Position numbers and translations under genes: made by a program
Origin: a virus
Lineage: Duplodnaviria > Heunggongvirae > Uroviricota > Caudoviricetes
Direction: 5' to 3' (one strand)
DNA length: 18,167 bases
IMG/VR virus record: IMGVR_UViG_2740892039_000008
Shown: positions 1 through 18,167 of the stretch, one piece after another
Numbering within the stretch: the first letter of the stretch is position 1
Layout: each line of letters starts with the position of its first letter
The notes under the pieces: generated by a model
What the model saw: only the letters and a program-made list of their open reading frames with translations
Databases searched by the model: none
What the model was told of the DNA's origin: nothing

Positions 1-189
1 AACGGTTCTGTGAAAGTGACACGAACCGATCTCCATCGATGTTACTCACCGATCTCCTTCACGGTAATACGCAAGGTGGAAGGCGCGCTACATGTGAAGA
101 ATATCCCGGAACCTCCGCCGCCGGAGCCGGTTACCCGCCCGATGGAGCTGTATATCAATGGCGAACTGGTGAGCAAGTGGGATGAATGA
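1..189 (+). CDS. R: Tail completion protein R, C-terminal fragment (5' end outside window)
   Basis: Open frame from position 1 with no stop until TGA at 187-189 (..PMELYINGELVSKWDE*). Overlaps the S start (ATG 182) in the ATGA/TGA arrangement typical of P2 R/S. Identity inferred from synteny. Confidence 0.65.
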   Translation, partial: NGSVKVTRTDLHRCYSPISFTVIRKVEGALHVKNIPEPPPPEPVTRPMELYINGELVSKWDE

Positions 190-634
190 GTTTAAGCGTT
201 TTGAAGACCGGCTGACCGGACTGACTGAATCGCTGTCACCGTCAGGGCGTCGGCGACTGAGCGCCGAACTGGCGAAACGTCTGCGTCAGAGTCAGCAGCG
301 TCGGGTGATGGCACAGAAAGCCCCGGACGGCACACCCTACGTGCCACGCCAGCAGCAGAGCGCCAGAAAAAAGACCGGTCGTGTTAAGCGAAAAATGTTT
401 GCGAAACTTATCACCAGTCGTTTTTTGCATATCCGCGCCAGCCCGGAACAGGCATCAATGGAGTTTTACGGCGGGAAGTCGCCGAAAATTGCCAGTGTGC
501 ATCAGTTCGGTCTGTCGGAAGAAACCCGGAAAGACGGTAAGAAAACTGATTATCCGGCGCGTCCTCTGCTCGGCTTTACCGGTGAGGATGTGCAGATGAT
601 TGAAGAGATTATCCTGGCTCACCTTGAGCGTTAG
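182..634 (+). CDS. S: Tail completion / virion morphogenesis protein S
   Basis: 150-aa ORF, the same length as P2 gpS, basic N-terminal half, directly downstream of and overlapping R. Position and length match P2. Confidence 0.85.
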   Translation: MNEFKRFEDRLTGLTESLSPSGRRRLSAELAKRLRQSQQRRVMAQKAPDGTPYVPRQQQSARKKTGRVKRKMFAKLITSRFLHIRASPEQASMEFYGGKSPKIASVHQFGLSEETRKDGKKTDYPARPLLGFTGEDVQMIEEIILAHLER

Positions 635-664
635 TTTTATCCAGGCAGAGGCTGATGCGCAATT

Positions 665-699
665 AAACATTGAGCGGCCGTGCTGGTCGCTCAATGTTT
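665..699. repeat. Perfect 12-bp inverted repeat (AAACATTGAGCG-N11-CGCTCAATGTTT) between the convergent S and cargo genes
   Basis: Read directly from the sequence at 665-676 and 688-699. No strong U-tract on either side, so a terminator role is uncertain. Could be a hairpin terminator for the convergent transcripts or the boundary of the inserted module. Confidence 0.4.
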
Positions 700-705
700 A
701 GAGGT

Positions 706-1491
706 TTATGAGTGGTTTTTATTTGATGCTTTGTATTCTAAAACCTTCTTATTGGCGTAAAGGAATTTTGTGTATGACAGGAATATAAATAGACCTGAAA
801 TGAAATAGATTAGGGATATTATTAATAATGTTTTTCTGTGGCTGTTATTATCTTTAATCTCCTGACTTAACCATTCGGAGTCCTCCTCGTTTAGCTGTAA
901 GAGCTTATTGCAGGCGATTGCAGGAAGTGTGTCTGTTACAAAAGTGTTCTGCAGTCTCTTGCAATCGGCAATGCTAAAAGCTTTATAGAACTTATCTGTT
1001 TTATTGTCGGAGAACAAAAGAACCTTGTCATTATAAACATGGTACATCATATTTTTATATGGTATGGCTATGGCATCCTCTACTATGGCAGATTGCTCGT
1101 TGTGTATGCAACATGCGAAGATAATATAAAGAATTCCGGCCAGGACTGCACTCATTGTTTTTGTGATGCATGGCGGTTCTGTTATGTCTCCCCAGAAGCG
1201 AGTAAGGAAAAAATCCGATGTTTTTAGTTTTCCATCAATCAGCCCCTGCTGTATCATTCTCACATCTTCGATGCCTGATACATTGATTCCGTTAAGTATT
1301 TTAAATAGTTGAATGTCGCGCCACTCGCGGTCCAGTCTTTTTAATTTTTTGTCTGAATATCCAAATTTGAAATAATGTGCAATAAGCCTCATAAGGTTAC
1401 TTTTACCAAAGCTAAAAAATGCTAATACTGCAAAGACCAAAAGATACAAAACGATTAGCTCCCACACATTAGTCACATTATAGCTGACCAT
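706..1491 (-). CDS. Hypothetical cargo (moron) membrane protein, 261 aa, three predicted transmembrane helices; function unknown
   Basis: ATG at 1489-1491 (minus) preceded by AAGGAG with a 6-nt spacer. Visibly AT-rich versus flanking phage genes (GC not computed). Opposite orientation to the late operon. Hydrophobic segments at about aa 10-29, 114-131 and 224-244. Occupies the S/V variable locus (orf30 position in P2). Confidence 0.75.
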   Translation of the reverse strand: MVSYNVTNVWELIVLYLLVFAVLAFFSFGKSNLMRLIAHYFKFGYSDKKLKRLDREWRDIQLFKILNGINVSGIEDVRMIQQGLIDGKLKTSDFFLTRFWGDITEPPCITKTMSAVLAGILYIIFACCIHNEQSAIVEDAIAIPYKNMMYHVYNDKVLLFSDNKTDKFYKAFSIADCKRLQNTFVTDTLPAIACNKLLQLNEEDSEWLSQEIKDNNSHRKTLLIISLIYFISGLFIFLSYTKFLYANKKVLEYKASNKNHS

Positions 1492-1574
1492 TACGCTCTC
1501 CTTGAATGTTGTCTGGTGGTTCTACAAATGAATCCAGATAGCATAACTTTTATATATTGTGCAATCTCACATGC
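1492..1574 (+). promoter_or_regulatory. Divergent intergenic region: candidate P2 late promoter (PV-like) with an imperfect Ogr-type box, plus the promoter region of the minus-strand cargo gene
   Basis: ATGTTGTCTGGTGGTTCTACAA at 1506-1527 resembles the TGT-N12-ACA activator site of P2 late promoters, but spacing is N11 for an exact ACA. Location upstream of V fits PV. Weak, by eye. Confidence 0.3.
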
Positions 1575-2210
1575 ATGGACACTCTCGCAAATATTCAGGA
1601 ACTCGCGCGCGCACTGCGCAACATGATTCGTACCGGCATTATCGTTGAAACCGACCTTAACGCCGGTCGCTGCCGTGTGCAGACCGGCGGCATGTGCACC
1701 GACTGGCTTCAGTGGCTGACCCATCGCGCCGGACGTTCGCGCACATGGTGGGCACCTTCCGTGGGGGAACAGGTGCTGATTCTGGCCGTGGGCGGTGAAC
1801 TCGACACGGCGTTCGTTCTGCCGGGGATTTATTCCGGCGATAACCCTGCGCCGTCTGCGTCGGCGGATGCCCTGCATATCCGTTTCCCTGACGGGGCGGT
1901 GATTGAGTATGAACCCGAAACCAGTGCGCTTACGGTAAGCGGAATTAAAACGGCCAGCGTGACGGCTTCTGATTCTGTTACTGCCACGGTGCCGGTGGTC
2001 ATGGTGAAAGCATCAACCCGCATCACTCTGGACACGCCGGAGGTGGTCTGCACAAACAAGCTGATCACCGGCACGCTGGAAGTGCAGAAGGGCGGGACGA
2101 TGCGCGGCAACATTGAACACACCGGCGGTGAACTCTCATCAAACGGTAAGGTACTGCATACCCATAAACACCCCGGCGACAGCGGCGGCACAACCGGGAG
2201 TCCTTTATGA
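1575..2210 (+). CDS. V: Baseplate assembly / spike protein V
   Basis: ORF-track frame 1557-2210. I chose the internal ATG at 1575 (MDTLANIQELARALRNM..), giving 211 aa, the P2 gpV length. The track ORF begins at a GTG six codons upstream. TGA overlaps the W start. Confidence 0.85.
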   Translation: MDTLANIQELARALRNMIRTGIIVETDLNAGRCRVQTGGMCTDWLQWLTHRAGRSRTWWAPSVGEQVLILAVGGELDTAFVLPGIYSGDNPAPSASADALHIRFPDGAVIEYEPETSALTVSGIKTASVTASDSVTATVPVVMVKASTRITLDTPEVVCTNKLITGTLEVQKGGTMRGNIEHTGGELSSNGKVLHTHKHPGDSGGTTGSPL

Positions 2211-2554
2211 CAGCGCGTTATCTCGGAATGAATCGCAGTGATGGCCTGACTGTCACTGACCTTGAGCATATCAGCCAGAGTATCGGCGATATCCTGCGCA
2301 CACCGGTCGGCTCACGGGTGATGCGTCGTGATTACGGCTCGTTGCTGGCGTCAATGATTGACCAGCCGCAGACCCCGGCGCTTGAGTTGCAGATTAAGGT
2401 CGCCTGTTACATGGCGGTGCTGAAATGGGAACCCCGCGTCACCCTGTCATCCGTCACCACTGAGCGCAGTTTTGACGGGCGAATGACGGTCACGTTAACC
2501 GGCCAGCACAACGACACCGGCCAGCCACTTTCGTTAACCATCCCTGTGAGTTGA
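2207..2554 (+). CDS. W: Baseplate wedge protein W (gp25-like)
   Basis: 115 aa, as in P2 gpW. Start overlaps V stop (ATGA). GGGAG Shine-Dalgarno upstream. Confidence 0.85.
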   Translation: MTARYLGMNRSDGLTVTDLEHISQSIGDILRTPVGSRVMRRDYGSLLASMIDQPQTPALELQIKVACYMAVLKWEPRVTLSSVTTERSFDGRMTVTLTGQHNDTGQPLSLTIPVS

Positions 2555-2558
2555 AACC

Positions 2559-3467
2559 ATGCCGATTATCGACCTGAACCAGCTACCCGCACCGGATGTG
2601 GTCGAGGAGCTGGACTTTGAAACCATTCTTGCCGAACGCAAGGCGACACTGATTTCCCTTTACCCGGAAGACCAGCAGGAGGCGGTCGCCCGTACCCTGA
2701 CACTGGAATCTGAGCCTCTCGTCAAACTGCTGGAGGAAAATGCTTATCGTGAGCTTATCTGGCGTCAGCGTGTGAATGAGGCCGCACGGGCGGTGATGCT
2801 GGCCTGTGCCGCCGGTAATGACCTTGATGTGATTGGTGCCAATTACAACACCACGCGCCTGATTATCACCCCGGCAGATGATTCGACCATCCCGCCGACA
2901 CCGGCAGTGATGGAATCTGACACCGATTATCGTCTGCGTATTCAGCAGGCGTTTGAAGGTTTAAGCGTCGCCGGGTCGGTGGGTGCCTATCAGTATCATG
3001 GACGCAGTGCTGACGGGCGTGTCGCGGATATCTCTGTCACCAGTCCGTCTCCGGCCTGTGTCACCATCTCTGTGCTGTCACGTGAAAATAACGGTGTCGC
3101 TTCCGAAGACCTGCTGGCGGTGGTGCGTAACGCCCTTAATGGTGAGGACGTCAGGCCGGTGGCCGACCGCGTGACCGTGCAGTCTGCCGCCATCGTTGAA
3201 TACCAGATAAACGCCACGCTTTACCTTTACCCTGGTCCCGAAAGCGAACCCATCCGCGCTGCTGCCGTGAAAAAACTGGAAGCGTACATCACGGCACAGC
3301 ACCGGCTGGGGCGCGACATCCGTCTGTCTGCCATTTATGCCGCTTTGCATGTGGAAGGCGTGCAGCGTGTCGAACTGGCTGCACCACTGGCCGACATCGT
3401 GCTCAACAATACGCAGGCGTCTTTCTGTACCGAATACCGCGTTGTGACCGGAGGCTCGGATGAGTGA
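2559..3467 (+). CDS. J: Baseplate protein J
   Basis: 302 aa, as in P2 gpJ. Follows W by 4 nt. 3' end overlaps I. Confidence 0.88.
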   Translation: MPIIDLNQLPAPDVVEELDFETILAERKATLISLYPEDQQEAVARTLTLESEPLVKLLEENAYRELIWRQRVNEAARAVMLACAAGNDLDVIGANYNTTRLIITPADDSTIPPTPAVMESDTDYRLRIQQAFEGLSVAGSVGAYQYHGRSADGRVADISVTSPSPACVTISVLSRENNGVASEDLLAVVRNALNGEDVRPVADRVTVQSAAIVEYQINATLYLYPGPESEPIRAAAVKKLEAYITAQHRLGRDIRLSAIYAALHVEGVQRVELAAPLADIVLNNTQASFCTEYRVVTGGSDE

Positions 3468-3990
3468 TTCGCGCCTGCTGCCGACCGGCTCATCACCGCT
3501 TGAGGTCGCCGCCGCAAAAGCCTGTGCGGAAATTGAAAAAACGCCGGTCAGTATTCGTGAGCTGTGGAACCCGGACACCTGCCCGGCAAATCTGCTGCCG
3601 TGGCTGGCGTGGGCGTTTTCGGTCGACAGGTGGGATGAAAAGTGGCCGGAAGCGACAAAACGCGCCGTTATCCGCGATGCCTATTTCATCCACTGTCATA
3701 AAGGCACTATCGGCGCAATCCGGCGTGTGGTGGAGCCGCTCGGCTATCTCATTAACGTAAAGGAATGGTGGGAGACAAACGACCCGCCCGGAACCTTTCG
3801 CCTTGATATCGGTGTGCTGGAAAGCGGCATCACGGAGGAGATGTATCTGGAAATGGAACGGCTGATTGCCGATGCCAAACCCGCAAGTCGCCACCTTATC
3901 GGTCTGAACATTATCCAGGACATTCCCGGCTATCTGTATACAGGCGGTGTGGTCTGTGATGGTGATGTTATTACTGTTTATCCCGGATAA
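3460..3990 (+). CDS. I: Baseplate / tail formation protein I
   Basis: 176 aa, as in P2 gpI. Overlaps the J 3' end by 8 nt (translational coupling). Confidence 0.85.
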   Translation: MSDSRLLPTGSSPLEVAAAKACAEIEKTPVSIRELWNPDTCPANLLPWLAWAFSVDRWDEKWPEATKRAVIRDAYFIHCHKGTIGAIRRVVEPLGYLINVKEWWETNDPPGTFRLDIGVLESGITEEMYLEMERLIADAKPASRHLIGLNIIQDIPGYLYTGGVVCDGDVITVYPG

Positions 3991-4000
3991 GTGAGAAACA

Positions 4001-6619
4001 ATGAGCACGAAATTTAAAACCGTTATCACTACTGCCGGAGCCGCGAAGCTGGCAGCCGCTACTGTTCCCGGCGGGAAAAAAGTAAACCTGTCTGCAATGG
4101 CTGTGGGTGACGGTAATGGCCAATTGCCGGTGCCGGATGCCGGTCAGACGAAACTGGTGCATGAAGTCTGGCGTCACGCTCTGAATAAAGTCAGTGTGGA
4201 TAACAAGAATAAAAACTATATCGTGGCTGAACTGGTTGTTCCGCCAGAAGTGGGCGGCTTCTGGATGCGTGAGCTTGGTCTGTATGATGATGCCGGAACA
4301 CTGATTGCGGTATCCAACATGGCAGAAAGCTATAAGCCAGAACTGGCTGAAGGCTCCGGACGTGCGCAGACCTGCCGCATGGTTATTATTCTCAGTAACG
4401 TGGCGTCCGTTGAGCTGAGTATTGATGCCAGCACAGTGATGGCGACGCAGGATTACGTCGATGACAAAATCGCAGAGCATGAGCAGTCCCGCCGCCATCC
4501 TGACGCCACGCTGACAGAGAAAGGTTTTACTCAGTTAAGCAGTGCAACAAACAGCACCAGTGAGTCACTGGCGGCAACGCCAAAAGCGGTCAAGGCTGCG
4601 AATGACAACGCAAATTCACGTCTGGCGAAAAATCAGAACGGTGCAGATATCCAGGATAAATCAGCTTTTCTGGACAATGTTGGCGTTACCAGCCTGACGT
4701 TTATGAAAAACAATGGCGAAATGCCGGTTGATGCTGATCTGAATACGTTTGGTCCTGTTAAGGCTTATTCAGGTATCTGGTCTAAAGCAACATCCACCAA
4801 CGCAACACTGGAGAAAAATTTCCCGGAAGATAATGCTGTCGGTGTGCTTGAGGTTTTTGCTGCCGGCAATTTTGCAGGTACGCAACGCTTTACCACAAGA
4901 GACGGCAATGTATACATGCGTAAACTCGCCAATAAGTGGAATGGCACTGATGGTCCGTGGGGCGTATGGCGTCACACTCAATCAGCGACCCGCCCTTTGA
5001 GTACGACTATAGACCTGAATACGCTTGGAGCCGCCGAGCATCTTGGTTTATGGCGTAACAGTAGCTCGGCTATAGCTTCATATGAACGCAATTATCCAGA
5101 GGAAGGCGGCTTTGCTCAGGGGACGCTTGAGATCCTCGAAGGCGGGAATTATGGAAGAACGCAACGTTATACCACTCGCCGTGGAAATATGTACGTCCGC
5201 TGCCTTGCGGCAAGCTGGGATGCATCAAATCCGCAGTGGGAACCGTGGTTAAGAGTTGGTCATCAGTCAGAGAGTCGTTATTACGACGGGGATTTGAATG
5301 ATGTGACTTCACCAGGTATTTACAGCGTTACAGGTAAAGCGACCAACGGTCCAATACTGGACGGAAACGGCGTGACAGTCCTCGGTATTCTGGAAGTGTT
5401 GAGGCGCTTTGATGGTGTTAACGTATGGCAGCGTTATACAACTGCCGGAACAGGTGCAACCCTTAAAGGTCGCACGTTTGAGCGCGTCTATACCGGCAGC
5501 TCGTGGAGCGAATGGCGGGAAGTCTACACCTCGTATTCACTTCCCCTGAATCTGGGTATCGGCGGTGCAGTGGCAAAGCTCACCAGCCTGGACTGGCAGA
5601 CCCACGACTTTGTGCCGGGCAGTCTGATAACCGTTCGGCTTGATAACATGACCAACATTCCCGACGGTATGGACTGGGGCGTCATTGATGGCAACCTGAT
5701 AAACATCGCAGTTGGTCCGAGTGATGATTCCGGTACGGGGCGCTCAATGCATGTATGGCGCAGCACTGTAAGTAAAGCGAATTACCGCTTTTTTATGGTG
5801 CGTATTTCAGGAAATCCGGGAAGCCGCACGATCACGACAAGACGTGTGCCAATTATCGACGAAGCTCAGACATGGGCGGCGAAACAGACATTCAGCGGTG
5901 GTCTTTCAGGCGAACTGTCCGGCAATGCGGCTACAGCAACAAAGCTGAAAACGGCAAGGACAATTAACGGCGTGAAATTTGACGGCTCGGCAAATATTGA
6001 AGTATTTCCGCCAGGTGTTCCGCTGCCATGGCCATCAGATACACCGCCTGCAGGCTATGCAATCATGCAGGGACAGACGTTTGATAAGGCAGCATATCCG
6101 AAACTGGCTATTGCCTATCCTTCTGGTGTTATTCCAGATATGCGCGGCTGGACAATCAAGGGCAAACCCGCCAGTGGGCGTGCCGTATTGTCACAGGAAC
6201 AGGACGGGATTAAATCGCATACTCACAGCGCCAGTGCGTCAAATACGGACTTAGGAACGAAAACGACCAGTTCATTTGATTACGGGACAAAAACAGTCAG
6301 TACGTTTAACCACGGCACAAAATCAACCAATACTTCTGGCAATCATACACATACCGTCGGTTTTGCTGTGAGCGTGCAATCAGGCGGTGCAGATTATGGT
6401 GTTCCGCGAAGTGATAAAGGTGCTACGACTACAAGTTCATCAGGCAATCATGCACATACAGTCGACATTGGAGCACATAACCATACTGTTGGTATTGGTG
6501 CACATTCACACACTGTTGCTATTGGCTCACACGGGCATTCCATTACCGTAAATGCTACTGGCAATACCGAAAACACCGTCAAAAACATCGCATTTAACTA
6601 TATTGTGAGGCTTGCATAA
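4001..6619 (+). CDS. H: Tail fibre protein H, mosaic: conserved P2-like N-terminus, three internal ~50-aa repeats, His-rich HxH C-terminal tip
   Basis: 872 aa (P2 gpH is about 669 aa by recall). N-terminus [20 protein letters not shown].. is a P2-H-type baseplate-attachment region. C-terminus carries repeated GNHTHTV / [27 protein letters not shown] motifs and a ..NYIVRLA end typical of Tfa-dependent fibres. Confidence 0.9.
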
Positions 6620-7197
6620 TGGCTTTCAGAATGAGTGCAGAAGCACAAACTATCCGCGTTTTCAATTTACTTGATGGAACCAATGAGTTTATTGGCGAAA
6701 GTGATGCATATATTCCGCCGTATACTGGCCTGCCTGCAAACAGTACAGATATTGCACCACCTGATATTCCTGCTGGTTATGCAGCCGTTTTCAATGCAGA
6801 TGAAATGAAATGGGAGTTGATGGAAGATCATCGCGGAAAGACTGTCTACGAAACGAAAACGGGAGCAGCCATTTATATTTCTGAACTTGGCGCATTACCT
6901 CCAGACGTGACAGCCATTTCCCCGGAGGGGGATTATCAGAAATGGAACGGAAATGCGTGGGTGAATGATGAGAATGCAGAGCGTGATGCACTTGTCAGAG
7001 CGGCTGAGTCTCAGAAGAAAGAGCAGATTGCATATGCAGGTGAAATCATTGCCATGCTGCAGGATGCTGTCGATTTAGATATGGCTACCGAGGAAGAAAA
7101 GTTAAGCCTGACACACTGGAAAAAATACCGTGTGCTACTTAATCGCGTTCAGCCGGAAAATGCTCCGGATATAGAATGGCCTGAAATGCCGCAATAA
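6619..7197 (+). CDS. G: Tail fibre assembly protein (chaperone), G position
   Basis: 192 aa. ATG overlaps the H stop (TAATG). C-terminal ..[27 protein letters not shown] resembles the conserved Tfa C-terminal region. Position equals P2 G. Longer than P2 gpG (175 aa by recall), consistent with a swapped H-tip/G module. Confidence 0.8.
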
Positions 7198-7258
7198 ATC
7201 GTATTAGCTCTGGTGTGAGATTACTCATCTATGGCACAGAGTAAAACCTAATCTGACT

Positions 7259-7282
7259 GTCCGCTCTGTGCTAGGAGCGGAC
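7259..7282. repeat. 8-bp inverted repeat hairpin (GTCCGCTC-N8-GAGCGGAC) downstream of G
   Basis: Read from the sequence. No following T-run, so not a canonical intrinsic terminator. Confidence 0.3.
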
Positions 7283-7495
7283 GTGATGCATATCTGTCAC
7301 CAAATTTAATGTGCCACTACAAACAGAGTATATAGTTGAATATTATAGTGCACCCCGGCCTCATGAATATAACGGTGGATTACCGCCGAACGAGTCGGAA
7401 AATAGATACTGGAAAAACTCTAAAATCGAGGCCAGTTTTTGTTGTTCTCTACAATAATAATCGGATTTTCCCATGACAAGTTTAATAGTATTTAG

Positions 7496-8605
7496 GTGCC
7501 TGAAGTGAAGTTGAAGAAGCTATTGATGAAAGTTGTGAAAGTGGTAAAGGAGCAGGTTCTAAGTACCGTTATTTCGGGAATAATAGGCATAGCGGCTACA
7601 GTAGGGCTTTTCCATTTCACTTCACAGCCAATACGATCTGCTGATGTTCGCGAAAAATTAGTTGAAATGGCTCGGGAGTGCATCCAGCAGCAGCTTGCCA
7701 CACATTTGGACTCAGTGGCGTTTGACTCAGTGGCTAGCGAGTCTCTCGATCTAAGCACCTCAAACTCCGTTGTAGTCTACGGAAGAACTGTGAGCACAAA
7801 TGGTGCCCTTAGCCGTTTCCTGATGGTCTTCGAGCCCTCTGGACAGAGTTTGATAGATAAGGTGGTTGGCAGACCTGGATTCTACGATATTGGGTATTGG
7901 GCAATCATCCCAGACGCAGGGGACGACGAGGTTGTGGCTTCTTCAGTAAACATTGAAGACCTCGACAAAGATGGTAACAAGGACATACTAGTCCGCTTAA
8001 AGTCAACTTACGCGGATGGTGTATCCAAAGGGCTTCTTATACTTAAAAAGGATATCCATGATGTATGGCATTTGATGGGGCTTCCATCAATGACAGAGAT
8101 CATGCATTCCATTGCTGCAGGTCAGCCTCCCCAGCCGGAAGGTCTTCACCTTCCACTTCCGGCAATACAATGGTTTAGTAATGACGAAAAACTCAAACCA
8201 AAGTCTGATATCAAACAATATCTTAATTGGGAAATTGACGAAGATAACTTGCAGGTCGCTGATTCCACTGGAAATCATTCTTTTTGGATGTTCAGAAACG
8301 GCACCAAGATAAAAATGTTCGAGAATGGACAAGCCGGCTACAAGCACTTTGGTGTACTGGTCAACATCAATGATGAAGAGGCGATACAGGGAAGGCATCA
8401 TCTCATGGTCAGCTTTTTCAAGATAGAGAATAATAGTTTGGTTCCTGATCCGAATTGGAACTGGGCCTATCCCATGTTCTCTATCGGATTAGAGGATAGC
8501 CAAGAAGTTGAATTAAGTGACATGCAGGAAGCGGGCTTACAAGCTCATGTTTCTGGTAGCTCCGTTTTCGGCCTGACAGAGTTTGGGAAAATGGACTCAG
8601 ATTAA
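7496..8605 (+). CDS. Hypothetical cargo protein at the G/FI (Z/fun) variable locus; 369 aa, N-terminal basic segment plus one predicted transmembrane helix, large C-terminal domain with a DxDxDG-like motif; function unknown
   Basis: GTG start at 7496 (alternative ATG at 7526 preceded by AAGAAG). Hydrophobic helix at about aa 21-41 (VLSTVISGIIGIAATVGLFHF). Motif IEDLDKDGNKD. Visibly lower GC than neighbouring tail genes. Followed by a strong terminator. Confidence 0.7.
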   Translation: MPEVKLKKLLMKVVKVVKEQVLSTVISGIIGIAATVGLFHFTSQPIRSADVREKLVEMARECIQQQLATHLDSVAFDSVASESLDLSTSNSVVVYGRTVSTNGALSRFLMVFEPSGQSLIDKVVGRPGFYDIGYWAIIPDAGDDEVVASSVNIEDLDKDGNKDILVRLKSTYADGVSKGLLILKKDIHDVWHLMGLPSMTEIMHSIAAGQPPQPEGLHLPLPAIQWFSNDEKLKPKSDIKQYLNWEIDEDNLQVADSTGNHSFWMFRNGTKIKMFENGQAGYKHFGVLVNINDEEAIQGRHHLMVSFFKIENNSLVPDPNWNWAYPMFSIGLEDSQEVELSDMQEAGLQAHVSGSSVFGLTEFGKMDSD

Positions 8606-8916
8606 TATTCGCTAACCTTACCAACGAAGAGCAGGTCACAGGTATGGCCTAATTATGTTTTCAGAGGAGTCAGGGCTCAAGAATGCCCCCAGATAAGCCG
8701 TAAATCCTGTAGCGCAAAATCGTCTCAGATGACGCAGAGATATTAAAAACGCCTCAACCTGTTCATCAATTAATTGATAGGTTGAACTGTTAGTTAAACT
8801 TTCACCAGCAGAAAGGTATGAACTTTTTCGACTCGCTCAAAGCTGGCTGTCAGAGCTGATAGCGTTTTGGCTACGTAAATTGTCAGTTGGAAACTGAGCG
8901 AGTACAAATCAGGACG

Positions 8917-8945
8917 GGCGGGCTGATTGCCCGCCTTTTCTTTAT
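8917..8945 (+). terminator. Rho-independent terminator closing the cargo transcription unit
   Basis: GGCGGGC (8917-8923), loop TGATT, GCCCGCC (8929-8935), then TTTTCTTTAT. Confidence 0.6.
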
Positions 8946-8946
8946 C

Positions 8947-9039
8947 TGTTGTTTCATCCACTGACCAGCCAGGTCAAATAGCGTCTCATGCACTGCCCAA
9001 CAGAAAATAGTTGCACCCATTAACCACGGAGTTAAACGG
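8947..9039 (+). promoter_or_regulatory. Candidate P2 late promoter PF with an Ogr-type box, upstream of FI
   Basis: TGTTGTTTCATCCACTGACCA at 8947-8967 (TGT-N12-CCA, one mismatch to TGT-N12-ACA), roughly 55 bp upstream of a plausible start site near 9010-9015. Shares the TGTTGT half-site with the box upstream of V. Confidence 0.35.
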
Positions 9040-10230
9040 ATGAGCGACTATCATCATGGCGTGCAGGTGCTGGAGATTAACGACGGCACCCGCGTCATTT
9101 CCACCGTATCCACCGCCATTGTCGGCATGGTCTGCACGGCCAGCGATGCGGATGCGGAAACCTTCCCCCTCAATAAACCGGTGCTGATTACCAATGTGCA
9201 GAGCGCGATTGCAAAGGCCGGTAAAAAAGGCACGCTGGCGGCATCGTTGCAGGCTATCGCCGACCAGTCAAAACCGGTCACCGTTGTCGTGCGTGTGGAA
9301 GACGGCACCGGCGACGACGAGGAAACGAAACTCGCGCAGACCGTTTCCAATATCATCGGCACCACCGACGAAAACGGTCAGTACACCGGACTGAAAGCCC
9401 TGCTGGCGGCGGAGTCGGTAACTGGTGTTAAACCGCGTATTCTCGGCGTGCCGGGACTGGACACCAAAGAGGTGGCTGTTGCACTGGCATCAGTCTGTCA
9501 GAAGCTGCGTGCTTTCGGGTATATCAGCGCATGGGGATGTAAGACCATTTCCGAGGTGAAAGCCTACCGCCAGAATTTCAGCCAGCGTGAGCTGATGGTC
9601 ATCTGGCCGGATTTCCTCGCATGGGATACGGTCACCAGTACCACCGCCACCGCGTATGCCACCGCCCGTGCGCTGGGTCTGCGCGCTAAAATCGACCAGG
9701 AGCAGGGCTGGCATAAAACGCTGTCCAACGTTGGGGTGAACGGTGTTACCGGCATCAGCGCCTCTGTATTCTGGGATTTGCAGGAGTCCGGCACCGATGC
9801 TGACCTGCTTAACGAGTCAGGCGTCACAACGCTGATTCGCCGCGACGGTTTCCGCTTCTGGGGTAACCGTACCTGCTCCGATGACCCGCTGTTCCTCTTT
9901 GAAAACTACACCCGCACCGCGCAGGTGCTGGCCGACACGATGGCTGAGGCGCACATGTGGGCGGTGGATAAGCCCATCACCGCAACGCTGATTCGCGACA
10001 TCGTTGACGGCATTAATGCCAAATTCCGTGAGCTGAAAACAAACGGCTATATCGTGGATGCGACCTGCTGGTTCAGCGAAGAATCCAACGATGCGGAAAC
10101 CCTCAAGGCCGGAAAACTGTATATCGACTACGACTATACCCCGGTGCCTCCTCTTGAAAACCTGACCCTGCGCCAGCGTATTACCGATAAATACCTGGCA
10201 AATCTGGTCACCTCGGTTAACAGCAATTAA
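9040..10230 (+). CDS. FI: Contractile tail sheath protein FI
   Basis: 396 aa, as in P2 gpFI. GGAG Shine-Dalgarno. Followed 12 nt later by FII. Confidence 0.9.
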   Translation: MSDYHHGVQVLEINDGTRVISTVSTAIVGMVCTASDADAETFPLNKPVLITNVQSAIAKAGKKGTLAASLQAIADQSKPVTVVVRVEDGTGDDEETKLAQTVSNIIGTTDENGQYTGLKALLAAESVTGVKPRILGVPGLDTKEVAVALASVCQKLRAFGYISAWGCKTISEVKAYRQNFSQRELMVIWPDFLAWDTVTSTTATAYATARALGLRAKIDQEQGWHKTLSNVGVNGVTGISASVFWDLQESGTDADLLNESGVTTLIRRDGFRFWGNRTCSDDPLFLFENYTRTAQVLADTMAEAHMWAVDKPITATLIRDIVDGINAKFRELKTNGYIVDATCWFSEESNDAETLKAGKLYIDYDYTPVPPLENLTLRQRITDKYLANLVTSVNSN

Positions 10231-10242
10231 GGAGCCTGACCG

Positions 10243-10761
10243 ATGGCAATGCCGCGCAAACTCAAGTTAATGAACGTCTTTCTGAACGGCTACAGCTATC
10301 AGGGCGTTGCAAAGTCCGTCACGCTGCCAAAACTGACCCGTAAGCTCGAAAACTATCGCGGTGCGGGGATGAACGGCAGCGCACCGGTAGACCTCGGCCT
10401 TGATGACGATGCGCTGTCAATGGAGTGGTCGCTCGGGGGCTTCCCGGATTCGGTTATCTGGGAGCTTTACGCCGCAACCGGTGTGGATGCCGTGCCGATT
10501 CGTTTTGCAGGCTCTTACCAGCGCGACGATACCGGCGAAACGGTGGCCGTCGAGGTGGTCATGCGTGGCCGTCAGAAAGAAATCGACACCGGCGAGGGGA
10601 AACAGGGAGAAGACACTGAGTCGAAAATCTCCGTGGTCTGCACCTATTTCCGGCTGACGATGGACGGTAAGGAGCTGGTCGAAATCGACACCATCAACAT
10701 GATTGAGAAGGTGAACGGCGTCGACCGACTGGAGCAACACCGCCGCAATATCGGCCTGTGA
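10243..10761 (+). CDS. FII: Tail tube protein FII
   Basis: 172 aa, as in P2 gpFII. AAGGAG Shine-Dalgarno 7 nt upstream. Confidence 0.9.
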   Translation: MAMPRKLKLMNVFLNGYSYQGVAKSVTLPKLTRKLENYRGAGMNGSAPVDLGLDDDALSMEWSLGGFPDSVIWELYAATGVDAVPIRFAGSYQRDDTGETVAVEVVMRGRQKEIDTGEGKQGEDTESKISVVCTYFRLTMDGKELVEIDTINMIEKVNGVDRLEQHRRNIGL

Positions 10762-10768
10762 TTTTCAT

Positions 10769-10790
10769 CCGGTCAGCCAGGCTGACCGGT
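10769..10790 (+). other. GC-rich hairpin between FII and E (CCGGTCAGC-CAGG-GCTGACCGG)
   Basis: 9-bp perfect stem read from the sequence. No U-tract. Possibly an attenuator or mRNA-stability element lowering E/T/U/D expression relative to sheath and tube. Confidence 0.3.
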
Positions 10791-10817
10791 TAACCCTGAT
10801 TCAGAAGTGAGAAAACC

Positions 10818-11093
10818 ATGAACAAAGAAAATGTCATTACCCTGGAAAATCCGGTCAAACGTGGTGAGCAGGTTATCGAAAAGGTCACGCTGATGAAACC
10901 CAATGCCGGGACGCTGCGCGGTGTCAGTCTGGCTGCGGTTGCAAACTCCGAAGTCGATGCACTGATTAAGGTGCTGCCGCGCATGACGGCACCGATGCTG
11001 ACCGAGCAGGAAGTCGCCGCGCTGGAACTGCCTGACCTTGTGGCGCTGGCCGGTAAGGTGGTCGGTTTTTTGTCGCCGAACTCGGTGCAGTGA
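10818..11093 (+). CDS. E: Tail assembly chaperone E
   Basis: 91 aa, as in P2 gpE. Contains the slippery heptamer T TTT TTG at 11066-11072 near its 3' end. Confidence 0.85.
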   Translation: MNKENVITLENPVKRGEQVIEKVTLMKPNAGTLRGVSLAAVANSEVDALIKVLPRMTAPMLTEQEVAALELPDLVALAGKVVGFLSPNSVQ

Positions 11094-11245
11094 CGTTTCC
11101 GAAAAATCTCTCGGTCGATGACCTGATGGCGGATGTGGCAGTGATATTTCACTGGCCGCCATCAGAACTGTATCCCATGAGCCTGACCGAACTCATCACA
11201 TGGCGCGAAAAGGCGCTCCGGCGAAGCGGAAACACGAATGAGTAA
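10818..11245 (+). CDS. E': Tail assembly chaperone E+E', made by programmed -1 ribosomal frameshift at 11066-11072
   Basis: Hand translation of the -1 frame from 11072 gives VAELGAVTFPKNLSVDDLMADVAVIFHWPPSELYPMSLTELITWREKALRRSGNTNE, stop TAA at 11243-11245. Total about 141-142 aa, matching P2 E+E'. Analogous to lambda G/GT. The 3' end overlaps the T start. Confidence 0.7.
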
Positions 11246-13685
11246 CAATGTAAAATTACAGGTATTGCTCAGGGCTGTTGACCAGGCATCCCGCCCGTTT
11301 AAATCCATCCGTACAGCGAGTAAGTCGCTGTCGGGGGATATCCGGGACACACAAAAATCACTGCGCGAGCTGAACGGTCACGCATCCCGTATTGAGGGAT
11401 TTCGCAAGACCAGTGCACAGCTCGCCGTGACTGGTCATGCACTTGAAAAGGCTCGGCAGGAAGCCGAAGCCCTTGCCACACAGTTTAAAAACACCGAACG
11501 TCCGACCCGTGCTCAGGCGAAAGTGCTGGAATCCGCAAAGCGTGCGGCGGAGGACTTACAGGCGAAATATAACCGCCTGACGGATTCCGTTAAACGCCAG
11601 CAGCGGGAACTGGCCGCTGTGGGAATTAATACCCGCAATCTTGCACATGATGAGCAGGGACTGAAAAACCGTATCAGTGAAACCACCGCACAGCTTAACC
11701 GTCAGCGCGACGCGCTGGCGCGTGTCAGTGCGCAACAGGCAAAACTTAACGCAGTAAAACAGCGTTATCAGTCCGGAAAGGAACTGGCCGGAAATATGGC
11801 CTCAGTGGGCGCTGCCGGTGTGGGGATTGCGGCGGCGGGAACGATGGCCGGTGTTAAGCTACTGATGCCCGGTTATGAGTTTGCGCAGAAAAACTCAGAA
11901 TTGCAGGCCGTGCTAGGTGTGGCAAAAGACTCCGCCGAAATGGCCGCACTCCGCAAGCAGGCGCGCCAGCTCGGTGACAATACTGCCGCCTCGGCGGATG
12001 ATGCAGCCGGTGCACAGATTATCATTGCGAAAGCCGGTGGGGATGTTGATGCCATTCAGGCGGCAACGCCGGTCACGCTGAATATGGCACTGGCGAACCG
12101 CCGCACGATGGAAGAAAACGCCGCCCTGCTGATGGGGATGAAATCCGCCTTTCAGCTTTCAAACGATAAGGTCGCTCATATCGGGGATGTTCTCTCCATG
12201 ACGATGAACAAAACCGCCGCCGATTTTGACGGCATGAGCGATGCGCTGACCTATGCCGCACCAGTGGCAAAAAATGCCGGTGTCAGCATTGAAGAAACCG
12301 CCGCAATGGTCGGGGCGCTGCATGATGCAAAAATCACAGGCTCAATGGCGGGGACGGGAAGCCGTGCCGTGTTAAGTCGCCTGCAGGCACCAACGGGAAA
12401 AGCATGGGATGCACTCAAAGAGCTTGGCGTGAAAACCTCAGACAGTAAAGGGAATACCCGACCAGTATTTACCATTCTGAAAGAAATGCAGGCCAGTTTT
12501 GAGAAAAACCGGCTCGGTACTGCCCAGCAGGCTGAATACATGAAAACCATTTTCGGGGAGGAGGCCAGCTCAGCCGCCGCCGTGCTGATGACTGCCGCCT
12601 CAACCGGAAAGCTGGACAAACTGACCGCTGCGTTTAAAGCCTCAGACGGGAAGACCGCAGAGCTGGTAAATATCATGCAGGACAATCTCGGCGGTGACTT
12701 TAAGGAGTTTCAGTCCGCTTATGAGGCGGTGGGGACTGACCTGTTTGACCAGCAGGAAGGCGCACTGCGTAAGCTCATGCAGACGGCCACAAAGTATGTG
12801 TTAAAACTCGACGGCTGGATACAGAAAAACAAATCACTGGCGTCAACCATTGGTCTCATTGCCGGTGGCGCACTGGCGCTTACTGGCATCATCGGTGCCA
12901 TTGGCCTCGTGGCCTGGCCGGTTATCACCGGCATCAATGCCATCATCGCGGCAGCAGGCGCAATGGGGGCAATCTTCACGACGGTTGGTAGTGCCGTTAT
13001 GACGGCCATCGGGGCGATTAGCTGGCCGGTTGTGGCCGTGGTGGCTGCCATTGTCGCCGGGGCGTTGCTTATCCGTAAATACTGGGAGCCTGTCAGCGCA
13101 TTCTTTGGCGGTGTGGTGGAAGGGCTGAAAGCGGCATTTGCTCCGGTGGGAGAACTGTTCACGCCACTTAAGCCGGTGTTTGACTGGCTGGGCGAAAAGT
13201 TACAGGCCGCGTGGCAGTGGTTTAAAAACCTGATTGCACCGGTCAAAGCCACCCAGGACACCCTGAACCGTTGCCGTGACACGGGCGTCATGTTCGGGCA
13301 GGCACTGGCTGACGCGCTGATGCTGCCGCTTAATGCGTTCAACAAATTACGCAGCGGCATTGACTGGGTACTGGAAAAGCTCGGGGTCATCAACAAAGAG
13401 TCAGACACACTTGACCAGACCGCCGCCAGAACTCATGCCGCCACGTATGGCACCGGTGGTTATATTCCGGCGACCAGCTCTTATGCAGGCTATCAGGCTT
13501 ATCAGCCGGTCACGGCACCGGCTGGCCGCTCTTATGTGGACCAGAGTAAAAACGAATATCACATCAGCCTGACGGGTGGTACTGCACCGGGGACACAGCT
13601 TGACCGCCAGTTACAGGATGCGCTCGAAAAATACGAGCGGGATAAACGTGCGCGCGCCCGTGCCAGCATGATGCATGACGGTTAA
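11238..13685 (+). CDS. T: Tail tape measure protein T
   Basis: 815 aa, as in P2 gpT. Coiled-coil-rich N-terminal half and a Gly/Ala-rich hydrophobic segment (..GLIAGGALALTGIIGAIGLVAWPV..) typical of tape measure proteins. Confidence 0.9.
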   Translation: MSNNVKLQVLLRAVDQASRPFKSIRTASKSLSGDIRDTQKSLRELNGHASRIEGFRKTSAQLAVTGHALEKARQEAEALATQFKNTERPTRAQAKVLESAKRAAEDLQAKYNRLTDSVKRQQRELAAVGINTRNLAHDEQGLKNRISETTAQLNRQRDALARVSAQQAKLNAVKQRYQSGKELAGNMASVGAAGVGIAAAGTMAGVKLLMPGYEFAQKNSELQAVLGVAKDSAEMAALRKQARQLGDNTAASADDAAGAQIIIAKAGGDVDAIQAATPVTLNMALANRRTMEENAALLMGMKSAFQLSNDKVAHIGDVLSMTMNKTAADFDGMSDALTYAAPVAKNAGVSIEETAAMVGALHDAKITGSMAGTGSRAVLSRLQAPTGKAWDALKELGVKTSDSKGNTRPVFTILKEMQASFEKNRLGTAQQAEYMKTIFGEEASSAAAVLMTAASTGKLDKLTAAFKASDGKTAELVNIMQDNLGGDFKEFQSAYEAVGTDLFDQQEGALRKLMQTATKYVLKLDGWIQKNKSLASTIGLIAGGALALTGIIGAIGLVAWPVITGINAIIAAAGAMGAIFTTVGSAVMTAIGAISWPVVAVVAAIVAGALLIRKYWEPVSAFFGGVVEGLKAAFAPVGELFTPLKPVFDWLGEKLQAAWQWFKNLIAPVKATQDTLNRCRDTGVMFGQALADALMLPLNAFNKLRSGIDWVLEKLGVINKESDTLDQTAARTHAATYGTGGYIPATSSYAGYQAYQPVTAPAGRSYVDQSKNEYHISLTGGTAPGTQLDRQLQDALEKYERDKRARARASMMHDG

Positions 13686-13699
13686 GGAGGTGACGAAAA

Positions 13700-14179
13700 A
13701 TGATGCTCGCGTTAGGTATGTTTGTTTTTATGCGCCAGACGCTGCCACACCAGACCATGCAGCGTGAATCAGATTATCGCTGGCCGTCAAATTCCCGTAT
13801 CGGTAAACGGGATGCCTACCAGTTTCTCGGCGTTGGTGAGGAAAACATGACGCTTGCCGGTGTGCTTTATCCCGAACTGACCGGCGGCAAGCTGACGATG
13901 ACCACGCTCAGACTGATGGCAGAGGAAGGCCGGGCGTGGCCGTTGCTGGATGGTACCGGCATGATTTACGGCATGTATGTCATCAGCAGGGTGAGTGAAA
14001 CAGGGAGTATTTTCTTTGCAGACGGCACACCCCGGAAAATTGATTTTACGCTGTCGCTCACCCGCGTTGATGAATCACTGGCCGCGCTTTATGGCGATAT
14101 CGGTAAACAGGCGGAGTCGCTCATCGGTAAGGCTGGCAGTATGGCGACCAGATTCACAGGTATGACGGGGGCGGGATAA
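13700..14179 (+). CDS. U: Tail protein U
   Basis: 159 aa, as in P2 gpU. AAGGAGG Shine-Dalgarno. Stop overlaps the D start (TAATG). Confidence 0.85.
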   Translation: MMLALGMFVFMRQTLPHQTMQRESDYRWPSNSRIGKRDAYQFLGVGEENMTLAGVLYPELTGGKLTMTTLRLMAEEGRAWPLLDGTGMIYGMYVISRVSETGSIFFADGTPRKIDFTLSLTRVDESLAALYGDIGKQAESLIGKAGSMATRFTGMTGAG

Positions 14180-15342
14180 TGCTGGATACGCTGACATTTG
14201 ATGCAGGCAGTACGCTGACGCCGGATTACATGCTGATGCTCGACAGCAGGGATATTACCGGCAATATCAGCGACCGTCTGATGAGTATGACCCTGACGGA
14301 TAACCGGGGCTTTGAGGCTGACCAGCTTGATATTGAACTGAACGATGCCGACGGGCAGGTCGGGCTGCCGGTTCGTGGCGCTGTCCTGACGGTGTATATC
14401 GGCTGGAAAGGTTTTGCCCTGGTATGCAAAGGGAAATTTACCGTTGATGAGGTTGAACACCGGGGCGCACCGGATGTGGTCACCATCCGCGCACGGAGTG
14501 CAGATTTTCGCGGGACGCTCAATTCCCGCCGTGAAGGCTCTTGGCATGACACCACGCTCGGTGCAATTGTTGAGGCGATAGCCACCCGTAACAGGCTGGA
14601 AGCCAGTGTCGCTCCGTCACTGGCCGGAATTAAAATTCCGCACATCGACCAGTCGCAGGAGTCTGATGCGAAATTCCTGACCCGTCTTGCAGAACGCAAC
14701 GGCGGTGAGGTCTCGGTAAAAATGGGAAAACTGTTGTTTCTCAAAGCGGGGCAGGGGGTGACGGCCAGCGGTAAAAAAATCCCGCAGGTCACCATAACCC
14801 GCAGCGACGGCGACCGCCACCATTTTGCGATTGCTGACCGTGGAGCCTATACCGGCGTAACGGCAAAGTGGCTTCACACCAAAGACCCGAAGCCGCAAAA
14901 GCAGAAGGTAAAACTGAAACGCAAAAAGAAAGAAAAACACCTGCGCGCACTGGAGCACCCGAAAGCGAAACCAGTCACGCAGAAGAAAGCGCCAAAAGCG
15001 CCGGAAGCGCGCGAAGGTGAATACATGGCCGGTGAGGCTGACAATGTTTTTGCCCTGACCACGGTATATGCCACGAAAGCGCAGGCCATGCGCGCCGCTC
15101 AGGCGAAGTGGGATAAACTGCAACGGGGCGTTGCGGAGTTCTCCATCAGCCTGGCTACCGGTCGGGCAGATATTTACACGGAAACACCGGTTAAGGTGTC
15201 AGGCTTTAAGCGCGTCATAGACGAGCAGGACTGGACAATCACTAAGGTGACACATTTTCTGAATAATAGCGGCTTCACGACGTCCTTAGAGCTTGAGGTC
15301 AGGCTTTCTGATGTGGAGTACGAAACAGAAGATGATGAGTGA
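14179..15342 (+). CDS. D: Tail protein D (late gene control D)
   Basis: 387 aa, as in P2 gpD. Includes a Lys/Pro-rich low-complexity linker. Confidence 0.85.
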   Translation: MLDTLTFDAGSTLTPDYMLMLDSRDITGNISDRLMSMTLTDNRGFEADQLDIELNDADGQVGLPVRGAVLTVYIGWKGFALVCKGKFTVDEVEHRGAPDVVTIRARSADFRGTLNSRREGSWHDTTLGAIVEAIATRNRLEASVAPSLAGIKIPHIDQSQESDAKFLTRLAERNGGEVSVKMGKLLFLKAGQGVTASGKKIPQVTITRSDGDRHHFAIADRGAYTGVTAKWLHTKDPKPQKQKVKLKRKKKEKHLRALEHPKAKPVTQKKAPKAPEAREGEYMAGEADNVFALTTVYATKAQAMRAAQAKWDKLQRGVAEFSISLATGRADIYTETPVKVSGFKRVIDEQDWTITKVTHFLNNSGFTTSLELEVRLSDVEYETEDDE

Positions 15343-15423
15343 CGTTTTTATTTTATCTATTTGTTTTATAAGGATAAATTAACTAATATGGCACCATCAA
15401 CAAAACCGGAAGAGGTGCTCGCG

Positions 15424-15642
15424 ATGTTTCATTGTCCTTTATGCCAGCATGCCGCACATGCGCGTACAAGCCGCTATATCACTGACACGACAAAAGAGCG
15501 TTATCATCAGTGCCAGAACGTGAATTGTAGTGCCACGTTCATCACTTATGAGTCGGTACAGCGATACATCGTGAAGCCGGGAGAAGTCCACGCCGTAAGG
15601 CCGCACCCGTTGCCGTCAGGGCAGCAAATTATGTGGATGTAA
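15424..15642 (+). CDS. ogr: Ogr, Cys4 zinc-finger late-gene transcriptional activator
   Basis: 72-aa product MFHCPLCQHAAHARTSRYITDTTKERYHQCQNVNCSATF.. with a CxxC-N22-CxxxxC zinc finger. GGAAGAGG Shine-Dalgarno before ATG 15424. The ORF-track start at 15361 is a TTG extension. Confidence 0.85.
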   Translation: MFHCPLCQHAAHARTSRYITDTTKERYHQCQNVNCSATFITYESVQRYIVKPGEVHAVRPHPLPSGQQIMWM

Positions 15643-15654
15643 TTACAAACAGGA

Positions 15655-15680
15655 AGCCCCTCAGTCGAGGGGCTTTTTTG
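15655..15680 (+). terminator. Rho-independent terminator after ogr
   Basis: AGCCCCTC-AGTC-GAGGGGCT followed by TTTTTTG. Confidence 0.65.
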
Positions 15681-15743
15681 TCGATGTGGTCAATGTGTGG
15701 ACGTGACCAGAAATAAATCCTTTTATTTCATTGTATTACGCGT

Positions 15744-15770
15744 AAAAAATAAGCCCGTGTAAGGGACTAT
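15744..15770. other. attR core of the P2-like prophage (phage/host junction)
   Basis: AAAAAATAAGCCCGTGTAAGGGACTAT. The first 23 nt match the P2 att core as I recall it (AAAAAATAAGCCCGTGTAAGGGAGATT); the last 4 nt differ, as expected for the bacterial side of a secondary site. Lies immediately after ogr, where attR is expected. Confidence 0.5.
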
Positions 15771-15818
15771 TTTGCAGCGGCACAGCGTTCAGACAGTTAT
15801 TTTTTTAAATGTATTAAC

Positions 15819-18167
15819 ATGCTGAGTTTATACGAAAAGATAAAGATAAGGCTGATAATTTTATTTTTATTGGCAGCATTGTCATTTATTGGTCTTTTTT
15901 TCATCATTAACTATCAACTGGTATCGGAACGCGCGGTAAAACGTGCCGATAGCCGCTTTGAACTTATTCAGAAAAACGTTGGCTATTTCTTTAAAGATAT
16001 TGAACGTTCGGCCCTGACATTAAAGGACTCACTGTATTTATTAAAAAATACAGAGGAGATTCAACGTGCCGTGATTCTGAAAATGGAAATGATGCCATTT
16101 TTAGACTCGGTGGGACTGGTACTTGATGATAATAAATATTATCTCTTTTCGCGGAGGGCGAATGATAAAATCGTTGTTTATCATCAGGAACAAGTAAATG
16201 GACCGCTTGTCGACGAGTCAGGGCGGGTTATTTTTGCCGATTTTAACCCATCGAAACGACCGTGGTCGATGGCTTCAGATGACTCTAACAACAGCTGGAA
16301 CCCGGCATACAATTGCTTTGATCGTCCGGGTAAAAAATGTATCTCTTTTACGCTACACATCAACGGCAAAGATCATGATTTGTTAGCGGTAGATAAAATT
16401 CATGTCGATTTAAACTGGCGATATCTGAACGAGTATCTTGATCACATCAGCGCTAATGATGAAGTTCTATTTTTAAAGCAAGGTCATGAGATCATTGCTA
16501 AGAATCAACTCGCTCGTGAAAAATTGATTATTTATAATAGCGAAGGTAATTATAATATTATTGATTCTGTCGATACGGAATATATTGAAAAAACATCAGC
16601 GGTGCCAAACAACGCATTATTCGAAATCTATTTTTATTATCCTGGTGGTAATTTATTGAACGCATCAGATAAACTTTTTTATCTGCCGTTTGCTTTCATT
16701 ATTATCGTATTGCTGGTGGTTTATTTAATGACCACTCGAGTTTTCCGTCGTCAATTTTCTGAAATGACAGATTTGGTCAATACGCTGGCGTTTTTGCCTG
16801 ACTCTACGGATCAAATCGAGGCCCTGAAGATTCGTGAAGGCGATGCGAAAGAGATTATCAGCATCAAAAATTCGATCGCGGAAATGAAAGATGCTGAAAT
16901 TGAACGGGCAAATAAATTGCTCTCGCTGATCTCTTACGATCAGGAAAGCGGTTTTATTAAAAATATGGCGATTATTGAGTCCAACAATAATCAGTATCTG
17001 GCTGTGGGGATCATCAAACTGTGTGGTCTGGAAGCTGTGGAAGCGGTGTTTGGTGTTGATGAACGCAATAAAATCGTCAGGAAATTGTGTCAGCGAATTG
17101 CCGAGAAATATGCGCAATGCTGCGATATCGTGACATTTAATGCCGATCTCTATTTACTCCTGTGCCGGGAAAATGTACAGACGTTTACCCGTAAGATAGC
17201 GACGGTAAACGATTTTGACAGCAGTTTTGGCTACCGCAATCTGCGCATCCATAAGTCTGCTATTTGTGAACCTTTGCAGGGGGAAAACGCCTGGAGTTAC
17301 GCAGAAAAGCTGAAACTGGCGATTTCCAGTATCCGCAACCATATGTTCTCAGAGTTTATTTTCTGTGATGATGCGAAACTCAACGAAATAGAAGAGAATA
17401 TCTGGATTGCGCGTAATATTCGCCATGCAATGGAAATTGGCGAACTATTCCTGGTCTATCAACCGATTGTTGATATTAACACCCGCACCATTTTGGGCGC
17501 GGAGGCGTTGTGCCGTTGGGTGTCTGCGGAGCGGGGGATTATTTCACCGCTGAAGTTCATTACCATTGCTGAAGATATCGGGTTTATCAATGAGCTGGGC
17601 TATCAAATTATTAAAACCGCGATGGGTGAATTCAGACATTTTAGTCAGCGTGCGTCGCTGAAGGATGATTTCTTACTGCATATTAATGTTTCGCCCTGGC
17701 AGTTAAACGAACCACACTTTCATGAGCGTTTTACTACCATCATGAAAGAAAATGGCCTGAAGGCGAACAGCCTTTGTGTTGAGATCACCGAAACCGTGAT
17801 CGAGCGAATTAATGAACATTTCTATCTCAATATTGAACAACTGCGTAAACAAGGGGTACGGGTATCGATTGATGACTTTGGCACCGGTTTGTCAAACCTG
17901 AAACGTTTTTATGAAATTAATCCAGACAGTATAAAGGTGGATTCGCAATTTACCGGCGATATTTTCGGTACTGCGGGAAAAATTGTGCGCATTATTTTCG
18001 ATCTGGCACGCTATAACCGGATCCCGGTGATTGCGGAAGGCGTAGAGAGCGAAGACGTTGCGCGTGAATTAATCAAATTAGGATGTGTTCAGGCTCAGGG
18101 GTATCTGTACCAGAAACCCATGCCATTCTCCGCCTGGGATAAAAGTGGAAAATTAGTAAAAGAGTAG
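15819..18167 (+). CDS. pdeI: Host membrane-bound c-di-GMP phosphodiesterase (two TM helices, periplasmic domain, degenerate GGDEF-like region, C-terminal EAL domain); probably PdeI (YliE)
   Basis: 782 aa, the length I recall for E. coli PdeI/YliE. TM helices at about aa 10-30 and 285-305. EAL signature GAEALCRW and DDFGTG motif in the C-terminal domain. Lower-GC, host-like codon usage. Gene symbol from recall, not a search. Confidence 0.6.
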   Translation: MLSLYEKIKIRLIILFLLAALSFIGLFFIINYQLVSERAVKRADSRFELIQKNVGYFFKDIERSALTLKDSLYLLKNTEEIQRAVILKMEMMPFLDSVGLVLDDNKYYLFSRRANDKIVVYHQEQVNGPLVDESGRVIFADFNPSKRPWSMASDDSNNSWNPAYNCFDRPGKKCISFTLHINGKDHDLLAVDKIHVDLNWRYLNEYLDHISANDEVLFLKQGHEIIAKNQLAREKLIIYNSEGNYNIIDSVDTEYIEKTSAVPNNALFEIYFYYPGGNLLNASDKLFYLPFAFIIIVLLVVYLMTTRVFRRQFSEMTDLVNTLAFLPDSTDQIEALKIREGDAKEIISIKNSIAEMKDAEIERANKLLSLISYDQESGFIKNMAIIESNNNQYLAVGIIKLCGLEAVEAVFGVDERNKIVRKLCQRIAEKYAQCCDIVTFNADLYLLLCRENVQTFTRKIATVNDFDSSFGYRNLRIHKSAICEPLQGENAWSYAEKLKLAISSIRNHMFSEFIFCDDAKLNEIEENIWIARNIRHAMEIGELFLVYQPIVDINTRTILGAEALCRWVSAERGIISPLKFITIAEDIGFINELGYQIIKTAMGEFRHFSQRASLKDDFLLHINVSPWQLNEPHFHERFTTIMKENGLKANSLCVEITETVIERINEHFYLNIEQLRKQGVRVSIDDFGTGLSNLKRFYEINPDSIKVDSQFTGDIFGTAGKIVRIIFDLARYNRIPVIAEGVESEDVARELIKLGCVQAQGYLYQKPMPFSAWDKSGKLVKE

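What the first reader, a model, noticed from the sequence alone, without database searches (positions are those of the whole stretch)
635..1574. Minus-strand AT-rich cargo gene at the S/V hotspot encoding a 261-aa three-helix membrane protein
This is the only gene in the phage segment on the opposite strand. It has a strong AAGGAG Shine-Dalgarno, is visibly AT-rich relative to S and V, and is bounded on the S side by a perfect 12-bp inverted repeat. It sits in the second classical P2 variable locus (orf30 position). The product has three predicted TM helices separating two ~85-90-aa soluble segments, with no motif I recognise. Small polytopic membrane proteins at phage variable loci often act as abortive-infection or exclusion factors, but that is inference from context only.
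Basis: partly seen in the sequence, partly recalled or inferred. Interest (0 to 1): 0.75.

Follow-up and report, generated by a model that had tools for sequence, protein, structure and literature searches.

The report
Phage P2 orf30 membrane-protein gene
This is the long-known but never-explained gene orf30 of bacteriophage P2. It is a real, conserved gene for a three-helix inner-membrane protein that P2-type prophages carry next to their tail-spike gene, and its function is still untested, so it is neither a new cargo gene nor a recognised defence gene.

Summary
A 261-aa minus-strand ORF (706-1491) lies between P2 genes S and V. It has an AAGGAG ribosome-binding site, about 37% GC against 55-62% in the flanks, and three TM helices separating 84- and 90-aa loops. 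The inverted repeat at 664-700 is also present.

It is not an unknown cargo gene. It is the ortholog of P2 orf30 (81% aa identity, colinear), which the P2 record annotates as 'nonessential'. The inverted repeat is P2's annotated O-operon terminator. P2's annotated activator site for the V-operon late promoter (P_V) lies just upstream of the orf30 start.

New here:
- Orf30 belongs to an Enterobacterales-only family (PHROG 2407, a remote and mostly sub-threshold relative of Pfam DUF6216).
- Members at 17-38% identity still lie in the S-V interval, on the strand opposite V, in Yersinia, Pectobacterium, Enterobacter, Cronobacter and Gibbsiella P2-like prophages.
- Copies persist in decayed prophage remnants.
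- The inferred topology is N-terminus outside, a conserved cytoplasmic helical loop, and a periplasmic alpha/beta loop with two near-invariant cysteines.
- Nine phage alleles are all intact (dN/dS 0.47, against 0.08 and 0.12 for S and V).
- Nothing matched in PADLOC, Pfam, the PDB or the fold libraries.

Function is unknown. My best guess is a prophage-expressed, envelope-level exclusion or protection factor (about 0.35). Novelty: already known. Interest: low to moderate.

The parts
706..1491 (-). orf30 ortholog: 261-aa three-TM inner-membrane protein of the PHROG 2407 family
   Evidence: ORF and translation. It is 81% aa identical to P2 Orf30 over its full length (E 5e-130). It matches PHROG 2407 at E 2.6e-137 over 1-261/261. 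RefSeq calls the identical CDS WP_001599798.1, a hypothetical protein, in E. coli 4/0. dN/dS is 0.47 and all 9 alleles are intact.
1497..1502 (-). Shine-Dalgarno sequence AAGGAG, 6 nt upstream of the orf30 ATG
   Evidence: Read directly from the sequence.
664..700 (.). Stem-loop between the convergent genes S and orf30. It corresponds to P2's annotated 'putative rho-independent terminator for O operon' and is a candidate bidirectional terminator.
   Evidence: Inverted repeat I1. The P2 annotation at 9397-9433 maps colinearly to 664-700. Fold energies are -26.7 and -22.3 kcal/mol with z -4.6 and -3.7. It lies in the least variable stretch of the region (pi 0.002-0.016 in the sliding windows spanning 569-703). 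There is no clean U-tract on the orf30 side.
1506..1533 (+). Ogr-type activator binding site of the late promoter P_V, mapped from the P2 annotation. It lies 15-42 bp upstream of the orf30 start codon, so any orf30 transcript must start beyond it and read through it.
   Evidence: P2 misc_feature 10239-10266 maps colinearly. An ACCAC..ACAAC element recurs just upstream of the homolog's start in remote loci. That orf30 transcription must cross this site is inference.
1492..1574 (.). 83-bp divergent intergenic region between orf30 and V. It contains P_V. The orf30 promoter has not been located.
   Evidence: pi is 0.023 among 9 alleles, against 0.082 within orf30. No sigma70-like site scoring >=9/12 was found on the minus strand.
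182..634 (+). Gene S (tail completion / virion morphogenesis), left flank of the locus
   Evidence: P2 annotation and RefSeq annotation. dN/dS 0.08.
1575..2210 (+). Gene V (baseplate spike), right flank, transcribed divergently from orf30
   Evidence: P2 annotation and RefSeq annotation. dN/dS 0.12.

Best explanation
**Identity (near certain, about 0.97).** This is the ortholog of bacteriophage P2 orf30. It is a non-essential, AT-rich accessory gene transcribed against the late operons, between the O-operon terminator and the P_V late promoter.

**The protein.** It is a polytopic inner-membrane protein with this inferred layout:
- a short N-terminus in the periplasm;
- TM1;
- an ~84-aa helical cytoplasmic loop, the most conserved part of the family (motif D-x-Q-L-F-[KR]-x3-G-[IV]-N-V ... 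D-A ... G);
- TM2;
- a ~90-aa periplasmic alpha/beta loop with two near-invariant cysteines (C177, C194), probably disulfide-bonded;
- TM3;
- a lysine-rich cytoplasmic tail.

It acts alone, because no partner gene is conserved next to it.

**Mechanism (inferred, about 0.35).** I propose that it is a lysogenic-conversion factor made by the prophage. It would act at the inner membrane to protect the lysogen from an external agent. The most likely form is superinfection exclusion, blocking genome entry of particular heterologous phages. Protection against a related envelope-piercing agent is also possible. In this model the variable periplasmic loop supplies specificity, the conserved cytoplasmic loop contacts a conserved host or membrane component, and the poorly conserved TM helices serve only as anchors.

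**Shown here:** gene identity, family, conserved position, architecture, purifying selection, and retention in prophage remnants.

**Inferred:** topology, expression in the lysogen, and any exclusion activity.
For: **Identity.**
- tblastn gives 81% identity to P2 Orf30 over 261/261 aa.
- Nine loci, including P2 itself, are colinear over about 2.3 kb without indels.
- The P2 record annotates orf30 as 'nonessential', flanked by the terminator and the P_V activator site.

**Family.**
- It matches PHROG 2407 over its full length.
- An exhaustive profile search found 42 cluster representatives, many of them full-length at 250-270 aa.
- All 26 aligned members hit PHROG 2407.
- All named members come from Enterobacterales.

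**Conserved position.** Homologs at 17-38% identity lie in the S-V interval, on the strand opposite V, in:
- an Enterobacter MAG;
- Yersinia;
- Pectobacterium;
- a JGI metagenome contig;
- Cronobacter;
- Gibbsiella;
- a decayed remnant.

In these loci V is 61-85% identical while Orf30 is 22-38%.

**Selected as a protein.** All 9 alleles are intact. dN/dS is 0.31-0.35 in the two soluble loops and about 1.2 in TM1 and TM3.

**Benefit to the host independent of the phage.** Single copies persist without phage genes:
- in E. cloacae between yegQ and yegS, the slot where the identical E. coli 4/0 prophage sits;
- in Pantoea ARC270;
- in Enterobacter chromosomes.

**Topology.** The three-TM plan is kept across the family. 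The N-terminal segment has 0-2 K/R, the C-terminal tail is K/R-rich, and loop 2 carries exactly two Cys in nearly all full-length members.

**Structure.** The AF2 model built on the 26-sequence alignment has pLDDT 83.7 and pTM 0.72. Loop 1 is helical and loop 2 has four strands plus helices.

**Locus context.** Other occupants of the S-V interval include RelA_SpoT, AAA and AAA+TIR proteins that match PADLOC candidate families.

**Analogy.** P22 sieA is likewise an opposite-strand gene placed directly after the DNA-ejection genes (SieA being a membrane protein is from my own knowledge). HK97 gp15 is annotated as a moron product inside the tail operon.
Against: - No experiment bears on function.
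- There are no hits in PADLOC, Pfam or NCBIfam for this protein.
- hhalign finds no homology to P22 SieA, P22 SieB or HK97 gp15 (probability <=1%).
- No sigma70-type promoter was found for orf30, so expression in the lysogen is assumed.
- The classical exclusion phenotypes of P2 lysogens are attributed to old, tin and Z/fun, not to orf30 (10.1101/2024.10.15.618418, for the loci; the lambda, T-even and T5 targets are from my own knowledge).
- E. coli C lysogens of four P2-like phages were tested on 8 phages. Only AC1 was reported as protective, and the cloned TIR locus reproduced that phenotype. AC1, DC1 and SIAC10 all carry orf30 (PMC9122126).
- P2 Hy dis grows on P2 lysogens (my own knowledge of classical P2 genetics), so exclusion of P2-type injection is unlikely.
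- Within E. coli, the periplasmic loop shows no excess of amino-acid change (dN/dS 0.31).
- About 70% of close relatives have an empty S-V junction, so the gene is dispensable.
Confidence: 0.35

Rival explanations
1. Abortive-infection or membrane-effector reading. Orf30 would sense infection through its cytoplasmic loop and then permeabilise or depolarise the inner membrane through its three TM helices, killing the cell before phage release.
For: It is a single-gene polytopic membrane protein at a prophage locus where other occupants look like abortive-infection-type proteins (RelA_SpoT matching PDC-S33, AAA+TIR matching PDC-S59). Membrane proteins are believed to act as suicide effectors in several known systems (discussion in PMC9122126). 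The cytoplasmic loop is well conserved and could act as a sensor.
Confidence: 0.15
2. Non-antiviral lysogenic conversion. Orf30 would change host envelope physiology for the host's benefit. Possibilities include orphan immunity to a membrane-targeting bacteriocin or T6SS/CDI toxin, altered transport or signalling, or stress or colonisation fitness, with no direct action on phages.
For: Copies are retained as lone chromosomal genes after prophage decay. One such copy is widespread in E. cloacae (cluster seen on 60-96 contigs). There is no match to known defence models and no reported phage phenotype in lysogens. The family is restricted to Enterobacterales, consistent with a partner specific to that clade. 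Alleles evolve quickly and are mosaic, as is typical of immunity genes in general.
Against: No toxin or effector gene is linked in any context examined. The protein has no resemblance to known immunity families beyond chance-level hits (Colicin-K immunity E 0.11 in one member). Pore-forming colicin immunity proteins are much smaller, with short loops (my own knowledge).
Confidence: 0.25
3. Phage lytic-cycle accessory. Orf30 would help P2 itself under some conditions, for example in lysis timing, in protecting infected cells from lysis-from-without, or in membrane-associated tail or baseplate assembly. It would be dispensable only in the laboratory.
For: It has kept its position beside spike gene V, with P_V in the shared intergenic region, across P2-like phages whose Orf30 proteins are only ~20-38% identical. 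It lies a few genes downstream of the lysis cassette.
Against: It is on the strand opposite all late operons, and no late (TGT-N12-ACA) site is placed to drive it. The P_V site is centred only ~28 bp from the orf30 ATG. P2's record calls it nonessential. About 70% of close relatives lack it, with a 66-bp S-V junction, and isolated, plaque-forming phages are among those lacking it. It survives in remnants that have lost the phage genes.
Confidence: 0.1
4. Decaying or non-functional ORF: a horizontally acquired AT-rich remnant that is merely tolerated.
For: It is non-essential, often absent, has no identified promoter, and has a higher dN/dS than its neighbours.
Against: All 9 alleles are intact and free of indels. 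dN/dS is 0.31-0.35 in the soluble loops. Length, three-TM plan, Cys pair and motifs are conserved down to 17% identity in six genera. A 261-codon open frame at 37% GC is very unlikely by chance.
Confidence: 0.03

Closest known systems
Bacteriophage P2 Orf30 (AAD03281.1; AF063097 9439-10224) and PHROG 2407
   Same: It is the same gene. It shows 81% aa identity over 261/261 residues, with the same length, strand, flanking genes S and V, terminator hairpin and P_V activator site. It is AT-rich, and the P2 record annotates it as non-essential.
   Different: It is an allelic variant. Differences cluster in TM1, TM2 and residues ~150-190 of the periplasmic loop. The window allele is closest to the alleles in Yersinia-plated Peduoviruses (96%) and is identical in the stretch compared to E. 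coli 4/0. Alleles are mosaic: P0002/L018 combine a window-type N-terminal half with a P2-type periplasmic loop.
Pfam DUF6216 (PF19723), uncharacterised integral membrane proteins
   Same: The profile has the same length (270 positions). Remote Orf30-family members align colinearly over nearly its whole length. One member passes the curated threshold (P0024, 28.9 vs 27.3 bits, residues 10-255 on profile 10-265), and 10 of 26 members give hits at E <= 1.
   Different: The window protein itself gives no hit even at E <= 10. The link is transitive and mostly sub-threshold. DUF6216 has no known function and no literature beyond one incidental mention.
Prophage superinfection-exclusion membrane proteins (P22 SieA, HK97 gp15)
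   Same: Genomic logic: a small, stand-alone gene embedded in or beside the virion, tail or ejection gene block. P22 sieA is likewise opposite-strand, directly after ejection genes 7, 20 and 16, and has its own annotated promoter. HK97 gp15 is annotated as a moron product, with a putative terminator just downstream.
   Different: There is no detectable homology (hhalign probability <=1%). Orf30 is larger (261 aa against 164 and 62 aa) and has two folded ~85-90-aa loops. No exclusion phenotype has been shown for it.
P2 accessory loci old/tin and Z/fun (defence hotspots of P2-like phages)
   Same: They are AT-rich, non-essential, horizontally acquired loci of P2. The orf30 locus is the third classical variable region (PMC3091744). 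Here the S-V interval is shown to hold defence-like alternatives.
   Different: The old/tin and Z/fun loci are described as defence hotspots, and old and tin were cloned for testing by Rousset et al.. Orf30 has no assigned phenotype. Recent hotspot surveys describe the old/tin and Z/fun hotspots and do not name orf30. The S-V interval is mostly empty (about 70%). When it is occupied, it is dominated by one conserved family rather than by a diverse cargo pool.

Membership tests
P2 Orf30 / PHROG 2407 | Full-length sequence similarity to P2 Orf30 and to the PHROG 2407 profile | tested here: met
   tblastn gives 81% identity over 261/261 aa, E 5e-130. PHROG 2407 matches at E 2.6e-137 over 1-261 of 261.
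P2 Orf30 / PHROG 2407 | Located between tail-completion gene S and baseplate-spike gene V, on the opposite strand | tested here: met
   S is at 182-634 (+), orf30 at 706-1491 (-) and V at 1575-2210 (+). Remote homologs in 5 other genera have the same arrangement.
P2 Orf30 / PHROG 2407 | Flanked by the O-operon terminator hairpin and the P_V activator site, as annotated in P2 | tested here: met
   Colinear mapping of the P2 features places them at 664-700 and 1506-1533, with no indels across 9 loci. The hairpin was verified.
P2 Orf30 / PHROG 2407 | Dispensable for phage growth | not testable with these tools
   The P2 record states 'nonessential'. Indirectly consistent: isolated phages with an empty S-V junction exist.
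Pfam DUF6216 (PF19723) | Whole-protein score at or above the gathering threshold (27.3 bits) | tested here: not met
   The window protein gives no Pfam hit at E <= 10. Among relatives, only P0024 passes (28.9 bits). Others score 12-24 bits but align in register. The relationship is remote and transitive.
Known anti-phage defence systems (PADLOC-DB v2.0.0) | Match to any defence-protein HMM | tested here: not met
   The window protein gives 0 families at E <= 10. Remote homologs also give none, apart from one chance-level Csx16 hit at E 0.003. Later databases were not available.
Superinfection-exclusion proteins (P22 SieA/SieB, HK97 gp15) | Sequence or profile homology | tested here: not met
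   hhalign probabilities are 0.3%, 0.2% and 1.0%. The only PHROG hits are families of unknown function.
Superinfection-exclusion proteins (functional class) | Expressed from the prophage and blocks genome entry of a superinfecting phage without blocking adsorption | not testable with these tools
   No expression or infection data exist. Indirect and negative: lysogens of orf30-carrying AC1, DC1 and SIAC10 showed no reported protection attributable to orf30 on an 8-phage panel (PMC9122126).
Abortive-infection membrane effectors / pore formers | Conserved membrane-spanning segments that form the lethal pore or channel | tested here: inconclusive
Phage lysis proteins (holin / antiholin / spanin) | Encoded in the late lysis cassette and co-transcribed with it | tested here: not met
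   It is on the opposite strand, outside the P2 lysis genes (K, lysA/B/C in the fetched stretch) and separated from them by R and S. No holin or spanin Pfam or PHROG match was found.

The most novel reading that the evidence does not exclude
The Orf30 family (PHROG 2407) would be a previously unrecognised single-protein system that protects the lysogen at the envelope. On this reading the P2 lineage has kept it beside its spike gene V across Enterobacterales. It has a fold with no solved relative. A disulfide-stabilised periplasmic domain would intercept an incoming phage's ejection machinery, or a tailocin-like puncturing device. The conserved cytoplasmic loop would engage a host membrane component. 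Its transcription would be wired head-on through the Ogr-activated P_V region, so that it is on in lysogeny and switched off in late lytic growth.
Probability: 0.25. Interest if true: 0.55.

Novelty: already known. Interest (0 to 1): 0.3.

Why it matters
On its own terms the finding re-discovers an annotated gene, so it does not reveal a new kind of element. It is still worth noting. Orf30 is one of the few genes of the model phage P2 with no assigned function, some thirty years after it was sequenced. The two other accessory loci of P2 proved to be rich sources of anti-phage systems.

This analysis turns 'an AT-rich hypothetical ORF' into a defined target:
- a conserved, Enterobacterales-wide family with a fixed position next to V;
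- a testable topology, with a periplasmic cysteine pair and a conserved cytoplasmic motif;
- natural presence/absence polymorphism, in which about 29% of E. coli genomes that match the S-V query carry it;
- domesticated chromosomal copies.

If it proves to be an exclusion or immunity factor, it would add a new single-gene, membrane-level mechanism and a third functional hotspot in P2-like phages. If it proves to have no phage-related role, it would be a reminder that guilt by location at prophage hotspots is weak evidence.

Tried and rejected
**Database scans.** Pfam, NCBIfam and PADLOC scans of the window protein gave no hits. A profile search of PDB sequences gave only chance hits (best E 0.18).

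**Structure.**
- The first AF2 model, built on a 5-sequence shallow alignment, was unusable (pLDDT 55.6). It was replaced by a 26-sequence model (pLDDT 83.7).
- The AFDB50 library was not available.

**Homolog searches.** The word-indexed homolog search found only close alleles. Only the exhaustive profile search reached remote relatives. The search for related loci with the diverse alignment failed because it had no conserved 7-10-column stretch. A narrower alignment gave 4 loci.

**Diversifying selection.** I rejected 'diversifying selection on the periplasmic loop', because dN/dS there is 0.31. The excess amino-acid change is in TM1 and TM3.

**Cargo model.** I rejected 'freshly swapped hotspot cargo' for orf30 itself, because remote homologs keep the same slot and orientation in other genera.

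**Promoter.** Looking for an orf30 promoter, the consensus scan and my own relaxed scan found nothing convincing, and nothing was conserved across lineages.

**Exclusion proteins.** Homology to P22 SieA and SieB and to HK97 gp15 was tested and rejected.

**Literature.** Searches for orf30, DUF6216 and PF19723 found only statements that orf30 is of unknown function and lies at a variable locus. I found no functional study.
Full report
**1.
- The window holds a 261-codon ATG-initiated ORF on the minus strand at 706-1491.
- AAGGAG lies 6 nt upstream of the ATG.
- GC falls to 0.35-0.41 across 601-1500, against 0.54-0.62 in the neighbouring genes.
- A 16-nt-arm inverted repeat at 664-679/685-700 (94% complementary, containing a perfect 12-mer) lies between this ORF and the upstream gene. 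It folds stably on either strand (-26.7 and -22.3 kcal/mol, z -4.6 and -3.7).
- Kyte-Doolittle analysis gives three hydrophobic segments (9-27, 112-130, 221-239) separating loops of 84 and 90 residues.
- One detail needs softening. RefSeq also calls a 55-aa minus-strand ORF in the Z/fun slot of the identical prophage (window 8794-8961).

**2. What it is: P2 orf30.**
- A megablast of 1-2400 hits 96 phage records. Twenty of them cover 74-2400 colinearly, including bacteriophage P2 itself at 94.5%.
- The protein is 81% identical over all 261 residues to P2 Orf30 (E 5e-130). It is 96% identical, over residues 1-253, to the allele in Peduoviruses isolated on Yersinia pestis.
- In the P2 GenBank record the gene is 'orf30, nonessential'. 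The hairpin is the 'putative rho-independent terminator for O operon'. The 'activator binding site; activation of pV promoter' lies between orf30 and V. Because nine loci align without a single indel, these map to window 664-700 and 1506-1533.
- The protein matches PHROG 2407 (function unknown) end to end at E 2.6e-137. It has no hit in Pfam, NCBIfam or PADLOC.
- The literature I could search describes orf30 only as being of unknown function and as one of three P2 regions (TO, Z, orf30) where P2-like phages carry foreign genes (PMC3091744; PMC6823313). Recent hotspot studies do not mention it.

**3. How common it is, and what else sits there.**
- In 5,426 complete E. coli genomes, 1,572 match the query (window 300-1900, spanning the S end, orf30 and the V start). 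Of these, 458 (29%) carry the full orf30 locus.
- Strain 4/0 is 100% identical over 300-1900.
- Most of the remaining matches shown in the spread listing have a 66-bp S-V junction whose sequence is unrelated to either intergenic region flanking orf30.
- In 78 IMG/VR contigs with V >=95% identical, the interval is empty in 55, holds orf30 in 17 and holds something else in 6.
- The 'something else' is AT-rich (GC 0.34-0.39) and partly defence-like:
  - a RelA_SpoT-domain protein (PF04607, 1.9e-21; PADLOC PDC-S33, 9.6e-17);
  - an AAA protein (PDC-S59, 1.5e-31);
  - an AAA+TIR_2 protein (PDC-S59, 1.5e-19);
  - two proteins with no matches.

**4. Orf30 is an old resident, not ordinary swappable cargo.**
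- The word-indexed search found only four close clusters. An exhaustive profile search of 1.84 billion representatives found 42 at E <= 1e-3, many of them full-length proteins of 250-270 aa. The 21 chosen for alignment are 17-33% identical to the window protein.
- All 26 aligned members hit PHROG 2407.
- Ten of the 26 give colinear hits to Pfam DUF6216, but only one passes the curated threshold.
- Named members come only from Enterobacterales: Escherichia, Enterobacter, Pantoea, Pectobacterium, Yersinia, Cronobacter and Gibbsiella (Pantoea).
- Seven remote homologs whose surroundings I fetched turned out to lie in the S-V interval of a P2-like prophage, opposite to V:
  - an Enterobacter MAG;
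  - Yersinia;
  - Pectobacterium;
  - a JGI metagenome contig;
  - Cronobacter;
  - Gibbsiella;
  - a decayed remnant with two tandem copies.
- In five of the seven the homolog starts about 80-130 bp from V. In the Cronobacter locus two other genes lie between V and the homolog.
- In these loci V is 61-85% identical to the window's V, while Orf30 is only 22-38%. Every homolog is AT-rich (GC 0.32-0.40, against 0.54-0.62 for V).
- Extra genes (ORF6N, DUF4062, a DUF7480 pair, a 273-aa two-TM protein) are inserted beside it, mostly on the S side.
- A second location exists. In Pantoea S-LA4 a homolog follows the integrase of a P2/186-like prophage.
- Lone chromosomal copies also exist:
  - in Pantoea ARC270, beside a 79-aa ORF with no Pfam hit that may be an integrase remnant;
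  - in Enterobacter species;
  - in E. cloacae, between yegQ and yegS. This is the slot that the P2-like prophage of E. coli 4/0 occupies, with ogrK next to yegQ.
- I read these lone copies as genes left behind after prophage decay. That is inference.
- No neighbouring gene is shared across these contexts, so the protein works alone.

**5. The protein.**
- The three-TM plan, the loop lengths and the total length are kept throughout the family.
- The N-terminal segment carries 0-2 K/R and the C-terminal tail is K/R-rich.
- Loop 2 contains exactly two cysteines in nearly all full-length members. C194 is invariant and C177 is present in 95%.
- This points to N-terminus out, loop 1 in the cytoplasm, loop 2 in the periplasm with a disulfide, and C-terminus in. 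That topology is inference.
- With the 26-sequence alignment AlphaFold2 gives pLDDT 83.7 and pTM 0.72. Loop 1 is helical, loop 2 has four strands plus helices, and a long helix runs from residue 202 through TM3 to the C-terminus.
- No solved or viral predicted structure resembles the model.
- Across the family the cytoplasmic loop is the most conserved region (33% mean pairwise identity; motif around D59, Q61, G68, N70, V71, D76, G87). The periplasmic loop is at 23% and the TM helices at 14-21%.

**6. Selection.**
- Among nine phage alleles, nucleotide diversity in orf30 is 0.082. It is 0.028 in S, 0.034 in V and 0.023-0.026 in the two flanking intergenic regions.
- dN/dS is 0.47 for orf30, against 0.08 for S and 0.12 for V.
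- Within orf30, dN/dS is 0.35 in the cytoplasmic loop, 0.31 in the periplasmic loop, 0.67 in TM2 and about 1.2 in TM1 and TM3.
- The alleles are mosaic. Some combine a window-type N-terminal half with a P2-type periplasmic loop.
- The gene is therefore a selected, fast-evolving accessory gene. I found no signal of positive selection on the exposed loop.

**7. Regulation: mostly open.**
- No sigma70-like promoter was found on the orf30 strand, in the window or conserved across lineages.
- What is conserved is the P_V activator element, 10-50 bp upstream of the homolog's start codon in every lineage.
- Any orf30 transcript must therefore start within or beyond the P_V core promoter or the 5' end of V and read through that site.
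- This suggests, but does not show, that orf30 is expressed when late promoters are silent and is interfered with when Ogr fires P_V.

**8. Mechanism.**

I commit, at about 0.35, to a prophage-expressed envelope-level protection factor. The most likely form is superinfection exclusion at the inner membrane.

The reasons are all indirect:
- it is a stand-alone membrane protein;
- it has a folded, probably disulfide-bonded periplasmic domain, which a purely cytoplasmic sensor would not need;
- its TM helices look like anchors;
- it is retained in prophage remnants;
- its neighbours at the locus are defence-like;
- its genomic logic parallels P22 sieA and HK97 gp15.

The evidence against:
- it has no homology to those proteins;
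- no defence model matches it;
- the known exclusion phenotypes of P2 lysogens are attributed to old, tin and fun;
- Rousset et al. tested E. coli C lysogens of AC1, DC1, SIDE7 and SIAC10 on eight phages. Three of these phages carry orf30. They reported protection only for AC1, and the cloned TIR locus reproduced it (PMC9122126). I infer the negative result for the other lysogens from the text and did not see the data.
- P2 Hy dis grows on P2 lysogens (my own knowledge), so exclusion of P2-type entry is unlikely.

Rival readings and my estimates:
- non-antiviral lysogenic conversion or orphan immunity: 0.25;
- abortive-infection membrane effector: 0.15;
- lytic-cycle accessory: 0.10;
- non-functional ORF: 0.03.

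**9. Verdict.**
The locus and the protein architecture are right, and the defence role is untested.
- The feature is already known as P2 orf30.
- What is new is context rather than kind: the family's breadth, its fixed position beside V at ~20-38% identity, the inferred topology with a conserved cysteine pair, the chromosomal leftovers, and the defence-like alternatives at the same locus.
- Interest is 0.3. A P2 specialist would not be surprised, but the gene is now a well-defined experimental target.

Noticed in passing
window 7323-8961 (between G, which ends at 7197, and FI, which starts at 9040): The Z/fun slot of this prophage holds three things. There is an IS3-family transposase fragment (about 7323-7457, from the RefSeq annotation of the identical prophage). 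There is a 359-aa hypothetical protein (7526-8605, +) with no Pfam or PADLOC match. There is also a 55-aa minus-strand hypothetical ORF (8794-8961). The 359-aa protein is an uncharacterised occupant of a validated defence hotspot and may be a better novelty candidate than orf30.
   Followed up: partly
window 15424-18167: The prophage ends after ogr (15424-15642, Ogr_Delta zinc finger). A host gene for a CHASE9+EAL c-di-GMP phosphodiesterase follows from 15819 and runs to the end of the window (18167). In E. coli 4/0, whose prophage is 100% identical over 300-1900, ogrK abuts yegQ instead. Closely related prophages are therefore integrated at different chromosomal sites.
   Followed up: partly
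L088 2693-4000; L047 2274-4000; L087 2541-4000; L027/L058; L048; L004 738-1781: Alternative AT-rich cargo in the S-V interval of close P2 relatives: a 363-aa RelA_SpoT protein (PADLOC PDC-S33); a 508-aa AAA+TIR protein and a 414-aa AAA protein (both PDC-S59); a 251-aa Cys-rich protein; a 247-aa protein; and a 347-aa protein with a hydrophobic central region. The last three have no family match. Recent P2 hotspot surveys do not name this interval as a defence hotspot.
   Followed up: partly
L104 7001-7765 (E. cloacae); L008 8001-8777 (Pantoea ARC270); L014/L015 ~5956-6747: Orf30-family genes persist as lone chromosomal genes without phage neighbours. The E. cloacae copy lies between yegQ and yegS, a known P2-like integration slot, and its cluster is seen on 60-96 contigs. 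This suggests domestication after prophage loss.
   Followed up: partly
L114 4001-4771 and 4900-5658: Two tandem, divergent Orf30-family paralogs lie beside V in a decayed P2-like remnant. Only a J fragment, W and V remain there.
   Followed up: no
L013 6915-7736; L108 7800-9440; L112 2965-3899; L115 4877-6214: In other genera the S-V interval has grown by adding genes next to the Orf30 homolog: a 273-aa two-TM protein (Enterobacter), an ORF6N protein plus two small ORFs (Pectobacterium), a pair that includes DUF7480 (Cronobacter), and a 445-aa DUF4062 protein (Gibbsiella).
   Followed up: no
window 635-705 and 1492-1574, compared with L003 636-701: The 66-bp junction of 'empty' phages shares no sequence with either intergenic region flanking orf30, and there are no flanking direct repeats. 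The orf30 state therefore differs by a whole replaced module, consisting of the terminator, orf30 and the region carrying the P_V activator site. The last codons of S and the second codon of V also differ between the states.
   Followed up: partly
window 569-703: The end of S plus the terminator hairpin is the least variable stretch among the nine alleles (pi 0.002-0.016). It lies immediately next to orf30, the most variable gene in the region (pi 0.082).
   Followed up: no

Follow-up and report, generated by a model that had tools for sequence, protein, structure and literature searches.

Gene H in the 18,167-nucleotide stretch of viral DNA analysed here (the window, to which all nucleotide positions refer) very probably encodes the trimeric tail fibre of a P2-like (Peduovirus) E. 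coli prophage, built from four exchangeable blocks. The features of H and of the adjacent gene G are collected in Table 1. In the window, the P2-type late operon is complete and comprises S, the orf30 slot, V, W, J, I, H, G, FI, FII, E, T, U, D and ogr, and the order V-W-J-I-H-G was recovered, with Baseplate_J, Tail_P2_I, H and Caudo_TAP following one another as in the annotation of P2 (NC_001895). The canonical P2 H occupies the same operon position; it has 669 aa, against 872 aa in the protein considered here, and does not carry the gp37-type HxH tip. The difference of 203 aa agrees with the figure of about 200 aa given in the original prediction. Formation of a trimer by H would be expected from homology, and the structure predictions used below were made for the single chain (monomer) only.

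Table 1 Features of the tail fibre gene H and the chaperone gene G, with their positions in the window
Feature	Position (nt)	Strand	Evidence
Gene H, tail fibre protein, 872 aa	4001..6619	+	ORF listing, translation; Pfam Phage_tail_fib, Phage_fiber_2, Collar
N-terminal baseplate-attachment domain, P2 type, aa 1–151	4001..4453	+	PF12571 Phage_tail_fib, E 2.3e-57
Phage_fiber_2 repeat, aa 170–211, conserved linker, first recombination junction	4508..4633	+	PF03406, E 5.4e-21
Knob domain 1, aa 245–327	4733..4981	+	Self-similarity; unit profile matches pyocin Knob2 in 6CL6/6CL5; fold matches
Knob domain 2, aa 338–420	5012..5260	+	hhalign of units 1 and 2 (U1-U2), 99.9% probability, E 3e-31; profile and fold matches
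Knob domain 3, aa 431–511, diverged copy	5291..5533	+	hhalign vs U1 and U2; shared G, P, Q, R, W..W columns in register
Fourth domain, aa 514–640, beta-rich, no family or fold assigned	5540..5920	+	Travels with the knob module
Conserved linker, aa 641–653, second recombination junction	5921..5959	+	Identity changeover
gp37-type receptor-binding tip (collar, needle, tip), aa 653–872	5957..6616	+	phmmer vs PDB 2XGF, E 1.2e-76
Collar domain, aa 672–719	6014..6157	+	PF07484, E 2.5e-10; aligns with T4 gp37 collar
Ascending needle strand, aa 739–784, HxH 740/742 and 782/784	6215..6352	+	Aligned to T4 gp37 882–931
Tip subdomain, aa 785–810, hypervariable patch, presumed receptor contact	6353..6430	+	Aligned to T4 gp37 932–959, few identities
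Descending needle strand, aa 811–855, HxH 817/819, 826/828, 835/837 and 844/846	6431..6565	+	Aligned to T4 gp37 960–1009
Gene G, Tfa-type tail fibre assembly chaperone, 192 aa	6619..7197	+	PF02413, E 2.8e-40; PHROG 105, E 2e-90

The N-terminus of H was found to be of the P2 type, as had been proposed, and this part would anchor the fibre to the baseplate: aa 1–207 are 83% identical to P2 H. An end-to-end alignment of the two proteins, which would have spoken against a mosaic structure, was looked for by BLASTP and was absent past aa 207. At the DNA level, H shares 99% identity with other peduoviruses as far as about nt 4540, and the identity to all three compared relatives dips between nt 4540 and 4720. 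Residues 167–233 of H match the S fibre of phage Mu (5YVQ/8JU3). The length difference and the P2-like N-terminus could also be accounted for by insertion of about 200 aa, i.e., the repeats, into a canonical P2 H, with the remainder being collinear with P2 H. Such an origin is hardly conceivable, because the protein similarity to P2 H stops where it does, the knob profile described below gave no match with P2 H (E 6), and the DNA identity to P2 stays at background between about nt 4630 and the 3' end of G. Given this null result for the knob profile, replacement of knobs by other knobs is not demonstrable from sequence; Buth et al. align residues 291–669 of P2 H with the pyocin fibre (PMC6116203). 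It is also distinctly unlikely, but less so than the insertion, that the H gene comes from a defective prophage or a tailocin-like remnant that no longer serves an infectious phage. The window spans only the late region of the prophage and its right end, and many E. coli genomes of clinical origin have the sequence fixed in identical form; at the same time, all late genes of the window are intact ORFs arranged as in P2, and entries submitted as phage genomes (P24A7b, PhiR44_2 and P24C9) contain near-identical modules. The identity of the H protein would be left unchanged by such a remnant status.

Downstream of the P2-type part, three related in-frame stretches (aa 273–325, 364–417 and 458–508) had been noticed as tandem repeats of about 50 aa. 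The three stretches were recovered, but their size was not: the real unit is about 85 aa long, begins at a DLN motif and recurs every 93 aa or so. The repeat coordinates proposed at first correspond to the conserved C-terminal cores of the knob units only. In pairwise alignment, units 1 and 2 scored z 33 relative to shuffled sequences; unit 3 was weak in this comparison (z 2–3) and was related to the others by profile–profile comparison (hhalign; E 3.6e-6 and 87.5% probability for U1-U3, E 6e-5 for U2-U3). The third knob is only moderately supported by sequence, with hhalign probabilities of 65–88%. No direct repeats corresponding to the knob repeats were found at the DNA level, which makes the duplication an old one.

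A Pfam search with E up to 10, performed for aa 234–650 and for single repeat units, found nothing. An NCBIfam search of H and G also gave no match, and the name used by NCBI for the homologues, “pyocin knob domain-containing protein”, was therefore tested by comparing the unit profile with the PDB sequences and by a fold search. The unit profile (A2) matched the fibres of R2 and R1 pyocins (6CL6, E 7.3e-7; 6CL5, E 1.2e-6) as well as 6CT8 (E 1.5e-6) over chain residues 139–209; this stretch corresponds roughly to Knob2, assuming that the chain begins near residue 323 (domain limits from PMC6116203). The AF2 model containing the knob region (pLDDT 74) had the knob fold, an antiparallel beta-sheet wrapped by loops, and its Foldseek matches included 6CL5 (E 5.6e-7) and the receptor-binding proteins of phi812, phi11 and 80alpha. 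Foldseek matches to a beta-propeller lectin and a nucleoporin, with TM-scores of 0.10–0.15, were dismissed as repeat-driven noise from a multi-domain model. Compared with the R-type pyocin fibres (6CL5, 6CL6 and 6CU2), which have two knobs, H has three, at about 20% identity in structural alignments; the knobs of the pyocin are followed by a shaft and a lectin-like foot, whereas those of H are followed by a different domain and the gp37-type tip. The knob module is common in peduoviruses and occurs in the gp37 proteins of T4-like phages as well.

For the fourth domain, no Pfam match was found and hhalign detected no relation to the knob units. Its pLDDT was 64–87 inside the larger model; aa 505–660 modelled alone (AF2) gave a pLDDT of 42 and were left out of the fold search. 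In peduoviruses and in RB6 gp37, the domain and the knobs are conserved jointly, and aa ~234–640 would form a rigid, partly globular shaft module consisting of three tandem pyocin-type knobs and this beta-rich domain. The second conserved linker, [13 protein letters not shown], closes the module: the 95% protein identity to the P2SIDE7-type H stops just past it, high DNA identity to P24A7b starts at about nt 5890, and RB6 gp37 carries the same linker motif upstream of its knob module (H 630–673 matches RB6 63–106).

The resemblance of the C-terminal region to the needle of T-even long tail fibres, suggested earlier, was confirmed. Residues 800–1026 of T4 gp37 (2XGF) and aa 653–872 of H both contain a collar, an out-and-back needle and a small tip subdomain between the needle strands, with 67.4% identity over 215 aligned positions and an identical C-terminus, [11 protein letters not shown], although the H tip is borne on a P2 fibre and the gp37 tip on the T4 long tail fibre. 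Six of the seven iron-binding HxH motifs of T4 gp37 are kept in register, including all four of the descending strand and the equivalents of H929/H931, which were shown to bind iron in T4 (PMC6957217, from which the T4 gp37 domain limits were also taken); at the position of T4 H915/H917, H retains one His only, H771. The five iterated HxH motifs listed in the original prediction (aa 782, 817, 826, 835 and 844) were all present, and a sixth, at aa 740 (KSHTHSA, nt 6218), had been missed. Six motifs compare with 0.53 expected from shuffles, and none of 20,000 shuffles reached this number.

By homology with T4 gp37, the chain would run from the collar along the needle out and back, with aa 785–810 at the far end. 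Each HxH motif, contributed by three chains, would place six histidines round one metal ion (iron in T4), and six such ions would be stacked along the needle axis. One T4 HxH site is lost and the needle of H is shorter in residues than that of T4 gp37 over the aligned stretch, so the geometry would differ in detail. Homology likewise suggests the receptor and the host-range effect of the fibre: contact with the receptor, in T4 LPS and/or an outer-membrane porin, would be made by the tip subdomain. In H, aa 785–810 are the most variable part of the tip block, with 47% DNA identity to P24A7b at nt 6340–6429 vs 86–99% in most flanking windows. They are essentially unrelated in sequence to the T4 gp37 tip subdomain, and the receptor is therefore probably different.

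Two other interpretations of this region have to be considered. The HxH run might carry no stack of metal sites and represent either a beta-strand repeat (Pfam “Phage_fiber”) or a single zinc site, as in the T4 short fibre gp12. PF03335 Phage_fiber repeats were indeed detected in aa 724–872, the Collar is common to gp12-type fibres (9CUY short tail fibre, E 6e-5), and pyocin fibres have one HxH site only (PMC6116203); nevertheless, the gp12-type proteins match the collar only, whereas the identity to 2XGF extends across the whole tip with the T4 iron motifs in register, which makes this interpretation very improbable. Alternatively, the knobs rather than the needle tip could be the main host-range determinant, with lateral binding of polysaccharide and a secondary or triggering role of the tip. 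This would be in line with Buth et al., who put the most diverse regions of pyocin fibres at Knob2 and the C-terminal domain, with the finding of knob-like domains in saccharide-binding fibres (both PMC6116203), and with the divergence of the knob module from that of P24A7b (50–70% DNA identity) despite a common tip. However, the residues of T4 gp37 that bind LPS and OmpC both lie in the tip subdomain, 932–959 (PMC6957217), and the equivalent patch in H is the single most variable stretch in an otherwise highly identical block, as expected of a specificity determinant, so the leading role of the knobs is considered unlikely. The hypervariable patch differs from its counterpart in both T4 gp37 and P24A7b gpH, and could specify a receptor new to gp37-type tips. 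A fibre with two sites, combining such a patch with knobs that bind glycans laterally, may be put forward as a tentative possibility.

Gene G, the ATG of which shares one base with the TAA stop of H (TAATG), would be translated from this overlapping start as the cognate Tfa chaperone of H, on which the fibre probably depends. It is 98% identical to P24A7b G over the full length, whereas only aa 95–192 (the C-terminal 98 aa) align with P2 G, at 40%, and the N-terminal half is unrelated. These comparisons fit the published modular build of Tfa proteins, in which the N-terminal domain varies and binds the fibre while the C-terminal domain is conserved and serves trimerisation (PMC9608196); the variable half of G would suit this tip type, and the conserved half would be the common trimerisation module. 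The chaperone of the H tip is a Tfa protein, whereas RB6 gp38 gave no BLASTP match with G. The terminator scan found none directly after G, and the first convincing terminator is located at 8915–8936, 3' of a 369-aa ORF.

Comparison with the H genes of other P2-like phages allowed the breakpoints to be located in the two conserved linker motifs. In the original prediction, a receptor-binding module was supposed to have been swapped together with its Tfa-type G. The joint movement holds, since tip and G are together 92–99% identical in DNA to Peduovirus P24A7b, and homology to lambda spans the stf–tfa junction (the 3' end of stf and the 5' end of tfa, on the same block as the 5' part of G, have 79% DNA identity to the prophage). 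The single swap does not: the rest of the fibre has another nearest relative, and in the identity profile the knob module is 93–99% identical in DNA to one peduovirus group. The sequence comparisons point to at least two independent module exchanges, in addition to the hypervariable patch. Homologous recombination at the conserved linkers would have produced gene H, with tip and G inherited together and the knob module derived from a different lineage.

P24A7b gpH/gpG (NC_049390) has the same overall architecture, 874 aa vs 872 aa in H, with N-terminus, tip and G nearly identical to those of the prophage; its knob module is divergent, as noted above, and its tip patch is unrelated to aa 785–810. 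The H of the “P2SIDE7” record (NC_070906) is 95% identical to aa 1–655, and the knob module reaches 91–99% identity in several peduoviruses of E. coli and Y. pestis (PhiR44_2 and P24C9 among them) and 60% in Yersinia phage L-413C, the gpH of which was published as a mosaic with the same 207-aa P2-like N-terminus (PMC7460101). NC_070906, PhiR44_2, P24C9 and L-413C all carry another C-terminal tip and another G (47% or less, in the C-terminal part only).

The H DNA is 100% identical in many E. coli genomes, where it is annotated as “phage tail protein”, and the exact protein is present on about 997 public contigs. The DNA comparison gave 97 E. coli genomes with a coverage of at least 80%, and NZ_CP015085 is one example of a record with the identical locus. 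Many E. coli genomes of human clinical origin, an O25b:H4 strain among them, carry H and G in identical form. Among phage records, the knob module was found in 222 (coverage of at least 80%) and the tip in 403. In Mu and P1, inverted repeats border the fibre segments that can be inverted; no repeats of this kind were found here, and a switchable (invertible) tip was rejected on these grounds.

Taken as a whole, H is an ordinary protein with already known biology, as both modules have solved structural homologues and public databases already list the protein, unaltered, on about 1,000 contigs. It has long been established that P2, Mu, P1, lambda and T-even phages exchange tail-fibre tips as modules together with the chaperones, and R-type tailocins have been retargeted earlier with P2-family fibres. 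The practical value of the present analysis lies in a clean dissection of the fibre into domain boundaries, two linker crossovers and a putative specificity patch of 26 aa. With this domain map as a guide, P2-type phages or R-type tailocins could be engineered to target those E. coli lineages that H recognises.

Comparison of H with the tail fibre genes of related phages revealed a mosaic with two junctions, both of which coincide with conserved motifs (table). Up to aa 207, similarity to H of canonical P2 (NC_001895) amounts to 71–87% for DNA and 83% for protein; it is absent beyond this point. With 872 against 669 aa, the protein is 203 aa longer, in agreement with the approximately 200 aa of the original prediction. 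In NC_070906 (the 'P2SIDE7' record), PhiR44_2, P24C9 and Y. pestis phages, H DNA is 93–99% identical up to nt ~5960 (aa ~655), whereas both the remainder of H and the chaperone gene G are unrelated. The complementary pattern was obtained for Peduovirus P24A7b (NC_049390), with DNA identity of 99% to nt ~4540, only 50–70% over the knob module (three pyocin-type knob domains plus a fourth domain), and 92–99% from nt ~5890 as far as the 3′ end of G, except for a 47% patch at nt 6340–6429, which is exactly the tip subdomain. The proposal of a swapped module accompanied by G therefore holds for the tip and G, both close to P24A7b, but two exchanges are seen instead of one.

Features of the late region and of the H protein
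Feature	Position (nt)	Position in H (aa)	Remark
S	182-634
J	2559-3467
I	3460-3990
H	4001-6619		tail fibre
First junction		170-211	Phage_fiber_2 repeat, also in Mu S fibre
Knob unit 1		245-327	period ~93 aa
Knob unit 2		338-420	period ~93 aa
Knob unit 3		431-511	period ~93 aa
Fourth domain	5540-5920 (+)	514-640	beta-rich; travels with knobs in peduoviruses and T4-like gp37
Second junction		641-653	13-residue linker
Pfam Collar domain		672-719
G	6619-7197		Tfa-type chaperone
ogr	15361-15642		last phage gene in P2 order; host CHASE9-EAL gene next

The same knob module occurs at aa 105–517 of gp37 of the T4-like phage RB6 (KM606996) with 58.6% identity. In RB6 gp37 (aa 63–106) the conserved GNAATATKL linker motif precedes the module, whereas in H (aa 630–673) it comes after it; the motif can thus border the module on one side or the other depending on the fibre, as a portable recombination 'joint' would. 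In gpH of Yersinia phage L-413C, too, a P2-like N-terminus of 207 aa is reported to be followed by foreign segments (PMC7460101); this protein is 73% identical to H over aa 1–673.

The three repeats of about 50 aa predicted within H are in frame (aa 273–325, 364–417 and 458–508) and related, yet they are only the conserved cores of longer units, each opening with a DLN motif. The relationship between units 1 and 2 is clear (local alignment z = 33; hhalign probability 99.9%, E 3e-31). Unit 3, a copy that has diverged, scores weakly in pairwise alignment (z 2–3) but is supported by profile comparison (E 3.6e-6 with unit 1, E 6e-5 with unit 2) and is in register with the others, with common G, P, Q, R and W..W columns. 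Neither DNA-level repeats matching the protein repeats nor an invertible segment was found on searching, and the absence of DNA repeats indicates that the knob duplication is ancient.

No Pfam or NCBIfam model matched aa 234–650, and NCBI labels many homologues of H 'pyocin knob domain-containing protein'. Two independent tests of this label were made. A profile of 24 repeat units, taken from H and its homologues, was searched against PDB sequences and matched the R2/R1 pyocin fibre structures (6CL6, E 7e-7; 6CL5, E 1e-6; 6CT8, E 1.5e-6) at the position of Knob2 (domain limits from PMC6116203). The Foldseek search with the AF2 model returned 6CL5 and the receptor-binding proteins of phi812, phi11 and 80alpha. 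Such proteins were described by Buth et al. (PMC6116203) as structural relatives of the pyocin knobs (phi11 gp45, phage K gp144 and T4 gp34), and the two tests together identify the repeats as three tandem knob domains. Beta-propeller lectin matches in Foldseek (TM 0.10–0.15) were treated as noise, and the knob profile did not match canonical P2 H. The fourth domain is unrelated in sequence to the knob units and matched no Pfam family; its pLDDT was 64–87 inside a larger construct but only 42 when modelled alone, so it was left without a fold assignment.

The predicted T-even-like HxH tip was borne out: aa 653–872 match the crystallised T4 gp37 receptor-binding tip (2XGF) with E 1.2e-76 and 67.4% identity over 215 aligned positions. 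The five HxH motifs originally listed were all confirmed, and one more (KSHTHSA, aa 740), missed at first, brings the total to six; shuffling predicts 0.53, and a count of six was not attained in any of 20,000 shuffles. In the T4 gp37 needle, HxH motifs and iron ions number seven each (PMC6957217), and the pyocin fibre has a six-histidine HxH site (PMC6116203); by analogy, one ion per HxH motif of three chains would be bound in H. Six of the seven T4 motifs are kept in register: H883/885, 929/931, 966/968, 980/982, 989/991 and 998/1000 correspond to H740/742, 782/784, 817/819, 826/828, 835/837 and 844/846, while of the H915/H917 site only one histidine, H771, is left. Mutagenesis has shown that the tip subdomain of T4 gp37 (residues 932–959) binds LPS and OmpC (PMC6957217); the equivalent aa 785–810 of H have almost no residues in common with it. 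The original interpretation is thus correct in all essentials, with four refinements: the size and identity of the repeat unit, the sixth HxH motif, two exchanges instead of one, and the precise specificity patch.

G carries a Caudo_TAP domain, and its start codon shares a base with the stop codon of H (TAATG). G of P24A7b, which accompanies the same tip, is 98% identical, whereas P2 G is similar only over the C-terminal 98 aa (40% identity). This pattern fits the Tfa model outlined in PMC9608196 (citing North et al. 2019): the fibre tip is bound by an N-terminal domain that varies, and trimerisation is driven by a conserved helical domain at the C-terminus. At the DNA level, the final 170 nt of H and the opening 175 nt of G share 79% identity with the lambda stf 3′ end and tfa 5′ end.

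The window corresponds to the late (tail) region of a P2-like E. coli prophage, with gene order from S to ogr as in P2 (ORF listing against P2 annotation): V and W lie between an orf30-like gene and J, and FI, FII, E, T, U and D between G and ogr. The orf30-like ORF (706–1491, −; 261 aa), between S and V, occupies the position of the non-essential P2 orf30 and has no Pfam or PADLOC match. A 369-aa ORF (7496–8605, +) separates G from the sheath gene FI, in the slot of the non-essential lysogenic-conversion gene fun(Z) of P2; it matched nothing in Pfam, NCBIfam or PADLOC, matches PHROG 15038 'unknown function' (E 3e-259), and is possibly a cargo gene, either a moron or a defence gene. A convincing terminator-like site is first encountered beyond it, at 8915–8936. 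An ORF of at least 782 aa with CHASE9 sensor and EAL domains (15819–18167, +) runs off the window end and looks like a host c-di-GMP phosphodiesterase, which places the prophage right end, and presumably the attachment site, between ogr and 15819.

Many complete E. coli genomes, including that of one O25b:H4 strain, contain the 4001–7200 region with 100% identity; there it is annotated as 'phage tail protein' and 'tail fiber assembly protein', and the exact H protein is recorded on about 997 contigs. At ≥80% coverage, the knob module occurs in 222 phage records (E. coli and Yersinia peduoviruses and many Tequatrovirus gp37) and 97 complete E. coli genomes carry the module combination; the tip itself occurs in 403 phage records. 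In the phage collection, P24A7b provides a full-length homologue of the same architecture (76% identity). There is accordingly no novelty of substance, both modules having solved structural relatives.

Judged by homology, the fibre most likely works as follows. Three H chains would be held to the baseplate through the P2-type N-terminus, with the three knobs and the fourth domain as the shaft; the collar-needle-tip would fold from the distal end, aided by G, and be stabilised by six axial metal ions on the HxH histidines, and the 26-residue tip subdomain would touch the cell-surface receptor. The main live rival, or complement, to this is that the knob module may provide a second, lateral carbohydrate contact, as already proposed for pyocin fibres (PMC6116203).

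Follow-up and report, generated by a model that had tools for sequence, protein, structure and literature searches.

Superinfection exclusion proteins of the membrane or periplasm, of the kind carried by prophages, include Imm and Sp of T4, SieA of P22, Cor of phi80 and HK022, and Llp of T5. In P2-like phages the Z/fun slot is variable and enriched in defence genes, among them fun and three validated PD systems (Vassallo 2022, PMC9519451). The variability and defence enrichment of this slot are also reported in bioRxiv 10.1101/2024.10.15.618418 and PMC13586616, and the former describes it as mixed-purpose. A further mobile-element system, the PICI-encoded 'HEPN-TM' defence system (Fillol-Salom et al. 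2022), is mentioned in a review (PMC12948488). Here we analysed a stretch of 18,167 nucleotides from a virus of the Caudoviricetes (IMG/VR record IMGVR_UViG_2740892039_000008; hereafter the window), in which this slot is occupied by a gene for a protein of 359 amino acids (aa). Our best guess, to which we give a probability of roughly 40%, is that the protein acts as an anti-phage factor at the cell envelope.

In this P2-like prophage, the interval between the tail-fibre and tail-sheath genes (G and FI) is the variable Z/fun slot. The preliminary description had taken this position for a variable cargo slot, and the comparison bears this out, as each phage carries different, unrelated genes there: fun(Z) on the minus strand in P2, orf44 in Wphi, ORF1 in P2-EC58 and other genes in P2DC1. 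The AT-rich character of the insert was also confirmed, with a G+C content of 0.40-0.45 in the interval against 0.57 for FI, FII and T. Regarding its extent, about 1.84 kb of inserted DNA had been proposed. Foreign DNA is present, but the cargo covers only approximately 7285-8831 (about 1.55 kb), because the flanking segments 7174-7284 and 8832-9039 are conserved P2 backbone. Both arms share 87-94% identity with Wphi, P2-EC58 and P2DC1. The left arm (7174-7284, plus strand) consists of the end of gene G, with its stop codon at 7195-7197, and about 87 bp of following sequence; it is 86-88% identical to P2-EC58 (7-115), Wphi and P2DC1. P2-like sequences all align up to about 7284 and then diverge at once. 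This arm corresponds to the 'left inverted repeat' of the GenBank records of the Z region (repeat annotation in AJ512683). Considered as true inverted repeats of one another, the two arms of the window gave only 7-nt chance matches. A match to Rfam IS009 at 7000-7160, inside gene G, was also rejected (36.6 bits against a gathering score of 117).

The right arm (8832-9039, plus strand; 92-94% identity to Wphi, P2, L-413C and others) contains an intrinsic terminator and the region of the late promoter P_F. The terminator hairpin, GGGCGGGC-TGATT-GCCCGCC, lies at 8916-8936, has eight pairs of which seven are G-C, and is followed by TTTTCTTT. Alignment to the annotated P2 reference places the P_F activator site at about 8947-8972 and the start of transcription at about 9014. 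A strong terminator at 8917-8945 had been thought to insulate the cargo, and FI to keep a late promoter of its own. The hairpin with its T-run and the promoter region are both there, but as parts of the conserved backbone arm they are present regardless of the cargo. Likewise, the roughly 430 bp of non-coding DNA noted after the gene measures 434 bp and is a composite of about 226 bp of cassette tail and 208 bp of P2 backbone. A 55-aa minus-strand ORF annotated by RefSeq at 8794-8961 is probably spurious; its sequence overlaps both the terminator and conserved backbone.

The cargo has been acquired horizontally and takes the form of a cassette with a characteristic 22-nt hairpin at either border. 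An 'L-type' border hairpin, TCCGCT-CTGTGCTAGG-AGCGGA (7260-7281, plus strand), pairs in RNA folding and marks the left edge of both slot and cassette. A 22-nt hairpin of the same type occurs at the left end of the two-gene cassette in non-P2 contexts (6902-6923 in loci L003 and L005), and the flanks of these two loci diverge just outside it. On the right, the sequence TTTCGACTCGCTCAAAGCTGGC (8826-8851, plus strand) occupies the position of a degenerate 'R-type' hairpin, which is intact in relatives as TCCGCT-TCTCGCTCAY-AGCGGA (9298-9319 in L003 and L005; 4653-4674 in L013). L and R hairpins are the same in kind across unrelated contexts, the flanks diverging exactly outside them; literature searches for the hairpin sequences returned no match. 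Other cassettes bounded by such hairpins carry SIR2_2, AbiJ_NTD4, HEPN_LA2681 and HNH_2. Within the borders of the present cassette (all on the plus strand), a leader remnant at 7258-7322, which in relatives is found about 115-185 bp upstream of a gene for a 245-aa protein, matches L003 (6900-6970), L005 (6901-6970), L020 (948-1000) and L025 (4903-4971) with 74-83% identity by blastn. Cassette intergenic DNA with the ribosome-binding region follows at 7453-7525, as delimited by the alignment of eight loci. Downstream of the cargo gene is a non-coding 3' tail (8606-8831), whose homology to L020, L003, L013, L008 and L026 runs to 8823-8843 and which contains a weak hairpin at 8633-8650.

The fuller form of the cassette consists of the 245-aa gene (gene 1) followed by the 359-aa gene (gene 2). 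All of the closest relatives (79-91% identity; L020-L023, L003-L006 and L013) have the 245-aa gene about 160-180 bp upstream, in the same hairpin-bounded cassette. The 'single-gene module' first put forward for this locus is thus a secondary state, in which gene 1 has been deleted beside an IS3 remnant. In its place there is the C-terminal fragment of an IS3-family transposase (7323-7457, plus strand), seen in the translation and also annotated by RefSeq as a pseudogene at the equivalent site of NZ_CP015085 ('IS3 family transposase, incomplete, missing N-terminus'). An apparent right IS end, ...CTCTACA, is located at about 7453, where homology to the cassette resumes. In the window, the leader and all sequence from 72 bp before gene 2 onwards are retained, with the IS3 fragment filling the gap; the roughly 300 bp before the gene are therefore more than a plain spacer. 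Gene 1 was lost through an IS3-family insertion and a deletion next to it, and the 359-aa gene was left intact. The prophage lineage lacking gene 1 is found in ST131-type strains of E. coli, in E. albertii and in E. marmotae.

The cargo gene (7526-8605, plus strand) encodes RefSeq protein WP_001599801.1, a member of phrog_15038. The plus-strand ORF at 7496-8605 that had been reported as encoding 369 aa was recovered, but its start was not: GTG 7496 merely gives the longest ORF, and the conserved ATG at 7526 yields 359 aa. This start is supported by phrog_15038, which covers aa 11-369 of the long ORF, and by the length of the RefSeq protein (359 aa). A GTG at 7505 is a possible alternative, although in one relative this position shows GAG and a 1-nt gap. 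Across eight loci, 359 codons align without gaps, in agreement with the ATG start, and dN/dS ranges from 0.13 to 0.26; judged from this conservation, the gene is real and under purifying selection.

The exact protein is present on at least 997 contigs, and the gene is widespread within ST131, an extraintestinal pathogenic lineage. The 1949 complete E. coli genomes that showed some match to the interval mostly match just the conserved P2 arm, and only 52 of them have the whole insert. Phage records match only the conserved 207-bp arm, and the insert has no counterpart in P2, Wphi, L-413C or most P2-like prophages. Relatives are also found in non-phage elements, namely integrative islands and a conjugative element. 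These data bear on the idea that the protein is a virion or tail assembly component of P2-like phages, for which one could cite its place between tail genes, on the same strand and with no terminator after G. This explanation is effectively refuted: because the insert is rare among E. coli genomes and its relatives occur in non-phage elements, the cargo gene is not a P2 structural component. The proposed check for a component common to all P2-like phages accordingly came out negative, and the foreign, AT-rich composition and the absence of a structural annotation in PHROG also argue against such a role. The family as a whole is rare (about 70 clusters) and unnamed; it is mobile, with members in P2, lambdoid prophages, integrative islands and a conjugative element, and has no fixed partner gene. 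A literature search for the protein accession gave no match. The 261-aa protein encoded downstream in L020 is unrelated to the 261-aa ORF of the window (706-1491).

Because gene 1 of the cassette is missing, the copy in the window could be inert. The functional unit would then be the two-gene cassette, either a sensor/effector or a toxin/antitoxin pair of the 245-aa protein, which has a HEPN-like motif, and the membrane protein, and the remaining gene would be a functionless relic. We regard this as unlikely, and equally so the accompanying proposal that the gene looks intact only since the deletion is recent and the lineage clonal. It is favoured by the presence of the 245-aa gene in all the closest relatives, and by the retention of the leader in the window where gene 1 has given way to the IS3 fragment. 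The ribosome-binding region reads GAAGAAG here and GAAGGAG in relatives, a weakened Shine-Dalgarno sequence, and a crude scan of the plus strand from 7198 to 7526 found no sigma-70-like promoter. In addition, the copies lacking gene 1 are nearly identical to one another (dS 0.013 between E. coli and E. albertii), too similar for selection after the deletion to be read from them. More distant family members speak against a relic, as the 359-aa gene is intact and the partner absent in L007, L008-L012, L016, L018, L026, L027 and L029. In Pantoea sp. B65 (L025) the partner is frameshifted and the 359-aa gene beside it is intact, with dN/dS of about 0.2. On 39 E. coli plasmids, moreover, the partner family is found next to a GIY-YIG nuclease and without the 359-aa gene. 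Neither protein matches a toxin-antitoxin or defence model: the 245-aa protein has an RNIMAH (RNxxxH, HEPN-like) motif but no Pfam HEPN match, and no PADLOC or toxin-antitoxin model matched it, so its HEPN assignment is one of motif only. As far as the review's description of the PICI 'HEPN-TM' system allows a comparison, the ancestral cassette resembles it in pairing an RNxxxH (HEPN-like) protein with a transmembrane (TM) protein on a mobile element. It differs in that the window has no adjacent HEPN-domain gene and the 245-aa protein of the relatives is HEPN-like by motif alone.

Regarding expression, the terminator scan found none between G and the cargo gene. Because no terminator separates the two, transcription of the late V operon probably extends into the cargo gene as well. 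Such read-through is at least as likely as expression in the lysogen, which the exclusion idea requires.

The protein was described beforehand as having a basic N-terminus and a single TM helix, and both features hold. A Lys-rich N-terminus (MKVVKVVKEQ) precedes one hydrophobic segment at aa 11-31 (7556-7618, plus strand), with a mean Kyte-Doolittle value of 2.1 over 19 residues and no other segment above 1.4; in the AlphaFold model, residues 2-32 form one helix. A cleaved signal peptide or a lipoprotein was considered and rejected, given a hydrophobic stretch of about 20 residues and the lack of an N-terminal cysteine. The layout of anchor and domain is kept in 31 family members. The DxDxDG-like motif noted earlier was confirmed as DLDKDGNKD, an FG-GAP-type calcium-loop motif at aa 145-153 (7958-7984, plus strand) recognised by conservation and by the family profile. 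Close homologues have it unchanged, and in the wider family D145 and G150 show at least 90% conservation. It is on exactly this segment that the family profile matches true multi-repeat FG-GAP_3 proteins, with 5-13 repeats matched in each. AlphaFold modelling (pLDDT 90, pTM 0.83) gave a beta-rich ectodomain with only partial likeness to FG-GAP propellers and to PliI. The protein is predicted to be a type II (N-in, C-out) inner-membrane protein, with periplasmic blades resembling those of an FG-GAP propeller, one calcium-binding loop and no catalytic motif. The predicted topology relies on a weak positive-inside charge bias and on the fact that FG-GAP calcium loops are usually extracytoplasmic.

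The earlier description of the protein as uncharacterised was upheld, as it matches no family of characterised proteins. There was no match in Pfam and only a sub-threshold one in NCBIfam (E 0.13, far below the cut-off). No defence-protein HMM of PADLOC-DB v2.0.0, PD-* models included, matched the 369-aa ORF at E<=0.1. A profile search of PDB sequences gave nothing below E 0.67, and Foldseek found no match among viral structures. The only PHROG match was phrog_15038, of unknown function and with no structural annotation. The protein shares the DxDxDGxxD calcium-binding loop with FG-GAP/VCBS propeller proteins such as integrin alpha and CRTAC1 (PF01839, PF13517), but these have tandem repeats and a closed, usually seven-bladed, beta-propeller, which is not the case here. 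None of ten family members reached the gathering score of Pfam FG-GAP or FG-GAP_3 (best E 0.14, in two of them). PliI, the periplasmic inhibitor of I-type lysozyme (PDB 3od9), differs in its low identity (about 10%), and the present protein has a membrane anchor and an extra C-terminal beta domain.

The similarity to P2 Fun(Z) and other Z/fun cargo, including the PD systems (Vassallo 2022), lies in the slot and its surroundings: the same G-FI site with the same conserved arms, filled by AT-rich foreign DNA that is non-essential and variable between phages. Fun(Z) is encoded on the opposite strand and has 528 aa, whereas the gene in the window is on the plus strand and encodes 359 aa. No homology to Fun(Z) (NP_046777) was found at E<=10, either by blastp or by hmmsearch with the family profile, and no sequence relationship to Wphi gp44, P2-EC58 ORF1 or the P2DC1 genes was seen. 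The analogy that had been drawn with T5 exclusion by P2 Z/fun is consequently positional only, because the protein is unrelated to Fun(Z). Superinfection exclusion proteins are also single genes of mobile elements, and the present protein may resemble them in its predicted inner-membrane location, with most of the chain on the periplasmic side, and has no enzymatic motif. It differs from them in that no homology was detected and that Imm, Sp, Cor and Llp are all much smaller.

In an anti-phage role, the protein would bind or sense an incoming phage component (tail tip, ejection protein or muralytic protein), or an envelope protein that the phage needs. Binding would then block genome entry, as in superinfection exclusion, or trigger envelope damage. 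The reported defence enrichment of the slot (PMC9519451) is consistent with this reading, as are the neighbours of the relatives, which adjoin PADLOC-recognised defence genes in several independent contexts. These include an HEC-05/GmrSD-like protein (E 2e-92), an EcoRII-type restriction enzyme (E 1e-183), PDC-S06 (E 2e-212) and an HNH restriction-type protein; DUF4238, PLDc_2 and a Dcm methylase were found as further neighbours, and DUF4238 has been validated against T7 (Rousset 2022). The selection on the single gene and its integrity without the partner in many contexts also favour an anti-phage role. On the other side are the absence of homology to any known defence protein in PADLOC v2 and PHROG, the missing gene 1, the weakened Shine-Dalgarno sequence and the absence of a detected promoter upstream. 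Some contexts are moreover not defence-related: metabolic genes lie all round the family member of L029, and in ATCC 25922 a hairpin junction flanks an iron-uptake operon.

The protein could instead be a non-defence envelope accessory (a moron), serving to inhibit lysozyme or another muralytic enzyme in the manner of PliI, to tolerate envelope stress, or to interact with other cells or the animal host; we consider this somewhat unlikely. FG-GAP domains are typically adhesion or ligand-binding modules, and cargo unrelated to defence is also found in hairpin-bounded cassettes, for instance a TonB-dependent receptor together with an ABC transporter, or a Lactamase_B-family protein with a LysR regulator. 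The mixed purpose ascribed to the Z slot (bioRxiv 10.1101/2024.10.15.618418) and the spread of the gene in ST131 point the same way. Nevertheless, none of ten family members matched Pfam PliI (PF16743) at E<=10, the structural match to PliI spans one domain only, and the neighbours are more often of defence type than of virulence type.

The protein could also act in defence by another route, as an abortive-infection membrane effector that would respond to infection by damaging the inner membrane, thereby killing or arresting the cell, and not by excluding entry; such a mode of action has been proposed for other TM defence effectors. For TM proteins of hotspot systems, a role as suicide effector is generally assumed (Rousset 2022), and the link of the cassette to a possible HEPN-like protein would fit modules of this kind. 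We hold it improbable, since a single TM helix with a large, folded, acidic ectodomain is unlike small pore-forming effectors, and the approximately 10 residues before the helix leave no cytoplasmic sensing domain. The anti-phage reading can also be taken further, to a new class of single-gene envelope anti-phage factor built on a type II membrane-anchored, calcium-binding FG-GAP-propeller fragment, which would recognise a component of the incoming phage in the periplasm, and spread by hairpin-recognising L/R cassette recombination. In this extended form, which is speculative and which we think quite unlikely, the L/R cassettes would form a system not characterised before, taking defence genes and other cargo from one P2 slot, lambdoid prophage or genomic island to another.

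Should the gene prove a relic or a non-defence moron, it would be an ordinary example of hotspot cargo. In any case, the hairpin-bounded cassettes offer a testable handle on the exchange of defence and other cargo among P2 slots, lambdoid prophages and genomic islands, which a recent large survey termed unexplained (PMC13586616). As an anti-phage factor, the protein would represent a defence family unrelated to the catalogued systems and acting in the periplasm, where few defences are known, and its carriage by the pandemic ST131 lineage would have a bearing on host range in phage therapy.

The window covers the late (tail) region of a P2-like prophage. Pfam assigns tail fibre H to 4001-6619, fibre assembly protein G to 6619-7197 and sheath FI to 9040-10230, and RefSeq annotates the identical region of E. 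coli O25b:H4 in the order lysis genes, R, S, V, W, J, I, H, G, insert, FI, FII, E, E', T, U, D, ogr. As the preliminary description had stated, the interval between G and FI is AT-rich, with a G+C content of 0.40-0.45 over ~7200-8900 versus 0.57 for FI, FII and T. The insert had been placed at 7198-9039; foreign DNA does lie between the two genes, but the outer ends are P2 backbone. By blastn against fetched P2-like sequences, 7174-7284 and 8832-9039 are 86-94% identical to Wphi, P2-EC58 and P2DC1, and in alignments including the P2 reference all the phages part right after ~7284 and rejoin at ~8832. Because these flanks are shared backbone, the foreign DNA spans ~7285-8831. Aligning the interval also bore out the proposal of a variable cargo slot, occupied by fun(Z) on the minus strand in P2, orf44 in Wphi and other genes in P2-EC58 and P2DC1; the 359-aa protein encoded here is unrelated to any of these slot genes. 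The slot is described as a second defence-enriched locus of P2-like phages, where fun and three validated systems are found (PMC9519451), and has also been termed a mixed-purpose hotspot (10.1101/2024.10.15.618418; PMC13586616). The other hotspot, the gpA-gpQ interval, is the one analysed by Rousset 2022, whose supplements do not contain the accession of the 359-aa protein. Some part of the interval, mostly a conserved arm alone, is matched in 1949 of 5426 complete E. coli genomes, and the whole insert, at ~100% identity, in only 52. An O25b:H4 strain is among the matches listed for the interval, and the 90%-identity protein cluster includes proteins named from O25b:H4-ST131. E. albertii NBRC 107761 has the same insert in the same slot at 98.75% identity.

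The ORF at 7496-8605 is present as claimed, but we take the gene as 7526-8605, encoding 359 rather than 369 residues, because phrog_15038 covers only residues 11-369 of the long ORF, the RefSeq call is a 359-aa protein (WP_001599801.1) and eight homologous loci align over exactly 359 ungapped codons from the ATG equivalent to 7526. In some relatives, translation might instead begin at the position of the in-frame GTG at 7505, which has AGGTG six bases 5' of it; Pantoea sp. B65 has ATG there, and the related locus L013 has GAG and a 1-nt gap. Judging from dN/dS values of 0.13-0.26 in all pairs, the gene is real and under selection.

This gene had been presented as a single-gene cargo, which proved to be a secondary condition: the window carries a truncated two-gene cassette. 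In the closest relatives, at 91% (L020-23), 82% (L003-06) and 79% (L013) identity, a 245-aa gene lies ~160-180 bp upstream (L003 7086-7823; L013 2360-3178; L020 1116-1853), and homology between the window and these loci begins at 7453, 72 bp ahead of the ATG, and extends to 8823-8843. A leader block at 7258-7322 matches DNA upstream of the 245-aa gene in relatives. In the window that gene is replaced by the C-terminal part of an IS3-family transposase (7323-7457, a RefSeq pseudogene) ending in ...CTCTACA, where cassette homology restarts. Because this remnant separates the leader from the block beginning at 7453, we conclude that an IS3-family element entered between the two genes, after which a deletion took out the first gene and most of the element. 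The cassette ends are 22-nt hairpins of two types with a common stem. The left-end L hairpin, TCCGCT-YWGTGCCAGR-AGCGGA, lies at 7260-7281 in the window and at 6902-6923 in both L003, a CP4-57-like island, and L005, from another context; the right-end R hairpin, TCCGCT-TCTCGCTCAY-AGCGGA, lies at 9298-9319 in these two loci and is degenerate in the window (~8826-8851). The sequences of L003 and L005 part exactly outside the hairpins, and L005 contains two tandem cassettes 18 bp apart. The L hairpin falls inside the sequence that GenBank AJ512683 labels as the 'left inverted repeat' of P2; a literature search found no text quoting either hairpin sequence.

Hairpin-bounded cassettes were also observed in lambdoid prophage contigs, CP4-57-like islands and other islands, as well as in the P2 Z slot, with further hairpin sites in L005 (4747-4768, 6862-6883) and in two other loci, L041 (7128, 12602, 12644) and L042 (1098, 5958, 6000). 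The cargo in lambdoid prophage contigs is SIR2_2, AbiJ_NTD4, HEPN_LA2681, or HNH_2 accompanied by an IS110 transposase; a Lactamase_B-family protein together with a LysR regulator is the cargo of another cassette. Tandem cassettes are sometimes joined as an R-18 bp-L junction, and junction-like sequence occurs in 750 of the 5426 complete E. coli genomes. In ATCC 25922 an iron-uptake operon adjoins this sequence, and the cassettes are therefore not exclusively defensive.

With its partner deleted, the 359-aa gene might be an inert remnant of a two-gene system, a reading that we rank third and regard as unlikely. In Pantoea sp. B65 the 245-aa partner is frameshifted and the 359-aa gene intact, and more distant members (L007, L008-12, L016, L018, L026, L027 and L029) have no adjacent partner. 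Conversely, a partner homologue (~80% DNA identity) occurs without the 359-aa gene on plasmids in 39 E. coli genomes (NZ_CP139678 148875-149603; L044 4001-4729), directly 3' of a GIY-YIG nuclease gene. Taken together, these arrangements show the two genes to be separable modules. With 16 bp between them, the GIY-YIG gene and the partner homologue may form a two-gene module of their own. An RNIMAH motif in the partner recalls HEPN (Rx4H), a likeness without profile support, and the partner has no match in Pfam, PADLOC or PDB.

Regarding expression, a hairpin at 8916-8936 followed by TTTTCTTT forms a good intrinsic terminator, as had been noted. However, it lies in the right arm, the conserved backbone beyond the slot, and so does not belong to the cargo. 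The late promoter attributed to FI likewise maps there by alignment to the annotated P2 reference (P_F activator site ~8947-8972, transcription start ~9014), whatever the cargo. Both thus belong to the backbone common to all P2-like phages. On the plus strand between the G stop codon and the 359-aa gene we found no terminator-like or sigma-70-like site, and late V-operon transcripts probably read through the gene up to the backbone terminator; the V-operon terminator of P2 is located within that phage's own cargo. The Shine-Dalgarno before ATG 7526 is GAAGAAG, where all close relatives have GAAGGAG, and the start site and translation efficiency of this copy are uncertain. A 55-aa hypothetical protein called by RefSeq at 8794-8961 (minus strand; WP_023908562.1) is probably not a real gene, as it overlaps the cassette/backbone junction and the terminator hairpin.

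Elsewhere in the window, a second AT-rich insert (G+C ~0.38) between S and V houses, on the opposite strand, a 261-aa ORF with a hydrophobic N-terminus (706-1491, minus; phrog_2407, function unassigned) that has no Pfam, PADLOC or NCBIfam match. It is a candidate cargo gene of a different P2 slot; the insert is missing from an otherwise near-identical E. albertii prophage. An Rfam IS009 match at 7000-7160 (plus), inside the 3' part of G, was rejected as an RNA gene: its score of 36.6 bits (E 2.4e-6) is below the gathering score of 117, and the match is probably due to tail-fibre-assembly sequence of prophages included in the Rfam seed. After ogr, an AT-rich CHASE9-EAL gene of the cyclic-di-GMP phosphodiesterase type (15819-18167, plus) matches phrog_22021 over its full length; in E. 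coli O25b:H4, yegQ comes next after this prophage region (compare L001 17718-19079). Either the prophage occupies different attachment sites or its right end carries further cargo.

The 359-aa protein was correctly described as uncharacterised: Pfam, PADLOC and PDB sequences gave no match, NCBIfam only a sub-threshold one (E 0.13), and a full-text literature search for WP_001599801.1 returned nothing. The predicted basic N-terminus and single membrane helix were confirmed as MKVVKVVKEQ followed by one hydrophobic segment (aa 11-31), and the DxDxDG-like motif DLDKDGNKD as aa 145-153. A word-indexed protein search yielded 15 clusters and an exhaustive profile search 72 representatives at E<=1e-3, ~35 of them sharing the layout at full length (340-420 aa). 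Of 185,579 species-representative genomes, those of E. albertii and two Pantoea alone have a close relative. AlphaFold, given a 31-sequence alignment, produced a model (pLDDT 90, pTM 0.83) in which two helices, one N-terminal (2-32) and the next at 38-57, precede two beta-rich regions (61-185 and 239-320) with a linker between them. No family member reaches significance for FG-GAP in Pfam; the family profile matches, on segment 132-178, long multi-repeat proteins that are bona fide FG-GAP_3/FG-GAP proteins. We take the modelled ectodomain to be a beta domain resembling a propeller fragment; it would have one FG-GAP calcium loop and, in agreement with the earlier reading, no catalytic motif. 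Calcium loops of this type are usually extracytoplasmic, which with the Lys-rich N-terminus points to an N-in, C-out topology. A structural role is excluded.

Among the neighbours of relatives, PADLOC identifies a GmrSD-like HEC-05 protein, an EcoRII-type restriction enzyme, PDC-S06 and an HNH restriction-type protein, and Pfam DUF4238, PLDc_2, Dcm methylases, NgoMIV and a DndB-like protein. One relative lies in a metabolic gene context. The likeliest single reading, though a tentative one, is an anti-phage role at the envelope, with a probability of about 0.4. A non-defence envelope function, which we place second, is possible if rather doubtful; an abortive-infection effector, ranked fourth, seems improbable. 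Two points are solid: a known variable slot holds a hairpin-bounded foreign cassette, cut to one intact gene by an IS3-associated deletion, and the product of that gene is a membrane-anchored, FG-GAP-like member of an undescribed, rare and mobile family. Overall, the known hotspot has many such hypothetical genes; the cassette structure is interesting, and the confident fold without close analogues counts in favour of the protein.

Follow-up and report, generated by a model that had tools for sequence, protein, structure and literature searches.

In the genome record of phage P2 (AF063097), the attachment region is annotated in a fixed order. The ogr/F-operon terminator is followed by the Int 'P arm', an IHF site, the 27-nt attP core (24356-24382), the Cox sites, the P' arm and int. 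The primary host site for P2-type phages, locI, lies between yegQ (trhP) and yegR, and K-12 carries an ogrK remnant there. Full prophages at locI retain 27 of the 27 core bases, and all four further matches that were sampled (4/4) also lay at yegQ. In our survey sample of 5426 complete E. coli genomes, a P2-type attR at locI (yegQ) occurs in about 1150-1200, with the locI attR present, and the site thus occupied, in 1195 genomes and the P2 arm-plus-core type present in 1141.

P2 reportedly also uses secondary sites. Three of these, locII, locIII and H, are said to have been described by Barreiro and Haggard-Ljungquist in 1992, with partial matches to the 27-nt core, low-frequency use and hybrid cores at attL and attR. 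The core matches are reportedly 20/27 for locII and 17/27 for locIII. Secondary att sites of phage lambda are likewise used at low frequency and show partial core similarity, and identity in the overlap guides the crossover; the lambda integrase and core sequence are not those of P2. Among P2-like integrases, the arm-binding domain is conserved while the core-binding domain is variable (PMC3448106).

Here we analysed a stretch of 18,167 nucleotides (the window; IMG/VR record IMGVR_UViG_2740892039_000008), in which a prophage adjoins the host gene pdeI. A P2-type prophage-host junction had been predicted at this point. The arm elements in P2 order and spacing, a hybrid core and the pdeI flank bear this out (Table 1). 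With the P arm next to ogr and int on the P' side, the junction is an attR (P-O-B'). We consider it highly probable that this is the attR of a P2-type (Peduovirus) prophage that arose by Int/IHF integration at a rare secondary attB in the gsiD-pdeI spacer, and not at locI. The feature is of a known kind, a P2-type attR, at an apparently uncatalogued place. In the literature collection searched, no paper named gsiD, pdeI or yliE as a place where P2-like prophages integrate, and nothing relevant on locII or locIII was retrieved.

Table 1. Features on the two sides of the prophage-host junction, in window coordinates
Feature	Position	Strand	Evidence
ogr, late-gene activator, last phage gene before the junction	15424..15642	+	Pfam Ogr_Delta E = 2e-21; aligns with P2 ogr 24036-24254
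Intrinsic terminator of the ogr/F operon	15653..15679	+	9-bp GC-rich stem, 4-nt loop, T run
P-arm site for the Int N-terminal domain	15681..15708	+	28/28 identity to P2 'Int, P arm' protein_bind feature 24293-24320
IHF region (predicted)	15712..15745	+	corresponds to P2 'IHF' feature 24324-24357
Hybrid att core, attR P-O-B'	15744..15770	+	15744-15766 phage, 15767-15770 (CTAT) host; attP/attB/attL/attR alignment
Retained native pdeI leader, 52 nt	15767..15818	+	AT-rich; identical to AVS0750 empty site
pdeI (yliE), intact, 782 aa, CHASE9 and EAL membrane protein	15819..18167	+	Pfam CHASE9 E = 6e-63, EAL E = 3e-69; RefSeq annotation of matches

The phage side of the junction is that of P2. The window aligns with AF063097 with zero indels between the ogr stop codon (15640-15642) and the core, and the P2 annotations therefore transfer directly. 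The order of ogr, terminator, Int arm repeats, IHF site and core is the same as in P2 attP and in attR at locI. An inverted-repeat search places the terminator hairpin, AAGCCCCTC/GAGGGGCTT, at 15654-15675, with the T run after it. The hairpin folds at -22.9 kcal/mol (z = -5.3), and 15653-15676 is the position homologous to the terminator annotated in the P2 record (24265-24288). An Rfam search of the junction region gave sub-threshold matches only, and these were driven by the terminator hairpin.

Past the terminator comes the phage arm, predicted at about 65 bp and measured at 64 bp, in which the Int arm site and the IHF site fall where the P2 record places them. The Int P-arm site contains two direct repeats, TGTGGTCA (15685-15692) and TGTGGACG (15696-15703), which are 11 bp, or one helical turn, apart. 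Both agree with the P2-type arm consensus, tgTGGaCa (PMC3448106). The IHF region is identical to P2 at 29 of 34 positions. Its five substitutions all fall in the 13 nt preceding the core, and this variant is found with 100% identity in prophages resident at locI.

The original prediction had also proposed two symmetric motifs of the arm as Int and IHF sites. The first is the 6-bp inverted repeat TGGTCA (15687-15692) and TGACCA (15704-15709), with 11 nt between the halves. The second is the A/T palindrome AAATAAATCCTTTTATTT at 15711-15728, which extends to 8-nt arms (15710-15717 and 15722-15729). Their positions hold up, and the inverted repeat lies mostly inside the Int P-arm site and the palindrome inside the IHF region. 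The inverted repeat as a functional Int element does not. A repeat of this size is near chance level (roughly one per 176 bp with spacings up to 20, by our own estimate), and we reject it as a protein site; the recognised elements are instead the direct repeats.

The phage itself is unremarkable. Over 15300-15766, the window shares 90-98% identity with 76 P2-like phage records, and phage homology ends at 15766 in P2 itself and in the closest relatives. Several genomes carry at locI a prophage whose gpD is identical and which equals the window in all 124 nt between the ogr stop and core position 23. The window phage is thus a P2 relative of the ordinary locI type that integrated at another place. 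In exact-protein look-ups, the genomic contexts for this gpD were locI or pflB only, and those for this PdeI were empty sites only.

The pflB context represents a different specificity. In three retrieved loci (around 7540-7580), P2-like prophages lie next to pflB-focA-ycaO with a swapped core specificity on a conserved arm. These prophages share their late genes, including the identical gpD, the terminator and the Int arm repeats with the phage in the window, whereas their core, AATGTCA-N8-TGACATT, and their host site, next to pflB, are different. A different core on the same arm fits the conserved-arm, variable-core division of the integrase domains (PMC3448106).

The deposited P2 core is AAAAAATAAGCCCGTGTAAGGGAGATT. 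The window core is identical to it at 23 of 27 positions, which confirms the expectation that its first 23 nt are those of P2 while its last four, CTAT, differ; the latter are host DNA. The 23-mer AAAAAATAAGCCCGTGTAAGGGA at 15744-15766 is the sole match in the window even when three mismatches are allowed, and 0 of 200 shuffles matched. This core differs from attR at locI in two respects. Its partner in the host is the gsiD-pdeI spacer, which matches at 15-16 positions where locI matches at 27, and its last four bases come from the host.

The host partner was defined at unoccupied loci, a comparison the prediction had called for. At the empty site of K-12 and AVS0750, gsiD lies upstream of pdeI across a spacer of 176-177 bp. 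Both loci define attB, and they show that integration changes the region upstream of pdeI. The attB, GGTTAAAAAGCCGCAGCAAGGGAC(T/A)AT, matches the P2 core at 15 of 27 positions in AVS0750 (GGTTAAAAAGCCGCAGCAAGGGACTAT) and at 16 of 27 in K-12 (...CAAT). These counts differ from the 20/27 and 17/27 given above for locII and locIII. The agreement clusters in AAGCC and in AAGGGA, the latter being the sole perfect 6-nt block. This hexamer (15761-15766) is common to the phage and host cores, and the switch from phage to host falls there. In 5420 of the 5426 complete genomes, homology to the host side starts at 15761. Because the window follows the AVS0750 allele from AAGGGA onward, phage sequence gives way to host sequence somewhere from core position 17 to 24. 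A full core repeat is not expected at the other prophage end, since the secondary attB matches the core at so few positions and only AAGGGA is perfectly shared.

These comparisons dispose of the simplest alternative, that this is the normal primary P2 site with four core bases altered by strain variation: the first 23 core bases are indeed those of P2 and the arm is 100% identical to locI prophages, but locI lies between yegQ and yegR with a 27/27 core, the flank here is pdeI, the unoccupied site reaches 15-16/27 only and the pdeI junction is found in 1 of 5426 genomes, so that the empty-site comparison refutes a reading to which we give practically no credence.

The same junction exists in a second lysogen. 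In the closed genome of strain 203740 (NZ_CP025913.1), the order is gsiD, attL, int, C, cox ... ogr, attR, pdeI. Its attL consists of the host-left sequence, AAGGGA and GATTtagggtg, the last of which is identical to the P2 P' arm, and its attR is the reciprocal product of this attL. The phage is not that of the window. The two are 93-97% identical in shared parts, and window 637-1574 and 4279-8856 have no homologous DNA in the 203740 prophage, which carries an IS element in its tail-fibre gene and has an arm that differs from the window arm at several bases. The host flank is a K-12-type allele, not the AVS0750 type. Since phage and host allele both differ, the pdeI site has been used at least twice, with the same switch interval. 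Two separate events that share a switch interval indicate that the site is a real and reusable secondary attB, and argue against misassembly or illegitimate recombination.

An assembly chimera, or homologous recombination between two P2-like prophages in place of integration, is accordingly a very remote prospect. In its favor, the source contig measures only 18.4 kb and its end falls within the prophage. Against it, the junction recurs in the closed 203740 genome, where the gsiD and pdeI flanks are contiguous and the reciprocal attL is present, and the switch sits exactly at the only block shared with attB. In addition, a further IMG/VR record, IMGVR_UViG_2617271087_000015, reproduces window 4419-18167 except for one 1-nt indel. 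The indel is a G of window 10009 that is missing from FI, the sheath gene, in the contig, either a frameshift or a sequencing error. The window and this near-identical contig both end inside the prophage, and the reciprocal attL comes from strain 203740 only.

Strain 203740 also bears on why a secondary site would be chosen. Its locI is empty and carries a perfect 27-nt core (14547-14573 of the retrieved locus). The explanation that the secondary site is used because locI is occupied is therefore rejected for this strain. The prophage entered, or remained at, the secondary site with the preferred site unoccupied.

Two further ORFs of the window deserve mention. One, a cargo ORF of 359 aa (7526-8605, +), lies between the tail-fibre assembly gene G and the sheath gene FI and matches phrog_15038 (unknown function), with no match in Pfam, PADLOC, NCBIfam or PDB sequences. 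It is absent from the 203740 prophage and present in locI-resident relatives. Its position between G and FI is the Z/fun position of P2, a known anti-phage hotspot. The other ORF, of 261 aa (706-1491, -), lies between the tail-completion gene and the baseplate gene V and matches phrog_2407 (unknown function), with no match in Pfam, PADLOC or NCBIfam. The 203740 prophage contains no DNA homologous to this region, which is the position of P2 orf30.

Use of the pdeI site is rare. The gsiD-pdeI spacer is uninterrupted in 5402 of the 5426 genomes, and the P2 arm is joined to pdeI in a single one, strain 203740. Occupancy is thus about 1/5426 here, as against about 1195/5426 at locI. A PdeI protein identical to that of the window is very common, with gsiD upstream in 101 of 101 contigs examined. 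The exact attR and attL junctions were absent from the GTDB species representatives and the JGI metagenomes, and in IMG/VR one contig matched, the near-identical record described above.

Where the strands are exchanged can be narrowed by the two attR sequences and one attL from which the crossover position is inferred. In the simplest model, both strand exchanges would occur within or at the edges of AAGGGA. A different model would yield the same attR with exchanges that flank GTGTAA, between CCC and GGG arms in inverted orientation. Phage and host (CAGCAA) would then differ within the overlap, and the junctions would represent one of two heteroduplex segregants. Several features are consistent with this. 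The recombinant core (15746-15773) forms an 11-nt imperfect inverted repeat, AAAATAAGCCC/GGGACTATTTT, with 9 of 11 positions paired around GTGTAA, which would fit an overlap there. The host B and B' arms retain AAGCC and GGGA while the center is variable. In the related pflB-type core, the halves of a perfect 7-bp inverted repeat enclose an 8-nt spacer at the corresponding place.

Exchange around GTGTAA nevertheless requires recombination over mismatches at 3 of 6 overlap positions. For tyrosine recombinases of the lambda family, overlap mismatches strongly inhibit strand swapping. The phage version is present in both independent attR, which by our reckoning has a chance of about one in four under this model, and the switch coincides exactly with AAGGGA, the only perfect 6-nt block. 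We therefore regard exchange around GTGTAA as unlikely. From the aligned sequences, we infer that exchange in AAGGGA carries the larger part of the weight and exchange around GTGTAA a minor part.

The core has two further properties. The host B' arm mirrors the left core arm of the phage (9/11) better than P2's own right arm does (5/11, our own count). On the minus strand, 15752-15768 gives a hairpin resembling a terminator, with a T run after it (AGTCCCTTACACGGGCT TATTTTTTAC). In attP this hairpin would face the end of the int transcript, and integration at the secondary site alters its stem at attL.

With the exchange placed in AAGGGA, the events at this locus would be as follows. A P2-type phage would integrate by Int/IHF site-specific recombination at the secondary attB, 53-58 bp upstream of pdeI. 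The gsiD-side attL of the prophage in the window is then expected as GCCGCAGCAAGGGAGATTTAGGG, adjoining a P2-type int, with gsiD about 30 kb upstream; read from gsiD, the attL sequence is expected to follow as ...GGTTAAAAAGCCGCAGCAAGGGAGATTTAGGGTG... The displaced spacer bases would sit at this attL, about 30 kb away and beyond the prophage, pointing into the 3' end of int. In the attL of 203740 (7309-7460 of the retrieved locus), one displaced promoter candidate, TTGTAA-N16-TAGAAT, is oriented through the hybrid core towards the Cox-binding region and, in antisense, the int 3' end. It could influence int expression or excision.

On the pdeI side, the start codon lies 48 nt past the 27-nt core, and the 25 bases before this ATG contain no purine-rich Shine-Dalgarno, both as originally predicted. 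The leader is identical in prophage-free strains, which makes the lack of a Shine-Dalgarno native and not phage-caused. We therefore reject it as a consequence of integration. The native bases left before the ATG are 52, plus the shared AAGGGA (52-58). Integration displaced 118-124 of the 176 spacer bases, about two thirds of the pdeI upstream region. The originally proposed replacement of most of the native promoter region is borne out for the upstream DNA; for the promoter itself it is a plausible reading of consensus matches and a 249-bp fragment.

The consensus matches come from promoter scans. The empty site contains three sigma-70-like matches of at least 8/12: TTGTAA-N16-TAGAAT, whose -10 ends 86 nt before the ATG, TTGAAA-N19-AATTAT and TTAAAA-N16-TATTTT. 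All three lie upstream of the crossover or straddle it; as candidates they match the consensus at 8-9 of 12 positions, and their number is not above that in shuffled controls. No terminator is predicted between gsiD and pdeI at the empty site, and read-through from gsiABCD may therefore normally contribute to pdeI transcription. The fragment comes from a published construct in which 249 bp upstream of the ATG, used as the 'native promoter', suffice to drive PdeI expression (PMC11651652). When the published primer is mapped, about 190 of these 249 bases are displaced in the lysogen.

In the lysogen, pdeI, and probably dgcI as well (7 bp downstream), would keep only the 52-58 bp of native leader. 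The gene would face a strong phage terminator instead of the sigma-70-like candidates and gsiABCD read-through. With the promoter candidates displaced and a strong terminator upstream, pdeI-dgcI transcription is expected to fall, or to depend on terminator leakage. Displacement of the promoter, and with it a rewiring of pdeI by integration, is plausible from the arrangement of the locus.

It is also possible, if somewhat doubtful, that the junction is real and has no effect on pdeI, either because the promoter lies within the retained 52 nt or because the gene is essentially silent either way. A literature search for a mapped pdeI transcription start site found nothing usable, the promoter candidates are as weak as described above, and pdeI is annotated as a pseudogene in some strains, such as AVS0750, which suggests relaxed selection. 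On the other side, the occupied arrangement, including the retained 52 nt, has no promoter match of at least 8/12, and the only fragment shown to drive expression has lost most of its length. The ogr terminator now stands about 140 bp upstream of the ATG. The AVS0750 pdeI (2559-4907 of the retrieved locus) is a RefSeq pseudogene because of an internal stop, and its first 640 bp are identical to the intact gene of the window.

Other work gives some context for pdeI. PdeI overexpression blocks phage N4 (PMC7553319). In a single-cell study, PdeI raised c-di-GMP and marked persister-prone biofilm cells (PMC11651652), and in light of that report the label 'phosphodiesterase' is debated. Neither the N4 study nor the single-cell study bears on the prophage. 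According to a preprint, one pdeI missense mutation recurs among de novo lysogens of a P2-like phage from E. coli HS. Deletion of pdeI failed to reproduce the authors' phenotype, and the text examined does not place that prophage at pdeI.

The broadest reading of the locus is that the P2 integrase has in the gsiD-pdeI spacer a genuine secondary attB, reusable and as yet uncatalogued, and that use of this site silences or re-times the pdeI-dgcI module, with a heritable change in biofilm formation, persistence or phage susceptibility. Taken as a whole, we think this improbable. If true, it would be a case of lysogenic conversion through promoter displacement and not through cargo genes. The junction reveals no new mechanism, and its main value is as a clean, well-documented example of secondary-site use by the P2 integrase. 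With matches at 15-16 of 27 positions, the site gives a measure of the low core identity that this integrase can accept. Two different P2-like phages in two host backgrounds share the same 6-nt switch block, which narrows the position of strand exchange by P2 integrase. For the host, the lysogen offers a natural 'promoter-cut' allele of pdeI-dgcI, and with it a handle on the role of a poorly understood c-di-GMP module.
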